Assembly (NCBI GenBank): GCA_963763775.1
Contig: CAVXPZ010000002.1
Coordinates: forward strand, 28,331-92,330
Source of the DNA: an uncultured Chloroflexia bacterium
Lineage (GTDB): Bacteria; Chloroflexota; Limnocylindria; Limnocylindrales; CSP1-4
Length of the DNA: 64,000 bases
Reading direction: 5' to 3'
Under the pieces are notes generated by a model. It did no database searches. It was not told the origin of the DNA and saw only the letters and a program-made list of their open reading frames with translations. This document shows positions 1-64,000 of the stretch, in pieces; position 1 is the stretch's first letter; every line of letters begins with the position of its first letter. The translations under genes and the position numbers were made by a program.

Positions 1-29
1 CGCTGCGCTACGAATAGAGGAGACCTTCC

Positions 30-716
30 GTGTCCGACGATCCCACCACCCAGCACATCACTCCGATCACCCCGGCGTCGTCCCCGGCACCGGTCCCGCC
101 GGCCCCCGGGATGTCGGCGTCCGTCGTCGAGCCCGCCCCGCCGAACCTCGAACCGGTCAGGCCGGTGACGACCGCCGCGGCGCCGCGCAAGGGTTCGTCC
201 GGGCGCTGGCTCAACGTCCTCCTTGGCGTCGCGGTCGTCGTCGCCATCGGCGGCGTGGCCTTCGCGGTCGGTCGCAGCACGGCTCCCGCCTCGGCAGCGG
301 CCGCCGGCAACGGCACCTTCCGGGGCAACTTCGGCAACGGCACCGGCAACGGACCCAACGCCAGCGGCGCCCCGGGCTTCGCGAACGGCGGCGGTCGCTT
401 CCTCGGCGGCCTCGGCGGTGGTGGCGTCACGATCAAGGGCACGGTCCAGTCCGTCAACGGCGACACGATGACGATCACCACCGCCAGCGGGCAGACCGTC
501 AACGTGACGACGAGCGGCGACACCGCGTACCACCAGCAGGCAGCCGCGACCGCCTCCGACGTGACCGTCGGCGCGGGCGTCTCGGTCCAGGTCGACGTGA
601 GCGGCTTCGGGCGCGGCAACGGGAACGGGAACAACGGCAACGGGAATGGCAACGGCAACGGGCGACCGGCAATGGCGGAACGACCGGCAACGGCACCGTG
701 CCCAGCCCGACCCTGA
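30..716 (+). CDS. DUF5666-like secreted/membrane-anchored protein (paralog of 5125-5991); likely 3' frameshift
   Basis: GTG start 6-8 nt after GAGGAG. One N-terminal TM helix, a Gly/Asn-rich region and the repeated beta-strand motif TIKGTVQSVNGDTMTITTASGQTVNVTT. A GNGNGN repeat near the 3' end is followed by an out-of-frame continuation (...GNGTVPSPTLTATDVTVVP, stop at 744), suggesting an indel around 680-700. Confidence 0.5.
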   Translation: MSDDPTTQHITPITPASSPAPVPPAPGMSASVVEPAPPNLEPVRPVTTAAAPRKGSSGRWLNVLLGVAVVVAIGGVAFAVGRSTAPASAAAAGNGTFRGNFGNGTGNGPNASGAPGFANGGGRFLGGLGGGGVTIKGTVQSVNGDTMTITTASGQTVNVTTSGDTAYHQQAAATASDVTVGAGVSVQVDVSGFGRGNGNGNNGNGNGNGNGRPAMAERPATAPCPARP

Positions 717-766
717 CGGCCACCGACGTCACCGTCGTCCCGTGACGAAGGGGTAGGCTGACCGCC

Positions 767-1441
767 ATGCATCTGCTCGTCATCGAGGACGACCCGCGGC
801 TCAGCCGGCTGCTCCGGCGGCTCCTCGAGGAGGACCGCCACGTGGTCGAGCTGGCCACGGATGGCGAGACCGGTGTGGACATCGCGACCGCCACCGACGG
901 CATCGAGGCGATCGTGCTCGACATCGGGTTGCCGGACATGTCCGGCATCGAAGTGGCCCGCCGGGTCCGGGCGACCGGGTCCGACGTGGCCATCCTGATG
1001 CTCACCGCCCGCGACACCGTCGGAGACCGGGTCACCGGGCTCGACGCCGGCGCGGACGACTATCTCGTGAAGCCGTTCGCGTACGAGGAGCTCTCGGCAC
1101 GCCTTCGGGCGCTGGGCCGGCGCGGGCACGGGTCGCGCAGGCCCGAGCCCAAGCTCGTCGTCGGCCCGATCACCCTCGACGAGACGTCGCGCCGCGTGAC
1201 CCTCGACGGCAAGCGCATCGACCTGTCGCCGCGCGAGTTCTCGCTCCTCGAGTGCTTCCTCCGGCATCCGGGCCAGACGCTCTCGCGCGACCAGCTCCTC
1301 GATCAGGCGTGGCCGTTCAGCGTCGCGGTCACGCCGAACGCGGTCGACGCGTACATCCACTACCTGCGCGAGAAGCTCGGCGGGTCCGGCGGCCTCATCG
1401 AGACGGTCCGCGGCGTCGGGTACCGGCTCGCCGATGCCTGA
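767..1441 (+). CDS. OmpR-family two-component response regulator
   Basis: Receiver domain (MHLLVIEDDPRLSRLL..., D-box) followed by a winged-helix output domain ending ...VRGVGYRLADA. Overlaps the downstream kinase by 8 nt. Confidence 0.9.
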   Translation: MHLLVIEDDPRLSRLLRRLLEEDRHVVELATDGETGVDIATATDGIEAIVLDIGLPDMSGIEVARRVRATGSDVAILMLTARDTVGDRVTGLDAGADDYLVKPFAYEELSARLRALGRRGHGSRRPEPKLVVGPITLDETSRRVTLDGKRIDLSPREFSLLECFLRHPGQTLSRDQLLDQAWPFSVAVTPNAVDAYIHYLREKLGGSGGLIETVRGVGYRLADA

Positions 1442-2826
1442 CGGGACCCGCGGCGCCGACGAGCGGACCGAGGGTGAGCGAGCGGCCGACGAGGCCGATG
1501 CCGCCCTGGTCCGGCACGTCCGGCGCAACCTGGTCCTGTGGAGCGGGCTGACCACGCTCGTCATCCTCGTGGCCCTCGCGGGCGCCTTGTTCGTCGCCGC
1601 CTCGAGCTCGCTCGCCAGCTCCGGCACGGCCCAGCTCGAGGCCCGGATGACGATGATCAAGGGCCTCGCGAGCGGCCAGCGGCCGAGACCGGACGGCGAC
1701 GACAACCCCTACGGGTTCATCTTCGGCCAGGGTTCCGGCACGTTCGCGATGATCCTCGACTCGACGGGACAGCCGATCCAGCGTCCGAACTTCCGCGTCC
1801 CGCCCGGCCTGCCGGATACGACCGCGGCCGCGGCGGCGGCCGGCTCGGGCCGTGACCTGCGGACCGCCGACATCGAGGGGACGCCGATCCGGATCCTGAC
1901 CGAGCCCGATCCAGGACGCCTCGGGGACGACCTTCCTCATCCAGGTGGTCCAGGATCGCACCGCGGAGGCCCAGACGCTCACCATCATGCTGGCGGTCCT
2001 GCTCGTCGGCGGCCTGGTCGTGGTGGTCGTCGCGTTCGGGTTCGGGACCGTGTACGCGCGACGGGCCCTCGTGCCGATCCGGCAGTCGCTCGGGAACCAG
2101 CGGGCGGCTCTGCGACGACAGCGCGACTTCGCCGCGGACGCGAGCCACGAGCTCCGGACGCCGCTCACCGTCATCCGGAGCAGCGTCGAGTACCTCGGCC
2201 GGCATCGGGACGAGCCGGTGGCCGTGGTGGGGACCGCGCTCGAGGACATCGATGACGAGGTCCGCCACATGACGGCGATCGTCGAGGACCTGCTGCTGCT
2301 CGCGCGATCCGACTCCGGCGCCATCGAGCTCGAGCGCGTCCCGGTCGACCTCGGCGACGTCGTCACCGACGGTGCCTCCGCGCTCGCCAAGCCGGCGGCC
2401 GACCGAGGCGTGCGCGTCGAGGTGGACGCCGAGCCCGCCGTCGTCACGGGCGACCCGGCGCGTCTCCGCCAGCTCGTCATGATCCTGGTCGACAACGCGA
2501 TCCGCCACAGCCCCTCGGGCGGTCGAGTCGGCGTGACCGTCCAGACGGACGCGACCGGTTCCACGCTCACGGTGGACGACGAAGGACCGGGGATCCGGCC
2601 AGAGGACCTGCCGCACGTCTTCGAGCGCTTCTACCGTGCGCCCGGAGCCCCCGGCGGTGGCACGGGTCTCGGGCTCGCGATCGCCGCCTGGATCGTGGCG
2701 CGCCACGGCGGGCGGATCGCCGTCGGGAACCGGGCGAGCGGCGGCGCCAGCTTCAAGGTCCAGATCCCGAGCTCGAGCTCCGTGCGGCCGCTGCAGCCGG
2801 CAGCTCAGGCGGCGGACGCCAGATAG
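1434..2826 (+). CDS. sensor histidine kinase (apparent frameshift near 1900-1915)
   Basis: The 5' ORF encodes a TM and sensor region. The 3' ORF (another frame) carries the H-box ASHELRTPLT and an HATPase_c domain (GTGLGLAIA). The two frames join cleanly (...RILTEP / DASGTTFLIQVVQDRTAEAQTL), so a single indel splits the gene. Confidence 0.8.
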
Positions 2827-3539
2827 GGGTCCATCCCGGGTGTCCAGACGAGACGCCCGTCGGTGGTGATGGCCATCGCGGCGTGGTCGGGTCGGTCGGC
2901 CACCCAGGCCAGCCCGTCGAGACCCATCACGAAGGCCGCGGTCGCGTAGGCGTCCACGAAGGCGAGCCGCGGCCCGACCACGGTCAGGCTCCGCAGCGAC
3001 GTGGCCGGGTCGCCCGTGCGCGGGTCCAGGATGTGGTCGCCCCGCTCGTACGTGCCGGATGTCGCCACGGCTCGGTCGGTCACCGAGACCATCGCGGCGA
3101 TGCGGTCGACTCGGTCCGGGTGCCGGATCCCGATCCGCCAGGGTCGGCCGTCGTCGGCCAGGCCGCGGGCCAGGATGTCGCCGCCCGCGTTGATGAGGTA
3201 GTCGTCGACGCCCGCGTCATCGAGGATCCACGCAGCTTCCTCGACGGCCCAGCCCTTGACATAGGCCGACGGGTCGAGCCCGCCCACGGCCGGCTGCCGA
3301 CGCGCGTCGAACGCACCGCCGCTCGTCACCGCGAGGTGGTCACAGGCGGCGAGGACGTGCCGGACGTCGGGACTGCAGGTCTCCTCGGTCAGCTCGCCGC
3401 GGGCCAGACGGCTGATCTCGCTGTCGGCGCGGTACGTGCTGAACCGGGCGTCCACCTCGCGCAGATGGTCGACGACCCGGTCGAGGACGCCCGGCGGGAC
3501 CGCCTCGCGACGGGTGTCGATGCTGACCGCCGTCCCCAT
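2805..3539 (-). CDS. apbE: FAD:protein FMN transferase (ApbE family)
   Basis: N-terminal MGTAVSIDTR motif and full-length similarity to ApbE flavin transferases. The longer ORF upstream of the Met is Arg-rich and looks non-coding. Last gene of the minus-strand flavinylation operon. Confidence 0.8.
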   Translation of the reverse strand: MGTAVSIDTRREAVPPGVLDRVVDHLREVDARFSTYRADSEISRLARGELTEETCSPDVRHVLAACDHLAVTSGGAFDARRQPAVGGLDPSAYVKGWAVEEAAWILDDAGVDDYLINAGGDILARGLADDGRPWRIGIRHPDRVDRIAAMVSVTDRAVATSGTYERGDHILDPRTGDPATSLRSLTVVGPRLAFVDAYATAAFVMGLDGLAWVADRPDHAAMAITTDGRLVWTPGMDPYLASAA

Positions 3540-3564
3540 GACGTGCTCGACGCGGGTCGCCACC

Positions 3565-4074
3565 CTAGATCCCCGCCTGGTCCAGCGCGGCCTGGAGGCT
3601 CTGGGCGTAAGCCTCGCTCGTGTACGTCGCACCGGAGACCCCGTCGATATTGGCGCTCTGCGCCTGGAGTGCCTGCTCGCGCAGGAGCGGCTCGGCCGCC
3701 CGCGAGATCCGACCCGAGTGGCCACCGGACGGCAGCTGCATGGCCGTGATGTCGGTGACCTTGCCGCCGCTCACGGTGATCGAGACCTGCACGGGTCCGA
3801 ACTGCGTGTCGACGACCGGGCCGCTGACCGTGGCGCCGGCCGGCGTGGCCGTCGCGCCAGATCCGGTCGTCGGGGCCGATGTCGCCGCCGGGGTCGTGGT
3901 CGTGCCGCCGGCGGTCGTGCCGCCGGCCGTCGTCGGCGCCGCTGTGGCCGTGTCGGCGAATGCGCTGCCGCTGATCGAGTTGCCGACCACCTGGTCGGGG
4001 GTCTTGAAACTGAGCAACAGGATCAGGGCGACCGTCGTGACGGCGATGGCGGCTGCGCCGCGTTTGGGAAACAT
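3565..4074 (-). CDS. FMN-binding domain protein (ApbE substrate type), membrane-anchored
   Basis: Start MFPKRG with an N-terminal TM helix and a Thr/Ala-rich linker. C-terminal FMN_bind-type domain (...SITVSGGKVTDITAMQLPSGGHSGRISRAAEPLLREQALQAQSANIDGVSGATYTSEAY) containing the flavinylation-type motif GVSGAT. Confidence 0.8.
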   Translation of the reverse strand: MFPKRGAAAIAVTTVALILLLSFKTPDQVVGNSISGSAFADTATAAPTTAGGTTAGGTTTTPAATSAPTTGSGATATPAGATVSGPVVDTQFGPVQVSITVSGGKVTDITAMQLPSGGHSGRISRAAEPLLREQALQAQSANIDGVSGATYTSEAYAQSLQAALDQAGI

Positions 4075-4085
4075 CGATCCGGACC

Positions 4086-4946
4086 TCAGCTCTGGGTGGC
4101 GCCCACGGCCTGCTGGATCAGGCTCGACGCGGCGCTGATGGGGATCGCGAAGCCGAGTCCCTCGGCCTCGGAGGACACGGCGGTGTTGACGCCGACGACG
4201 GCCCCGCTGGCGTCCAGCAGCGGCCCGCCGCTGTTGCCGGGGTTGATCGCCGCGTCGGTCTGGATGAGGCCCGTGAGGGTCTCCGGCTGGCCCGTCTCCT
4301 CGTCGGACACCGTGATCGTGCGGTCGACCGCGGAGACGATGCCCTTGGTGACGGTTTCGGTGAACGTGCCGAGCGGGCTGCCGATCGCGATGGCTTCCTG
4401 CCCGACCTGGAGCGGGGTCGCGCCCGCGATCCGCGCCGCCGCGAGACCGGTGGCCTCGACCTTGATCAGGGCCAGGTCCTGATCGTCCGAGATCTTGACG
4501 ACCTGCGCGTCGTACTGCGTGCCGTCCTCGAGTTCGACCGACAGGGACGAGCTCCCGGCCACGACGTGGCGGTTCGTCAGGATGTAGCCGTCGGCCGTCA
4601 GGATGATCCCGGAGCCCACGCCGGTCGTCGGGACCGCGAACGGCGACAAGCCACCGCCGGACTGGCTGTCCGCCGTGATCGTCACGACCGAGGCGGTCGC
4701 GGCGGCCACCACGTCCGTGATGTCCTTGGCCTTGGCGGCGGTCATCCCGACGGCCGTGCCCGAGCCGACCGAGGCCGGCGTCGCGGACGCGGCTGGCGCG
4801 CCACCGCCCACGATCAGCGCTGCGGTGGTGGTCGAGGCGAGGACCGCGGACAGCAGCGAGACCGCGAAGACGGAGCGGCCGAGGCGGCGCGTCGGCGTTG
4901 CCGGGGAGCGCCCGGGCTCCGGGGCGGCGGCGCTCTGGCGTGTCAT
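4086..4946 (-). CDS. trypsin-like serine protease (S1C, HtrA-like, no PDZ domain)
   Basis: N-terminal TM helix, then a chymotrypsin fold with the motifs TNRHVV (His), DLALIK (Asp) and GNSGGPL (Ser). Confidence 0.8.
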   Translation of the reverse strand: MTRQSAAAPEPGRSPATPTRRLGRSVFAVSLLSAVLASTTTAALIVGGGAPAASATPASVGSGTAVGMTAAKAKDITDVVAAATASVVTITADSQSGGGLSPFAVPTTGVGSGIILTADGYILTNRHVVAGSSSLSVELEDGTQYDAQVVKISDDQDLALIKVEATGLAAARIAGATPLQVGQEAIAIGSPLGTFTETVTKGIVSAVDRTITVSDEETGQPETLTGLIQTDAAINPGNSGGPLLDASGAVVGVNTAVSSEAEGLGFAIPISAASSLIQQAVGATQS

Positions 4947-5124
4947 CGCGGGGCGCCGGGGTCAGGACGGTGGTGTCGTACATCGGGGGTTCTCCAGGTC
5001 GTCGCGTCGCGTCGGTCCCTCCCCGACGATCCCCATGTAAGCCGGTTCGCGTGAGAGGCTGCTGAGAATCGAACGACGCGGCGACCGCGAGGGTCGCCGC
5101 GTCGTCTCGGGTCGGTGCCGCGAG

Positions 5125-5991
5125 TCAGCCGGCGCCGGCGGACGGGACCGGGGAGGCGTTCGGCGAACCGTCCTGCGGGCCGCTGGCGCCCGGCCAGCCG
5201 GGGCCGTCGCCGTCGCGATGGAACATGCCGCCGCCGAGGCCGCCGGCGACCGCCTCTGCGTCGAGCGAGCCGTCGGCGCGCTGGGTGCCCTGGGCCACGA
5301 TGAACGCGTCCACCTTGATGTCCGCGAGCGTCGGGTTCGTGACGCCGGCGACCTGGTAGGTCGTCGAGCTGTCGACATGGATCGTCTGGGTCGTCCCCCC
5401 GAAGCCCTGGACCGTGATGGTGGAGCCGTCGACCTTCGTGACCTGGCCGAAGACGGTCGGGATCACGACACGCACGGCCGTGATGGTGTAGGTGCCATCG
5501 GTCTGGCGATCCTGGCGGAACGAGATCTGGTCGCCGACCTTGAGGTCAGCCACCGCGATCGTCTTGCCGGCCCGCGTGATCGCGGTGTCGCTCGTGACGG
5601 TGATGGTCCGTGTCCAGCCGTCGTCGGTCTTGAGCGAGAGATCGGAGCCGTTGATCGCCGTGATGGTCACGCCGCGTCCGACCCCGAATCCGGGGCCTGC
5701 GTCACCACCGAAGAAGCCGAAGCCGCGGCCGCCCATCATCGGACCGCCGTTGCGTGGGCCGAGGTTCGGGTCCGCCGAGGTGGCCGGTGCGCTGGACGGC
5801 GCCGCCGACGGATCGGTCACGGTCGACGGGTCGGCACCGGTCGACGGCGCGGGCGAGGCGCCCATCACCGACATCACGCCGACCGCGAAGAGCAACGCGG
5901 AACCCAGGACGATCCCGCCCCGCGTCGCGCCTCGCGACAGGAGTGGGCGATGGATGCGCTCGTGGAACTCGGTGGGCTCTCGCTCGGTCAT
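5125..5991 (-). CDS. DUF5666-like secreted protein (paralog of 30-716)
   Basis: N-terminal TM/signal helix, a Gly-rich segment and a repeated T-x-T-V/I beta-strand pattern (GVTITAINGSDLSLKTDDGWTRTITVTSDTAITRAGKTIAV...), the same architecture as the first ORF. Confidence 0.55.
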   Translation of the reverse strand: MTEREPTEFHERIHRPLLSRGATRGGIVLGSALLFAVGVMSVMGASPAPSTGADPSTVTDPSAAPSSAPATSADPNLGPRNGGPMMGGRGFGFFGGDAGPGFGVGRGVTITAINGSDLSLKTDDGWTRTITVTSDTAITRAGKTIAVADLKVGDQISFRQDRQTDGTYTITAVRVVIPTVFGQVTKVDGSTITVQGFGGTTQTIHVDSSTTYQVAGVTNPTLADIKVDAFIVAQGTQRADGSLDAEAVAGGLGGGMFHRDGDGPGWPGASGPQDGSPNASPVPSAGAG

Positions 5992-6017
5992 TCGGACACT
6001 CCGTGGTCGTGTTGGGA

Positions 6018-6069
6018 TCTCGATGGCGGGTCGATGGACGGACCCGTGCAGCGCTGAGTCTCGATGGCG
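6018..6069. promoter_or_regulatory. three direct repeats TCGATGG(C/A)CG upstream of the DUF5666-htrA-FMNbind-apbE operon; candidate response-regulator operator
   Basis: TCTCGATGGCG at 6018-6028 and 6059-6069, TCGATGGACG at 6031-6040. Spacings are about 11 and 30 bp (helical periodicity). They lie 27-75 bp upstream of the 5991 start codon. Confidence 0.35.
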
Positions 6070-6163
6070 ATTCTTCGAGGGTCCTGAGAACGGGCGGATC
6101 CGGGGCGTGCGGGCAACATCGTCGGCGTCGCCGTCTCGGCGGGGCGCGTGAGCCCCGACCGGG

Positions 6164-7546
6164 CTAGTACGCGAACCGCTCGGCGTGGATCTGCGATCCC
6201 GGGACGCGCAGTTCGGCCAGCGACGCCTCGACGGTCTGCATCATCGGGACCGGGGCGCAGATGTAGACATCGCGGTCGACGACGTCGGGCACGAGCGTCA
6301 GCAAGGCGCGAGGCGCCAACGGATCCCCGGGCATGGCCGCGGACCCGCGTCGACCGATCACGTAGTGCACCGCGATGCCGCGCTGGCGAGCCAGCTGGTC
6401 GAGCTCGTCGCGGAAGACGATGTCGGCGGGTCGGGCCGCGCGATAGACGAGCACGAGCTCGCCGGGAGCGGCCGGCAGGGCCTCCAGCAGCGCGCGCAGC
6501 GGCGTGATGCCGATACCGCCGGCGATCATCAGGACCCGGCGTCGCGTCCGTCGGGCCCCCGTGAGGATCCCGTACGGCCCCTCGACGCCGACGCGCGTCC
6601 CCGCGTGGATCTCCTGGAGCTGCTTGGACCAATCGCCGAGGTCCTTGACGGTGATCCGCAGCCAGCGGCCGTTCGGCGCCGACGAGATCGAGAAGGGATG
6701 GGCCCGCCACCAGCCGTCGCGCGTGAGGAACCGCCACTGGAACCACTGGCCGGCACGGACGGCGAGCTGATCGAGGTCACGGCCCGTGATGTAGAGGCTG
6801 ACCACGCCCGGCGCCTCCTGGACGACGTTGGCGACCACGAGGCGGTGTCGAAGCGACGTCCGGACCGGCTGTCCGACCCGGAAGACCAGGATGAGCGCGA
6901 TGGTCGCGAGGTACAGCCCGATCCAGTACATCGACGCGACCTGGTCGTGCATGAAGTCCGAGCCCACGAAGAGCTGGTGGAGGAACCCGAGGGCGATCGC
7001 GAGGTAGGCGTACAGGTGGATGCCGTACCACGTCTCCCGCGACAGCTTTCGACGCGCGGCCCGGATCGAGGTGATCGTCACGGCCGCGAACAGGCCGGCG
7101 CTGACGGTGGCCATGAGGACGTAGGGATACGTGGTCACGAGCGCGACGAACTCGTCGACGACGCTCGAGCCGTCACCCAGGGCGTAGCCGACCGTCGTCG
7201 CGACGATGTGGCCGAGCAACAGCCAGGCCGTGGCGAACCCGAGCCACCGATGGGCGACCGCGAGGCCGTCCATCCCGAAGGTCTGGTCGAGCCATGGACT
7301 CCGGGACATGAGGACGAGCTGGATGAGGGCGAAGTAGGTGCCGTAGAGCGCGGTGACCTGGCCGATCGCCGTCAGGAGCCCGGCAGGGCTCGAGAGCTCG
7401 GCCGTGCCGCCGTGGCGGAACCACATCAACCCGATCACGATCGCCTGGGCGATCAGGACCGCCACGACGTCCGCGCCGCGCAGCCGACGCGACCGCGGCA
7501 TCGGGACGGCGCGCGGTGCAGCGGCAGTCTGCGGGCGGCTGGTCAT
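6164..7546 (-). CDS. ferric-reductase-like transmembrane flavocytochrome (FRD domain + FAD-binding + NAD(P)-binding; NOX/MsrQ-like)
   Basis: About 6 TM helices with conserved His pairs, then the ferredoxin-reductase-type motifs HPFSISS (FAD) and MIAGGIGITP (NAD). The upstream part of the longer ORF is Arg-rich, so the start is placed at MTSRPQ. Confidence 0.8.
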   Translation of the reverse strand: MTSRPQTAAAPRAVPMPRSRRLRGADVVAVLIAQAIVIGLMWFRHGGTAELSSPAGLLTAIGQVTALYGTYFALIQLVLMSRSPWLDQTFGMDGLAVAHRWLGFATAWLLLGHIVATTVGYALGDGSSVVDEFVALVTTYPYVLMATVSAGLFAAVTITSIRAARRKLSRETWYGIHLYAYLAIALGFLHQLFVGSDFMHDQVASMYWIGLYLATIALILVFRVGQPVRTSLRHRLVVANVVQEAPGVVSLYITGRDLDQLAVRAGQWFQWRFLTRDGWWRAHPFSISSAPNGRWLRITVKDLGDWSKQLQEIHAGTRVGVEGPYGILTGARRTRRRVLMIAGGIGITPLRALLEALPAAPGELVLVYRAARPADIVFRDELDQLARQRGIAVHYVIGRRGSAAMPGDPLAPRALLTLVPDVVDRDVYICAPVPMMQTVEASLAELRVPGSQIHAERFAY

Positions 7547-7616
7547 GGTCCGGATGCTGGGGCCGGACGCTGAGAGGAATCTGAGAGCGCGATACTGCGC
7601 GGGACAGGAGGTTCGG

Positions 7617-9620
7617 ATGCGAGAACCCGGCCCCTCGTGGCCGATCTTCGGGCGCGACGGCGACGGCGTGGCGTGGCGACCTGATCCGGCCATGACCGGG
7701 GCGTCGCTCCTCGAGGGGTTCCTCCGGACCACCGGGGAGCGGAGTCTCGAGACGGTGCAGGCCCGCGCGGCCGCCGACCCGGCATGGTTCTGGGGAGCGG
7801 CGGCGGACGACGTCGGGATCCGCTGGCAGCGCCGGCCGTCCGGGATCCTCGACCTCTCCGGCGGGCCGGCGTGGGCTCGCTGGTGGAGCGGGGCTGCCTG
7901 GAACTACGCGCGCGCCGCGGTCGAGGCGGCCGACGCCGCGGACGGGGACCGGCCCCGGCTCGTCTGGGAAGGCGAGGACGGCGCGGTCGTCACGCTGACC
8001 GGCCGAGAGCTCGCCGCGGCCGTCGACGTGGCGGTCCGTCGCCTGGCCGCGCACGGGGTGCGTCCCGGCGACCGGGTCGGGGTGCTGCTGCCGATGCTTC
8101 CCGAGACCGTGGTCTCGGTCCTCGCCCTCGGCCGGCTCCAGGCGATCTTCACGCCGATCTTCAGCGGCTACGGCGCACCGGCGATCGCGACCCGGCTCGC
8201 CGACTGCGAGGCGTCGCTGCTGATCACCGCGGACGGGTTCCTGCGGCGTGGGACATGGGTCCAGCTCAAGGCCGTCGCCGACGAGGCGGTCGCGGGCGTC
8301 CCGTCGATCCGCCGGTTGCTCGTGGTCCGCCGCGCGGGCGACGCCCTCGAGACACCCTGGACCCAGGGCCGCGACGCCTGGTGGCACGACCCGGTGGCCG
8401 GGGAGGCCGGCGGTCCCGCGCCCGATGCCGGCAGCGAGACCGATCCCGAGACGCCGTACATGCTCATCTACACATCGGGCACGACCGGGCGTCCGAAGGG
8501 GGCGGTCCACGTGCACGGCGGCTTCCCGATCAAGGCCGCCCAGGACCTGGCCCATCAGTTCGACCTCGGACCGGCCGACACGCTCTTCTGGTTCACGGAC
8601 CTGGGCTGGATGATGGGCCCGTGGGCGATCGCCGGCACACTGCTCCGCGGTGCTCGACTCGTCCTCTACGAGGGCGCGCCGGACTTCCCGGGGCCGGACC
8701 GGCTGTGGTCCCTGGTGGCACGCCACCGGGTCACCCACCTCGGCCTGTCCCCCACCGTCATCCGCGCGCTGATGGCCCACGGCGAGGAACCGGTCCGGTC
8801 GCACGACCGCTCGTCGCTCCGGGTCCTCGGCTCGACCGGCGAGCCGTGGAACCCGAGCCCTTGGTGGTGGTATTTCCGCGAGGTCGGGGAGGGCCGCTGC
8901 CCGATCGTCAACTACTCGGGCGGGACCGAGGTCTCGGGCGGGATCGTGTCCGGGAACGTCGTCGGGCCGATCAAGCCGGCGTCGTTCTCGGGGCCGTGCA
9001 TCGGGACCATCGCGGACGTCGTGGACGAGGCGGGGACCTCGGTGCGCGGCGCGGTGGGCGAACTCGTGATCCGGGCGCCGATGCCGGGCATGACCCGGGG
9101 GTTCTGGCGCGATCCCGAGCGCTACGAGTCCACCTATTGGTCGCGGATCCCCGGCACGTGGGTCCATGGCGACTGGGCGCTCCGTGGATCCGACGGCTTC
9201 TGGTACATCCACGGCCGGTCCGACGACACGCTCAAGGTGGCCGGCAAGCGCGTCGGGCCGGCGGAGGTCGAGAGTGCGGCCGTCTCGCACCCGGCAGTCC
9301 TGGAGGCGGCCGCGATCGGCGTCCCGCACGAGATCAAGGGGGAGGTCGTCGTGGTGCTCTGCGTCCTGCGCCCGGGAGAGACCGACGACCCGGCACTCCG
9401 ATCGGCGATCTCCGCGACCGTCGCCGAGCAGCTCGGCAAGCCGCTCAAGCCCGAGACGGTCGCCGTGGTCCGGGCCCTGCCCAAGACGCGCTCGGGCAAG
9501 GTCATGCGCCGCGTCGCCCGCGCGACATGGCTGGGTCTCGACCCGGGTGACCTCTCGACCCTCGATGACGCCGGGGCGCTCGACGCGATCCGGTCCGTGG
9601 CCCCACCGCGACCGGGCTGA
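7617..9620 (+). CDS. AMP-forming acyl-CoA synthetase (acetyl-CoA synthetase-like)
   Basis: ATG follows GGAGG. AMP-binding motifs YTSGTTGRPKGAV and WFTDLGWMMG, plus a C-terminal ...KTRSGKVMRR typical of the Acs family. Confidence 0.85.
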   Translation: MREPGPSWPIFGRDGDGVAWRPDPAMTGASLLEGFLRTTGERSLETVQARAAADPAWFWGAAADDVGIRWQRRPSGILDLSGGPAWARWWSGAAWNYARAAVEAADAADGDRPRLVWEGEDGAVVTLTGRELAAAVDVAVRRLAAHGVRPGDRVGVLLPMLPETVVSVLALGRLQAIFTPIFSGYGAPAIATRLADCEASLLITADGFLRRGTWVQLKAVADEAVAGVPSIRRLLVVRRAGDALETPWTQGRDAWWHDPVAGEAGGPAPDAGSETDPETPYMLIYTSGTTGRPKGAVHVHGGFPIKAAQDLAHQFDLGPADTLFWFTDLGWMMGPWAIAGTLLRGARLVLYEGAPDFPGPDRLWSLVARHRVTHLGLSPTVIRALMAHGEEPVRSHDRSSLRVLGSTGEPWNPSPWWWYFREVGEGRCPIVNYSGGTEVSGGIVSGNVVGPIKPASFSGPCIGTIADVVDEAGTSVRGAVGELVIRAPMPGMTRGFWRDPERYESTYWSRIPGTWVHGDWALRGSDGFWYIHGRSDDTLKVAGKRVGPAEVESAAVSHPAVLEAAAIGVPHEIKGEVVVVLCVLRPGETDDPALRSAISATVAEQLGKPLKPETVAVVRALPKTRSGKVMRRVARATWLGLDPGDLSTLDDAGALDAIRSVAPPRPG

Positions 9621-9690
9621 CCGGTCATGGCCGGCCGGCGCGACGGTCGCGGCCGGCCCGCGACGGCCGCGGCGCCGTATCCTTGGCGAC

Positions 9691-10164
9691 GTGCAGACGA
9701 CCACGGCCCCCGACCGCGACATCGTCACCTGGGACGAGCTGGACCGACTCGTGGCGGACCTGGCGGAACGGCTGACCGGCGCCCAATTCGACGTGATGCT
9801 GGCGATCACCCGCGGCGGTCTCGTGCCCGCAGGCATGCTCGCCTATCGGCTGCGCCTGCGGAACATCCTCGTCGCCGCCGTCGAGTACTACGACGACCAC
9901 GGCAAGCCGGGGCCGCACCCCACGTTCCTGCAGTTCCCGGCGGATCCGCTCCTGCGCGGTCAGCGGGTGCTCATCGTCGACGAGGTCTGGGACAGCGGGA
10001 CGACGATCCACGCCGTGACGGATCGCGTGCTGCAAGCGGGCGGCATCCCGACGACGGCGGTCCTGCACTTCAAGCCGGCGCGGTCGCGCGTCCCCGGCCG
10101 GCCGGACGTGTTCGCGGTGGAGACCGACCGATGGGTCGTGTATCCCTTCAAAGCGGGCGGCTGA
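9691..10164 (+). CDS. type I phosphoribosyltransferase (purine/xanthine PRT-like)
   Basis: GTG start. PRPP-binding motif VLIVDEVWDSGTT. 158 aa. Confidence 0.7.
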   Translation: MQTTTAPDRDIVTWDELDRLVADLAERLTGAQFDVMLAITRGGLVPAGMLAYRLRLRNILVAAVEYYDDHGKPGPHPTFLQFPADPLLRGQRVLIVDEVWDSGTTIHAVTDRVLQAGGIPTTAVLHFKPARSRVPGRPDVFAVETDRWVVYPFKAGG

Positions 10165-10237
10165 CCATCGGTCGGTCCCCAGAACCAACCTGTGCCGTGC
10201 GGCCCGATGCCGCGCCATCGACCAACGGAGGCCGATC

Positions 10238-11323
10238 GTGACGACCCAGTCGATACTCCTCGTCGGAACGAAGAAGGGGGCGTTCATCCTCGAGAGCGAC
10301 GCGTCGCGTCACGACTGGACCGTGCGCGGGCCGTTGTGCGAGGGCTGGCCGATCCACGACCTGATCGTGGATCCGGCGAGCGGGGCGATCCTCGCGGCCG
10401 GCGGCAGCCCGTGGTTCGGGCCTGCCGTGTGGCGGAGCGACGACCGCGGCGAGACGTGGACCCACTCCTCGGACGGGCTCACGTACGGTGACGACGCACC
10501 GGCGGCCGTGAAGACCGTCTGGAGCCTGGCCGTGGCTCCTGACGGCACGATCCTGGCCGGGGTCGAGCCCGCCGGGCTGTTCAGGAGCCGGGATGGCGGC
10601 ACGACCTGGACGCATGTCGAGGGCCTCACGAATCATCCGACTCGCCCGACGTGGGGCCCCGGAGCGGGCGGCCTCATCCTCCATACGATCGTCCCGCACC
10701 CGGTCGATCCCGATCGCACCTGGGTAGGGATCTCGGCGGTCGGGGTCTTCGAGACCCAGGACGGCGGCGTCTCGTGGGAACCGCGCAACGTCGGCGTGCG
10801 TGCCGGGTTCCTGCCGGACCCCCATCCGATCACCGGCCAATGCGTCCACAAGTTCGCCATGGCGGCCGGCGAGCCGGACACGCTCTACCAGCAGAACCAC
10901 TGCGGCGTCTACCGTTCGGACGACGCGGGCGCGACGTGGATCGAGCTCACGGACAACGGCCTGCCGAGCGAGTTCTCGTTCCCGCTCGTGACCCACCCGC
11001 GCGACCCGGACACGGCCTGGGTGATCCCGCTCAACGGCGCCGACCAGGGACGGTTCGTCCCCGACGCGCGCCCGGCGGTCTGGCGGACCCACGATCGCGG
11101 CACGTCCTGGATCCGGGCGGATGCGGGCCTGCCGTCCGAGCACGCCTACTTCACGATCCTGCGCGAGGCCATGGCCCGTGACACGCTGGATCCGGTCGGC
11201 GTCTCGTTCGGCACGGAGACCGGCCAGCTCTGGCACAGCGCGGACGAGGGCCTGTCGTGGCGTCTGGTCACCGATGCGCTGCCGGAGATCTGGGCGGTCG
11301 AGGCCGCGGTCATCGAGCGCTGA
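10238..11323 (+). CDS. BNR/Asp-box repeat beta-propeller protein (sialidase fold, Ycf48-like)
   Basis: GTG after GGAGG. Six Asp-box motifs (SDDRGETWT, SRDGGTTWT, TQDGGVSWE, SDDAGATWI, THDRGTSWI, SADEGLSWR). Confidence 0.7.
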   Translation: MTTQSILLVGTKKGAFILESDASRHDWTVRGPLCEGWPIHDLIVDPASGAILAAGGSPWFGPAVWRSDDRGETWTHSSDGLTYGDDAPAAVKTVWSLAVAPDGTILAGVEPAGLFRSRDGGTTWTHVEGLTNHPTRPTWGPGAGGLILHTIVPHPVDPDRTWVGISAVGVFETQDGGVSWEPRNVGVRAGFLPDPHPITGQCVHKFAMAAGEPDTLYQQNHCGVYRSDDAGATWIELTDNGLPSEFSFPLVTHPRDPDTAWVIPLNGADQGRFVPDARPAVWRTHDRGTSWIRADAGLPSEHAYFTILREAMARDTLDPVGVSFGTETGQLWHSADEGLSWRLVTDALPEIWAVEAAVIER

Positions 11324-11327
11324 CGGC

Positions 11328-11591
11328 GTGGCCGTGGTGCTGCTCCCGCGCTCGCTGATCGCGCTCTTCCCCGGCGCGGAGCGGCGCTACGAGGTCGGCG
11401 GCGTCACGGTCGGCGCCGTCCTGCTGGAGCTCGACGACCGGGTCCCCGGGATCCGCGAACGCCTCGTCGAATCGGGGCCGCGGCTGCGTCCGCACATCAA
11501 CGTCTACGTCGATGGCGACCCGGCCGACCTCGTCTCGGCCGTGGGACCGTCCGCCACGGTCCACGTGCTGCCGGCGGTGTCGGGCGGCTGA
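11328..11591 (+). CDS. MoaD/ThiS-family ubiquitin-like sulfur-carrier-type protein ending in Gly-Gly
   Basis: 87 aa. GTG start 5 nt after the upstream stop. Ends ...HVLPAVSGG-stop. Beta-grasp-like composition. Confidence 0.6.
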   Translation: MAVVLLPRSLIALFPGAERRYEVGGVTVGAVLLELDDRVPGIRERLVESGPRLRPHINVYVDGDPADLVSAVGPSATVHVLPAVSGG

Positions 11592-11791
11592 CGGGAAGCA
11601 CGAGCGGCCGGGCCGGGTTGACCGGCGCGACCTGGGAGTTGCGCGGGGGGACGCCCTCCTGGATCGGCGCCGGTCGGATCACATCGTCGCCGAGCTCGCG
11701 ATCCGTTCCGAGGGCGCGAACCGGCAGACTCGACCCGACGCGGTTGCACGGTCGCGGCAACGCCACGAGGCGGACGCGCTATGGTCCCGCC

Positions 11792-12976
11792 ATGGCCATC
11801 GATGGGCAGATGGGCGACGACGTCGAAGGATTCGACCTCGAGGCGATCGTGACGATCGTGGCGGCGGACGTCGGCGAACGCCCGGACGACGTCCGCGAGG
11901 CCGTCGAGCAGGTCATCCGTCTCGCCCTCGGACCGACCGAGCCCGGGGCGGCCGCCGGGATCGTCGAAGCCGACGGCGAGCGGGCCGCGCGTGACGGGAT
12001 GCTCCCGGAGCAGCTCATCGACCGGTACCTCTCCACCCTCTGGGCCGTCTGGGAGGCCAGCGCCTCCGGAGCGAGCTCGAAGGGCGCCCTCGTGATGCTC
12101 GGTGACCGGCTCCTCCACGCCGCCGACGAATTGGTCGCCGCGGTGGCGGTCGGCTATCGGTCGGTCGAGCGCGACCTCATCGTCCGGAACGCCGAGGCAC
12201 GACGCGCCTTCCTCGAGGAGCTGCTGGGGGCCGTCGCCGTGGACACGAGCGCGATCGGGCGACTTCGGCGGATCAGCGCCCGGAACGGCCTCGACCCGTC
12301 GGCCAACTACCGGCTCGTGGCGATCGCGGCGGACGGCGACACGGACGACACCGAGACCGAGGCCCTGGCCGGCCGGCTCCGGCTCGTCGTCGCCCGCCCG
12401 GCTGGGCTCGATCGGGCGCGAGCCGGCGTCACGCTGCCGCAGGTCATCACCTGGCGCGGGCGCGTCCTCGTCCTCGCCCGGGCGTCGTGGCCCGGTCTCG
12501 CCGGGCTCCAGGCGAGCCTCGCCGACGCCGCCGGCACGCGCTGGACGGCCGTGGTGTCGCCATCGATCGCGGGCGTGCAAGGTCTCGCGCCCGCCCTCGC
12601 CAGGCTGCTGGACACCCTGCGGACGGCGCGTCGGCTGCATCACGACGGCTGGATCGAGCACCCCGACGACCTCGCAGTCGAACGGTTGATGCTGGCCGAC
12701 GACGTCCTGCTCCAGACGATCGTGGATCGCGAGCTCGGACCGCTGCTCGACGACGCGCGCATGGGCGACGAGCTCGTCCACACGCTCCAGGTCTACTTCG
12801 ACGCCGGCGAGAACATGCGCGAGACCGCACGACGACTGCATCTCGCCAATCGGACGGTCGCCTACCGGATCGAGCGGATCGCGACCCTCCTGGGGCACCC
12901 GCTGGACGGCGCCTCGCGCCAGCGCCTGGTGATCGCGCTGCTCGCGCGACGGATCCTGGGCGGGGACACCGCCTGA
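11792..12976 (+). CDS. PucR/CdaR-family transcriptional regulator
   Basis: C-terminal PucR-type HTH (...LQVYFDAGENMRETARRLHLANRTVAYRIERIATLLG). Start placed at MAIDGQ; the longer upstream extension is low-complexity. Confidence 0.7.
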   Translation: MAIDGQMGDDVEGFDLEAIVTIVAADVGERPDDVREAVEQVIRLALGPTEPGAAAGIVEADGERAARDGMLPEQLIDRYLSTLWAVWEASASGASSKGALVMLGDRLLHAADELVAAVAVGYRSVERDLIVRNAEARRAFLEELLGAVAVDTSAIGRLRRISARNGLDPSANYRLVAIAADGDTDDTETEALAGRLRLVVARPAGLDRARAGVTLPQVITWRGRVLVLARASWPGLAGLQASLADAAGTRWTAVVSPSIAGVQGLAPALARLLDTLRTARRLHHDGWIEHPDDLAVERLMLADDVLLQTIVDRELGPLLDDARMGDELVHTLQVYFDAGENMRETARRLHLANRTVAYRIERIATLLGHPLDGASRQRLVIALLARRILGGDTA

Positions 12977-12978
12977 CC

Positions 12979-14558
12979 CTAGGGGCCGAGGACGCCGGCG
13001 AACGGGTCGAACGCCTCCGAGCGGTCCGCCACGGCGTCGCCGCCGAGGGCCCGGGCCGAGGAGACGTCCGGCGCATCGCCCGCGACGGACCGCCAGCCGC
13101 GATCGATGAGCATCTCGAGCGTCGCCGTCGCGACGCCGATCGCCCGCTGGGCGTGGTCGAGCGCGACGCCGGTCAGGTTCGCGGGCTCGCGGGCGGCCCC
13201 GACTTCGCGGGCGATCCGGGCCGCTGCCCGCGTCTCGCGCGCGACCGCCTGCGTCCGGCCGGACGGCGGATCACGATCGCGACGTCGCCCGAGATGGAGA
13301 GGCCCGCGCTCAGGATGAACGGCCAGGCCGCCGCCTGGTCTGGCGGGACGTCGGGCTCGACGAAGGCCATCGGGTGGCCCGAGTAGATCTCGCGACGGAT
13401 CGCCACCTCGGCGATCGAGCGGGCGCCAGCCGCCGGCTCGTCGACGATCCACGGCGGCAGGGCCCCGACGGCGACCTGGTCGGCCGGGACGCCGTCGGCG
13501 CGCGCGAGCGACACCGCGAGCAGCTGGAGCGCGAGCGCCCGGCCGCAGCGCGTCGCCGGGTCCGACGGGATCCCGACGCGCAGGTCCGGCGCCACGACGA
13601 GCGACCCGGCGCCGATCATGAGGATGGTGCCGGCCCGACGATGGAGCCGGTGGGCGAAGGCGTGGTCGGAGAGCGCACGCGCCGGATCGATCCCGGTGGC
13701 GACGATCTCGGCCATCGGATCGGCCTCCACGAGATCGATGCGCTCGAAGGCGGCGACGACCGCATCCTCGGGCGACCAGAGCGCCGGAGCCGCGGTCGCG
13801 AGCCGGACATAGCCGCGTCGCTGGGCCGCCAGGCTGTCCGTCAGTCGGCGGATCTCCGCGAGCGCCCGCTGGCTCCCCGCCGGGGCGGGCTCGACCCGTT
13901 CGCGCCCGCCATGTCCGCCGCGGCCCTCGCCGGCGCGCCACTCCGGGACGTCCTCGCCGACGCCCTGCAGGCGCTCGGCCAATTCCCGCCCGACGGGGAC
14001 CTCGATGCGGATGACGTCGGCGCCGGCGGCGACGAGCTCGTCGACCTCGTCGAGCGCGCCGTCGAGATCCGGTTCGACGAGCGTCGTGCCGATCCAGGGT
14101 CGCGGCGCGTCACCGAGCAGGCCGATGATCTCGCGCCGCGCGGTCCGGTCGGCGTCGATCCGCTCGATGGCCGCTCGGCCGAGGCGTGTCGCCTCGGCCT
14201 CGGCGACGGCTCGGCGGTCGGGCTCGCGGAGCAGGTCGGCCTCGAGGCCGAGGTCGACGATGCCCGCGGCGACGTCCATCGCCAGCTGCTGCGGGTCGAG
14301 GTCGTATTCGAGCAGGCCCATCGCGAACGGCAGGGCGATCCCGCCCCCGAGACCGCGCCGGTCACGCGCCAGCCAGCGGTCGACCGTGGCCCCCGCGAGC
14401 GGCCGGCCGTCCCGATCGAGGCCGGTCACCCCGAACAGCCGGAGCACGGCGCGCTCCTGGCCCAGCGAGGTCGTCTCACGGGCGCGCGGCGCGAGGGACG
14501 CCGCAAGCGTGTCGGCGCGGGCCACGAGCGCGTCGAGCGGGCCCCAATCGCTCCTCAC
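12979..14558 (-). CDS. KamD-like protein (lysine 5,6-aminomutase alpha-subunit family, TIM barrel); apparent frameshift near 13270
   Basis: GTG start overlapping the DmpA stop (GTGA). The N-terminal 460 aa are in one frame and the C-terminal 90 aa (...VARETRAAARIAREVGAAREP...FDPFAGVLGP) in another. No KamE beta subunit is adjacent. Confidence 0.55.
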
Positions 14559-15680
14559 CCGGCGAGTCTCCCGGCCGCGTGGAGCATCGCGAGCGTCCGA
14601 TCGATCGGGAGGCCGCGGACGACGTGGCCGTCACGACCCTCGACGGTGTCGGCCCGGAAGAGGGCGTCGAGCACCGCCGCTTCGGTCGCCTCGACGACCG
14701 CGCCGAAGAACGGGTCGAGGTATTCGTCGTCGATGGTCTCGACCGCGAGCAACGGCTGTCCGCTCCCGCGCGGGATGCGCAGGCCGGTCGAGAACGCGAG
14801 GAAGATCTCCCCCGAGCCGTGACCCGCGGTCGAGCCGGTCCTGGCCAGGCCCATCCCCGCGCGCCGGGCCAGCCGGGTCAGCGCCGGGCCGAGCAGGGGC
14901 GCGTCGGTCGCCACGACGACCGCGCAACTGCCGCGCTCGCGGTCGTGCGGGATCGCCTCCGGCCAACCCCCGGCCGTCAGGGCCTCGCCGACCCGGACGC
15001 CGTCGACCGTCAGGCGTCCCATGCGTCCGAAGTTCGCGAGCACCATGACGCCGACCGTGTAGGCGGGACCTCGAGGGCCCCCGCGACCGTCGAGGTCCTG
15101 CGGAATCGCGACGGTCGACCGGATGGACGACGCGCGACGCCGAGCCGATGCCGCCTTTCATCTCGTAGCAGATCATCCCCGTCCCCGCTCCGACGACGCC
15201 GCCGGCCACCGGGCCGCGCTCCGGGCCGGCGGCATCGGCCAGGGCCGCCCGCACGTCGGTCGCGTCGACCTGGACGGTCCGGGACGCGTTCAGCCAGCCG
15301 TCATCGCACTCGCCGACGGCCGGCATGAGCGCGTCATCGATCCCGGCCGCCTCGTCCAGCTCGACGAGCGTGGCGACGGCCGCGTCGTAGACGCGACCGA
15401 TCGCCATCGAGCTGGTCCACAGGATCGGCGTCTCGAGGACCCCCCACTCGCCGATCGTGGTGATCCCGATCGCCTCGCCGGCGCCGTTGAGGACGGCGGC
15501 CCCGGCCGGCACGCGCTGCTGGAACAGCTCGCCGATCCCGAACGGGACGATGGCGGTCACCCCGGTCCGCGCGATCCCGCGACCCTCCGGGGGCGGCGGC
15601 TCGTCGCGCCAGACCGTCGCGTGGCCGACGCGAACGTTCGCGACGTCGACGATCGAATCGGTCGGGCCGGGCGGGAGCAT
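14555..15680 (-). CDS. DmpA/OAT-type S58 peptidase (L-aminopeptidase/D-Ala esterase-amidase family); apparent frameshift near 15080
   Basis: N part MLPPGPTDSIVDVANVRVGH...GGIGSASRVV and C part ...GPAYTVGVMVLANFGRMGRL... lie in different frames. Confidence 0.7.
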
Positions 15681-15835
15681 CCCGATGTGGATGCCCAGGT
15701 CGCGCGGGCGGGCTCGCGGGAGCGGCGGGGTCACGGGCACCTCCGAGCGGGCGGCTCGCCCGGTCGCGCGCCCCGGGCTCCTCGATGTCCCAGTATGGCC
15801 GCGCTCAGTCGACGGTGCCGGCCAGCCGGTTCCCC

Positions 15836-16646
15836 GCGAGGAACCCGCGGAACGCCAGACCGGGTCGTCGGACACGTACCGGACGCCGCGATCGCCGACC
15901 CGCTCCGCGCCCGGCACGATCGCGGCATGGTCGGCGACGACCCCGCGCGCGTACTCGACCTCGATGACGACCGGCGGTGGGACCGTGAGCCGCTGCAGGG
16001 CGCCAGGCTCGGCGGCTCGGCGCACGGCCCGCTCAGCGCCGGCGCGGACCCGGTCGCGGGCCACGCTCGGATGCACGGAGGCCGCGCTGTTGCCGCCGTC
16101 CGCGACCTTGACCACGACCCGCTCGGTCCACGGCAGCCAGGCCTCGACCTCCTCGGCCAGCGCATCGTCGCCCGTCACCAGCCCGACCGGGATGCCCCAG
16201 GCGCCGAGGACCAGGGCGTTCAGGCCGTACTCACCCGTCGGTCGTCCGGCGAGGCGGGTCTCGACGGGCCGGCCCGAATAGGTGTGGGCGATCGTGCCTC
16301 GCGGGTGCCCGGCCCGGGCGTGGTACCCGACGAACAGGGCGACGTCGAATGCCGGGCCACCGTCCGGCCCGGGCTGGGCGCCGGCGACCATCGACCAGGC
16401 CTTCTCGCCCTGGAGGACCCGGGCCGCCGGGTGCAGCTCGGCCGGGAGCAGGTTGCGCATGTCCCAGTGGCTGTCGTTGACCAGGATGTCGTCCGCGCCG
16501 GCGGCGACCGCGCCCTCGATGGCGGCGTTCGTCTCGCCGATCATGAGCTCGACGGACGCGGGATAGCGGACGTTCGCCGGATCCGTCGGGTGCGGATGGC
16601 TGACGCCGCCGATGCCCTCCATGTCGACGCTGATGTACACCCTCAC
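15836..16646 (-). CDS. D-aminopeptidase DppA (peptidase M55)
   Basis: GTG start after GAGGAGG. N-terminal MRVYISVDMEGIGGV is the M55 signature. The 3' end is approximate: the ORF runs into DmpA with no stop, so there is probably an indel. Confidence 0.7.
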
Positions 16647-17392
16647 GACGGCCCCTCCTCGAGTCCGGTCCGCGCGGCATGCCCCACCCAGACGTGGCCG
16701 TCCGCGAACCGTTCGGCCTTCCAGATCGGCACCCGCGCCTTCGTCTCATCGATCGCGTAGCGAGCCGCCTCGAAGGCGGCGGCTCGATGCGGCGACACGG
16801 CGACGACGGCGATGGACGCCTCGCCGAGCGGCACGACCCCGAGACGGTGGACGATGGCCAGGCCGTCGACGCCGAACCGCGCCTCGACCTCGTCGGCGAT
16901 CGTCGCGAGCATCGCGAGGGCCATCGACTCGTGGGCCTCGTACTCGAGCGACTCGACGTCCCGTCCGACGTGCCGGGCCGCCTCGGCCTCCTGCCCGGGT
17001 GCCGGGGTCCCGGGCGTCGACCGGGTCCGCCCCAGGAACCCGACGACCGCGCCGTCGCCCGGGTCGGCGAGCCGGTCCGCCAACTCCCCGAGGACCGACG
17101 CGTCGAACGGCGACTCGCGCAGCTCGAGGACTCGCGTCGCCGACCCGCCCGAGACCGGCGGGATCATCGCGACCTCGTCCCCGTCAGCGAGGGCGGTCAT
17201 GGGGTCCGCGTACGCGCCGTTGCACGCGAACCTGACGGACGGCCGCCCGGGCCCGAGGACCGGGAACCGCGCGACGAGCGCGGCCCAGGCATCCTCGATC
17301 GTCGCGCCGTCGCCGAGCTCGACCGGGACGTCGCGCGTGCCGGCCTGTTCGCGCTGCATCGCGAACAGGCGGATCCGGACCGTGATGGGCAT
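16643..17392 (-). CDS. MoaD-MoaE fusion (molybdopterin synthase small and large subunits)
   Basis: The N-terminal 85 aa form a MoaD-like domain ending IPPVSGG. The C-terminal part is a MoaE domain (IVHRLGVVPLGEASIAVVAVSPHRAAAFEAARYAIDETKARVPIWKAE). Stop overlaps the dppA start (GTGA). Confidence 0.8.
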   Translation of the reverse strand: MPITVRIRLFAMQREQAGTRDVPVELGDGATIEDAWAALVARFPVLGPGRPSVRFACNGAYADPMTALADGDEVAMIPPVSGGSATRVLELRESPFDASVLGELADRLADPGDGAVVGFLGRTRSTPGTPAPGQEAEAARHVGRDVESLEYEAHESMALAMLATIADEVEARFGVDGLAIVHRLGVVPLGEASIAVVAVSPHRAAAFEAARYAIDETKARVPIWKAERFADGHVWVGHAARTGLEEGPS

Positions 17393-17393
17393 C

Positions 17394-18062
17394 TCAGCCG
17401 TGCCACGTCGCGACGAGCAGCCCGTCGCCGAGCGGGAGGATCGTCGCGGTGAATCGCGGGTCGCCCAGGACGGTGGCGCAGAAGGCCCGCAGCGCCTCGG
17501 TGTTCGCGTCGCCCGTGCCGCCGCCCGTCGCCCCGGACGATCGGCCGCTCCACAGGACGTTGTCCGCGACGACGAGGGCGTGCGGGGCGAGGCGCGGGAT
17601 CAGCGCCTCGAGGTACGCCCCGTATTCCGGCTTGAGGGCATCGATGAAGGCGAGGTCGAACGGTCCGTCCAGCGCCGGGACCGCGGCGGCGAACGCCTCG
17701 AGCGCCGGCGCGGAGACCACGATGATCCGATCGTCGGCGATGCCCGCATCGCGCCACCAGCCGCGCGCGAGGTCCGTCCGCGTCCGGTCCGGGTCGATGG
17801 TCGCGATCGTCCCGTCGCCGGGCTGGCCGAGGGCGAGCCAGAGCGTCGAGTAGCCGTACGCGGTGCCGACCTCGACGATCCGACGCCGCCCGCCCGCCAG
17901 GACCGAGAGGACCCGGCCGGAGTCCCGGTCGACGATCGGGACATGGAGCGGCTCGGCCGCCGCCTCGATCGCGAGGAGCGCGGGTACCGGCGGCAGCCCG
18001 AGCGACTCGATCCACTCGAGGTCGGTCGTGGTCGGGATCCAGCTCCGATCGTCCTTGCCCAT
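17394..18062 (-). CDS. class I SAM-dependent O-methyltransferase (caffeoyl-CoA OMT-like)
   Basis: VLEVGTAYGYSTLWLA SAM-binding motif and a catechol-OMT-like C-terminal half. Confidence 0.8.
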   Translation of the reverse strand: MGKDDRSWIPTTTDLEWIESLGLPPVPALLAIEAAAEPLHVPIVDRDSGRVLSVLAGGRRRIVEVGTAYGYSTLWLALGQPGDGTIATIDPDRTRTDLARGWWRDAGIADDRIIVVSAPALEAFAAAVPALDGPFDLAFIDALKPEYGAYLEALIPRLAPHALVVADNVLWSGRSSGATGGGTGDANTEALRAFCATVLGDPRFTATILPLGDGLLVATWHG

Positions 18063-18076
18063 CGTCGTCTCCTCTT

Positions 18077-18916
18077 CTAGACCAGCAGTCCGGCGCCGAA
18101 ATACAGCCCGGCGGCGAGGATGGTCCCCGCGGCGACCGATCCGACGTTGATGTACAGCAGCCCGGTCGCCGACTCCATCGACCGCGTTCGCGCCGTCTTG
18201 ACCGAGGCCACCGACACGATCAACGGGAACACGAGTCCGACGATCAGTCGCAGCCACACGAACAGCGCCCACGGGCCGACGAGCGCCGCGAACGGCGCGA
18301 CGTCCGCCGGACCGGCACCCGTCGCGGTCCACGCCGCGAACAGCACGACCTGGATGGCGATCACGGCGACCAGCACGCGCGTCAGCAGGATGAGCGGCCC
18401 CTCGGCCAGCTTGGGTGTCACGAGATACCAATGGCCGAGGATCATCGCCGCGAAGACGCCGCCGATCGCCGCCGCGACGACCGCCAGCTGCGTCAACAGG
18501 GAGACACTGCCCATCGCGCCGCCGCCCCAGGCGAGCGCGCCGAAGACCAGCGTCGCGACCCCGGCCGCCAGGGCGGCCCAGCCGAGCGCGTCCGCGACCC
18601 CGGGCCGGATCCGGCGGAGGAGCAGGGCGCCGCCCGCCAGGAGGCAGAAGGCCGCCAGGGCTTCGCGGCGAGGCGCGTCCCATGCCGGGTCGACGGTCAC
18701 CGGCGAGTCACCGAGTGTCGTGGGAAGGGCCCCGTCCGAGATCCACGCGAGGACGCCGAACGCGATCGCGCAGACCGCGGTGAACGCCAGATAGCCGCTC
18801 GTGGCGGCCGTCCGACGGTGCAGCATGACGACCGCGGCATAGGTCCCGAGCGCGAGGCCCGTCAGCAACGTCCAGTTGATGAAGGCGAGGTTCTGGGCGA
18901 TCTGTGTGGCGGGCAC
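18077..18916 (-). CDS. polytopic integral membrane protein, function unknown (first gene of the operon)
   Basis: About 8 predicted hydrophobic helices and no recognisable motif. Confidence 0.55.
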   Translation of the reverse strand: MPATQIAQNLAFINWTLLTGLALGTYAAVVMLHRRTAATSGYLAFTAVCAIAFGVLAWISDGALPTTLGDSPVTVDPAWDAPRREALAAFCLLAGGALLLRRIRPGVADALGWAALAAGVATLVFGALAWGGGAMGSVSLLTQLAVVAAAIGGVFAAMILGHWYLVTPKLAEGPLILLTRVLVAVIAIQVVLFAAWTATGAGPADVAPFAALVGPWALFVWLRLIVGLVFPLIVSVASVKTARTRSMESATGLLYINVGSVAAGTILAAGLYFGAGLLV

Positions 18917-18969
18917 GAACGCGAGTGTAGCCGCGTCGCTAGCATCGTCGGCACAGGAGGTTCGAAGCG

Positions 18970-19701
18970 ATGGGTATCGGTCGCGACACGACGGTCACCT
19001 GGTACGGCCACGCCTGCGTCGAGGTCCGGACACCGGGCGGGAAGGTGATCCTGATCGACCCGTGGTTCGGCAACCCGCGCTCACCCCGGACGGCCAATTC
19101 GGTCGACCGGTGCGACATCATGCTGGTGACCCACGGGCACAGCGACCATATGGGCGAGGCCGTGGCGATCGCCAGCCGGCTCCGGCCAGCGTGGCCGTGC
19201 ATCCATGAGATGAGCCTGTGGCTGGCCCGGCGGCTCGCCGGCGGCGGCGAGGCCGTCATCGGCATGAACAAGGGCGGGACCGTCGAGCTCGACGGCGTCA
19301 AGGTGACGATGACCGGCGCCGACCATTCCGCCGGCGACTGGAACGCCGCCGGCGAGGTCCCGCTCTACCTGGGCGAGCCTGCCGGGTTCGTGGTCGAACT
19401 CGAGAACGGGTTCCGCCTCTACCACGCGGGCGACACGAACGTCTTCGGGGACATGCGCATCATCGGCGAGCTGTATCACCCCGACGTCGCCCTGCTCCCG
19501 ATCGGGGGGCACTACACCATGGGCCCGACCGAAGCCGCCCTCGCGGCCGAGTTGCTCGGCGTGGATACCGTCATCGCCATCCACTACGGGACGTTCCCGA
19601 TCCTGGCCGGGACCCCGGACGCGCTCCGCGCGGCCCTCGCCGCCCGCGGACGGTCGGACGTGATCGTCTACGCGCCGGAACCGGGTGAGCCGGTCGGCTG
19701 A
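18970..19701 (+). CDS. MBL-fold metal-dependent hydrolase (UPF0173 family)
   Basis: HGHSDH metal-binding motif; 243 aa. Confidence 0.8.
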   Translation: MGIGRDTTVTWYGHACVEVRTPGGKVILIDPWFGNPRSPRTANSVDRCDIMLVTHGHSDHMGEAVAIASRLRPAWPCIHEMSLWLARRLAGGGEAVIGMNKGGTVELDGVKVTMTGADHSAGDWNAAGEVPLYLGEPAGFVVELENGFRLYHAGDTNVFGDMRIIGELYHPDVALLPIGGHYTMGPTEAALAAELLGVDTVIAIHYGTFPILAGTPDALRAALAARGRSDVIVYAPEPGEPVG

Positions 19702-19718
19702 GTCCCGCCGGGACCGCG

Positions 19719-20651
19719 ATGCCGTACCGTAGGCTGCGAGCCGAGCGCCGCCAGACGATCCCCACACACCGGGAGGCGATCATCGATCCGTTTGACTTCG
19801 CGCTCCTGGCCTGGGCGTTCGCCTTCGGCCTGGCGGCAGCGTGGCTCGCCCGCCGCCGTGAGCGCGTCCCCGCCGCGTGGGCCGTCTACGGGGCCATCCT
19901 CGGCCCTGTCGCGCTCACCCTTCTCTGGCTGGCACCGCCCGGGCGGTGTCGAGTCTGCCGGTCGTCCGTGCGCGGCTGGACGTCGACCTGCACCTGGTGT
20001 GGGAGCGACGTCCGTGGTGCCGCGAGCCGATTCGCGCCTCGCCCGGTGCGCGCCGTGCCGTCACCGCAGGCGATCGTCGTTGCCGAGGCGGCCGCGGCCG
20101 ACGTCCCAGGGGTCGCGGCCGGTGGGCCAGAGCCTCGGACGGTTCCGCCGGACCCGGCGACCCCCCATCCGATCATCTCGGTCGCGCCGACACGCCGACC
20201 GGCCGATGGCGACGACGCGGCCGTGCCGGCGGCCCCGAGCGCGACGACCGTCGTGACCCCCGAGACGGCCAGTTCCGGGTCGACCGACACGAAACCACCG
20301 TCGAAGCGCGCCTCGAAACGACCGACGCCGGCATCACCGCCGGGCGTGGTCCTCGGCTCGGGCATCTTCGTGACGGGGACCGTCGGACTGTCGGCGGGGT
20401 CGCGGTACGCGATCGAGATCTCGGGGCACGACCTGCGGGTCGTCGCGACCTCCCGAACGGGGACCGCCCCGTCGCCGTTCACCCGAGCACTTCCGGGATT
20501 CGAGGCGACCGCCGTCGACGGCCGGCTGATCATCGCGTCCAGCGGCCGGAATGGCGCCGTCCTCGTCTTCATGTCCGTCGACGGCGCCGGTCCGTCCGCT
20601 GTCGCCGACGCGATCAACCGCGCCGTGGACGACGCCGGAGGCACGTCGTGA
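19719..20651 (+). CDS. hypothetical membrane protein with a CxxC-x10-CxxC zinc-ribbon and a Pro/Ala-rich region
   Basis: Two TM helices, then CRVCRSSVRGWTSTCTWC. Start is uncertain. Confidence 0.4.
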   Translation: MPYRRLRAERRQTIPTHREAIIDPFDFALLAWAFAFGLAAAWLARRRERVPAAWAVYGAILGPVALTLLWLAPPGRCRVCRSSVRGWTSTCTWCGSDVRGAASRFAPRPVRAVPSPQAIVVAEAAAADVPGVAAGGPEPRTVPPDPATPHPIISVAPTRRPADGDDAAVPAAPSATTVVTPETASSGSTDTKPPSKRASKRPTPASPPGVVLGSGIFVTGTVGLSAGSRYAIEISGHDLRVVATSRTGTAPSPFTRALPGFEATAVDGRLIIASSGRNGAVLVFMSVDGAGPSAVADAINRAVDDAGGTS

Positions 20652-21433
20652 GCGGGACGGCGGGACCAGTGCGGCCGACCACGTCCAGGCTGCGCGAGAG
20701 CCTCAGCCCGGAGGCGATCTCGGTCGGCCTGATCGCGTTCCTCATGCTCGGGGCCATCGGGGCCATCGTCACCGGAGGCACGCCGAGTCGCCTGGACGGC
20801 GGGTCTGGCGGTCCGCCGAGCGCACCGGCATCAGCCGGCGCGGTGGCGCCGTCGACCTCGCTCCTGCCGCCGACCGCGATCCCGACGCCCACGCCGACCC
20901 CGACCCCGACGCCGGAACCGACACCCACGCCGTCGCCCACGCCCACCGCGGCGCCGACGCCGACACCGACACCCACGCCGACCGCGGTGCCCACGCCGGT
21001 CGCGTGGCAGGCGACCGCCCGGACCGTGCTCGCGGCCGACGAGCGGCTGATCCTGGCTCGCGAGGAGCTTCGGGCGGTCCTGCGAACGAACCCGAAGCGC
21101 GCGGACGACCTCATCCGTCTGCTCCGCTCGACCAACCAGACGCTCAGTGCCACCAGCGACGCCATCGCGACGCTGGCCCGCGAGCACGCGCCGAGCGACC
21201 TGGTATCACGGCTCCGGGAGGTCCATCAGACGGCGCTGGATGCGAGCGTTGCCACGCTCGCGAATGCCTTCAGCGATGTCGCTGCGTATCGCGCCGGGTC
21301 CGCGAAGGTCGCCGACATCCTGGGCGGCCTCGAGCCGTTGATGGTGGACCTCGCGACCGCCGCCGGCCTGCCCGACCCGTTCCCCGGCGGCACCCCCGCG
21401 AGCGCCTCCCCGAGCGCGTCGCCGGCGCCGTGA
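20648..21433 (+). CDS. hypothetical membrane-anchored protein with a Pro-Thr linker and an alpha-helical C-terminal domain
   Basis: GTG start overlapping the upstream stop. One TM helix, a (PT)n linker, then a helical region. Confidence 0.45.
   Translation: MSGTAGPVRPTTSRLRESLSPEAISVGLIAFLMLGAIGAIVTGGTPSRLDGGSGGPPSAPASAGAVAPSTSLLPPTAIPTPTPTPTPTPEPTPTPSPTPTAAPTPTPTPTPTAVPTPVAWQATARTVLAADERLILAREELRAVLRTNPKRADDLIRLLRSTNQTLSATSDAIATLAREHAPSDLVSRLREVHQTALDASVATLANAFSDVAAYRAGSAKVADILGGLEPLMVDLATAAGLPDPFPGGTPASASPSASPAP
20879..20999. repeat. Pro-Thr-coding tandem low-complexity repeat (ccgac[gc]cc[gc]ac variants)
   Basis: Encodes [40 protein letters not shown]. Confidence 0.6.
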
Positions 21434-21537
21434 AGTCGAGGCGACCGAGCCTTCCCGGGATCGTCCCGCCCCGAGGGCTGTGCTAGGCTCCCGGACGGTC
21501 CAGCCACGGAAGTGAGGAGTCTGACATCCCCATCATC

Positions 21538-21771
21538 GTGGGCGACGTCGGTCGCCGGCTGCTCGACGGCGTGCCGCTCGACACTCGGTCGGTCCTGCTG
21601 GCCGCGATCGCCGGGACCGCGCTGCTCGTGATCCTCGCGATGCGCGAGATCGAGCTCATCCTGCGGCCCGAGTCCGAGCACCGCGTGCACCGCCTCGACG
21701 GGGCGATCGCCGTCCTGTGCGTGGCCGTCGGGACGATCATCCTCGATCGGGCGTTCGCGATCCTCTCGTGA
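21538..21771 (+). CDS. small hypothetical membrane protein (77 aa)
   Basis: GTG start with a weak RBS and two hydrophobic helices. Its stop overlaps the CPBP start (GTGA). Confidence 0.3.
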   Translation: MGDVGRRLLDGVPLDTRSVLLAAIAGTALLVILAMREIELILRPESEHRVHRLDGAIAVLCVAVGTIILDRAFAILS

Positions 21772-22529
21772 CGACCGACGAACGCCCGTCCACCTCGCCG
21801 CTCGCGCGGACCGCCGACCTCGACCGACTGCTCCTCTGGCTGGGGCTGCTCGCCGCGGCGGGCGTCGTCGGCGCGGTCGCACCGCTCCTCGGGGCCCTGG
21901 CGGATGCCGCGATCCTGGTGGGGTTCGCCGTCATCGCGCGTTCGAAGCGTCCCCTCGGCGACGCCGCCACCGCGCTGATGCTCGTCCCGCTGCTTCGGCT
22001 CCTGTGGGTCACGATCCTCATCGAAGCCGTCCCGCAGGCCGACCGGACGCTGCTGGTCGCCGTGCCGTATCTCGTGGCGACCTTCCTGATCGCGCGCGGC
22101 CTCGACGTGACCCCCCACGAAGTCGGCCTGGGCCGCCCGGCCCGACCGTGGGTCGACGTCGCCGTCGCTGCCGGGATCGGTGCCGCCGGACTCGCGATCG
22201 GGCTCCTCGTCGGATCGGAGGTCCACTGGGCGACGACGGCGAGCGGGTTCCAGGTCCGGGCCATCGGCTACGCGATCGTCATCGCGTATGCCGAGGAGCT
22301 GGCCTTCCGCGGCCTCATGCCCAAGGTCCTCGAGCGTCACGTCCCCGGGCTCGGGTATGCCCTGGCCGCCGCCGCCTACGCGATCCTCGCCCTCGGTGCC
22401 GGCTCGCTGCTCCTCGTCGCCCTCACGATCGGGCTCGGGATCGCGACGACACTCGCGGCGCGGTCGACCGGGTCGCTCTGGGGCGTCATCGCCGGTCATG
22501 CCGCCTTCCTGATCCTGCTGAACGTCTGA
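21768..22529 (+). CDS. CPBP-family intramembrane metalloprotease (CAAX protease/Abi family)
   Basis: Multi-TM protein with the EELAFRG motif and a downstream conserved His. Confidence 0.7.
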   Translation: MTTDERPSTSPLARTADLDRLLLWLGLLAAAGVVGAVAPLLGALADAAILVGFAVIARSKRPLGDAATALMLVPLLRLLWVTILIEAVPQADRTLLVAVPYLVATFLIARGLDVTPHEVGLGRPARPWVDVAVAAGIGAAGLAIGLLVGSEVHWATTASGFQVRAIGYAIVIAYAEELAFRGLMPKVLERHVPGLGYALAAAAYAILALGAGSLLLVALTIGLGIATTLAARSTGSLWGVIAGHAAFLILLNV

Positions 22530-22563
22530 CCGAGGGTCCGCGCGGACCCGGACCTCGCGGCCG

Positions 22564-24000
22564 TCAGTCGGCTGGGGCGTCGAAGCGGCCGGCCAGGCCC
22601 GCGGCGGGCGAGCCGGGCTGCAACCGGTAGTCGTGGCCGGCCTGGTCGCGGAAGACCGGGTCGGCCACGATGCCGTTGGCCTCCTGCCCGCTCCACTGTC
22701 GGAACGTCGCGAATTGGTCGGTCCCATCGTGTCCGTGGACGAACGCGATCTGATTCCCGAGCAGCGGGCAGACATCGGCTCGACATGGCGAGAAGACGTC
22801 GTGGTCGAGGGTGATGTCGGGCGGCAGGTCCGAGTCGATGCTGAACGCGCGTCCGCCGGCGAAGATGTTGTGGGAGACCTCCAGGCGCTCCATCGGACCA
22901 CTGAACGAGTCGTTGCCCCGGAAGAGTCCGATGTCGAAGCGGTCCAGCCCGTCGAACGTGTTCCAGGAGACCACCGCGTCGGACGCGCAACGCAGGTAGA
23001 TGCCCCGTTCCTCCTCCCGGTCGCCGACATGGTCGCTGTACAGCACGTTCCGGGTGATCGAGAGGTTGTCGCAGGGCTGCCCTTCCTGGGTCCCCGTCTC
23101 GATGAGGTCGTTCGAGCCGGTGAGCACGTTCTCGCGGATGTCGAGGTCGGAGGCGCCGTAGATCTCGATGCCGACGTCGTGATTGCCCTGGATCCGGTTG
23201 CGCTCGATCGTGATCCCGCCGTGGGTGAAGTAGAGATTGATCCCTCCGCCTCCACGCCACTTGTCGACGCGCCGGTCGTTGTCGACGATGTCGTTCGCGA
23301 CGATCGTGGTCCCGTCGGTCCGGCCGTGGATCTCGAGCCCGTAGCCGTTGTCGGTGACCGTGTTGCGCTCGATCCGTGCGCCGGTCGCATCGACCAGGTG
23401 GATCCCGAAGGGGTTGCCTCGGACCACGTTGCCGACGATGACCGCGCCGTCGGCGCCGCGGACCATCAGTCCACCGGAGTACGGCTCCGTGACCCCGGTG
23501 AGGGTGAGGCCCGTGACGGTGACGCCCGTCGCGCCCGTGTCGATCGTGAGGCCGCCGACCACGGACGTCTGGCCGGGCTCGCCGACGATCGTGAGTCCGG
23601 TCTGCTCCACGGTCGTCCCGTCGAAACTGCCCGGCCCCAGGCGGATCGTGGCGCCCGCCGGGGCCGTGGTCACGGCGTGCGACAGCGTGCGCCAGGGATG
23701 CGCCCGCGATCCGTCGCCCGCATCGTCGCCGGTCGTCTCCACGCGCAGGCCGACATCCGGCGCGATCGTCGGCAACGGGTCCATGTCGGAACCCACCGGG
23801 TCGGGCATCGATGCCGCCGGTGCCGTGACCTGGGGCGCGGTGCTGCTTGAGGGGGCCTCGGCCACGCTCGACTCCGGGGTCGGCGGGACGCTGGCATCGG
23901 CCCCCCGAGACAGCCCGGGCACGCGCAACGCCGCAGCGAGGACGATGACCACGACGACCACCGTCGCGACGGCGAGAAGCCGGAAACTGGTGCGGATCAC
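22564..24000 (-). CDS. secreted/membrane-anchored right-handed parallel beta-helix repeat protein (pectate-lyase/NosD-like fold)
   Basis: N-terminal TM helix, then repeated G-x-x-I/V-x-x-N beta-helix rungs (VVRGNPFGIHL, IERNTVTDNGYGLEI, IVANDIVDN, IERNRIQGNHDVGIEI, IRENVLTGSND). Confidence 0.7.
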   Translation of the reverse strand: MIRTSFRLLAVATVVVVVIVLAAALRVPGLSRGADASVPPTPESSVAEAPSSSTAPQVTAPAASMPDPVGSDMDPLPTIAPDVGLRVETTGDDAGDGSRAHPWRTLSHAVTTAPAGATIRLGPGSFDGTTVEQTGLTIVGEPGQTSVVGGLTIDTGATGVTVTGLTLTGVTEPYSGGLMVRGADGAVIVGNVVRGNPFGIHLVDATGARIERNTVTDNGYGLEIHGRTDGTTIVANDIVDNDRRVDKWRGGGGINLYFTHGGITIERNRIQGNHDVGIEIYGASDLDIRENVLTGSNDLIETGTQEGQPCDNLSITRNVLYSDHVGDREEERGIYLRCASDAVVSWNTFDGLDRFDIGLFRGNDSFSGPMERLEVSHNIFAGGRAFSIDSDLPPDITLDHDVFSPCRADVCPLLGNQIAFVHGHDGTDQFATFRQWSGQEANGIVADPVFRDQAGHDYRLQPGSPAAGLAGRFDAPAD

Positions 24001-24171
24001 GTCGCCATCACCACGAACGGGGGGTGGGTTGTCAGGTCCGTCGACCTGGTGCGTCCCGCCAACGGGGCATGGCCGCGTTCAGGGTCGTGCGTGCCGATAG
24101 GAGGCCGGTCCGGGTATCCTGCCACACCCGTGCGTCAGACGGCCAGAGCGCCGGCCACGGACAGGAGAACT

Positions 24172-25938
24172 GTGCGGCAGCTCGATTCACGTGGTCGCGC
24201 CGAGGGGATCGGGTGGGTGCTTGCCGGCATCGGCCTGGCCGCCTGGCTGCTCACGTTGCGGCCGATCCATGCCGCGGATCTCGATGATCTCGGGATCATC
24301 GGGGCCCTGCCGATGGGGACGTGGCTGGCGATCGCGCTCGTGACCGCCGCGTTCGCCTTCGCCGTCGAGCTCAGGCCGATGTCGATGCGCCTCGCCATCG
24401 CGTGCATCCTCGGCATGACCGTGATCCTGTACGGGACCCCGGCCATCGTCGAAGCGCTGCCGCGATTCAGCACGGTCTACGTCCACCTCGGCCTGATCGA
24501 GGCGATCGAACGGGCGGGCCGGCTCTTCCCCGAGCTCGATGCCCGGTTCAGCTGGCCGCTCTTCTTCACGGGCGCGGCCCTGATCTCGCAACTCGCCCAG
24601 GTGGACCTGCTGACGATCGCGCAATGGTTCCCGATGGTCACCACCATCGCCGTGCTGCCGCCGCTGTGGATCCTGATGCGGTCGTTCGTCAACGACCGGC
24701 GGCTGTCCGTCGTCGCGCTCTGGCTGTTCGTCCTGGCCGACTGGGTCGCCCAGGACTACCTGTCGCCTCAAGGGATGAACCTGGTGCTTTACGTGTGGTT
24801 CATCGCGATCGTGGCCTGGCTCTTCAAACGGTCACCCCGGCCCAGCGCGTGGGTGGCGCGGGCGATGGAGCGCAGCCGACTCCCGCGCGCGGTCTTCGTC
24901 GACTCCGTCGACCGACCCATCGGGCCGGCCATCTCGCGCGTCGGGATGTTCGCGATCGTCGTGGCCGTCGCCTTCTTCAGTACGGCGAGCCATCAGCTGA
25001 CCCCGTTCGCGATGGTCGGGGCGTCGGTCGGCCTCGTCATCGTCGGGCGGACGAGCCTGCGGTCGCTGCCGATCATGGTGGCCGTCATCGCGGCCCTGTG
25101 GATCAGCTTCGCCGGGCAGGACTACCTGCTCGGCAACCTCGCCCAGCTCCTCAAGGACGTCGGCAACCCGACCGGGAACGCGGGGACGTCGATCGCCGGC
25201 CGGATCCGCGGCAGCGAGGGCCACCTGTTCGTCGTGGTGGAGCGGATCGCGTTCACCGCCTTCTTCTGGGCGGTCGCCGCGGTCGGCCTCTGGCGTCGCA
25301 TCCGACTTGGCTTCTGGGACGTGGGGGCGATGGTCCTGGCTGTCGTGCCCTTCGCGATCATCGGGTTCCAGAGCTACGGTGGCGAGATCTTCCTTCGCGT
25401 GTTCCTGTTCTCGCTCCCGCCGATGGCGTTCCTTGCCGCTGCCGCGATCTTCCCGGTCTTCTATGCGCGGTCACGCGTCCAGACGGTCGTCCTCGTCCTG
25501 CTCAGCGTCGCCCTCGCCGTCGGGTTCGTCGTGGCTCGCTACGGCAACGAGCGCGCCGACATCGTGGAGCCGGGCGAGCTCGTCGCGACCGAGCAGGCCT
25601 ACCGCCTCATCCCGCAGGACTCGCTGATCGCCACCATGAACTACAACAGCCCCATCCGCTACCGGTACGTCGAGCTGTACGACCACCTGGAGCTGCAGGG
25701 GCAGCTGGCCGATCTGACCGCCGACGGCGTCGCGAAGGAGCTCGACGCCGCCCGTAATGGCCAGCCGGCCTTCCTCTTCCTGACGCGCGGCCAACAGGCG
25801 CTCGAGGAACTCCTCGGCGGGGCGACCGGGGACTGGGAACGGCTGACGGCCGAGCTGGACGCGTCCGACCGGTTCGTCCCCGAGTTCCAGAGCGCGGATG
25901 CCGTCCTGTACCGATATGTGCCGGTGGAGGCCCCATGA
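24172..25938 (+). CDS. large polytopic membrane protein, putative GT-C-fold glycosyltransferase (GtrC-like role)
   Basis: GTG 4 nt after AGGAGA. At least 12 TM helices with loops and a soluble C-terminal domain. Translationally coupled (ATGA) to a 4-TM protein and followed by a polyprenol-phosphate GT2. Confidence 0.5.
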   Translation: MRQLDSRGRAEGIGWVLAGIGLAAWLLTLRPIHAADLDDLGIIGALPMGTWLAIALVTAAFAFAVELRPMSMRLAIACILGMTVILYGTPAIVEALPRFSTVYVHLGLIEAIERAGRLFPELDARFSWPLFFTGAALISQLAQVDLLTIAQWFPMVTTIAVLPPLWILMRSFVNDRRLSVVALWLFVLADWVAQDYLSPQGMNLVLYVWFIAIVAWLFKRSPRPSAWVARAMERSRLPRAVFVDSVDRPIGPAISRVGMFAIVVAVAFFSTASHQLTPFAMVGASVGLVIVGRTSLRSLPIMVAVIAALWISFAGQDYLLGNLAQLLKDVGNPTGNAGTSIAGRIRGSEGHLFVVVERIAFTAFFWAVAAVGLWRRIRLGFWDVGAMVLAVVPFAIIGFQSYGGEIFLRVFLFSLPPMAFLAAAAIFPVFYARSRVQTVVLVLLSVALAVGFVVARYGNERADIVEPGELVATEQAYRLIPQDSLIATMNYNSPIRYRYVELYDHLELQGQLADLTADGVAKELDAARNGQPAFLFLTRGQQALEELLGGATGDWERLTAELDASDRFVPEFQSADAVLYRYVPVEAP

Positions 25939-26354
25939 CGACCACGGATCGGGGCCCCGCCTCGGACGCCTCCGAAGCGACGGCGGCAGCGATCGTCGGC
26001 GCGTCGGCCGCGGTGTTGATCGTCGTCGCCCTGGACATCTCCGGGGTCGTCCGGACGGGCCTCGTCGCCGGCTACCTGCTGTTCGTCCCGGGTCTCGCCG
26101 CCATCCGCGCCGCAGGCTTCAGCGGGTCGGCCGCGGTCCTGTCGCTCTCGCTCATCCTCAGCCTCGGCGTCGACGGGACCGTGGCCATGGTGCTGTACGC
26201 GACCCAGCGATTCGAGACGATCCTCGCGCTCATCCTCGTCGTCGCGGTGACCCTCTGCCTGGTGTTCGTGGAGCGGCTGCTCGTGGCCGACCGACCCTTG
26301 ACGGAACTGGACCCGACGACCGACGACTCGGGTGTTGCCCCCACGCACCGATAG
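25935..26354 (+). CDS. small 4-TM membrane protein (GtrA-like position)
   Basis: 139 aa with four hydrophobic helices. Start overlaps the upstream stop. Confidence 0.45.
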   Translation: MTTTDRGPASDASEATAAAIVGASAAVLIVVALDISGVVRTGLVAGYLLFVPGLAAIRAAGFSGSAAVLSLSLILSLGVDGTVAMVLYATQRFETILALILVVAVTLCLVFVERLLVADRPLTELDPTTDDSGVAPTHR

Positions 26355-26502
26355 TCGCGGCGCGCACCCGAATCCGACCGTCCTCAGGGTTGACCCGCAA
26401 CCCTACTGGTACTACCGTCCCCTAGTACTTATCTCCCTGGGACCAGCCTCGGATAGGCGTCCCCGGGCCCGTCCTAGCGAGCGTCTTTGTAGGGGGAATC
26501 CA

Positions 26503-27375
26503 TTGGCTCAGGCTGCCTCGATACGAGTACTCCGACCGACGGCACCGACTCGGCTCGTTCCGAAGTCGCGACCCACGGTGTCGGTCATCATCCCGACCAT
26601 GAACGAGGCGGCGAACCTTCCGCATGTGATGCCTCGGCTCCCCGACTTCGTGAACGAAGTCATCCTGGTGGACGCCCATTCCCATGACGACACGGTCGCC
26701 GTCGCGCAGTCCCTCCGGCCCGATATCCGGGTCCTGATCCAGGAAGGCCGCGGCAAGGGCGCTGCCCTCCGACAGGGGTTCGCCGCCGCGCGCGGCGACA
26801 TCATCGTCAGCATCGACGCCGACGGTTCGACCATCCCCGAGGAGATCCACTCGTTCGTCGAGGCCCTCATGGCCGGCGCGGACTACGTGAAGGGGTCGCG
26901 CTACCTCCACGGCGGCGGCTCGGCCGACCTGACCCTCCTCCGACGGGCCGGGAACCGAGGTCTCACGATGATGGTCCGCGTCGTCCATGGCGCGCACTTC
27001 AGCGACCTCTGCTATGGCTTCAATGCCTTCTGGCGCGACGTGCTCCCGATCCTCGACCTCCAGAGCACCGGCTTCGAGATCGAGACGGAGATGAACCTCC
27101 GCGCCCACATCGCCGGCCTGCGGGTCGTCGAGGTGCCGAGCGTCGAGGCGGCGCGCATCCACGGTGAGAGCAACCTTCGGACGTTCCCGGACGGGTGGCG
27201 GGTGTTCAAGCAGATCCTGCGCGAACGCCGACGCGACGTCGCGGATGTCGCCGAGCCGATGCCCGAGCCGAGCTGGGTCGCGGTGCCGATGGCCAGGTCC
27301 GAGCAGGTCGCCGTCCCGATCGCCGTCGAGGCCATCGAGCCGGTCAACGATCAGGAACTGGCCGGCGTCATCTAG
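26503..27375 (+). CDS. GT2 polyprenol-phosphate glycosyltransferase (dolichyl-phosphate mannose synthase/GtrB-like)
   Basis: TTG start 6 nt after AGGGGG. Motifs SVIIPTMNEAANL, DAHSHDDT and SIDADGS (DxD). Confidence 0.8.
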   Translation: MAQAASIRVLRPTAPTRLVPKSRPTVSVIIPTMNEAANLPHVMPRLPDFVNEVILVDAHSHDDTVAVAQSLRPDIRVLIQEGRGKGAALRQGFAAARGDIIVSIDADGSTIPEEIHSFVEALMAGADYVKGSRYLHGGGSADLTLLRRAGNRGLTMMVRVVHGAHFSDLCYGFNAFWRDVLPILDLQSTGFEIETEMNLRAHIAGLRVVEVPSVEAARIHGESNLRTFPDGWRVFKQILRERRRDVADVAEPMPEPSWVAVPMARSEQVAVPIAVEAIEPVNDQELAGVI

Positions 27376-28335
27376 GTGACGAGCGACCCGTCGATCGCGG
27401 TCGTCATCTGCGTCTACACGGAGGATCGCTGGGATCAGATCCTGGCGGCCGTGGCATCGGTCCAGTCGCAGACTCGACCTGCCGCAGAGATCGTGGTCGT
27501 CACCGACCACAATGACGTCCTGCATGACCGCCTGATCGCCGCCTACGCGGCGGAACCCGGTGTGCATGTGACGCCGAATGTCGAACCCGCCGGCCTGTCC
27601 GGCGGACGGAACTCCGGCATCGCCGCCACGAGAAGCGAGGTCGTCGCCTTCCTTGACGACGATGCGGTCGCGTCCGAGGGCTGGCTGTCGGCCCTGGCCG
27701 CGGCCTACCAGGACCCCGGCGTGATCGCCGCAGGCGGCGAGATCGAGCCCGACTGGGCCACCCGTCGCCCCGCCTGGTGGCCGCGCTCCTTCGATTGGGT
27801 CGTCGGCTGCACGTACGAGGGGATGCCGACGTCTTCGGCGCCGGTCCGGAACGTCATCGGCGCGAACATGTCCTTCCGGCGGTCGATCCTCGACCACATC
27901 GGCGGGTTCGTGCATGGCGTCGGTCGCGCGCGCGGCCGGCCGATGGGCGGCGAGGAGACCGAACTCAGCATCCGGGCGATCCGGCATGACCCGTCCGCGA
28001 CCATCCTGTACGTCCCCGAGGCATCGGTCCGACACCACGTGCCGGCAAGCCGCGCCACGTTCCGCTACTACGTCCTGCGCTGCTATGCGGAGGGCCTCTC
28101 CAAGGCCAAGGTCACCCGGCTCGCGGGCCGCGAGCACGGGCTGGCTTCCGAGCGGCGCCACGCCATCTTCACCTTGCCGCGCGCGGCGCTCCGCGACATG
28201 GGCGGGGCGATCCGGCACGCCGATCCGGCCCTCGCCGGGCAGGCGTTCGCGATCGCGACCGGCTTGCTGACCACGACGGCCGGCTACGTCGTCGGGTCGG
28301 CGCAGCTCCGAGGCGATCGCGACCCCATATCCTGA
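27376..28335 (+). CDS. GT2 family glycosyltransferase
   Basis: GTG start. IAVVICVYTEDRW... and FLDDDAVA (DxD). Confidence 0.75.
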   Translation: MTSDPSIAVVICVYTEDRWDQILAAVASVQSQTRPAAEIVVVTDHNDVLHDRLIAAYAAEPGVHVTPNVEPAGLSGGRNSGIAATRSEVVAFLDDDAVASEGWLSALAAAYQDPGVIAAGGEIEPDWATRRPAWWPRSFDWVVGCTYEGMPTSSAPVRNVIGANMSFRRSILDHIGGFVHGVGRARGRPMGGEETELSIRAIRHDPSATILYVPEASVRHHVPASRATFRYYVLRCYAEGLSKAKVTRLAGREHGLASERRHAIFTLPRAALRDMGGAIRHADPALAGQAFAIATGLLTTTAGYVVGSAQLRGDRDPIS

Positions 28336-28340
28336 GGTCC

Positions 28341-29420
28341 ATGCGCGCCCTGCTGGTCACGCCCCGGTATGCCCCATCGACGGGCGGCGTGGAGACGCAC
28401 GTCCGCGAACTGGCGCAGCGGCTCCCTGGCCTGGGCGTCGACGTGTCGGTGCTCACGACGGACGACTCCGGCCGGCTGGCGCCATCGGAAGCGGTGGCCG
28501 GCGTGCCGGTGGATCGGGTGCGGGCGTGGCCTCCCGACCGGGACTGGCTCGCCGCCCCCGGCCTGGTCGGTCGCATCCGGGCGGCGGATGCCGACGTCAT
28601 CCACATCCACAGCTACCAGACGTTCGTCGCGCCGCTGGCGCTGGCGGCCGCGGTGACCTCCGGTCGGCCCACGGTGCTCACGTTCCACAGCGGCGGATCG
28701 TCGGTCGGGCTCAGGAACGCCGTTCGCCCCATCCAGACCATCGCGCTGTCGCCGCTGCTGCGACGCATGGATGCGCTGGTAGCCGTCTCGCGGTTCGAGG
28801 CCCGACTCTTCGCCGGCCGGCTGCGGATCCCGACGGCCCGCATCCGCGTCGTCCCGAACGGCTCCGACCTTCCCGCCCCGTCGCCGGATGTCCGGGTCGA
28901 GCCCGGCCGGATCGTGTCGGTGGGGCGACTGGAGCGATACAAGGGCCATGAACGGGCGGTCGAGGCCTTCGCCATCATCGCCGCGCGGGACCCCGCGGCG
29001 CACCTGCTCATCCTCGGGGCAGGACCGGGGCGCGACGCCATCGACGACACCGCGCGCCAGCTTGGCGTCGCGGACCGCGTCGAGATCCGGTCCATCCCGG
29101 GCACCGACCGGCAAGCCTATGTCGACCTGCTGGCCTCGGCGGCCGTCGTCGCGGTCCTGAGCGGATACGAGTCGCACGGCATCGCCGCGTGGGAGGCGGC
29201 GGGTCTGGGCCGCCCGCTCGTGGTCACGGAGGCGACGGCACTCGCGGAGCTCGTCGAGATCGGGGCCGCCGTGGGCGTCGCGCCGGACGCCGATGCGAGC
29301 CTGGTGGCGTCGGCGATCGACGAGGCGATGCGCGCCGGCGTGCGCCGGCGGCCGGACCCGCCGACCTGGGACGACACCGCGCGGGCAGTGGCGGCGATCT
29401 ACGCCTCACTCATCCCGTAG
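28341..29420 (+). CDS. GT4 family glycosyltransferase (GT-B, retaining)
   Basis: N-terminal MRALLVTPRYAPSTGGVETHV and the C-terminal E-x7-E region (SGYESHGIAAWEAAGLGRPLVVTE). Confidence 0.8.
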   Translation: MRALLVTPRYAPSTGGVETHVRELAQRLPGLGVDVSVLTTDDSGRLAPSEAVAGVPVDRVRAWPPDRDWLAAPGLVGRIRAADADVIHIHSYQTFVAPLALAAAVTSGRPTVLTFHSGGSSVGLRNAVRPIQTIALSPLLRRMDALVAVSRFEARLFAGRLRIPTARIRVVPNGSDLPAPSPDVRVEPGRIVSVGRLERYKGHERAVEAFAIIAARDPAAHLLILGAGPGRDAIDDTARQLGVADRVEIRSIPGTDRQAYVDLLASAAVVAVLSGYESHGIAAWEAAGLGRPLVVTEATALAELVEIGAAVGVAPDADASLVASAIDEAMRAGVRRRPDPPTWDDTARAVAAIYASLIP

Positions 29421-30129
29421 CGAGCTGGGTGCCCGACGTGTCGCAGTCGTCCGCGTGGACCGACGGGCCGAGCGTCCCCTCGACCCGCCCGTAGGCGTCG
29501 CTGTCCCGGATGCGCACGACGCGGTCGGTGTGCGGCGCCAGCGCCGCAGCCACGGCGCGGCGGTTGATCCGATCCCACCGTCCGGCGGCGATGTCGTCTG
29601 GGACATCCGGTCCTGTTCGCCGCCAGTAGTAGCCGGACACGTCCCACAACTCCTGCAACAGGTCGACGCCGTGCCGGAGATACGCTCGAGGACGGATGAC
29701 CCGGTGGATGCCTTCGTGCTGGAGCGACTCCCGAGCCCGGGAGCGACGCACGCGGTGGAGGATCCGCGTCGTGACCGTCACGAGTCCCGGGTGGTCGAGC
29801 CAGACGATCGTCTCCGCTCGCTCAAGGAGTGGGTCGGTCCAGTCGAGGAAGGCGCCCTCCGCGATCCATCGCGGCCCCTCGGCCATCTGCTCCACGATCC
29901 GGCGGCGGTCGGCGAGGGGCCGCGGCTCGAAGGCGGTCGTAGGACGATCGTCGACCGGGGCATGCAGGGCGCCCGGGTCGGCGTCGCCGCCGACAGCCGC
30001 GACGCTGTCGAGATGGAAGACCGGAAGGCCCAGGCGGTCCGAGAGCCGTAGAGCGAGTGTGGTCTTCCCGGTCGCCGACGATCCGATGATCATGACCCGA
30101 CAGGGACGGTTCGACCGCTCAGCGCTCAT
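29410..30129 (-). CDS. P-loop NTPase/small-molecule kinase (AAA_33/shikimate-kinase-like fold)
   Basis: Walker A GSSATGKTT near the N-terminus. The ATG overlaps the upstream gene's stop by 11 nt. An alternative ATG lies at 30093. Confidence 0.55.
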   Translation of the reverse strand: MSAERSNRPCRVMIIGSSATGKTTLALRLSDRLGLPVFHLDSVAAVGGDADPGALHAPVDDRPTTAFEPRPLADRRRIVEQMAEGPRWIAEGAFLDWTDPLLERAETIVWLDHPGLVTVTTRILHRVRRSRARESLQHEGIHRVIRPRAYLRHGVDLLQELWDVSGYYWRRTGPDVPDDIAAGRWDRINRRAVAAALAPHTDRVVRIRDSDAYGRVEGTLGPSVHADDCDTSGTQLATG

Positions 30130-32647
30130 CGATGACGAGCGCGGCGTCCATGGCCGCGTCCAGGGCTGGGTCCAGGGCCGGTTCGAGGGCCGGTTCGAGA
30201 CTCTGCGTGTCGTGGTGCAGGTGCGTGACCATGCGCTCCTTGGCGTACTGCAGCAGCCACGTCGGCGCGAGGATCGACCCCGCGGCGAAGACGAGACCCG
30301 AAGGACGCAGCACGACGCCCGGACTCCATTTCGCGGCCCGGATGACGTCCGAGAGGGCCCCCCTGCGGCCCTTGCCCTGCGGAAGCACACGATGCTGCGC
30401 GGCCCGCTGGAGGTGCGACCGGCCGATCGCGTTGATCAGGCGGCGGCGCTCGCGCGATGAGAGGCCACGCACTTCGTCATGGGCGTGCAGGGCATTCTGG
30501 TAGGCCAACCCGACGACCGTGTCGCCGACGCCGCTCGCTCGATTGAACTGCAGCCGCTGCGGGCCGTCGGAGTCGTCGCGGACGGTGTAGTCGAGAAGCT
30601 CGTCCATGAGGTACGCGACGTGCCCATACGCGCCGACGCGCATCGTCGATTCGAAGTCGGCCGACAGCCCGACCTCGGGCCGGAAGAGCCCGCCGGACTC
30701 GGCGACCACGCGACGGCTGACGACGACCGAACCCACCTGCCACGGTGGCTGACCGTCGCCGGTGCAGAGTTCGAGCCACTCGCTCGGTGAGTAGACGCCG
30801 TCGCGGACCGGGAACTTGGCCTTCGTTCCGTACCAGACGCGATCGGCCGATCCGCCGTCGGGGTAGACCCGTCGGCAGGACGAGAGCGCCATGGCGAGCC
30901 TCGGGACCTGCGGCTCGAACCACTCGATCGCGGCGGCCAGCCGTTGGAGGCAGTCGGGTCGGATCCGGTCGTCGGCGGCGAGCGACTGGATCCAGTCGCT
31001 CTCGCACAGTCCCGCCGTCCGGTTCCAGCTCTCCAGGATCGACACCCCGTGGTCGAAGCGGTGGTACCGGATCCGCGGGTCGTCATAGCGCCCGACCACC
31101 GACGCGATGTCCTCCGTGGACGCGTTGTCGCCGATGACGAGCTCCCAGTGCTGGTAGGTCTGCTGGAGCACGCTCTCGATGGCCCGCGGCAGCCACTTGG
31201 AGTCATTCCGCACCGGGATGAAGACCGAGATCGCGACCGAGGGCGACGGGATGTCCGCGATGATCCGGTCGCTCAGCGGGACGACCCGCTCGAGCGTCGC
31301 CGGGAGCGTGACCGGTCCGACGGGGACGGTCAGGGCGTCCACGGTCGCGCGGGTCATGTACCGGTCTGGGTCCGACGTCGTCGCCGCGCCGAACACCTCG
31401 CGGACCATGAGCAGCGCGGTCACGCACAGCCCGATGAACCAGCCGATGGCCAGCCCGGTCACCTCGTCGCGGACGGCACCGGCCCACGCCAGGGCGATCT
31501 GGAGGATCGCGCCGAACACGAGGATCGCGACGGTGCCACGCATCTCGTGACGGATCCGGCGCAAGGCGATCCAGTGGTCGATCACGATCAACGGGATCGC
31601 GCAGGCGGCCAGCCAGGGGAGGCTGGCGCCGGCCAGCTCGACGTACGTCGGCCCGAAGAGGCCGAGCAGCCACGGGCCAAGGACCCAGAGGACCGCGATC
31701 CCGACAGCCACGATGGCACTCGACAGCGCGAGGGTGACCCGCAACTGGTGCTGGAACGCCCGTGGGGACCGCTCGCCGACGGCATAGAGCGTGAAGGTCG
31801 CCGACGATGCGATGACCTGGAGCGCCGTCGTGAGGATCAGCGCGACATAGAAGGCGGCGTTGGCCGTCGCCGACAGCACGCCCGTGACCAGGACCGGCAT
31901 GAACAGCGCAGGGCCGGTGCGAGCCGCGCTGATCGCGTGGTGGCCGGCCGCGCTCCTCGCCAGCCGGGAGACGGCGCGCCACTCGAAGGCGACGGTGATC
32001 CGCTCGTCCGATCGGCGAGTGGCCAGGATGGCGACGTACGAGAAGGCATCGCCCAGGGCCCACACACCGAAGATGACGAGGGCGCTCGACCCGCCGAAGA
32101 CCAGGGCCGCCACGAGGAGGAAGACCAGCTTTCCGCCGGCGAAGGCCACGTTCCGGAAGAGCTGGAGTTCGCCCAGGCGCATCCCGAGCAGGATCTGGTC
32201 CATCACCACGCTGGCGGCCGCCAGGCCCACGCCGATGGCGAAGAGCGCGACGAACGGGAGGCTCGCGACCAGGGGGCGGTACTCATTGGAGAAGAACGGC
32301 GCGATGACCGAGAACAGCAGCCCGAGCACCGCACCGATGGCCACGGCGATCAGGATGGCTGTCGCGATGAGCTGCGCCCGTCGCCCGGCATAGCTCGGGA
32401 CGAAGCCGGCCAGCGCGGTACCGAGTCCGCTCACGGTCAACCGCGCGATCAGGACGCTCGCCGAGATCGTGGCGCTGGCCAACCCGACCGCCTCGGGCGT
32501 GAACGTCCGGCTCGCCGCCCACCAGAAGACGAAGCCGAGCATCGAGTTGACGGTCCAGGCGGCGACCATCATGCCGGTGGTCGCGATGATCACGCGCGAT
32601 CGGCCGAAGAGGCCGAGGGCCTGTTCGATCGAGGTCAGGAAAGTCAC
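30119..32647 (-). CDS. fusion of MOP-superfamily polysaccharide flippase (Wzx-like, about 430 aa, at least 12 TM) and a C-terminal GT2 glycosyltransferase domain
   Basis: Continuous 842-aa ORF. N-terminal multi-TM region, then ISVFIPVRNDSKWLPRAIESVLQQTYQHWELVIGDNASTEDI (GT2 with D-x-D). Confidence 0.7.
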   Translation of the reverse strand: MTFLTSIEQALGLFGRSRVIIATTGMMVAAWTVNSMLGFVFWWAASRTFTPEAVGLASATISASVLIARLTVSGLGTALAGFVPSYAGRRAQLIATAILIAVAIGAVLGLLFSVIAPFFSNEYRPLVASLPFVALFAIGVGLAAASVVMDQILLGMRLGELQLFRNVAFAGGKLVFLLVAALVFGGSSALVIFGVWALGDAFSYVAILATRRSDERITVAFEWRAVSRLARSAAGHHAISAARTGPALFMPVLVTGVLSATANAAFYVALILTTALQVIASSATFTLYAVGERSPRAFQHQLRVTLALSSAIVAVGIAVLWVLGPWLLGLFGPTYVELAGASLPWLAACAIPLIVIDHWIALRRIRHEMRGTVAILVFGAILQIALAWAGAVRDEVTGLAIGWFIGLCVTALLMVREVFGAATTSDPDRYMTRATVDALTVPVGPVTLPATLERVVPLSDRIIADIPSPSVAISVFIPVRNDSKWLPRAIESVLQQTYQHWELVIGDNASTEDIASVVGRYDDPRIRYHRFDHGVSILESWNRTAGLCESDWIQSLAADDRIRPDCLQRLAAAIEWFEPQVPRLAMALSSCRRVYPDGGSADRVWYGTKAKFPVRDGVYSPSEWLELCTGDGQPPWQVGSVVVSRRVVAESGGLFRPEVGLSADFESTMRVGAYGHVAYLMDELLDYTVRDDSDGPQRLQFNRASGVGDTVVGLAYQNALHAHDEVRGLSSRERRRLINAIGRSHLQRAAQHRVLPQGKGRRGALSDVIRAAKWSPGVVLRPSGLVFAAGSILAPTWLLQYAKERMVTHLHHDTQSLEPALEPALDPALDAAMDAALVIDER

Positions 32648-32977
32648 GGGTCGGTTCGGTCCATGGGTGTCGCGGGATGGTCCGGATGGATGGGTCGGAT
32701 GATCGGCTGAGCATACCCGGCAATGCGCCGGGTGCCGTTGTCAGGGTGCAACGGAACTCGCTCCGCCGGACCCCTGACCTTCTGGCCAGCGCCTCGTCCA
32801 CGGTCCCGGACCATCCCGCCATCGACTTCCGGCGGACCGCCACGGATACTGCAGGCCGGTCCAGACGCGCCCCGGGGACGCTGGACACCCCACGAACGAG
32901 CACACCCGCTGCGAGGCGGGGCCGCAAAGCCACGGGACTCTCGGAGTCAGCCGGGTTGCCGAATGAGGTGGATATCG

Positions 32978-34799
32978 ATGTATTGGGATGGAGAACGCTG
33001 GCTCGACGAGGAGCGCCCCACCCGCCGACGGAACCCGGGTACACAGCGAACCCGAACCCGCGATTGGATCGCGACAGGGATCATGGCGATCGCGCTTGTC
33101 GCCCTCGTGCTTCCCCTGGGGGCGACCTTTGCGGCGACCCGCCCAGCTGGGCGCCAGCTGTTGTCCGACTGGTCGGCACGCGCGAGGGTGCGCGTCTACC
33201 AAGAGAACAGTGACGCGATGACGTATCGCGGGCATTGGGTCAAGGCCATCTACCCCGGCTACCTGGGCCGGGGGGCACGGGCGTCCGATGTCGCCGGAGC
33301 GAAGGCGAGCCTGAAGTTCCGCGGTGCGGCCGTCTCCTGGATCGGGCCGGTCGGCCCGACGCGCGGGAAGGCGAAGGTCTACATCGACGGCGAGTATGTC
33401 GCCACGGTCGACACCCATGCCGCATCGTTCAAGCCCACGCGTGTCCTCTTCAAGACCTCCTTCAAGAAGGTCGGCGTGCACCGGATCACCGTGATCAACC
33501 AGGGAACAGCGGGCCATCCGACGGTCGCCGTCGATGCGTTCGCCATCCGTGGCGTCAACACGGCCGAGGCCGATCCGGTCCAGGGACCGCCCGCGCCGCC
33601 GGCGGACCCGACACCCGCCGACCCGACGCCGAAGCCGACGGCCGATCCGACTCCGACGCCGAAGCCGACCGCGGATCCGACCCCCACGCCGAAGCCGGCC
33701 GACACCCCGCCGCCCACGCCGACGCCGACACCGACACCGACACCCACGCCGGTGCCGACCCCGACACCCACGCCGAAGCCGACGCCGACCCCGACGCCGC
33801 GCGTCGTCATCCTCGACCCGCCGGCTGCCACACCCACGCCCACACCCACGCCGACGCCGACGCCTGCTCCGACGCCGACGCCCGCTCCCACGCCGGCGCC
33901 CACGCCGAGCCCGGTGCCGACGCCGGCACCCACGCCAAGCCCCGTCCCGACACCGGCTCCCACACCGGTGCCGACACCCGTCCCGACTCCGGTCGCGACG
34001 CCCACGCCGACGCCGACGCCGAAGCCCACACCGACCCCGACACCGGTGCCGACGCCCGTTCCGACGCCGGTCCCCACCCCAGTCCCGACCCCGGGATCGG
34101 GCACCTCGATGCCGACGTCTGACCTCCCCGGCTGGAAGCTGGTCTTCAACGACGACTTCAACACGCCGGTCGCCCTCGGCAGCTTCCCGAGCGCCGTGTC
34201 CAGCAAGTGGGGCGCCTACCCATCCGGGTGGACCGACACGAGCAAGCACGGTGTCTACTCACCCGAGATCGTGAGCATCAACAACTCGATGATGGACGTG
34301 TGGGTCCACACCGAGAACGGGATCCACAAGGTCGCTGCACCCGACGCCGAAGGTGCCCGGCGGCGACCAGACCTACGGCCGGTACGCGATCCGCTTCCGG
34401 GCGGACGCGGTCAAGGGCTACAAGGCGGCCTGGCTGCTCTGGCCGAAGTCCGGCACGTGGCCGCGCGACGGGGAGATCGACTTCCCGGAAGGCAACCTCG
34501 ATCAGAAGATCTCGGCGTTCATGCATCGCCAGGGGGCGACCGCCGGTTCCGACCAGGATGCCTACAACACGCAGTCGACCTTCACCTCATGGCACACCGC
34601 CGTCATCGAATGGGGGCCGGGACAGACCCGCTTCCTCCTCGACGGCACGGTGATCGGCACGTCGACCAGCCGGATCCCGAACACGGCGATGCACTGGGTC
34701 ATCCAGACCGAGACGGCGCTGGACGGGACGACGCCGGCCGACAGCGCTCAGGGCCACGTCCAGATCGACTGGGTCGCGGTCTGGTCGTACGCCCCCTAG
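32978..34799 (+). CDS. membrane-anchored GH16-family glycoside hydrolase with a 180-aa Pro/Thr linker; apparent frameshift near 34335
   Basis: ATG 6 nt after GAGGTGG. One TM helix, an N-terminal domain, a (PT)n linker, then a GH16 catalytic region split across two frames (...NGIHKVAAP / [20 protein letters not shown]...GEIDFPEG with the catalytic E-I-D-x-x-E). Confidence 0.65.
33584..34124. repeat. Pro-Thr-coding tandem low-complexity repeat inside the GH16 gene
   Basis: About 540 nt of ccgac[gc]cc-type units encoding PTPTP/PVPTP/PKPTP repeats. Confidence 0.7.
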
Positions 34800-34846
34800 C
34801 CCATCTGGCGGGTTCGACCGCCACCCACGGACACCGATACCGCGAC

Positions 34847-34908
34847 GGCCGGACCTCCTGGTCCGGCCGTCGTCCTTGTCGAGCCCGTCCCGCGTCGCCG
34901 CGCGGGAC
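34847..34908. terminator. two tandem GC-rich hairpins between convergent genes (bidirectional terminator candidates)
   Basis: GGCCGGACC-tcct-GGTCCGGCC at 34847-34868 and GTCCCGCG-tcgccg-CGCGGGAC at 34887-34908. Confidence 0.5.
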
Positions 34909-34914
34909 GTCGGT

Positions 34915-36155
34915 CAGCGAATCTCGGGCGACGGGATCGGCACGATGAAGCGGCCGCCTCGTCGGACGTACTCGGCCTGCTGGCGGATGATCTCGTCGGC
35001 GAAGTTCCAGGCGAGGAGCAGGACGTAGTCGGGCTGCCGCTCGAGCAGCGCGCTCGGCGTCGACGATCGGCAGTCGGGCGCCGGGCGTCCAATGCCCCTG
35101 CTTGTGAGGATTCCGGTCGGCGACGAAGTCGATCGTGCGATGGTCGATCCCCGCGTAGTTCAGGAGCGTCGCGCCCTTCGCGGTGGCCCCGTAGGCCGCG
35201 ACCGACCGGCCCTCGGCACGGAGGCCGCGCCAGGAGTCGCCGCAACGAGTCGGCGATCCCCTCGACGCGCGCGGCGAAGTCCGCGTACGCGCCCGATCGT
35301 CGTGAAGCCTCGCTCGCGCTCCTCGGCGAGATACGACCGGACGCGATCGGTCGGAGCCTCGACCGGGCTGATCCACCAGCGCAGCGTGCCACCGTGCAAC
35401 TTCGGGAAGTAGTCGACGTCGTTGAGGAACAGGCCGTGGCGTCGCATCAGGGCGTCGACCGCACTGCACGAGAAGTAGCACCAGTGCTCGTGATAGATGG
35501 TGTCGAACTCGGCGTGGTCGACGAGGTCGCGCACGTACGGGTTTTCGACGGTGATGACGCCGTCGTCGGCGATCAGCTCGCGGAACCCTTCGACGAACCC
35601 GTTGAGGTCGGGCACGTGGGCCATGACGTTGTTGGCCACGATGACGTCGGCCGGACCGTACTCGCGACGCAGGTCGGCCGCCATCCCGGTGCCGAAGAAC
35701 GTCTGCAGTGTCGGGATCCCGAGATCCCGCGCGGCCGCCGCCGGGCCCGCCGTCGGCTCGATCCCCAGGACGGGGACACCCCGTTCCATCGCGTGGCGCA
35801 GCAGATAGCCGTCGTTGCTCGCGACCTCGACGAGCAGCTTGCCCGGCCCGAGCCGGCCCGTCGCGATCAGCCCTTCGACGTGCTCGAGCGAGTGGGCCAG
35901 GAGGTCGTCGGAGTACGACGAGAAGTAGGGATACGCATCATCGAAGATCGCATCGGCCGGCAGCGCGTACGTGAGCTGCACGAGCGTGCAGGTCTCGCAG
36001 AACCCGACGGCGAGCGGGAACCGCGGCTCCTCGCGCGCAAGGTCGTCCTCGCCGAGCAGGGCGTTCGCGATCGGCGTGGCCCCCAGCGACAGGAACGGCC
36101 GCAGCTCGGGCGAGCCGCAGGAACGACAGGTCGCGACGCGAGCGCCCTCAGACAT
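34915..36155 (-). CDS. NDP-sugar C-methyltransferase (TylCIII-like: zinc-finger N-domain, class I MTase, C-methyltransferase C-domain); two apparent frameshifts (about 35230-35300 and about 35005)
   Basis: N-terminal CRSCGS...CETC zinc ribbon and methyltransferase core. The C-domain [54 protein letters not shown] and the tail [44 protein letters not shown]-stop lie in two other frames. Confidence 0.65.
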
Positions 36156-37219
36156 CCGAACCCGCGCCCCCCTGGACCGTCGCGACCTGGGGCGACGACA
36201 CCCACCGGAGCTCCTCGTCGAGCCGGCCGGCTGCCTGGAGCTCGTTGATCCGGGCCAGCCGGGTGTAGCGCGGCCCGTTCAGATCCTCGATCGTGAGGCC
36301 GCGGAGGCGATAGGCGTCGGCGAGCTCGCGGATGCCGGCGTCGACGGTCCAGGTGGGCGCGGCCGACGGCACGCGCTCGTGCAGCTTGGAGAAATCGACG
36401 CGGTAGTCCCGGGCGTCCGAGCCGGCGCCATCCGCGAACGTCACCTCGCTCCCGGGGATCGCCGCCTGGACCAGCTCCGCCACGGTGCGGATCTGCAGGT
36501 TCGTGTCGTCCCGGCCGACGTTGAAGGCCTCGTCGTGGATCGTCTCGCGATCGACATCGAGCATCGCGATGAAGGCGTTGGCGATGTCGCGGACGTGGAC
36601 CAGCGGCCGCCACTGACGCCCGTCGCTCTGCAGCCGCACCTGCCCGGTCGCATGGGCCCAGCCCGTCAGGTTGTTGATGACGATGTCGCCCCGGAGGCGC
36701 GACGACACGCCGAACGCGGTCGCGTTCCGCAGATACGTCGGCGAGAACGACCGGTCGGCGAGCTCGTGGATCGCCTGCTCCGCGAGGATCTTCGACTCGC
36801 CATAGGGCGTGACGGGATTGAAGGCCGCGTCCTCGTCGACCGGGGCGTCGCCCGCGGCACCGTACAGGCTGCACGACGACGAGAAGAGGAACCGCGTCAC
36901 GCCGGCCGCCTTCGCGACGCGGGCGAGGTCGACCGAGGCGTGGGCGTTCACCGCGTAGGTGGAGGCCGGGTTCAGGTAGCCGATCGGGTCGTTCGAGATG
37001 GCCGCGAGGTGGATCACGGCGTCGATGCCGTCAAGGTCGGCGACGGTCGACGTCCCGGATGTCGCGCTCGATCGACGGGATGGCGCCCGGCGCGGGGCCG
37101 AAGTCGCACCCGACGTAGAACCCCGTGTCGAGGCCGACGGCTTCGTGGCCCGCCGCAACCAGCATCGGGACGAGCACGGCCCCGATATATCCCTCGTGTC
37201 CCGTCACGAGTACGCGCAC
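36148..37219 (-). CDS. NAD-dependent epimerase/dehydratase (extended SDR, NDP-sugar modifying); apparent frameshift near 37040
   Basis: GTG start after AGGGGGA. N-terminal VLVTGHEGYIGAVLVPMLVAAGHEAVGLD (Rossmann GxxGxxG) in one frame, the rest (...DAVIHLAAISNDPIGY...YGESK) in another. Confidence 0.7.
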
Positions 37220-37346
37220 GTCTGTCCCCCTGGCACGATGGCCCGTCGTCGATGGAACCGGCACACCTCGGCGCCGGTTGCCAACCATAGCGTCACGGGC
37301 CGATCCGGGGAATTGCCTTCGGTGTCACCGCGCACCGGGAAGCGCG

Positions 37347-37946
37347 TCAGCCTGCGGCGGGACCGCCTTCGGGCGGGGTGTCGCCGAACCACACGGCGAG
37401 CTGGTCGCGAAGATCCGCGAGCGCCGGCAGCCCGCGGTCGCGCTCGGAGAGGACCGTCGGCGCGATCGGCCACGGGATGGCCAGCTCCGGGTCATCCCAG
37501 GCCACGCCGACCTCGAGCGCCGGGGCGTACACCGCGTCGTGCTTGTAGCAGATGTCGGCCAGATCGGAGAGCACGAGGTAGCCGTGCGCACAGCCGGGCG
37601 GGACGAACAGCTCGTGGTGCTCCACGTCGTCAAGGAGCACGTGGTCCTGCACGAGGAACGTCGGCGACCACGGGCGAAGGTCGACGACGGCCTCGAAGAC
37701 CGTGCCGCGGGCGCACCGGACGAGCTTGCCCTCCCGGAGCTCGCGACGGCAGTGGAGGCCGCGCAGTGTCCCCCGGCCGGATCGTGACTGGTTCTCCTGG
37801 ACGAAGGATGCGGGATCGATCCCGGCGGTCCTGGCCGTGGCGGCGTCGAACGTGCGGACGAAGAAGCCACGCTCGTCGCGGATCGGCGCGGGCTCGATGT
37901 GCCACGACCCGAAGATGATGCCGGGGCGGATGACGGGCTCGGCCAT
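37347..37946 (-). CDS. NDP-4-dehydro-6-deoxyhexose 3,5-epimerase (RmlC family cupin)
   Basis: Similarity to dTDP-4-dehydrorhamnose 3,5-epimerase (...GTLRGLH...KLVRCARGTVFEAVVDLR...PGCAHGYLVLSD...YAP...WDDPEL). Confidence 0.8.
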   Translation of the reverse strand: MAEPVIRPGIIFGSWHIEPAPIRDERGFFVRTFDAATARTAGIDPASFVQENQSRSGRGTLRGLHCRRELREGKLVRCARGTVFEAVVDLRPWSPTFLVQDHVLLDDVEHHELFVPPGCAHGYLVLSDLADICYKHDAVYAPALEVGVAWDDPELAIPWPIAPTVLSERDRGLPALADLRDQLAVWFGDTPPEGGPAAG

Positions 37947-37952
37947 GCCGAT

Positions 37953-39260
37953 ATGATGCCGGATGTGCCCCACGCCGACGCTTCCCTGACGACCGACGAA
38001 CTGGCGGCGCTCGCCGCCCGGCTGTACCCCATCCGGCGGAGTCTCACGGGTCCAGGCGTACGCGAGACCCTTGGCGTGATCGGCGAGGTCATCCCGCTCG
38101 ACGTCCACGAGGTCCCGACCGGGACCCCGGCCCTGGACTGGACCGTCCCGAGGGAGTGGATCCTGCGCGACGCCTGGGTCGAGGACCCGTCCGGCCGACG
38201 CGTCATCGATGTCGCCGACCATCCGCTGCATGTCGTCGGGTACAGCGTGCCGGTCGACCTCGAGGTCGACCTGGCCGAGCTCCGCGAACACCTCCATGGG
38301 ATCCCGGAGCGGCCGGACTGGATCCCCTATCGGACGTCCTACTACCGTGAGACGTGGGGGTTCTGCGCCACCCAGCGGACGATCGACGCCCTGCCGGAGG
38401 GCCGGTATCGCGTCCGGATCGATGCCGACCTGATCGATGGCTCGCTGACCTACGGCGAGCTCGTGATCCCCGGCGCGAGTCCCGACGAAGTCGTGATCAC
38501 CACGCACATCTGTCATCCGGCCATGGCCAATGACAACGCCTCGGGCATGACGGTGGCCACCGCGCTCGCCCACTGGCTTGCCACAGGATCGCGCCGCCTG
38601 ACCTATCGGATCCTGTTCCTGCCGGGCACGATCGGCTCGCTGACCTGGCTCGGGCGCCACCGCGACGACCTCGGCCGGATCCGCCACGGCCTGACGCTCG
38701 CGGGGATCGGCGATCGCGGCGACCACACGTACAAGCAGACCGAGGCGGAGGGCGCGCCGATCGATCGGGCGGTCGCCCTGGCCCTGCGGGATGCCGGCGC
38801 GCCGTACCAGGTCCGGCCGTTCTCGCCGTGGGGGTATGACGAGCGACAGTTCAACTCCCCGGGGTTCCGGCTGCCGGTCGGGCTGCTGATGCGGACGCCG
38901 CACGGCACGTACCCCGAGTACCACACCTCCGCGGACGACCTCGGCTTCATCGACACGGACCAGCTCTCGGAGAGCGTCGCCGTGCTGCGGCAGGTCGTCG
39001 CGATCCTCGAGCGCGACCGGTCGGTCCGCAACCTGGAGCCGTTCGGCGAGCCACAGCTGGGTCGGCGAGGCCTGTACGGCATGGTCGGCGGCCGGAGCGG
39101 CGTGGCGCTGGACGAGCTGGCCATCCTGTGGGTCCTCAACCAGGGCGACGGACGGCATCGGCTCATCGATATCGCCGAGCGAAGCGACCTGCCGTTCGAA
39201 CGCATCGCCGACGCGGCCGACGCCCTCGAGGCCGCCGGGTTGCTCGAGGCGACCTGGTGA
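37953..39260 (+). CDS. DUF4910/aminopeptidase-like-domain protein (M28-like fold), common in polysaccharide loci
   Basis: N-terminal ...LAARLYPIRRSLTGPGVRETL and a central peptidase-like domain. Its start codon lies 6 bp from the divergent rmlC-like start. Confidence 0.65.
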   Translation: MMPDVPHADASLTTDELAALAARLYPIRRSLTGPGVRETLGVIGEVIPLDVHEVPTGTPALDWTVPREWILRDAWVEDPSGRRVIDVADHPLHVVGYSVPVDLEVDLAELREHLHGIPERPDWIPYRTSYYRETWGFCATQRTIDALPEGRYRVRIDADLIDGSLTYGELVIPGASPDEVVITTHICHPAMANDNASGMTVATALAHWLATGSRRLTYRILFLPGTIGSLTWLGRHRDDLGRIRHGLTLAGIGDRGDHTYKQTEAEGAPIDRAVALALRDAGAPYQVRPFSPWGYDERQFNSPGFRLPVGLLMRTPHGTYPEYHTSADDLGFIDTDQLSESVAVLRQVVAILERDRSVRNLEPFGEPQLGRRGLYGMVGGRSGVALDELAILWVLNQGDGRHRLIDIAERSDLPFERIADAADALEAAGLLEATW

Positions 39261-39363
39261 TCCGACCGGTGCCGCCGGTCACCACCGAAGGCCCGGCGGG
39301 TCCCGCTCGCACCAGGACCTTTGGCACACTGGGGCCGAAGGACGGCGCGGTCGCCGTCGGCCG

Positions 39364-40167
39364 ATGGGGGAATCCGTGAAGGTCGTCCTGTTCTGCGGGG
39401 GTCAGGGGCTCCGCCTGCGCGAGTACAGCGAGGCGATCCCGAAGCCCATGGTGCCCATCGGGACGCGCCCGATCCTGTGGCACGTCATGCGCTACTACGC
39501 CCATTTCGGCCATCGCGACTTCGTGCTGTGCCTCGGGTATCGCGCCGAGGTGGTGAAGGATTACTTCCTCCGGTACAACGAGGCGATCTCGAACGACTTC
39601 GTCCTGACCGAGGGCGGCCGGTCCCTGGAGCTGCTCAGCACGGATATCGACGATTGGCGGATCACCTTCGCGGACACGGGACTGCTGGCCAACATCGGGC
39701 AGCGGCTGCGGGCCGTCCGCCGGCATCTCGGCGACGACGACATGTTCCTCGCCAACTACGGCGACACCCTCACCGACGCGCCGCTCGACGAGCTGATCGA
39801 GACGTTCCGCCAGTCCGACAAGGTCGCGGCGTTCCTGGCGATCCGACCGACCTACAGCTTCCACCTCGTCGACACGGAGCAGGACGGCACCGTCCGCGGG
39901 ATCGAGCACGTCCAGGAATCGGGCACGAGGATCAACGGCGGCTACTTCATCTTCCGCCGCGAGATCTTCGACTACATCAACGACGGCGACGAGCTCGTGG
40001 AGGAGCCGTTCGTCCGACTCGTCGAGCAGCGAAAGCTGATGGCGTTCCGGTACGACGGGTTCTGGGCACCGATGGACACGCTCAAGGACAAGCAGGAACG
40101 CGACGCGGAATGGGACCAGGGCGACCCGCCGTGGGCGGTCTGGCGACGCGGGGACCAGGCGCCTTGA
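39364..40167 (+). CDS. rfbF: glucose-1-phosphate cytidylyltransferase
   Basis: VKVVLFCGGQGLRLREYSEAIPKPMVPIGTRPILWHVMRYYAHFGHRDFVLCLGY matches the RfbF/DdhA signature. An alternative GTG start lies at 39376. Confidence 0.8.
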   Translation: MGESVKVVLFCGGQGLRLREYSEAIPKPMVPIGTRPILWHVMRYYAHFGHRDFVLCLGYRAEVVKDYFLRYNEAISNDFVLTEGGRSLELLSTDIDDWRITFADTGLLANIGQRLRAVRRHLGDDDMFLANYGDTLTDAPLDELIETFRQSDKVAAFLAIRPTYSFHLVDTEQDGTVRGIEHVQESGTRINGGYFIFRREIFDYINDGDELVEEPFVRLVEQRKLMAFRYDGFWAPMDTLKDKQERDAEWDQGDPPWAVWRRGDQAP

Positions 40168-41753
40168 TCCAACCGCTGGCATTGCCGGCCGCCCCGCTTC
40201 GTCTCCTGTGCATCGGCGCCCACCCGGACGACATCGAGATCGGGGCGGGCGGGACGATCGCACGGCTGGCCGGCGAAGGCCGTCTCGCCGAGGTCCATTG
40301 GCTCGTGCTCACCGGGTCAGATGCGCGAGCGGCGGAAGCGCGGGCGGGCGCGAAGGCCTTCCTCGAGGACGGCCCGGCGGCCAGCCTGACGCTGCATGCG
40401 TTCCGCGACGGCTTCCTCCCGACGCAGCAGGCGGAGGTCAAGCTCGCGTTCGAGGCCCTGAAGGGCACGATCGAGCCGGACCTCATCCTCACCCATCGTC
40501 GCGAGGACCTCCATCAGGACCATCGGCTCGTCGCCGAGCTGACGTGGAACACCTTCCGCGACCACCTGATCCTCGAGTACGAGATCGCCAAGTACGAGGG
40601 TGACCTCGGCTCGCCGAACGTCTACGTCGCCCTCCCCGACGGCGGCATCGAGGCGAAGGTCGAACGACTGCTCCGGGTCTTCGGAAGCCAGCACGGCCGC
40701 GATTGGTTCGAGCCCGAGGTCTTCCGTGGCCTGGCGCGGATCCGTGGCATGGAATGCCGGGCCCCGAGCGGATACGCCGAGGCATTCACGGGCCGCAAGA
40801 TCCGGACTCTGATGGCGCCCGTCAAGCTCGGGGCCCTGCTCTGGAGCCAGTACACCGGCTGGAACGAGCTCCTCGAGGCCGCGCAGCGCGCCGACCGACT
40901 CGGCTACGACACGTTGTGGACGTGGGACCACGTCATGCCGGTCGTCGGCGACCCGGACGGACCGATCTTCGAAGGATGGTCGACGCTCGCCGCCTGGGCC
41001 CACGCGACCGACCGCATCCGCCTCGGGCTCATGGTCGGCGCCAACACGTTCCGACCGCCGGGCCTGACGGCGAAACTGGTCACGACCCTGGACCATATCT
41101 CGAACGGCCGGGCGATCCTCGGGATCGGCTCAGCCTGGTTCGAACCCGAGCATCTCGCCTTCGGGATCCCGTTCGGGTCCGGGGCGCCGGAGCGTCTCCG
41201 ATGGCTCGCCGAGGCCCTGCCGGTCATCCGGTCGATGCTCGATGGACGTCCGGCGACCTCATCCGGCCCCCGCTACGCGGTCCAGGGAGCCCGCAATGAC
41301 CCCGTGCCGGTCCAGGCGCATCTCCCGATCCTCATCGGTGGGGGCGGGGTCGACGTGACCCTCAAGCTCGTCGCCCGGTACGGCGATGCGAACAACATCG
41401 GCGGGGGCGTGGAGAACGTGCGTCGGAAGGACGAGATCCTCGTCCGGCACTGCGAAGCCATCGGCCGGGACCCGGCGGAGATCGAGCGCACGTCCGGCCT
41501 CGGCACCGTCGTCATCAGGGATTTGCGACGGGAGGCCGTCAAGGTCCAGCGCGAGATCTTCGAACGGCAAGGCCGCGCCGAGGTCTGGGCCGACCAGCCG
41601 GTCGGCACCCCCGAGGACGTCGCCGAGCGCATCCTCGCCTACATGGACATCGGGTATCGCCACCTGACCGCCGGGTTCCCTGGCCCGCACGACGAGGAGT
41701 CGATGGTCCGCCTCGCCGGTGAGGTCCGCGCGATGGTCGATCGAGCGGGCTAG
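40164..41753 (+). CDS. PIG-L/LmbE-family deacetylase (about 216 aa) continuous in frame with an LLM-class flavin (F420/FMN)-dependent oxidoreductase (about 313 aa); fusion or lost stop
   Basis: TTG start overlapping the rfbF stop. LLCIGAHPDDIEIGAGGT (PIG-L motif), then ...FTGRKIRTL-MAPVKLGALLWSQYTGWNELLEAAQRADRLGYDTLWTWDH (luciferase-like monooxygenase N-terminus) with no intervening stop. Confidence 0.6.
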   Translation: MIQPLALPAAPLRLLCIGAHPDDIEIGAGGTIARLAGEGRLAEVHWLVLTGSDARAAEARAGAKAFLEDGPAASLTLHAFRDGFLPTQQAEVKLAFEALKGTIEPDLILTHRREDLHQDHRLVAELTWNTFRDHLILEYEIAKYEGDLGSPNVYVALPDGGIEAKVERLLRVFGSQHGRDWFEPEVFRGLARIRGMECRAPSGYAEAFTGRKIRTLMAPVKLGALLWSQYTGWNELLEAAQRADRLGYDTLWTWDHVMPVVGDPDGPIFEGWSTLAAWAHATDRIRLGLMVGANTFRPPGLTAKLVTTLDHISNGRAILGIGSAWFEPEHLAFGIPFGSGAPERLRWLAEALPVIRSMLDGRPATSSGPRYAVQGARNDPVPVQAHLPILIGGGGVDVTLKLVARYGDANNIGGGVENVRRKDEILVRHCEAIGRDPAEIERTSGLGTVVIRDLRREAVKVQREIFERQGRAEVWADQPVGTPEDVAERILAYMDIGYRHLTAGFPGPHDEESMVRLAGEVRAMVDRAG

Positions 41754-44700
41754 CTACCGACCCCGGCGGTCCGATGGGCCGCCACCTGGGTGGCCGTCAG
41801 GACCTTCGCGTAGACCGCGACCTCGTCGAGGATCACGTTCCCGAACTTGGTGCCGTCGTTCCACCGGCCCATCCACAGGTTGGTGGTCGACGTCGCGAGC
41901 GTCCGGTCGGTCACCGTGCCCGTCACGTCGGCGCCGTCCTTGTAGAGCTTCACGGCCGAACCGTTCTTGGTGAAGACCACGTGATGCCACGTCGTCGTGT
42001 CCGTGGTCGTCCCGGTCTCCGCCACGATGATCCCGCCGCCGTTCTTGCTCACGGTCAGCTTGTTCGTGGTGCCGGAGATGTCGATCTGGTAGGCGTTCGG
42101 CCCGTCGTCGAGGAGGGCCTGCATGCCGGTCGCCGTCTTGCGCTTGAACCAGAACTCGATCGAGAGCGGGCCGTTCCCGAGTGCCGGGACCGACGATCCC
42201 GGCACGCCGACATAGCCACTCGTCCCGTCGAGCGACACCGCGCCGTTGGCATCGCCGGTGATCGCCCCGGCGACACCGCGCGTCAGCGTCCCGCCATACC
42301 AGCCGGTCCGGGTCCCGACGGCGTCCGTGGCGATGATCCCGGTCGTGTCACCAAGACGCCAGTACGCGGACGGGCCGTCGGCGATGACCGTGTCCTTGTA
42401 CGAGGCGGTCGACCCGGACGACGCGTACGTGGCGGTGAACGTGGCAGCCGCCGCGGCGCTCACCTGGTGGCTGGCCGCGCCGGCGTCGGACCAGTTCGAG
42501 AACGTGTAGTTGGTCCCGGCAAGCGACTGCGGCGTCGGCGCGGTCACCGACACCACGCCGCCCTTGATCGCCGTGTGGTCGTAGGGGGTCGTATGCGACA
42601 CGCCGGTCACGGTCACCGACAGCCCCGAGGGCACCGAGCGGAACGAGAGGACGACGGTCTTCGGGTCGAGACGGAGGGTGGTCGACGCGGACACATTGGC
42701 CGAATTGGTCGCGGTCAGCGTGAGCTCGAGCCATGACGGGTAGTCGTGATCCGGCGCGGCGAACGACCCGGTCGCGACACCGGCGAACGTCTGGAGCTGG
42801 TGGGTGTGGCAATTGGATGGGCAGTGCTGGAGGACGAGCTGCCAGGACAACCTGGTCGCGGGCTCGGTGACATCCTCGGTGTCGGTCGCGTGGCCGGTGA
42901 AGGAGATCTGGTCGCCGACCGCCCAGGTCGTCCCGGTCAGGGGCGTGTCGATGACGGGGACCGGCGGGTTGTTCGACGCGGTGCCCACGGAGATCTGGAC
43001 GCTCGCGGTCGCGCTCGCACCACCGGTGTCCGTCACGCGCAGGCCGACCGTGACGATGCCGGCCGTCGTGTAGGTCCGGCTCGGGGTCGCGCTCGTCGAG
43101 TCGTTGTACTGGCCGTTGCCGTCGAGGTCCCACGCGTAGGTCAGGGCCGTGTTCTCCGGATCGGAGGACGTCGTGCCCGAGAAGGAGACCGCCAAGGGGG
43201 CCGTCCCGGATGTGGGGTTGGCGACGATCCGCGCCGTCGGCGGCTGATTGGTCGACGTGGACGTGATCCGGCGGATCGTCCCGCCGTCGAAGTCGACGTA
43301 GAAGATGTCGCCGCCCGGCCCGACCTCGAGCTTGACGGGATTGGCCGCCGGCGACGCGATCACGCGGATGTTCGCCGGGTCGGGCAGGCCGTTGGAGCCG
43401 GGCAGCATCGCCCAGATGCAGTCCCGGGAGTTGTCCGCGAAGAACAGGGCATTGCGGTACTCGGCCGGGTACGACGTCCCGGTGTAGAACGCGATCCCCG
43501 CGATCGCCGAGCTCCCGACCGCGCACCCGTCGCCGTTGAGGACGCTCGACGCGTGGTTGTACGTGAAGTACGGGGCCGTGACGGGGTTGGCGCTGTCGGC
43601 ATAGAGGCTCGAGCAGATCGGTAGCGAGGCATAGCCCGGCTGCTGGCCGACCCCCTCGTAGCACGGCCATCCGAAGTTGCGCAGCGAGGTGGTCGACGTG
43701 ATCCGGTCGATCTCCTCCCAGTCGCTCCATCCGACGTCGCCGACCCAGATCTCGCTGGTGCCCGGACGGAACGTGTATCGGAACGGGTTGCGCATGCCGT
43801 AAGCGATGATCCGGCGAGCATTCGCGTCGGTCGACGAGGCAAGGGGGTTCGTCGGCATCCCCGCGCCCGTGGCCGGGTCGATCCGGATGATCGAACCGTT
43901 CAACGCCACCGGGTCCGACGCGCCGCCGCCACTCCCGCCGGCGAGGCCGGCCTGGTAATGGGCGAGGGCCTTCGCGCCCGACAGGGCGGTCCCGTAGATC
44001 GCCACGTCGTCGAGCACGACGTTCGCGAAGGCCGTGCCGTCGTTCCACCGCCCCAGCCACAGGTTCGTCGTCGAGTTGGTGAGGGTGGCGTCGGTGCCCG
44101 GCGCGGTGACGTCCACGCCGTCTCGATAGATCTTGGTGGTGGCCCCGCTCTTGGTGATGACGAAGTGGTGGAACGTCGTGGTATCCGTCGTCGCCGTGGA
44201 CTCCTTGGCCAGGATGGCACCGCCGTTCTTCGCCACGGTGAGCTTGCCGTCAGAGCCGGAGAAGGTGATCTGGTACGAGCCTGGCCCCCGATCAAGGATC
44301 GCCTGGTTGCCCGTCGTGCTCTTGCGCTTCACCCAGAACTCGACGCTGAACGGGCCGTTGGCGAGGTCGAGCGGGGTGTAGTCGGGCACGCCGACATAGC
44401 CCGACGTTCCGTCGAGCGACACCGCGCCGTCCGTGTCACCGACGATCGCGCCGGCGACGCCGCGCGTCGAGGTGCCGCCGTACCAGCCGGTCTGGGTCCC
44501 GATCTGGTCGTTGACGAGGATGCCCGTCGGCTCGCCGAGCCGCCAGTACACGAGCGGCGCGTCGGCCAGCACCGTCGACCGGTAGCTCAGCCCCGAGCCG
44601 CCGCTGGACGGCATGGTGCGCAGGTCCTGCGCGCGAAGGGCGCCGCCCTCATTGTTGGGGTCACCGCACGGGTTCTTCGGGGTCTGGCTGCCGCTGCTGC

Positions 44701-45412
44701 CCCCGAACTGCCCCCAGTCCGCGTTCGTGAAGCTCGCCCCGTCACCGCCGGAGACGTACAGCGCACCGTCGCTGCCGAACTGCATATCGCCGATGGAGTG
44801 GCTCGGGAACTGCTGGCACCAGTCGTTGATCAGCACGGTCTCCGAGCCGGTCATCACGTTGCCGGCGGCCTGGAGCCGCGAGACGCGGCTGCTGACCACG
44901 CAGCCGTCGGTGTTCGGTCCCGGCGGGTTCGGGCAGGCGTCGTTCCAGACGGGGGCCGTGCCGTTGATCGGCGCGTCGTAGGTATAGGCGACGTAGACGT
45001 ACGGATCGGTCGGGAAATTCGGGGCGAGCACCATCCCGAGGAGCCCGCGGTCCCAGTAGTCATCGACCTTCGTCCGCAGATCCGCGAAGACGGTCGAGGT
45101 GGTCGCGGAGAGCGAGGCGAAGACCTTGATGAGCCCGCTCTTCTCGGCCACGAACACGCGTCCGTCGGAGGCGAACCGGACGTTGGTCGGGAAGGTGAGC
45201 CCGGAGATCGTGGTCGTCTCCGCCAGGCCGGTCGCGATGGACTGGGTCGAGAACGACCCGACCGTCGCGCGATGGGTGCCCACGGCCGCCCCGGCGTCCT
45301 CGCCCAGGAACGGGCGCGCGCTCGGGTCCGCCGCCGCGGCCGGCGAGACCGGCCCGACCGCGACCCCAAGCAGGGCCATCAGGACGACGGCCGTGGTGGC
45401 CGACCGTCCCAT
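41750..45412 (-). CDS. giant secreted multidomain protein (1220 aa): soluble quinoprotein glucose/sorbosone-dehydrogenase-like beta-propeller interrupted by a LamG/ConA-like domain, plus a PKD-like Ig domain and a second C-terminal LamG domain
   Basis: Signal peptide MGRSATTAVVLMALLGVAVGPVSPAAAA. GSDH-like segments (FPTNVRFASDGRVFVAEKSGLIKVF ... IIAYGMRNPFRYTF ... GPGGDIFYVD). Two 200-aa LamG modules with the same motif order (YWRLG...WYGGT..RGVAGAI.GD..GAVSLDGTSGYVGVP...FW.KRK...LWLGRWNDGT). Confidence 0.7.
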   Translation of the reverse strand: MGRSATTAVVLMALLGVAVGPVSPAAAADPSARPFLGEDAGAAVGTHRATVGSFSTQSIATGLAETTTISGLTFPTNVRFASDGRVFVAEKSGLIKVFASLSATTSTVFADLRTKVDDYWDRGLLGMVLAPNFPTDPYVYVAYTYDAPINGTAPVWNDACPNPPGPNTDGCVVSSRVSRLQAAGNVMTGSETVLINDWCQQFPSHSIGDMQFGSDGALYVSGGDGASFTNADWGQFGGSSGSQTPKNPCGDPNNEGGALRAQDLRTMPSSGGSGLSYRSTVLADAPLVYWRLGEPTGILVNDQIGTQTGWYGGTSTRGVAGAIVGDTDGAVSLDGTSGYVGVPDYTPLDLANGPFSVEFWVKRKSTTGNQAILDRGPGSYQITFSGSDGKLTVAKNGGAILAKESTATTDTTTFHHFVITKSGATTKIYRDGVDVTAPGTDATLTNSTTNLWLGRWNDGTAFANVVLDDVAIYGTALSGAKALAHYQAGLAGGSGGGASDPVALNGSIIRIDPATGAGMPTNPLASSTDANARRIIAYGMRNPFRYTFRPGTSEIWVGDVGWSDWEEIDRITSTTSLRNFGWPCYEGVGQQPGYASLPICSSLYADSANPVTAPYFTYNHASSVLNGDGCAVGSSAIAGIAFYTGTSYPAEYRNALFFADNSRDCIWAMLPGSNGLPDPANIRVIASPAANPVKLEVGPGGDIFYVDFDGGTIRRITSTSTNQPPTARIVANPTSGTAPLAVSFSGTTSSDPENTALTYAWDLDGNGQYNDSTSATPSRTYTTAGIVTVGLRVTDTGGASATASVQISVGTASNNPPVPVIDTPLTGTTWAVGDQISFTGHATDTEDVTEPATRLSWQLVLQHCPSNCHTHQLQTFAGVATGSFAAPDHDYPSWLELTLTATNSANVSASTTLRLDPKTVVLSFRSVPSGLSVTVTGVSHTTPYDHTAIKGGVVSVTAPTPQSLAGTNYTFSNWSDAGAASHQVSAAAAATFTATYASSGSTASYKDTVIADGPSAYWRLGDTTGIIATDAVGTRTGWYGGTLTRGVAGAITGDANGAVSLDGTSGYVGVPGSSVPALGNGPLSIEFWFKRKTATGMQALLDDGPNAYQIDISGTTNKLTVSKNGGGIIVAETGTTTDTTTWHHVVFTKNGSAVKLYKDGADVTGTVTDRTLATSTTNLWMGRWNDGTKFGNVILDEVAVYAKVLTATQVAAHRTAGVGS
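41762..42355. repeat. internal repeat copy B (second LamG module), paralogous to 43957-44575
   Basis: By eye, about 70-75 percent of positions match copy A at the protein level. Confidence 0.6.
43957..44575. repeat. internal repeat copy A (first LamG module)
   Basis: See copy B. Confidence 0.6.
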
Positions 45413-45624
45413 CCGTAGACGCCGCACGTGACCCTCCCCCGGCACCCTTCGACCCACGCATCCGCGGCGGAAGACGACCCGTTGGTGCTCGGGTCGCGAA
45501 CCGACCCGGACCGCCGGTTTCCTGGGGATCCGCGCGCTGTGTGGTTGAGGTGGAGACTAGGCCGGTCCGGTGGGGTGCGTCAACCAGAATCCGGTGCACC
45601 CAGGCACCTGCCGCCCGGCCGGCC

Positions 45625-46551
45625 TCAGGGCGTGTAGGTGACGCTGACGGCCACGTAGTCGAGCTGGAACTGCTTCGTGGTCAGCGTCGAGGCGTCGACG
45701 ATCCGGACCCGGAAGTTCGTGGTGCTCAGCTGGGCGGCCGTCCAGGTGCGGCCCCACGTGTCCGACGTCGAGCCGAACGTGTACGTGGTCTCCGCCGCGG
45801 CCGGGATCGCCACGCTCTTGAGGGACGTCCAGGTCGTCCCGCCGTCCCAGGAGAGCTGGGCGCAGAGGTTCGTCGTGCCGCTCGCATTGTTCAACGCGAG
45901 GTCGGCCCGGACCCGGATGCCGTTGATGGACGTCACGGTGCCGGGCAGCCCGAGGACGTACCCCCAGAACCGGTGTTGGTCCTTCGTCGTGTCGGGCGTC
46001 GCGCCGGTGCCGCACGACTGCGTCCCGCCGGTGCCGCTGTTCGCGTCGGTCGCGAACGACGAGTCGTCGACGCAGGCGCGGGCCGGGTTGCCCTCGTAGC
46101 CGTTGTTGTCGCCGGCACTCGTCGTCTGGGCCCCGTTCGAGACGCACGGTTGATACAGCGTCGTCCCGTCGACGGCAGTGACCGTGTTGCTGTCGACGCT
46201 CTCCCAGCTCTGGAACACCGCCCGCAGCCGATACCAGAACGTCCCGCTGCCGGGGTCGTCGACGGTCGTCGTCGTGGTCCGGCCGGCGATCGCCGCGACC
46301 AGGGTGTACGTCCCGCCCGAGCTCGTCGCCCGATACAGGTTGTAGCCCGTCGCATAGGTGTCCGACGTCGCGGTCCAGCTCAGCGTGATCGAGGCGCCGC
46401 CCGCGGCGGTGAGCGTCGTCGGCGGCTGGAGGGTGTCCGACCCGACCGAGCCGGTGGACGTGGCGGCGTCGGTGTAGCGAGCCAGGGACCATGGCGCGGG
46501 AACGCCGATGACCAGGAGGGCCAGGACGAGCGGCACCGAGCGTCGGAGCAT
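45625..46551 (-). CDS. secreted protein with a SipW-cognate-type signal peptide and a fibronectin-type-III-like domain (second SipW substrate/accessory subunit candidate)
   Basis: N-terminus MLRRSVPLVLALLVIGVPAPWSLARYTDAATSTGSVGSDTL parallels the TasA-like N-terminus FSLAIFTDTAASTGSFASGTIDI. It is followed by a beta-rich FN3-like region (TLSWTATSDTYATGYNLYRATSSGGTYTLV). Confidence 0.55.
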   Translation of the reverse strand: MLRRSVPLVLALLVIGVPAPWSLARYTDAATSTGSVGSDTLQPPTTLTAAGGASITLSWTATSDTYATGYNLYRATSSGGTYTLVAAIAGRTTTTTVDDPGSGTFWYRLRAVFQSWESVDSNTVTAVDGTTLYQPCVSNGAQTTSAGDNNGYEGNPARACVDDSSFATDANSGTGGTQSCGTGATPDTTKDQHRFWGYVLGLPGTVTSINGIRVRADLALNNASGTTNLCAQLSWDGGTTWTSLKSVAIPAAAETTYTFGSTSDTWGRTWTAAQLSTTNFRVRIVDASTLTTKQFQLDYVAVSVTYTP

Positions 46552-46554
46552 CGG

Positions 46555-47148
46555 TCAGGCGACCGGGTCGGGCGTCCGGCCGTCGTCGGCCCACGCCACG
46601 CCGGCGTCGGACCCTTCGGCCTCGGCGGGGTCCCGATCGAGTGCCCACGAGCCCACCAGCAGGACGATCCCAAGCGCGATGACGAACAGGATCCCGCTCG
46701 GGATCGACAGGAGCGCGACAAGGAAGCCCGCGTACGGGATGACGAGGACCTCGCGGCCGAGGACGGCGGTCGCCGGGGTGATCGACGGATCGGGCGCGTC
46801 GTTGGCGTCGCCCTTCGTCTCCAGCCACGGCTGGCCGTCCCGTGCGGCGATGCGGATGATCCGATGCGTGAAGACCGCCCGCTGCGGTCCGCTGCGCAGG
46901 CTGACCACGTCGCCGACCGCGAGCTCGCCCGCGGCGACCGGCCTGACGACCACGGCGGCGCCGAGCGGGATCGTCGGCTCCATCGAACCGCCGGCGACCA
47001 CGAACGTGGAAGCGCCGAAGAGCGGCACGACGCGGCCGAGGACCACGCCGAACAGCGCGACCACGACGACACCGATCAGCGCGAGGTCAAGCGCGCGTCG
47101 CAGCCAGGTGGTCCCCCGTCGTTGCCGATCCATGGTTGGCATCTCCAT
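46555..47148 (-). CDS. sipW: signal peptidase I, SipW type (archaeal/eukaryotic-like S26B)
   Basis: N-terminal TM helix and the motif VVAGGSMEPT (catalytic Ser), ...THRII (His box), then a C-terminal TM helix. Confidence 0.8.
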   Translation of the reverse strand: MEMPTMDRQRRGTTWLRRALDLALIGVVVVALFGVVLGRVVPLFGASTFVVAGGSMEPTIPLGAAVVVRPVAAGELAVGDVVSLRSGPQRAVFTHRIIRIAARDGQPWLETKGDANDAPDPSITPATAVLGREVLVIPYAGFLVALLSIPSGILFVIALGIVLLVGSWALDRDPAEAEGSDAGVAWADDGRTPDPVA

Positions 47149-47204
47149 GCTGCGACGGACCGCCACCCCGGGTGGGGCGACGGCGTCCACCGGCACGAAT
47201 CGGG

Positions 47205-47768
47205 TTACGGGTTGTTGGCGGTCTGCTCGGCGTCGAACGTGAACGTCACGGCCGACGTGAGGCCCTGGAGCGTGTTCCCGCTGGTGAGCGGGAGGCTCAC
47301 CCGGAAGCAGAGGACCTCGTTGCTCGCCGCCGCCAGCGTCCGGTCGCCGGCCTGGGCGCCCTGGGTGTTGCTGCCGATCGCGGCGCCGCTGAGCGCCGTG
47401 GCCGCCAGGACGGTCGTGCCGTCGAACGCGGCGCAACTGGTGCCCTGCGTCTTCACGGTCAGCTGGAGGGCCGCGCCGAGCGCGGTGGTCGCGGTCGTCG
47501 ACATCGCGTAGCGGAGCGGCGCGGTGCCGGCGTTGGCGATCGTCATCGTGGCCGTGTTCGCGTCGCCGGGCATCATCGCCGCGACGTTGAACGCGACGGC
47601 CGGGCTCGATGTGATGTCGATGGTCCCGCTGGCGAACGACCCCGTCGACGCGGCGGTGTCGGTGAAGATCGCCAGGGAGAAAGCCCCGGCGCCCAGCCCG
47701 ACCACGGTCAGGCCAAGCAGGGCAGCGAGGATCGGGCGGCGGTGGATGCGACGTTGCGCGCTCGGCAT
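47205..47768 (-). CDS. TasA/camelysin-like secreted protein with a SipW-cognate signal peptide (short variant, 187 aa)
   Basis: AFSLAIFTDTAASTGSFASGTIDITSS...MMPGDANTATMTIANAGTAPL aligns with B. subtilis TasA WAAFNDIKSKDATFASGTLDLSAKEN...LKPGDKLTKDFQFENNGSLAI. Confidence 0.6.
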   Translation of the reverse strand: MPSAQRRIHRRPILAALLGLTVVGLGAGAFSLAIFTDTAASTGSFASGTIDITSSPAVAFNVAAMMPGDANTATMTIANAGTAPLRYAMSTTATTALGAALQLTVKTQGTSCAAFDGTTVLAATALSGAAIGSNTQGAQAGDRTLAAASNEVLCFRVSLPLTSGNTLQGLTSAVTFTFDAEQTANNP

Positions 47769-48000
47769 CCGGGTGAGGAGGTTGGACTCCTGCACGGGGT
47801 GAACCCCTTTCGCTATGCAGCGGCCGGGCATGGCCGCGTTGTCCCCCCGGATCCCACAGGCGTGGAGACCCCGACGCTCTGTGCCTCCGGGATGGCATCG
47901 CGATCCGGTGAAGTGGCGTCTGGTGCATTCAAGCCGCCGCCGGTGCGTCGCCGCCACGGGACCGATGGGTCAGTGCGGGCGGTACCTTCGTCCGCCGCGC

Positions 48001-48861
48001 TCAGTCGGGTGGTGCCGCCCGCCCGCTCTCGGCCAGCCGCTCGTCGTAGCGCCGGTCGCGCCACGCCAATGCGGCCTTGAGCCCGTCGCGCCGCACGATC
48101 TCGTCCCACTCGCGCTGTTCGGGGGTGTCGGCCGCGTTGATGATCGCGCCGAGGTCCAGGCCGGCCTCGACCGCCATCCGGAACCCGGCCGCGTCCATCG
48201 CGCGGTTCAACATCATCTTCGTGGGACCCATGACCTCGGGCGGGGTCCGCGCGAGCCGGTCCGCCAGGGCGTCGACCTCCGCCGCCAGCCGGTCGGCCGG
48301 GACGACCCGGTTGATGAGCCCGATCCGTTCGGCCTCGACCGCGTCGATGAGGTCGCCGGTCAGCAGCAGCTCCCGGGTCTTCTTCTGGCCGATCAGGTAC
48401 GGCATGAGGAGGGTGACCGGCGCCGAGCCATACCGGATCTCCGGTTCGCCGAGCTTGGTCCCCTCAGCGGCGACCACGAGGTCGCAGGCCATGGCGATCT
48501 CGAGGCCCCCCGCGAGCGCGTACCCGTGCACCTGGGCGATGACCGGCTTCGCGAGATCGAGGATCCGCAGCGTCGCCGCGACGTCGGCCGCAAGGAGCTC
48601 GCGCCAGCGGACCGGTCCCTCGATCCCGCCGTCGACCTCCTCGGCGAGGTCGTAGCCCGCCGAGAACGCCCGCCCGGCGCCCTCCAGCACCACCACCCGC
48701 ACGCTCGGGTCCGCGGCCGCCGCGTCCAGGGCCGCGACGAGCGCTTCGACGAGCGGGCCCGAGAGCGCATTCAGCTTGGCCGGACGGTTCAGGGTCAGGC
48801 GGACGCCCCACGGCGTCGACGTCGTCAGGACGAGGGCCGTCCCGTCGTCAGGTGCCGGCAT
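48001..48861 (-). CDS. enoyl-CoA hydratase/isomerase family protein
   Basis: Crotonase fold (...VVVLEGAGRAFSAGYDL...GYALAGGLEIAMACD). Confidence 0.85.
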   Translation of the reverse strand: MPAPDDGTALVLTTSTPWGVRLTLNRPAKLNALSGPLVEALVAALDAAAADPSVRVVVLEGAGRAFSAGYDLAEEVDGGIEGPVRWRELLAADVAATLRILDLAKPVIAQVHGYALAGGLEIAMACDLVVAAEGTKLGEPEIRYGSAPVTLLMPYLIGQKKTRELLLTGDLIDAVEAERIGLINRVVPADRLAAEVDALADRLARTPPEVMGPTKMMLNRAMDAAGFRMAVEAGLDLGAIINAADTPEQREWDEIVRRDGLKAALAWRDRRYDERLAESGRAAPPD

Positions 48862-51054
48862 CCCGTCCCTCCTCGAGCACGACCAGGGCGTCGACGGCGA
48901 TCGCGCCGGTCGCCGACGCGATGACCGGATTGAGGTCGACCTCGAGCACGTCCGGTCGATCGGCACCGAGCCGGCCCAGGGCGACGAGCATCGCCGCGAC
49001 CGCGGACCGGTCCACCGGCGGGCGTCCTCGGACGCCGTCGAGCAGCGCGCGGCCGCGCAGGTCGTCGAGCATCGCCATCGCCGCTCGAGGGGTGACCGGG
49101 GCCAGGCGGATCGCGACGTCGTCGAGGACCTCGGCGAGGATGCCGCCCAGGCCGACGAGGACCGCGGGTCCGAACTGCGGGTCGCGCTGGAGCCCGACGA
49201 TCAGCTCCACCCCCGGGTCCGCCATCGGCTCCACGAGCAGGCCTCGGACCTCGAGCCCGGACACCCGGGCCGCGTCGAGCATCCGCTCGGCCGCCGTGCG
49301 GACCGCCTCGTCGCCGACGAGCCCCAGGGCCACGCCGCCGACCTCGGTCTTGTGCCACACGCCCGCGGCATCGAGCTTGATCGCCACGGCGCCGCCGATC
49401 CCGCGGGCCGCATCGACCGCCTCCCCGGCGTCGGCCGCCGGCACGGGACGGACGACCTCGATCCCGGCCGCCCCGAGGAACGCGAGGCTCTCGCGTTCCG
49501 CGAGCGGACGCCCATGGCCCGCCGGTCTCGGCATGGGCTCGCGGTCCGCGCCGTACGACGTGCGGTCCGCGGCCAGCGCCGGCCAACCGCCCCGCCAGGG
49601 TCCCACGGCGTGGCGGTGGTCCCGCCGGGTGGTCCAGCGGGCGGTCTTGGCGATCGCCGTGAACGCTTCGACGCCACCGCGCAGCAACGGCGCGCCGCCG
49701 CCCTTCGTGTCCAGCAGCGCCTTCGTCTCGGCCGGTGGCTCGCCCGACGTCAGGGAGACGTAGACGGGCAGGATCGAGGGGCGGTCGGCGGTGGCCTCGA
49801 GCAGCTGGAAGGACACGTCGTTCGCCGTCCCCACCTCGGAGGGCAGTGACCGGTAGGGGAAGTCGTGCACGATCGCGAGCACGTCGTAGGCCCCGGAGGC
49901 CGCCATCGCCTCGAAGGCGGCCCCGTAGGCGACGGCCGGGTCGTCGGCGCCCCACGGATCGAGGGGGTTGCCGACGTAGCCCATCGTGGGCAGAGCGGCC
50001 AGGATCGCGGCGCGCGCGGCGTCGGGGATCGGCGGAAGGTCCACGCCGGTCTGCGGCACCTGGTCGGCGATGAGCGAGGCCTCCCCGGTCGACACCGTCA
50101 CGACCCCGGTCCGCCCGCGCCCGACGGAGCGCCCGGTCCGCCGCATCCCCTCGACGAGCTCGGCCGTCTCGAGCAGCTCGTCGAGGTCGGCACAGCGGAT
50201 GACGCCGGCCGCGTCGAGCGCCGCGTCGGTGATCCGGGCCTCCCCGGCGAGCGAGCCGGAGTGCGCGACGGCGGCCTGCTGCGCCTGGGGGCTGCGGCCG
50301 ACCTTGACCGCCATGATCGGCTTGCCCAGCTCGAGGGCGCGGTCCGCGAGCGCGAGGAACCGCTCGGGCCGCTTGAAGCCCTCGACGAAGAGGATGACCG
50401 AGGTGGTCTCCGGGTCGTCGAGGCAGAACGCGAGGTAGTCGCAGACGTCGAGGACCACCTCGGAGCCGCACGAGATGATCCGGCTGAACCCGACGCGCGA
50501 GCCCGAGTGGACGTACGCGTCGGTGACCGAACCCGATTGCGCGATCCCGGCGACGCCGCCGCGCGGCAGGTACGGCGAGACGTCGCCGATGTACGTCGCG
50601 GCGTTCGCCACGAGGTCGATGACGCCCATGCAGTTCGGTCCGAGGAGCGCGATCCCGTGCTCCCGCGCGATGCGGGCCACCTCGGCCTGCATGGCCGCCG
50701 CAGCCGGACCGCCTTCCACGACCCCACCGCCCGGGATGATCACCGCGGGCACGCCCGCCGCCGCCGCCGCCTCGGTCACGGACGCCGCCCGCAGCGGATT
50801 GAGGGCGACGACGGCGATGTCCGGCCGCTCGGGCAGCGCCTCGAGGCTCGGGTAGCACGGCTGACCGTGCAGCTCGTCGTACTTGGGGTTGACGAAGTGG
50901 CAGCGCGTCGCGCTGCCCATGGTCCGCAGGTTGTCGCGGACGGTCTCGGCGATCCAGCTCCGCGGCGAGGCGCCGACCACCGCGACCGACCGCGGCGCGA
51001 AGAGCGGGCGGAGGTCGATCTCGCCGGTGGCGCGCACCGCGGCCGGGTCGGTCA
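48848..51054 (-). CDS. acyl-CoA synthetase (NDP-forming): CoA-binding + ATP-grasp domains (acetate--CoA ligase ADP-forming family)
   Basis: N-terminal CoA-binding (SVAVVGASPR...) and succinyl-CoA-synthetase-like flavodoxin domains, then a C-terminal ATP-grasp domain; 735 aa. Confidence 0.8.
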
Positions 51055-52227
51055 TCCGACCACCCGGCCGACGCCGCGCTTCTCGAGGGCGCGGGCGACG
51101 ATCAGCCGCTGGATCTCCGAGGTCCCCTCCCAGATCCGGTCGACGCGCAGCTCGCGGAAGAACCGCTCCGCCGGGTACTCGCGCATGTAGCCGCGGCCCC
51201 CGAAGACCTGGACGACGCGGTCGGCGCATCGGAATGCCGCCTCCGAGGCGAACAGCTTGGCGAGCGAGGCCTTCGCGTGGACCACCTTCGGGTCGGCGCC
51301 GGTATCGGCCAGCCAGGCGCACTCGCGGGTGAGCAGGCGCGCCGCGGACGCGTCGGCGGCGGAGTCGGCCAGCGGGAACGACACGCCCTGGAAGTCGTAG
51401 ATCCGCTCACCGAACTGGATCCGCTCCGTCGCCCACTCGACGGCGAGCGTGAGGAGGCGCTCCATCGCGCCGCTGCAGCGCGCGCCGATGTGGATGCGCT
51501 CCTCGACGAACCACTCGTTCGTGAGCTCGTCCGCGCGGCCGACGCCGCCGAGCACGGCGCTCGCCGGGACGCGCACGCCGGACAGCACGAACTGGGGATG
51601 CCGGTCCGCGAAGGTGTGCATGTAGTCGGGGTCGTGGTTGACCCGGACGCCGGGAACGTCGTAGTCGACGAGGAACAGCGTGGGCAGGCGGCGGTCGCCG
51701 TCGACGACGTTGGCCTGGAAGATCATGAAGTCCGTGTCGTCCGGGCCCGTCACGAACCACTTCTCGCCATCGAGGATGTAATCGCCGGTGGCGGTGTCGC
51801 GGACCGCCGTCGCACGGATCGCGCGCGCGTCGGAGCCGGCCCCGTCCTCCGTGACCGCGTAGCTGCCGGAGCGCTCGCCGCGCATCGATGGGTCGAAGTA
51901 CCGGCGTTTCTGCTCCGCATCGCCGTGGACGAGCACGTTGTACGGGCCCGGGATGTACGACCACAGGCCGCCGGTCACCTGGCCGAGCTGCTCGTGGACG
52001 AGCACCTGCTCGAAGACCGACCAGCCCTGGCCGCCGAGTCCCACGGGGAAGTTGCCCCCGTGCAGCCGGGCCTCGATGGCGGCCCGACGGATCGGGTCAC
52101 CCCAATCGCGCGGCACCTTGCCGCCGGCACGCTCGAACTCCTGCTCCTTCGGCTGGAGCACGTCGTGAACGAACGCGCGCGCTCGCGCCTGGAGCTCGAG
52201 CTGGGCGTCGGTGAGCGTCAGGTCCAT
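51052..52227 (-). CDS. acyl-CoA dehydrogenase
   Basis: ACAD three-domain architecture. C-terminal ...QVFGGRGYMREYPAERFFRELRVDRIWEGTSEIQ. Confidence 0.85.
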   Translation of the reverse strand: MDLTLTDAQLELQARARAFVHDVLQPKEQEFERAGGKVPRDWGDPIRRAAIEARLHGGNFPVGLGGQGWSVFEQVLVHEQLGQVTGGLWSYIPGPYNVLVHGDAEQKRRYFDPSMRGERSGSYAVTEDGAGSDARAIRATAVRDTATGDYILDGEKWFVTGPDDTDFMIFQANVVDGDRRLPTLFLVDYDVPGVRVNHDPDYMHTFADRHPQFVLSGVRVPASAVLGGVGRADELTNEWFVEERIHIGARCSGAMERLLTLAVEWATERIQFGERIYDFQGVSFPLADSAADASAARLLTRECAWLADTGADPKVVHAKASLAKLFASEAAFRCADRVVQVFGGRGYMREYPAERFFRELRVDRIWEGTSEIQRLIVARALEKRGVGRVVG

Positions 52228-52287
52228 GGGCGCCAGTCTGGCGTACGCGGCGGGCGGCTCACGGGTCCCGTCGCGGGCCTCGGGACG

Positions 52288-53733
52288 TCAACCCGGCTGG
52301 GCGAGCACCATGATCCGGATCTCGGTCATGTCCTCCATCGCCCAGCGCAGCCCCTCGCGGCCGAGCCCGGAGTCCTTGACCCCGCCGTAGGGCATGTGGT
52401 CGATGCGGTAGGTCGGGATGTCGTTGACGATGACCCCGCCCACCTCGAGCTCGCCGAACGCCCGCCAGGCGCCCGCCAGGTCGTTGGTGAAGACGCCCGT
52501 CTGCAGCCCGAACATGCTGTCGTTGACCTTGGCGATGGCCTCGTCCATGGTCCGGAACGGGGCGGCCACCACGAGCGGGGCGAAGGCCTCGTTCGAGCAG
52601 ACCTGGGCCGTCGTCGGGACGCCGGTCAGGACCGTCGGCGGGAAGAACGTGCCGTCGGCCGTGCCACCCGCGAGGAGCGTGCCGCCCAGGGCGACCGCCT
52701 CGTCGACCCAGCGCTGGGTCCGCGCCGCCGCGGCGCCATCGACCATCGGCCCGACGTCGGTCGCCGGGTCGAGCGGGTCACCGAGCTTGAGCGACTTCAC
52801 GCCCTCGACGAAGCGGGACATGAACGCGTCCCAGACATCCTCGTGGATGAACGCCCGCTGCACGCTGATGCAGACCTGGCCGGCATACGCGAAGCCGCCG
52901 ATCAGGATCCGCTTGACGGCCCACTCGAGGTCCGCGCTCTTGTCGACGATGACGCCGGCGTTGCCGCCGAGCTCGAGGACGACCTTCTTCTTGCCGGCGC
53001 GCTCCTTCATGCGCCAGCCGACGCTCGGGCTGCCGGTGAACGTCAGGAGCTTGAAGCGCTCGTCCGCGACCATCCGGTCGCCGAGCTCGCGGGTCATCGG
53101 CAGGATCGAGACCGACCCGGCCGGCGCGCCCGCCGCCTCGACGATCTCGGCGACGGCCAGCATCACCAGCGGGTCCTTGGACGGCGGCTTGAGCACGATC
53201 GGATTGCCCGTCGCGATCGCCGGCGCGAGCTTGTGCGCGGCGAGGTTCAGCGGGAAGTTGAACGGGCTGATCGCGGCGATCGGGCCGATCGGGAACCGGC
53301 GCGTGATCCCGACGCGGTCCTTCGACGACGGCATGAGGTCGAGCGGGATGAGCTCGCCGGTCATCCGCTCGGCCTCCTCGGCGCCGAGGCGGAAGGTCAG
53401 CGTGGCGCGGTCGACCTCGACGAGCGCGTCGCGGATCGGCTTGCCGGCCTCGAGCGCGATGAGCCGGCCGAGCTCCTCGCGACGGTCCTTGATCCCCGCG
53501 CTGATCTCGCGCAGGATCCGCCCGCGCTCGTAGGCCGGCAGGTGACGCGTGACCTCGAAGGCGGCCACGGCCGCCTCGACGGCCGCCTCGTACTGGGCCT
53601 CGCTGGCATGGAACGTCGACCCGGCCGGGGTCGTGGGGTCCGCCGGATTGGCGACGACGAGCGGCTCGTCGGACTCGACCCAGCGGCCGGCCAGGAAGAT
53701 GGGATGGGGCTTGGTGCCGGCGACGATGGCCAT
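52288..53733 (-). CDS. NAD(P)-dependent aldehyde dehydrogenase
   Basis: ALDH motifs FTGSPSVG, catalytic ELGGNAG and the Cys loop GQVCIS. Confidence 0.85.
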   Translation of the reverse strand: MAIVAGTKPHPIFLAGRWVESDEPLVVANPADPTTPAGSTFHASEAQYEAAVEAAVAAFEVTRHLPAYERGRILREISAGIKDRREELGRLIALEAGKPIRDALVEVDRATLTFRLGAEEAERMTGELIPLDLMPSSKDRVGITRRFPIGPIAAISPFNFPLNLAAHKLAPAIATGNPIVLKPPSKDPLVMLAVAEIVEAAGAPAGSVSILPMTRELGDRMVADERFKLLTFTGSPSVGWRMKERAGKKKVVLELGGNAGVIVDKSADLEWAVKRILIGGFAYAGQVCISVQRAFIHEDVWDAFMSRFVEGVKSLKLGDPLDPATDVGPMVDGAAAARTQRWVDEAVALGGTLLAGGTADGTFFPPTVLTGVPTTAQVCSNEAFAPLVVAAPFRTMDEAIAKVNDSMFGLQTGVFTNDLAGAWRAFGELEVGGVIVNDIPTYRIDHMPYGGVKDSGLGREGLRWAMEDMTEIRIMVLAQPG

Positions 53734-53820
53734 CGGGAGGGGCTCCTGGGGCAAGCGGGTTGCGGTACCGTCGCATCGTACAACCCGGACCCACGGACCC
53801 GACGCTCAGGAGGCCGCCAG

Positions 53821-54644
53821 ATGGGCAACGGCACCGACCTGCGAGACGCGCTGCGCGTCCGACCCGGCTCCCGCATCCACCTCGAGAAGCTCGACCCCGC
53901 CGCTACCCACGGGCGCGACAAGGCCTCGGCGGCCGAGGCGACCGCGAAGCAGCTCGTGCGGCTCGGCGAGCTGCAGGACCGGTTCTGGGCCGAGGCGAAG
54001 CACTCGGTGCTCGTGGTCCTCCAGGGCATCGATGCCGCCGGCAAGGACGGGACGATCAACAAGGTGATGGAGGCCTTCAACCCGCAGGGGTGCCCGGTCA
54101 CCAGCTTCAAGGTCCCGAGCAGCGACGAGCTGGCCCACGACTACCTGTGGCGGGTGCACAAGGCGGTCCCGCGCAAGGGCGAGATCGGGATCTTCAACCG
54201 CTCGCACTACGAGGATGTCCTGATCGTCCGGGTCCACGACCTCGTGCCCAAGCGTGTGTGGTCCAAGCGGTTCCACCAGATCAACGAGTTCGAGCGCACC
54301 CTCGCCGAGAACGGCACCACCATCGTGAAGTTCTTCCTGTCGATCTCGAAGGACGAGCAGCGCGAGCGGTTCCAGGCGCGCTACGACGACCCCACGAAGC
54401 GCTGGAAGTTCTCGATGGCCGACCTGTCCGAGCGCGAGCGGTGGGACGACTACCAGGTCGCCTTCGACGACGCGATCTCGAAGACCTCGACCGACTGGGC
54501 ACCGTGGTACGTCATCCCGGCCGAACCGCAAGTGGTTCCGCAACCTCGCGGTCGCGACGATCCTCGCCGACACGATGGCCGGGCTCCGTCCCGCGTACCC
54601 GGCGGTCGCGGCGGACGTCCCCGCGGATCCTCGAGATCACCTAG
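53821..54644 (+). CDS. polyphosphate kinase 2 (PPK2) family; C-terminus disturbed by one or two apparent frameshifts (about 54525 and about 54620)
   Basis: ATG 7 nt after AGGAGG. Walker A GIDAAGKDGT and the PPK2 lid ...NRSHYEDVLIVRVH. The expected ...WYVIPA-NRKWFRNLAVATILADTMAGLRPAYP tail is in another frame. Confidence 0.75.
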
Positions 54645-55653
54645 GCGCGGGCGCCCGCGGCGGGACCAGCGTCCCCAGGGTCTCCGCCGTCGCCCGTTCG
54701 AACCCGCCCATCGCATCGGGCTCGAGACCTCGCACGGCGCGTTCCCAGGCGGCCGCCTTGGCGATCGGCGCCAGCCGGATGGCGCGGTCGGCGACCTCCG
54801 CCAGGGCTCGGGACGGGAGCCGGTCCGTCCACGCCTCGAGGTACGCGTCGCGCAAGCGGACGATCCCCGGCGCCGCGGTCGTCGTCCCGGTCCGGCGGGC
54901 GATGGAGGCCAGCGTCTGCGCGAGCGTCTGGAACGGGTGCGCCAGGGTCGCATCGCCCCAGTCGAAGAGGCGGAACCCGGCCCCGTCGACCAGCACGTTC
55001 CCGCCGTGCAGGTCGCCGTGGTCGATCGAGTCGGGGATCCCTGCGGCGGCGAGATCCGCCGCCGCGGCCTCCGCCATCCCGAGCCGCGACCGCAGCCGTC
55101 GGCGCGTCGCCGCCGCGCCGGCCCGCGCCCAGGGGGCCTCGTCGTCGAGCAGGCTCGCGAGGATCGTCGGCAGGCGGGCGGGTCGGGCATCCGGGATCCC
55201 GGTCGTGGCGAGGCTCGCGGCCCATGGCTCGGCGGCACGCTGCATCGCGGCGTAGCCCCGGAGCACACGCTCCCACGCCCCGAGGTCGCGGTCCCCGGAC
55301 CCGTCCGGTCCACGAGCACGGAGGGTCGGCCCGCCATCGTCGAAGAGCAGCCAGGCGCGACCGTGGTCGGCGGCCAGCGGGTAGAGCACGTGCGCCACCC
55401 CGTGCTCGGCCAAGGCGGCGAGCAGGGGGCCTTCGTAGGCCGGTCCGGGACCCGTCGCCTTCGACCAGGCCACGCCGCGGTCGGTCGGGATCCGAAAGGC
55501 GGTCGACCATGGCGTCAGGTGGGGCTGGTCCACCGTCCCGGCCACGTGCCGGCCGGCGGCGGCGAGCTCGGCCTCGGCCCAGGCCAGGTGTCCGGCTCGC
55601 CACGCTGGGTCGGTCCAGGTCGCCGTCCCGGTGGGGATGCCGCCGTCCGCCAT
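54637..55653 (-). CDS. phosphotransferase-enzyme-family kinase (APH/choline-kinase-like fold)
   Basis: Brenner motif HGDLHGGNVLVD and the downstream FDWGDA (DxD) loop. Confidence 0.7.
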   Translation of the reverse strand: MADGGIPTGTATWTDPAWRAGHLAWAEAELAAAGRHVAGTVDQPHLTPWSTAFRIPTDRGVAWSKATGPGPAYEGPLLAALAEHGVAHVLYPLAADHGRAWLLFDDGGPTLRARGPDGSGDRDLGAWERVLRGYAAMQRAAEPWAASLATTGIPDARPARLPTILASLLDDEAPWARAGAAATRRRLRSRLGMAEAAAADLAAAGIPDSIDHGDLHGGNVLVDGAGFRLFDWGDATLAHPFQTLAQTLASIARRTGTTTAAPGIVRLRDAYLEAWTDRLPSRALAEVADRAIRLAPIAKAAAWERAVRGLEPDAMGGFERATAETLGTLVPPRAPAPR

Positions 55654-55667
55654 GCGAGGGCTGCCGC

Positions 55668-57345
55668 CTACTTCGACTTGCCGCCGCCGAAGAGCGTCCC
55701 GAACACGCCGCGGATGATGTCCTGACCGAGGCGCGAGGAGACCACCTTCCCCCCGGTGCGGATGGCCGTGTCGATGGTCTTCTGCTGGGCCTTCGCGGCC
55801 TCGCGCTGCGCCTTGACCTCGGCCTGCTGCTGGCGCGTGCGCCTCGCGGGCGGCCTTGGCCTGCGCGGCCTCGATGGCCTTCTGCTGGCGGGCCAGCTCG
55901 CGTTCCTGCTGCGCCGGGGTCATCGTGTTCATCCCGGCCGCCGTGGTCGGGTCCACGCCGGCTCGCACCGCCGCGTCCGTGGCGGCCTGTCTCGCGGCGG
56001 CGATCTTCGCCGTGATCCGCTCGTACGCACTGTCCCGGTCGATGGTCTGGCCGTATTTCGCCTGGAGCGGGCTCATCGCGATGTGGCCGCGGAAGACGAC
56101 CTCCTCGACGGGCGCCATCAACGAGTCCGGCGGCAGCAGCCGGGTCGCCGCGAGCGGGGTCGGGACGCCCTTGGGCGAGAGGACCGTGACCAGCGCCTCG
56201 CCCGTCCCGAGCGAGGTGATCGTCTTCTCCACGTCGTAGAAGTCCGTCATCGGGAACGTGCGCGCGGTCTTGCGGAGCGCGTCGGCATCGACGGGGGTGA
56301 AGACGCGAAGCGCGTGCTGGATGCGGTTGCCCAGCTGGGCCAGGACCGGCGACGGCACGTCGGTGGGCGTCTGCGTGACGAAGTACACCCCCACGCCCTT
56401 CGAGCGGATGAGCCGAGCGGTCCGCTCGATCTGGTCGAGCAGCGCCTGCGACGCATCGTCGAAGAGCAGGTGCGCCTCGTCGAAGAAGAAGCACAGCTTG
56501 GGCTTCGGGAGGTCGCCTGCCTCGGGGAGGTTCTCGTACAGCTGCGCCAGCATCCACAGCATGAACGTGGAGAACAGCGCCGGCTTGTCCATGACGTCCG
56601 ACAGCTCCAGGACGCTGATGATCCCGGCCCCTTCGGGCGTCGACCGCATCAGGTCCGCGACCTCGAACTCGGGCTCGCCGAAGAAGACGTCCGCGCCCTG
56701 CTGCTCCAGCACGACGATCGACCGCTGGAGCACGCCGACCGAGGCCGGCGACATCCCGCCGTAGTCGGCGAGGTTCGCCTTCCCGTCGTCCGACGCGAGG
56801 TACTTGAGGGTCGCGGTCAGGTCCTTGAGGTCGAGCAGCGGGAGGTCGTTGTCGTCGCAGTACTTGAAGATCAGCGCGAGGATGCTGGTCTGCGTGTCGT
56901 TGAGCCCCAGGACCTTGCCGAGCAGCAGCGGTCCGAACGAGTGGACCGTGGCCCGCACCTGCGACCCGAGCTTGCCCGAGAGCGAGAGGAACTCGACCGG
57001 GTGTCCGGCGGCCTGGAAGGTCCATGCCATGGACGCCGCCCGCTCGACGACCTTCGGGTTCGCGGCATCCCCCGGCGCGGCCAGACCCGTCAGGTCGCCC
57101 TTGATATCGGCCACGAACACCGGCACGCCGGCCTGGGACAGCTGACCGGCGAGGAGCTGGAGCGTCTTGGTCTTGCCGGTCCCGGTCGCGCCGGCGATCA
57201 GGCCGTGGCGGTTCATCATCGAGAGCGCGACGGCCACGCGGGTGTCGTTGAACAACTCGCCGTCGCGCATCGCGCTGCCGATGGTCAGGCTCGGTTCCGT
57301 GAGCGAGTAGCCGGCCGTCATGGCGTCGCGGAACGCCTGGTCCAT
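55668..57345 (-). CDS. DUF853-family HerA/FtsK-like P-loop ATPase (YjgR-like); apparent frameshift near 55840
   Basis: ATG 5 nt after GGAGGGA. Walker A GATGTGKTKT and Walker B FFFDEAH. The YjgR-type tail ...RTGGKVVSSRLGQDIIRGVFGTLFGGGKSK-stop is in a different frame from the body. Confidence 0.7.
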
Positions 57346-57445
57346 GGGTCCCTCCGGGAGCGCGAACGGGTCGTTCAGGGGAGGTCGCAAGCGTATCATC
57401 GGGCCGAACGCGTGCCATGTCGGTGACGGTCAGGGAGGACGGACG

Positions 57446-57853
57446 TTGGGAAGCATCGATGATGTCGAGGGCATCGGCCCCACGTATGCCGGGAAGCTCG
57501 CCGCGGCGGGAGTGAAGACCACGGACGACCTGCTCGCCGCCGGCGCCAAGCCGTCGGGCCGCACCTCGCTCGCAGGATCCACGGGCATCGACCAGGCGCT
57601 CATCCTCGAGTGGGTGAACCACGCCGACCTCATGCGTATCAAGGGCGTCGGCTCGGAGTACTCCGACCTGCTCGAGGCCGCCGGCGTCGACTCACCGGCC
57701 GAGCTCGCGCAGCGCAATGCCGCGAACCTGGCGATCACGTTCCAGGAGGTCGTCGCCGCCCGACCGGGCATCGTCCGACGCGTCCCGAGCGAGAGCGAGG
57801 TCGCCGGCTGGATCGATCAGTCGAAGGGCCTCGACAAGGTCGTCGAGCACTGA
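57446..57853 (+). CDS. DUF4332-domain protein (HhH-like, about 135 aa)
   Basis: TTG after GGGAGG. IDDVEGIGPTYAGKLAAAGVKTTDDLL and a second HhH-like motif IKGVGSEYSDLLEAAGVDSPAELA. Confidence 0.5.
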   Translation: MGSIDDVEGIGPTYAGKLAAAGVKTTDDLLAAGAKPSGRTSLAGSTGIDQALILEWVNHADLMRIKGVGSEYSDLLEAAGVDSPAELAQRNAANLAITFQEVVAARPGIVRRVPSESEVAGWIDQSKGLDKVVEH

Positions 57854-57878
57854 TCGCTCGGCACGGGAGGTCCTGCCG

Positions 57879-58250
57879 ATGGGTGGGTTCCGCGAGTTCC
57901 TGACCAAGAGCAACGCCCTGGCCCTGGCCATCGGCGTGATCATCGGCGCGGCGCTCGGCAGCGTGGTCAACACGCTCGTCAACAGCGTGATCATGCCGCC
58001 GATCGGCTACGTGCTGGGCGGCGTGGACTTCGCCTCCATGAAGACGGTCCTCGGGCACGACAGCAAGGGCGCCGAGATCTCGATCGGCTGGGGACTGCTG
58101 ATCAACTCACTGATCGTCTTCGTCATCGTGATGCTGGTCGCGTACGTGCTCAGCAAGATGTTCATCAAGGAGGGCCCTCCGCCCGGTCCGTCCCCGGAGG
58201 AGACCCTGCTGACCGAGATCCGCGACGAGTTGCGCAAGCGACCCGCCTGA
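57879..58250 (+). CDS. mscL: large-conductance mechanosensitive channel MscL
   Basis: ATG after GGGAGG. MGGFREFLTKSNALALAIGVIIGAALGSVVNTLVNSVIMPPIG is the MscL TM1 signature; 123 aa. Confidence 0.9.
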   Translation: MGGFREFLTKSNALALAIGVIIGAALGSVVNTLVNSVIMPPIGYVLGGVDFASMKTVLGHDSKGAEISIGWGLLINSLIVFVIVMLVAYVLSKMFIKEGPPPGPSPEETLLTEIRDELRKRPA

Positions 58251-58278
58251 CCGGCCCGACGAACCCGATCGCGCGACC

Positions 58279-58304
58279 ATGGCCCGCCGGCGACGGCGGG
58301 CCAT
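58279..58304. terminator. GC-rich hairpin between convergent mscL and the downstream minus-strand gene (bidirectional terminator candidate)
   Basis: ATGGCCCGCCg-gcga-cGGCGGGCCAT: an 11-bp perfect stem that starts 29 nt after the mscL stop. Confidence 0.55.
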
Positions 58305-58310
58305 CGCGAT

Positions 58311-58958
58311 TCAGGGCGGCGCGCCACGCCTCGGGATCTCGACTCGGGCAAGGAGGGTGGTCCGCCGGTCCGACATCGTCCGATTGGTCGAGACGAGCTC
58401 GACGGCCTCCGGGCTGAACCCGGCATGACGGACGCGCCGGACCCGCTGGACGGCGTCGAAGAGCTCGCGGGACGGGGGCCGCGTGAACCGGATGAGGTTC
58501 GCCCAGAGCAGACGGCCGGCGACGATGCCGCCGATCCCGCCGCGGCCGGCGACCGCCCATCGACGCGCAAGTTCTCGCCGGGCACCCCGGAGATCGAGGT
58601 CGACCTCGTCGAGTGCCGCGAAGACCGAGGTATCACCCACCCCGATCCGGACCACCTTCAGGGACCCGCCGACGAGCCTCGGCGCGACCGCCAGCAGGTC
58701 CGAGATCGCCACGGCCGTCGTCTGCCCGTCGGGTACGTGGATGGGACCACAGACCGTGACGTGGATCGTCCGAGCCGGGCACACGTACTGTCCGGGCTGC
58801 GCCTGGGCGATCGTCTCGGCCACCGCCTCGAGCCGGGTCGCAAGGCCTGCCGGCAACCGGATGACGCTCGTGGCGAACGAGGCCGGCGCGTCCGGGTCGG
58901 CACCGTCCGGGTCCAGGCGATCTCGCCGGAGGCCGAGGCCGGTGCGTCGACGCACCAT
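58311..58958 (-). CDS. hypothetical protein (one H-x-T-x motif; possible 2H-phosphoesterase-like); start uncertain
   Basis: The ORF has an Arg-rich 5' extension, so the start is set at MVRRRTGL. Contains IHVTV but no clear second 2H motif. Confidence 0.3.
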   Translation of the reverse strand: MVRRRTGLGLRRDRLDPDGADPDAPASFATSVIRLPAGLATRLEAVAETIAQAQPGQYVCPARTIHVTVCGPIHVPDGQTTAVAISDLLAVAPRLVGGSLKVVRIGVGDTSVFAALDEVDLDLRGARRELARRWAVAGRGGIGGIVAGRLLWANLIRFTRPPSRELFDAVQRVRRVRHAGFSPEAVELVSTNRTMSDRRTTLLARVEIPRRGAPP

Positions 58959-59010
58959 CCAGTCGGCATCGATGACGGCGGTCGTCAGCGACGTCACGCG
59001 GGTCGGCGAC

Positions 59011-59856
59011 TCACGCGTCCCGCGCGCAGGGGTACGAGCCGAGGACCCGCCACATCGTCGTGACGGCCCCGAGGTCCTCGAGCGCCGCCGCTGTCTCCGG
59101 CCGCGCGACGTCCGCATCGAGGTCCACCCAGAACACGTACTCCCAGGCTCGCTCGCGGCTGGGCCGCGACTCGAGCTTGTGCATGTTCAGCTCGTGGGCG
59201 GCGAAGACTCGCAGGACCGCGAGGAGCGTTCCCGGCTCGTTGCGGACCGCGACCACGAGGGTCGTCCGGTGCGCCGGTCCGGCGCCGATGACGGACGGTG
59301 GCGGTTCCCCGGCTCGGGCGAGGACCACGAAGCGGGTCCGGTTGCCCGGCAGGTCGCCGATCCCGTCGGCGAGCACCTCGAGACCGAAGAGGCCGGCCGC
59401 GCGGGGCGAGAGCACCGCCGCCGCGCCGCGCTCACCGCGATCCGCGATGGACTTGCCCGCACCGGCGGTGTTGTAGGTCGACAGCAGTTGCCACGGTCGC
59501 GACCGCAGGAACGTCTCGGCCTGGCCAAGGGCCTGGATGTGCGAGTAGACCCGCTCGACATCCTCGATGCGCTGGCCTGGCAGCGCCGCCAGGCACAGGC
59601 TCACCGGGACCACGACCTCGCCGACGATGATCAGCTCGTACTCGATCAACAGGTCGTAGTTCTCGCGGACCGTCCCGTTGATGACGTTCTCGATCGGCAC
59701 GACACCCGTCGCGGCCTCGCCGCTCGCCACGGCGTCGAACACGGCCCTGAAGCTGCCCAGCGGCGTCCGCGGCACGTCCCCGAAGGCCGCCAGCACGGCA
59801 TCCTCGGCAAAGGCGCCGGGTTCCCCGGCGTAGGCCACGATCGTCGGTTCGCGCAT
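59011..59856 (-). CDS. pheA: prephenate dehydratase
   Basis: PDT catalytic domain (TIVAYAGEPGAFAE...) and a C-terminal ACT domain (TLVVAVRNEPGTLLAVLRVFAAHELNMHKLESRP). Confidence 0.85.
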   Translation of the reverse strand: MREPTIVAYAGEPGAFAEDAVLAAFGDVPRTPLGSFRAVFDAVASGEAATGVVPIENVINGTVRENYDLLIEYELIIVGEVVVPVSLCLAALPGQRIEDVERVYSHIQALGQAETFLRSRPWQLLSTYNTAGAGKSIADRGERGAAAVLSPRAAGLFGLEVLADGIGDLPGNRTRFVVLARAGEPPPSVIGAGPAHRTTLVVAVRNEPGTLLAVLRVFAAHELNMHKLESRPSRERAWEYVFWVDLDADVARPETAAALEDLGAVTTMWRVLGSYPCARDA

Positions 59857-59906
59857 CGTGCCGATGAGTCTATCCGGGCGGGACCGCGGGTCGGCCCCGA
59901 GGACCG

Positions 59907-60452
59907 CTAGCGCTCGAACCAGGCCGTGGTGTCGTGCTGGCCTTCGTCCTCGTCGATGGCGGCGCGCCGTTCCCGCGCGACGCCGGCCGGGACCGGTGAC
60001 CCCGGCCGCGCCTCCGAGCCCGTGGCGGCCGCGGCTTCCGGGGCGCCGGCCCACTGCGTCTCGGCGAGCATCGCGTTGAGGGCGTTGAGGTAGGCCTCGA
60101 CGGACGCGGCGATGATGTTGTCGCTCCTGGCCTCGCCCGTGTACTCGCCCGCGCCGCGGGCCCCGCCGACGTCCGGCGGTGCGACACGGACGGTCACGGC
60201 GCCTTCCGTGTCGGTCCCCTCGCCGAGCGCATGGATGTCGTAGGCGAGCAATCGCGGGTGGCCGGCCAGGATCTCCGACAGCGCCCGGTCGACCGCGAGG
60301 TAGAGCGCGTCGATGGCCCCGGTCCCGTCGGCCGAGGCCCGCCACTGGTGGTCGCCGGCCTCGATGACCACGGCGCCGCGGCTGCGGGCGTTGCTGCCGG
60401 ACGTGACCGTCCAGCGAGTCAGACGGATCGTGGGGGACGAGTCGTCGGGCAT
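59907..60452 (-). CDS. standalone LeuA-allosteric(dimerisation)-domain protein (181 aa)
   Basis: ATG 8 nt after GGAGGTAG. The sequence ...RLTRWTVTSGSNARSRGAVVIEAGDHQWRASADGTGAIDALYLAVDRALSEIL matches the C-terminal regulatory domain of isopropylmalate/citramalate synthases. Confidence 0.55.
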   Translation of the reverse strand: MPDDSSPTIRLTRWTVTSGSNARSRGAVVIEAGDHQWRASADGTGAIDALYLAVDRALSEILAGHPRLLAYDIHALGEGTDTEGAVTVRVAPPDVGGARGAGEYTGEARSDNIIAASVEAYLNALNAMLAETQWAGAPEAAAATGSEARPGSPVPAGVARERRAAIDEDEGQHDTTAWFER

Positions 60453-60457
60453 CCGGG

Positions 60458-62146
60458 CTACCTCCGAGGCGTCGCGGTCGGGTGGACGGCCGCGGACCGC
60501 GGTTCCGACGGCCGCGCGGTGGTGAAGTGGCGCTCGTCGCGCCGCCGAAGCTCGGCTCCGGACTTCCAGATGGCGTACTCGATCGAGTCCGCGAGCGCCG
60601 CGGCCGAGGCCGCGATGATGTTCGTGTCGCTGCCCATCGTCGACCAGGTCCGGGCACCGTCCTGCGAGTCGATGATCACCCGGGTGCGGGCGGCCGTCGC
60701 GGCGCCGCCATCGATGATGCGGACCTTGTAGTCGACAAGGTGGACGTCGTCGAGGCCGGGGTAGAACGCCCCCAGCGCCTTGCGCAGGGCGGCGTCCAGG
60801 GCGTTGACCGGGCCGTTCCCGTCGGCGGCGGTGTGCAGGACCTCGCCGTCGACCTCGACCTTGACGGTCGCCTCCGCGAGGAGCTCGCGGCCATCCCGCT
60901 GCTCGACGAGACACGTGTAGTCGACGATCCGGAACGGCGCGGCGTAGTCGGTCGCGTGGCGGCGGATGAGCAGCTCGAACGAGGCCTCGGCGCCCTCGAA
61001 GGCGAGCCCTTCCGACTCGAGCTGCTTGATGAGCGTCGAGAGCTCGCGCGGGTCCACGACGCCCTCGAGCTCGTGGCCGAGCTGCTGCGCCCGGATCGAG
61101 GTGTTGGCCCGCCCGCCGAGCTCCGACACGACCAGGCGGCCGGCATTCCCGACCGAGCCCGGATCGACGTGCTGGTAGCTCCGCTCGACCTTCGCCACGG
61201 CCGCGCCGTGCACGCCGCCCTTGTGCGCGAAGGCGGACCGCCCGACGTACGGCTGGTAATCGGAAGGATTGACGTTCGCGATCTCCGCGACCGAGCGCGA
61301 GAGGTCCGTCAGACCGGCAAGGTCGCCACCGCCCGCCGGCACGAGACCGTGGCTCGTCTTGAGCGCGAGGTTCGCGAGGATGCTGACCATGTTCGCGTTC
61401 CCGCAGCGCTCACCGTAGCCGTTGATCGTGGCCTGGACGTGCCGGATCCCGGACGCCACGGCGGCCATCGAGTTCGCGACCGCCAGCTCCGCGTCGTTAT
61501 GCGTGTGGATGCCCCAGGTCACGGTCGGGGCGTCCGGCTCCCCCTCCAGGGTGCCGCGGACGTCGCCGATGATCGCCACGAGCTCGTCGGTCAACGTGCC
61601 GCCGTTCGTGTCGCACAGGACGAGCGTCCTGGCCCCGGCCTGGCGGGCCATCCGCAGGGTCGAGAGGGCGTACTCGCGGTCCGCCTTGTAGCCGTCGAAG
61701 AAGTGCTCGGCGTCGTAGACGGCCTCGCGCCCCCGGTCCACGACGAAGCCGACCGAGTCCGCGATCATGTCGAGGTTCTCCGTCGGCGTCGCGCCGAGGA
61801 CCTCGATGACGTGCAGCAGCCACGACTTCCCGAAGATCGTGACGACCGGCGTCTCGGCCGCGACGAGCTCGCGCAGGTTCGGGTCGTCCGCCGGGGCGTT
61901 GGCGCGGTGCCGCGTGGACCCGAAGGCCGCGAGCTTGGCGCGCTCCCAGCGCATCGTCCGGGCCGCCGCGAAGAACTCGATGTCCTTGGGGTTCGAGCCG
62001 GGCCAGCCGCCCTCGATGAACGGCATCCCGAACTCGTCGAGCATGCGGGCCACGCGCAGCTTGTCGGCGAGCGAGAGCGTGATGTTCTCGCCCTGCGTGC
62101 CGTCGCGCAGCGTCGTGTCGTAGAGGATGACCGGCTGGTCGCTCAT
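60458..62146 (-). CDS. cimA: citramalate synthase / 2-isopropylmalate-synthase-family protein (CimA-like, with its own LeuA_dimer domain)
   Basis: N-terminal MSDQPVILYDTTLRDGTQ (HMGL-like TIM barrel) and C-terminal ...VEVDGEVLHTAADGNGPVNALDAALRKAL. The ATG overlaps the leuB stop (ATGA). Confidence 0.75.
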   Translation of the reverse strand: MSDQPVILYDTTLRDGTQGENITLSLADKLRVARMLDEFGMPFIEGGWPGSNPKDIEFFAAARTMRWERAKLAAFGSTRHRANAPADDPNLRELVAAETPVVTIFGKSWLLHVIEVLGATPTENLDMIADSVGFVVDRGREAVYDAEHFFDGYKADREYALSTLRMARQAGARTLVLCDTNGGTLTDELVAIIGDVRGTLEGEPDAPTVTWGIHTHNDAELAVANSMAAVASGIRHVQATINGYGERCGNANMVSILANLALKTSHGLVPAGGGDLAGLTDLSRSVAEIANVNPSDYQPYVGRSAFAHKGGVHGAAVAKVERSYQHVDPGSVGNAGRLVVSELGGRANTSIRAQQLGHELEGVVDPRELSTLIKQLESEGLAFEGAEASFELLIRRHATDYAAPFRIVDYTCLVEQRDGRELLAEATVKVEVDGEVLHTAADGNGPVNALDAALRKALGAFYPGLDDVHLVDYKVRIIDGGAATAARTRVIIDSQDGARTWSTMGSDTNIIAASAAALADSIEYAIWKSGAELRRRDERHFTTARPSEPRSAAVHPTATPRR

Positions 62147-63273
62147 GCCGGCACCGCGGCGCCGAGGGCCTCGACGACCGCGGTCGCGAAGGCCGTCGTC
62201 CCGACGACGACGAACCCGTCCTGGAGGTTCGCCGGATCCGCCAGGTCGCCCGTCCGCCAGCCGGCATCGAGCGCGCCCGCCACGGCCGCTTCGACGGCCG
62301 ACGCCGCGTCGTCGCGGCCGAGCGACATCCGCAGCAGCATCGCGGCCGACAGGATGGTGCCGATGGGATTGGCCTTGTCCTGCCCGGCGATATCCGGCGC
62401 GGATCCGTGGATCGGCTCGTAGAGGCCGAACGTGCCGTGGGCCGTCCGACGCGTGCCGAGCGACGCGGACGGGAGCATCCCGAGGCTGCCGGCGAGGACC
62501 GCCGCCTCGTCGGAGAGGATGTCCCCGAACAGGTTCTCGGTCACGATCACGTCGAAGTCCGAGGGATGCCGCACGAGCAGCATCGCGCACGAATCCACGA
62601 GCTGGTGGTTGAGCGTGACGGCCGGGAAGTCGGCCGCGACCTCGTCGGCGATGGTCCGCCACAGCCGTGAGGTCGCCAGGACGTTCGCCTTGTCCACCGA
62701 CGTGACGCGCCCTCGACGGGCGGACGCCAGCTCGAAGGCGAGCTTGACGATCCGGCGCACCTCGGCCTCGGCGTACGGCAGGGTGTCGAGCGCCGAACGC
62801 TCCCCCACCGGGCCGGACGCCTCGCGCCGTTCGCCGAAGTAGATCCCGCCGGTCAGCTCGCGGACGATGAGCAGGTCGACGCCGTCGAGCAGCTCGGGCC
62901 GGAGGGGCGACGAGGCCACCAGCGCCGGGTGGACGCTGACCGGTCGCAGGTTGGCGTACAGGCCGAGCCCGCCGCGGAGCGCGAACAGCGCCTGCTCGGG
63001 GCGGACGGCCGCACCCGGGTCGGACCACTTCGGGCCGCCGACGGCGCCCAGGAGGATCGCGTCGGCCTCGCCGCACGCGGTCACGTCCTCGGGGCGGATC
63101 GCGACGCCGTACGCGTCGATCGCGATGCCCCCGACGAGGTACTCCGGCCAGGAGACGTGGAACCCGAAGGCCGCGCCCGCCGCGTCGACGACCCGCCGCG
63201 CGGCATCCACCACCTCGGGGCCGACACCGTCGCCCGGGATGACGGCGACGCGGTAGGTCCGGCTCGCGGTCAC
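62143..63273 (-). CDS. leuB: 3-isopropylmalate dehydrogenase
   Basis: Isocitrate/isopropylmalate dehydrogenase signature NLFGDILSDEAAVLAGSLGMLPSASL; 376 aa. Confidence 0.9.
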   Translation of the reverse strand: MTASRTYRVAVIPGDGVGPEVVDAARRVVDAAGAAFGFHVSWPEYLVGGIAIDAYGVAIRPEDVTACGEADAILLGAVGGPKWSDPGAAVRPEQALFALRGGLGLYANLRPVSVHPALVASSPLRPELLDGVDLLIVRELTGGIYFGERREASGPVGERSALDTLPYAEAEVRRIVKLAFELASARRGRVTSVDKANVLATSRLWRTIADEVAADFPAVTLNHQLVDSCAMLLVRHPSDFDVIVTENLFGDILSDEAAVLAGSLGMLPSASLGTRRTAHGTFGLYEPIHGSAPDIAGQDKANPIGTILSAAMLLRMSLGRDDAASAVEAAVAGALDAGWRTGDLADPANLQDGFVVVGTTAFATAVVEALGAAVPA

Positions 63274-64000
63274 GGCAGCCCCTCTTCGCTGCGCGGGGCC
63301 ACGAACGCGACCTTGACGCCGTTGATCTCGGCGCCGTGGAGCTTGTTGACCGCCACGAGATAGGCGTCGAGCGACGCCTCGATGATGTTCGTGGATAACC
63401 CGTGCCCGGACACGACGAGCGCGCCCGGACCCTCGTCCGAGGACCGCCGGCAGCGCACGAGCACCTGGCCCTGGGCATCCTCGCCGGCCGACACGGCCTT
63501 GATCTCGTACTCGGCAAGCGTCGGGTGCCAGCCGAGGATCGGCTGGAGGGCCTCGTCGACCGCGCCGAAGAGCGCGTTGACCGGTCCGTTCCCGGTGGTC
63601 TCGGCCGTCCGCTCGGCGCCTTCGACGGTGAGGGTGACCGTGCCGGTGGCGTTCCCGCCATGCGACGATGTCACGCTCCAGCCCACGAGCGCGACACTCG
63701 CGGGGACTTCGGCCGCCCGCTGCTCCATGAGGGCCATGAGGTCGGCGTCGGTGACTTCCTTCTTCGCGTCGGCGAGGGCCACGGCCTGGCGATACATCTC
63801 GTCGAGGGCCTCGCCCTCGAGCTCGTAGCCGAGCTCCTTGAGCTTGCCCTGAAGGCCACGCCGCCCCGACAGCTTGCCGATCGTCAGCTGGCTGCCCGAG
63901 AGCCCGACCGACTGCGGGGTCATGATCTCGTAGGTCAGCGGGTTCTTGATGACGCCGTCCTGGTGGATCCCCGACTCGTGCGCGAACGCGTTGCTGCCGA
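63270..64000 (-). CDS. leuA: 2-isopropylmalate synthase, C-terminal part (gene continues beyond the window end)
   Basis: In-frame sequence ...FAHESGIHQDGVIKNPLTYEIMTPQSVGLSG... and the LeuA_dimer domain GNGPVNALFGAVDEAL. The N-terminus lies upstream of position 64000. Confidence 0.8.
   Translation of the reverse strand, partial: GSNAFAHESGIHQDGVIKNPLTYEIMTPQSVGLSGSQLTIGKLSGRRGLQGKLKELGYELEGEALDEMYRQAVALADAKKEVTDADLMALMEQRAAEVPASVALVGWSVTSSHGGNATGTVTLTVEGAERTAETTGNGPVNALFGAVDEALQPILGWHPTLAEYEIKAVSAGEDAQGQVLVRCRRSSDEGPGALVVSGHGLSTNIIEASLDAYLVAVNKLHGAEINGVKVAFVAPRSEEGLP

Follow-up and report, generated by a model that had tools for sequence, protein, structure and literature searches.

The region analyzed here belongs to a 64-kb stretch of DNA (the window) from a soil Chloroflexota bacterium, and its close relatives are all Chloroflexota MAGs and not Actinobacteria, as had been assumed in a preliminary description of the sequence. 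The five co-directional minus-strand genes at 7546-2805 reported there were confirmed. Together with the adjacent plus-strand genes and three predicted regulatory sites, the locus comprises the following features:

30..745, plus strand: DUF5666a, a single-pass membrane protein with one OB-like barrel, distant paralogue of DUF5666b
767..1441, plus strand: OmpR/PhoB-family response regulator (receiver and winged-helix Trans_reg_C domains; Pfam 7e-26 and 3.8e-25)
1434..2826, plus strand: sensor histidine kinase (transmembrane segment, outer loop of ~125 aa, transmembrane segment, HisKA, HATPase_c; Pfam matches on the C-terminal part)
2805..3539, minus strand: ApbE-type FAD:protein FMN transferase, 244 aa (Pfam ApbE 1.8e-52)
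3565..4074, minus strand: membrane-anchored FMN_bind protein (Pfam FMN_bind 7.1e-10; transmembrane segment 4-26 by hydropathy)
4086..4946, minus strand: membrane-anchored S1C (HtrA-type) serine protease (Pfam Trypsin_2 5.8e-33, also Trypsin)
5051..5067, minus strand: predicted response regulator box, protease-FMN_bind-ApbE promoter (TCTCAG-CAGCC-TCTCAC, then TTACAT at 5040-5035 after 10 nt)
5125..5991, minus strand: DUF5666b, a single-pass membrane protein (Pfam PF18914, 32.6 bits, cut-off 27)
6073..6089, minus strand: predicted response regulator box, DUF5666b promoter (TCTCAG-GACCC-TCGAAG, then GAGACT at 6062-6057 after 10 nt)
6164..7546, minus strand: NOX-like flavocytochrome, FRD (Pfam Ferric_reduct, FAD_binding_8, NAD_binding_1)
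7570..7586, minus strand: predicted response regulator box, FRD promoter (TCTCAG-ATTCC-TCTCAG, then CAGCAT at 7559-7554 after 10 nt)

The expected Pfam families Ferric_reduct, FAD_binding_8, DUF5666, FMN_bind and ApbE were all matched, with NAD_binding_1 in place of NAD_binding_6. The ferric-reductase heme domain of FRD carries the motifs H99-x13-H113 and H177-x12-H190, and the FAD and NAD(P)H sites are represented by HPFS283 and GGIGITP343. Its nearest solved structure is a bacterial FAD-binding FR-type protein of 399-400 aa (8QT6/8QQ7, E 5.5e-12), which we take to be Streptococcus pneumoniae SpNOX. The GVSGAT motif noticed earlier in the FMN_bind protein is present as D144-G-V-S-G-A-T150, with the acceptor Thr150 encoded at 3625-3627, and the protein matches SaFMN3-D2 (PDB 8P2A), a domain experimentally flavinylated by ApbE (E 4e-24). 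The analysis thus upholds the proposal that FRD, FMN_bind and ApbE form a transmembrane electron-transfer module with post-translational flavinylation, of an already described class and matching the published "MsrQ-like" cluster. No gene for a terminal electron acceptor was identified. According to hydropathy, ApbE has no hydrophobic N-terminal segment, and no signal peptide, lipobox or transmembrane segment was found in it; the ApbE proteins of relatives align from residue 1. An ApbE without an export signal, with a substrate domain predicted to lie outside, counts against the model proposed below.

The protease retains the catalytic triad H127, D157, S239. Its description as HtrA-like holds for the S1C catalytic domain but not for a PDZ domain, none of which was found by Pfam or NCBIfam: the NCBIfam HtrA models are matched solely over the protease part (positions 7-257 of 357). 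In DUF5666b, the alignment revealed a conserved cytoplasmic EFHERIxRP motif and a juxtamembrane MGASP motif, besides a Gly-rich linker and a conserved C-terminal tail, ASPAPS. Residues 105-252 form two OB-fold barrels (AlphaFold2 pLDDT >90 there), for which the best Foldseek matches are tandem cold-shock/S1/OB domains.

DUF5666a lies directly upstream of the response regulator gene (in relatives, ~10 nt after an FtsX permease gene) and has its transmembrane segment at 58-85 by hydropathy. The suggestion that it is a second DUF5666 paralogue was borne out by profile-profile comparison with DUF5666b (hhalign 96.8%, E 2.9e-10), although the protein at 30-716 gave no match in the Pfam DUF5666 search and its true end is at 745, not 716. 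The frame is broken near 660 by a 1-nt frameshift, so that the ORF as read seems to stop at 716, whereas the conserved C-terminus ...TATDVTVVP* continues in another frame. The kinase frame is likewise broken, by one extra G at 1908, as indicated by three-frame translation and alignment to the intact genes of the related loci L012, L006 and L007; the two proteins of the pair were otherwise identified by Pfam as previously supposed. Both 1-nt frameshifts are probably assembly errors; if that of the kinase were true, the switch would be broken in this genome. For the response regulator, no NCBIfam equivalog attains its cut-off; among solved structures, M. tuberculosis PrrA and PhoP come closest, and its identity to the regulators of related loci is 86-94%.

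The minus-strand genes had been viewed as a single operon. This is contradicted by the intergenic gaps, which measure 172 and 178 nt and each contain a promoter-like box, an arrangement that argues for three transcription units. The boxes are direct repeats of the type TCTCAG-N5-TCTCAG with an 11-bp period, always separated by 10 nt from a -10-like hexamer (nAnnnT or TTnnAT). Three copies occur in the 64-kb window, all on the coding strand and in the intergenic regions that precede FRD, DUF5666b and the protease. The hexamer of FRD is 7 nt from ATG 7546, which implies a leaderless mRNA; in four of the five close relatives with an own FRD promoter, the box ends 22-25 nt before the ATG (L006, L007, L011, L022), and in L025 39 nt before it. 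No sigma-70 consensus promoter was found in window positions 1-8000, which fits activator-dependent promoters.

A different direct repeat had been put forward as the operator preceding the operon. The 11-nt sequence CGCCATCGAGA is indeed repeated exactly at 6018-6028 and 6059-6069 (minus strand; the only two copies in the window). However, both lie in the gap that separates the FRD stop (6164) from the start of DUF5666b (5991), and hence not ahead of the five-gene set: the copy at 6069-6059 overlaps the spacer and the -10-like hexamer, and that at 6028-6018 falls in the 5' leader. No conservation of the repeat was seen in L011, L006, L007, L019 and L022, which include the closest relative, and we regard it as specific to this window. 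Control by the sensor pair, as proposed earlier, has strong comparative support, but through the TCTCAG-type boxes.

The three boxes of the window are not significant in number (18 of 100 shuffles reach three), and the case for them therefore rests on position and conservation. Across 90 related loci (595 kb), 80 boxes were found versus 14.9 +/- 4.2 expected, the pattern having been derived from L001-L010, so that only L011-L090 constitute an independent test. They are located upstream of DUF5666b (40), the protease (17), FRD (8) and the MFP operon (2); the remaining 13 are mostly protease-type sites at contig ends. The two boxes of the MFP operon, each in a different relative, precede the MacB-type ABC/DUF5666a/regulator/kinase genes (MFP-ABC-FtsX-DUF5666a-RR-HK).

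In Chloroflexota the same genes stay neighbours in five different orders, among them FRD-DUF-Prot-FMN-ApbE, DUF-Prot-FRD-FMN-ApbE and FMN(-)|FRD-DUF-Prot-ApbE. One might suppose that this synteny is merely inherited, that no function connects the redox trio, the protease/DUF5666 pair and the sensor pair, and that the hexamers reflect chance or a lineage-specific quirk. Most loci do come from one Chloroflexota clade with common flanks (AMP-binding, phosphoribosyltransferase, BNR), and the box count of the window alone agrees with such a reading. We nevertheless consider it highly improbable, given the excess of boxes, nearly all on the coding strand and at a fixed distance from the hexamer, their position upstream of the same four gene types, including stand-alone DUF5666b genes in unrelated contexts, the shuffling of gene order within a retained neighbourhood, and the association of the sensor pair with the trio in a second phylum. 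In the latter, the Actinomycetota, eight of nine plasmid loci with FRD, FMN_bind and ApbE have an adjacent OmpR-type regulator and kinase pair, in comparison to none of three loci with FRD alone. Identity of our response regulator to these neighbours is 40-45%, which is usual for the family and hence gives no sign of orthology. Streptomyces intergenic regions contain YTCAG-type direct repeats with the same 11-bp period.

The same comparison bears on the assumption that DUF5666 and the protease are intrinsic parts of the redox chain. The five minus-strand genes could constitute one integrated extracytoplasmic redox machine, in which DUF5666b and the protease act as subunits with a role in structure or maturation, e.g., as an electron acceptor or a processing protease. 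Consistent with this, the five genes remain neighbours in several Chloroflexota orders, the FMN_bind gene starts 11 nt past the protease stop, suggesting translational proximity, and one predicted operator is common to all five. However, DUF5666b and the protease have their own boxes and accompany the sensor pair without FRD, FMN_bind and ApbE in L010, L024, L053, L061 and L063; in L008/L009 and L090 only DUF5666b is found with the pair, and elsewhere it occurs solitarily among unrelated genes with its box kept. Of 32 sampled loci, only 5 have FRD immediately ahead of DUF5666b, and the protease immediately follows DUF5666b in 12 of 42. Neither DUF5666 nor the protease is present in the nine Actinobacterial trios, so that conservation of the neighbourhood in Actinobacteria, which the preliminary description had looked to, extends to the sensor pair but not to these two genes. 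In addition, alignment revealed no redox-cofactor motif in DUF5666b, and its TGAD segment does not represent a conserved site of flavinylation. Taken together, these data render the integrated machine unlikely. Since the Chloroflexota DUF5666b/protease genes and the Actinobacterial trios each accompany a sensor pair, the latter is the common denominator.

Based on these results, we favour, with moderate confidence, the view that the region is a local portion of a two-component-system regulon and not a single five-gene operon. As judged from the sequences, it is rather probable that the neighbouring response regulator controls the redox chain, the protease and the DUF5666 proteins through the common predicted box. 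In response to a putative stimulus, the phosphorylated regulator would bind the direct repeat (T)TCTCAG-N5-TCTCAG, the second half-site being TYGAAG at the DUF5666b promoter. The box would lie at the -35 position, with exactly 10 nt between it and the -10-like hexamer downstream, and binding would activate three promoters: P1 for FRD, P2 for DUF5666b, and P3 for the protease, FMN_bind and ApbE. The fourth box in relatives suggests that the system would be autoregulated. One switch would thereby govern two modules. The first, of a known type, would export electrons from cytosolic NAD(P)H via FAD and the two b hemes of the NOX-like protein to FMN, bound covalently by ApbE to Thr150 of the FMN_bind protein, and on to a presumed outside acceptor. 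The second, resembling envelope quality control, would include the PDZ-less protease, the two single-pass OB-fold DUF5666 proteins and the MacB-type exporter. By analogy, DUF5666a may act as an accessory partner of the kinase.

An assimilatory function is also conceivable, in which the redox module reduces Fe(III) or another metal for uptake and the sensor pair reads metal status; handling of the metal or its chelate would then fall to the MacB/FtsX-type ABC system and the OB-fold proteins, an arrangement that agrees with the regulon architecture. FRD has VIT-family genes at its flanks in loci of Microbacterium, Citricoccus and Frigoribacterium, and in L002 it adjoins Nramp and CDF transporter genes. 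A VIT1 iron transporter accompanies 153 MsrQ-like clusters (Meheust et al., PMC8238504). Iron limitation in Bifidobacterium breve induces sifABCDE, which encodes an ABC system of the FtsX type together with an FMN-binding membrane protein, and the mutants that iron chelation impairs include sif and apbE mutants (PMC5449479). DUF5666b weakly resembles the copper chaperone CusF (E 0.005), but the score falls short of the threshold, and in its fold the protein matches generic OB barrels. Furthermore, no metal transporter, siderophore or Fur/IdeR-type element was found in or beside the locus within the window, the outer loop of the kinase has neither Cys nor His, and the co-regulated protease suggests protein quality control and not metal uptake. 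We therefore regard metal assimilation as possible but doubtful.

Among known systems, the trio is closest to the "MsrQ-like" flavinylation clusters, of which 1797 were reported, 1437 with a NAD-binding fusion (Meheust et al. 2021, eLife, PMC8238504), and which were later modelled (PMC10979944). Shared features are the PF01794 ferric-reductase-domain heme protein carrying a fused PF00175 NAD-binding domain, the FMN_bind gene with apbE, and the proposed path from NAD(P)H through hemes to extracytosolic covalent FMN. The published clusters are mainly Actinobacterial, and the main text of PMC8238504 makes no mention of response regulators or histidine kinases. Here, in contrast, the host is a member of Chloroflexota, two genes with promoters of their own interrupt the trio, the ApbE lacks a signal peptide, and a predicted common operator ties the trio to the adjacent two-component system. 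With the bacterial NADPH oxidase homologues (8QT6/8QQ7) and eukaryotic NOX/DUOX, FRD shares the domain order, the bis-heme motif (H-x13-H and H-x12-H) and the sites for FAD (HPFS) and NAD(P)H (GxGxxP), albeit at low identity. Because a dedicated flavinylated partner and ApbE are encoded alongside, the acceptor may be a protein-bound flavin rather than O2.

In E. coli, the OmpR-type pair HprSR (YedVW) lies beside hiuH-msrPQ and controls this operon, which also contains a small periplasmic beta-rich protein; MsrQ is a ferric-reductase-domain heme membrane protein passing cytosolic reducing power to the envelope (MsrQ/Fre were reportedly treated by Juillan-Binard et al. in 2017, as cited in PMC8238504). 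The present locus likewise places an OmpR-type pair beside such a protein, but it has no MsrP-type molybdoenzyme, its reductase domain is part of a fusion, and the flavinylated FMN_bind protein would be the acceptor. A working analogy can also be drawn with CpxAR-CpxP-DegP of E. coli, as the box is carried most consistently by the gene of a small envelope protein and a DegP-like protease, here predicted to be co-induced, is encoded next to the sensor genes. DUF5666b could accordingly be an induced feedback or adaptor protein, like CpxP with DegP, although the two have no sequence or fold relation: CpxP is helical, whereas DUF5666 is an OB barrel and DUF5666b is membrane-anchored.

Precedents for a sensor pair beside an HtrA-type protease are MprAB-PepD of mycobacteria, MprAB-HtrA of Corynebacterium glutamicum and the CssRS-HtrA-type systems, which respond to envelope or secretion stress. 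In these, an autoregulated OmpR-type pair adjoins and controls the protease gene (PMC12113857), and the MprA motif of C. glutamicum, TKTTAAGAAM, is similar to one half-site of the DUF5666b box, TYGAAGAAT. The 11-bp repeat geometry is shared with M. tuberculosis PhoP, which binds TCACAGC repeats (PMC4832192) and is, with PrrA, one of the two closest solved relatives of our regulator. Unlike the MprAB and CssRS systems, the protease described here has no PDZ domain, the regulator falls below the NCBIfam equivalog cut-offs, and the predicted regulon adds a NOX-like flavinylation module, DUF5666 proteins and a MacB-type ABC system. Overall, the parts are ordinary, and what would be new is the common control of an electron-export chain, a protease and two membrane proteins by one sensor pair.

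An ORF listing and Pfam searches confirmed eight genes at 30-7546.

Genes of the locus
30-716, plus strand: membrane protein DUF5666a, 228 aa as read (ORF listing)
767-1441, plus strand: OmpR-type response regulator, RR (Pfam Response_reg 7e-26, Trans_reg_C 3.8e-25)
1434-2826, plus strand: histidine kinase, HK (Pfam HisKA/HATPase_c)
7546-6164, minus strand: NOX-like ferric-reductase-domain flavocytochrome, FRD (Pfam Ferric_reduct 6.3e-15, FAD_binding_8, NAD_binding_1)
5991-5125, minus strand: DUF5666b (Pfam DUF5666, PF18914, 32.6 bits, gathering cut-off 27)
4946-4086, minus strand: Trypsin_2 protease (Pfam 5.8e-33)
4074-3565, minus strand: FMN_bind protein (Pfam 7.1e-10)
3539-2805, minus strand: ApbE (Pfam 1.8e-52)

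The five co-directional minus-strand genes of the preliminary description, with FMN_bind and ApbE among them, are therefore real, and the Ferric_reduct, FMN_bind and ApbE matches all fall inside 4.8 kb. This trio is of an already known kind, a member of the MsrQ-like class, defined by PF01794 proteins whose genes cluster with those for ApbE and an FMN-binding protein (Meheust 2021, PMC8238504). The survey counted 1797 of these clusters, 1437 of them having a fused PF00175 NAD-binding domain, described them as broadly conserved in Actinobacteria and proposed NAD(P)H as their cytosolic donor (PMC8238504); in a follow-up, the heme protein was modelled with a membrane-anchored flavinylated partner (PMC10979944). 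The FRD carries two heme ligand pairs (H99-x13-H113 and H177-x12-H190) and, C-terminal to the heme domain, the cofactor sites HPFS283 for FAD and GGIGITP343 for NAD(P)H; its nearest solved relative is a bacterial FR-type protein (8QT6/8QQ7, 399-400 aa). The flavinylation motif Dxx[S/T]GA[S/T] is present in FMN_bind as D144-G-V-S-G-A-T150, where covalent FMN is predicted only. This domain matches SaFMN3-D2 (PDB 8P2A; E 4e-24) with the motifs aligned, and covalent FMN on SaFMN3-D2 was shown experimentally after co-expression with ApbE. The preliminary description of a membrane electron-transfer chain assembled by flavinylation agrees, for the trio, with these features, and the predicted path from NAD(P)H through FAD and two hemes to covalent FMN on a membrane-anchored outside domain is well supported. 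What is new at this locus is a predicted conserved operator that would place three promoters under the adjacent sensor pair.

An operator had previously been sought in a direct repeat at 6018-6069, said to precede the operon. This 11-nt repeat, CGCCATCGAGA, occurs exactly at 6069-6059 and 6028-6018, the sole copies in the window, both in the gap separating FRD from DUF5666b. The repeat is absent in all relatives, including L011, and was rejected as the wrong sequence in favour of a conserved TCTCAG box just upstream. Boxes of this kind, TCTCAG-N5-TCTCAG-like direct repeats with an 11-bp period, precede three genes.

Predicted RR boxes
7586-7570, minus strand: FRD box, TCTCAG-ATTCC-TCTCAG
6089-6073, minus strand: DUF5666b box, TTCTCAG-GACCC-TCGAAGAAT, a conserved block just upstream of CGCCATCGAGA
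5067-5051, minus strand: protease box, TCTCAG-CAGCC-TCTCAC

The degenerate pattern TYTYAS-N5-YYBNAS, searched on both strands, has exactly three matches in the 64 kb, against 1.5 expected and with 18 of 100 shuffles reaching three, and this count taken alone is unremarkable. All three, however, sit on the coding strand, one in each of the intergenic gaps ahead of FRD, DUF5666b and the protease. The 90 related loci (595 kb) contained 80 boxes against 14.9 +/- 4.2 expected: 40 upstream of DUF5666b homologues, 17 of the protease, 8 of FRD and 2 of the MFP gene heading an MFP-ABC-FtsX-DUF5666a-RR-HK operon (L004 and L008), while the other 13 were mostly protease-type sites truncated at contig ends. 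Since the loci L011-L090 were retrieved after the pattern had been defined, they serve as an independent test of the box.

Each box is followed, exactly 10 nt further on, by a -10-like hexamer (GAGACT, CAGCAT, TTACAT, with variants in relatives), a spacing that places the box in the position of a -35 element, as the regulator box is in OmpR/PhoB-type-activated promoters. At the FRD promoter 7 nt separate the hexamer from the ATG, and the distance from box end to ATG is 22-25 nt in L006, L007, L011 and L022 and 39 nt in L025; these distances imply a leaderless FRD mRNA and support 7546 as the start. A consensus scan of 1-8000 found no sigma-70 consensus promoter, a terminator scan of the same region gave a single terminator-like match, inside DUF5666b and at chance level, and Rfam gave no leader RNA in 1-9000 at E <= 0.1. 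The closest solved relatives of the RR are PrrA (8.5e-46) and PhoP (E 3.7e-44) of M. tuberculosis. The latter binds TCACAGC direct repeats with a 4-bp spacer (PMC4832192), a site that has the 11-bp period in common with the window box and a nearly identical hexamer.

Gaps of 172 nt between FRD and DUF5666b, 178 nt between DUF5666b and the protease, 11 nt between the protease and FMN_bind and 25 nt between FMN_bind and ApbE, together with the three boxes, indicate three transcription units: FRD, DUF5666b and protease-FMN_bind-ApbE. In relatives DUF5666a begins about 10 nt past the stop of the FtsX permease, with its own ribosome-binding site; from this proximity, co-transcription of the sensor genes with a MacB-type MFP/ABC/FtsX system just outside the window is probable. 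Upstream of FRD (window 7353-11323), genes for an AMP-binding acyl/acetyl-CoA synthetase-like protein, a phosphoribosyltransferase and a BNR/Sortilin-like repeat protein keep their synteny in L007-L009 and, having no box, appear to be outside the regulon. No further paralogues were found elsewhere in the window by tblastn of all locus proteins.

A check of neighbourhood conservation had been suggested for Actinobacteria. The genes do co-occur, in several orders, but the close relatives retrieved by the FRD search (63-83% identity) were all Chloroflexota MAGs; sequence GC content was 70-75%.

Gene orders in the window and related loci (DUF, DUF5666; DUFa, DUF5666a; Prot, protease; FMN, FMN_bind)
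FRD-DUF-Prot-FMN-ApbE-(HK RR DUFa): window, L006, L007, L012, L019, L022
DUF-Prot-FRD-FMN-ApbE: L001, L004, L005, L013, L014; the only boxes are one before DUF5666b and one before the protease
FMN(-) / FRD-DUF-Prot(-ApbE): L025, L026, L027
FRD-FMN-ApbE-DUF, RR-HK divergent: L003
FRD-FMN-ApbE-MFP-ABC-FtsX-RR-HK: L002
No redox genes, DUF-(HK RR): L008, L009
No redox genes, DUF-Prot-(HK RR): L010, L024, L053
No redox genes, DUF-Prot-RR-HK: L061
No redox genes, RR-HK-DUF-Prot: L063
No redox genes, RR-HK-DUF: L090

The earlier placement of DUF5666b and the protease inside the redox module was not borne out: both have boxes of their own, DUF5666b occurs without the trio in the eight loci lacking redox genes, accompanied by the protease in five of these (L010, L024, L053, L061 and L063), and both are missing from nine Actinobacterial trios. 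Some box-bearing DUF5666b genes are solitary beside unrelated genes (GH3 hydrolase, DNA methylase, glyoxalase), and in a DUF5666b-centred sample 12 of the 42 loci that were long enough had the protease directly downstream, and 5 of 32 had FRD directly upstream. In L008 and L009, which have no FRD, protease, FMN_bind or ApbE, a protease-type TCTCAG box stands at 10899-10915, right behind DUF5666b, where the protease gene would begin; this relic suggests secondary loss of the protease and redox genes. DUF5666b and the protease are, as predicted from the boxes, co-regulated neighbours of the trio rather than demonstrated parts of the electron chain. As to the protease itself, its designation as HtrA-like holds for the Trypsin_2 domain and the catalytic triad (H127, D157, S239), since the trypsin fold and His-Asp-Ser triad are common to it and HtrA/DegP (S1C). 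It does not hold for the C-terminal PDZ domain, of which Pfam found none; the polypeptide stops 5 residues past the protease domain, and NCBIfam HtrA models match only over positions 7-257 of 357, far under their cut-offs.

The converse sample, obtained by tblastn of FRD against PLSDB plasmids, gave 12 non-redundant loci of Actinomycetota, nine with FRD, FMN_bind and ApbE and three with FRD alone. An OmpR-type RR and a HAMP kinase were located within 7 kb in eight of the nine trio loci, belonging to Streptomyces (4), Microbacterium (2), Citricoccus and Frigoribacterium and arranged divergently, co-directionally or convergently; the sensor pair was found in none of the three FRD-alone loci (0/3), and DUF5666 or the protease in none of the 12. 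The four Streptomyces RR-FRD intergenic regions contain direct repeats that also have an 11-bp period: facing FRD, these are TTTCAG-N5-ACACAG, TTTCAG-N5-ATCCAG and GCTCAG-N5-CCTCAG, and facing the RR most clearly A(C/T)TCAG-AGGAA-ACTCAG, plus looser variants. In the Micrococcales plasmids L093, L094, L097 and L098 the trio has a VIT-family gene next to it, joined in L094 and L097 by a DUF2231 gene. The VIT-FRD intergenic regions of L093 (about 6775-6800) and L097 (about 5775-5800) have CTAAGAATYCTGGAAGAA in common, an nnAAG half-site repeat with an 11-bp period that is similar both to the MprA motif of C. glutamicum (TKTTAAGAAM) and to one half of the DUF5666b box (TYGAAGAAT). Neither response regulators nor histidine kinases are mentioned in the eLife survey's main text (PMC8238504), and no paper on a link between sensor pair and trio was found in the literature searched. 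These data are evidence that linkage to a sensor pair is a general, apparently undescribed trait of these clusters in two phyla. The sensor control first proposed is thus still predicted, from the conserved boxes upstream of three units and from the plasmid linkage, although not through the repeat then put forward.

The identification of 30-716 as a DUF5666 paralogue stands because of the alignment of the two families (hhalign 96.8%, E 2.9e-10), which spans the TM helix, linker and first barrel, although DUF5666a has no Pfam DUF5666 match. The DUF5666b family comprises at least 1395 homologues, all environmental. From N- to C-terminus, its alignment shows a conserved cytoplasmic EFHERIxRP and a single TM helix, then the invariant juxtamembrane MGASP, a linker rich in Pro/Ser/Ala and in Gly, two barrels in which D124, W126, R128, D165, H205 and D244 are invariant, and a conserved C-terminal ASPAPS tail. 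The motifs outside the barrels (residues 9-17, 43-47 and 279-284) are kept across 39 homologues and could serve for partner binding, as a cleavage site and as a degradation tag. In the AlphaFold2 model, residues 105-252 form two five-stranded barrels with pLDDT above 90. Foldseek against the PDB returned generic tandem cold-shock/S1/OB domains (E about 4e-4) and no functional homologue, and the profile gave only low-complexity matches to sequences of solved structures. DUF5666b was also considered as a flavinylation substrate; this was rejected, as its juxtamembrane TGAD/TGAS/TGAT is not conserved as [S/T]GA[S/T]. Accessory proteins are known from other two-component systems (LiaF, YycHI, CseA, CpxP); by analogy, DUF5666a would assist the kinase as an accessory protein, and DUF5666b would be an induced feedback or adaptor protein acting with the protease. 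Published literature makes only passing mention of DUF5666, and the locus provides the first structural and genomic context for this membrane-anchored OB-fold protein, with DUF5666b as the most constant predicted target of the RR and a frequent neighbour-partner of the PDZ-less HtrA protease.

Two single-base frame errors were found inside 2 kb. The HK frame has one surplus G at 1908 in comparison with L012, L006 and L007, where the gene is intact, and DUF5666a shifts near 660 (about 655-665), within a GGC/AAC repeat, its conserved C-terminus (...TATDVTVVP and stop) being read in another frame and ending at 745. The HK may be genuinely inactivated; because DUF5666a is shifted too, the two errors suggest (long-read) assembly errors rather than decay. 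Related MAG contigs are also often frame-broken, as in ApbE of L001 and FRD of L004.

The window ApbE begins MGTAVSID... and has no hydrophobic N-terminus. In this cluster class ApbE has 244-256 aa, and neither a lipobox nor, by hydropathy, a signal peptide or TM segment is predicted at its N-terminus; the signal-less form is also found in the Streptomyces, Microbacterium and Citricoccus trios.

Signal-less ApbE
Window: 2805-3539
L091: 8663-9430
L092: 8773-9531
L093: 8775-9536
L097: 7778-8536

In its classical form ApbE is exported as a lipoprotein, and the known signal-less ApbEs act on cytosolic substrates (PMC12052999). FMN_bind has an N-terminal hydrophobic anchor (residues 4-26) preceded by KR or RR. 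The signal-less ApbE raises the question of the compartment in which flavinylation happens; FMN_bind may be flavinylated ahead of export, e.g., by a Tat-like route.

Overall, the preliminary observation is largely real and its interpretation partly right. For the approximately 1800 known MsrQ-like clusters, the conserved sensor pair with a concrete candidate operator offers an experimental handle on their role and control, and so on the purpose of the exported electrons. Reductive metal assimilation is a competing role: VIT genes adjoin the Micrococcales trios, Nramp- and CDF-family metal transporter genes (L002 6839-9430) lie immediately upstream of the FRD array of L002, divergently, and in B. 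breve the iron-limitation-induced sifABCDE cluster and apbE both emerged when genes needed to grow in the presence of an iron chelator were screened for (PMC5449479). We favour envelope protection or repair, with which the metal role is compatible, given the predicted co-regulation with the protease and the MacB-type exporter. Taken as a whole, we propose only tentatively, and with more doubt than confidence, that an OmpR-type sensor pair and a YTCAG direct-repeat operator would be the conserved master of NOX-like/FMN_bind/ApbE export modules across Actinomycetota and Chloroflexota. The Chloroflexota regulon would be fused with envelope quality control (a PDZ-less HtrA and a new single-pass tandem-OB DUF5666 family, as kinase accessory and feedback/adaptor proteins), the electrons would serve envelope repair or defence, not respiration, and, given the signal-less ApbE of the whole class, FMN_bind would be flavinylated in the cytosol before export.

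Two known systems bear comparison with this arrangement. HprSR-MsrPQ of E. coli is a precedent for control of an FRD-family heme protein by a sensor pair; a gene for its partner MsrP, a periplasmic molybdopterin methionine sulfoxide reductase, is absent from the locus and flanks of the window, L007 and L019. The M. tuberculosis MprA box consists of two 8-bp direct repeats 3 nt apart. No MprA model was among the best 25 NCBIfam matches, and all RR equivalogs scored under their cut-offs. As in MprAB-PepD-type systems, the box, here in silico, lies both upstream of the adjacent protease (window and 17 loci) and upstream of the sensor's own operon (L004 and L008).
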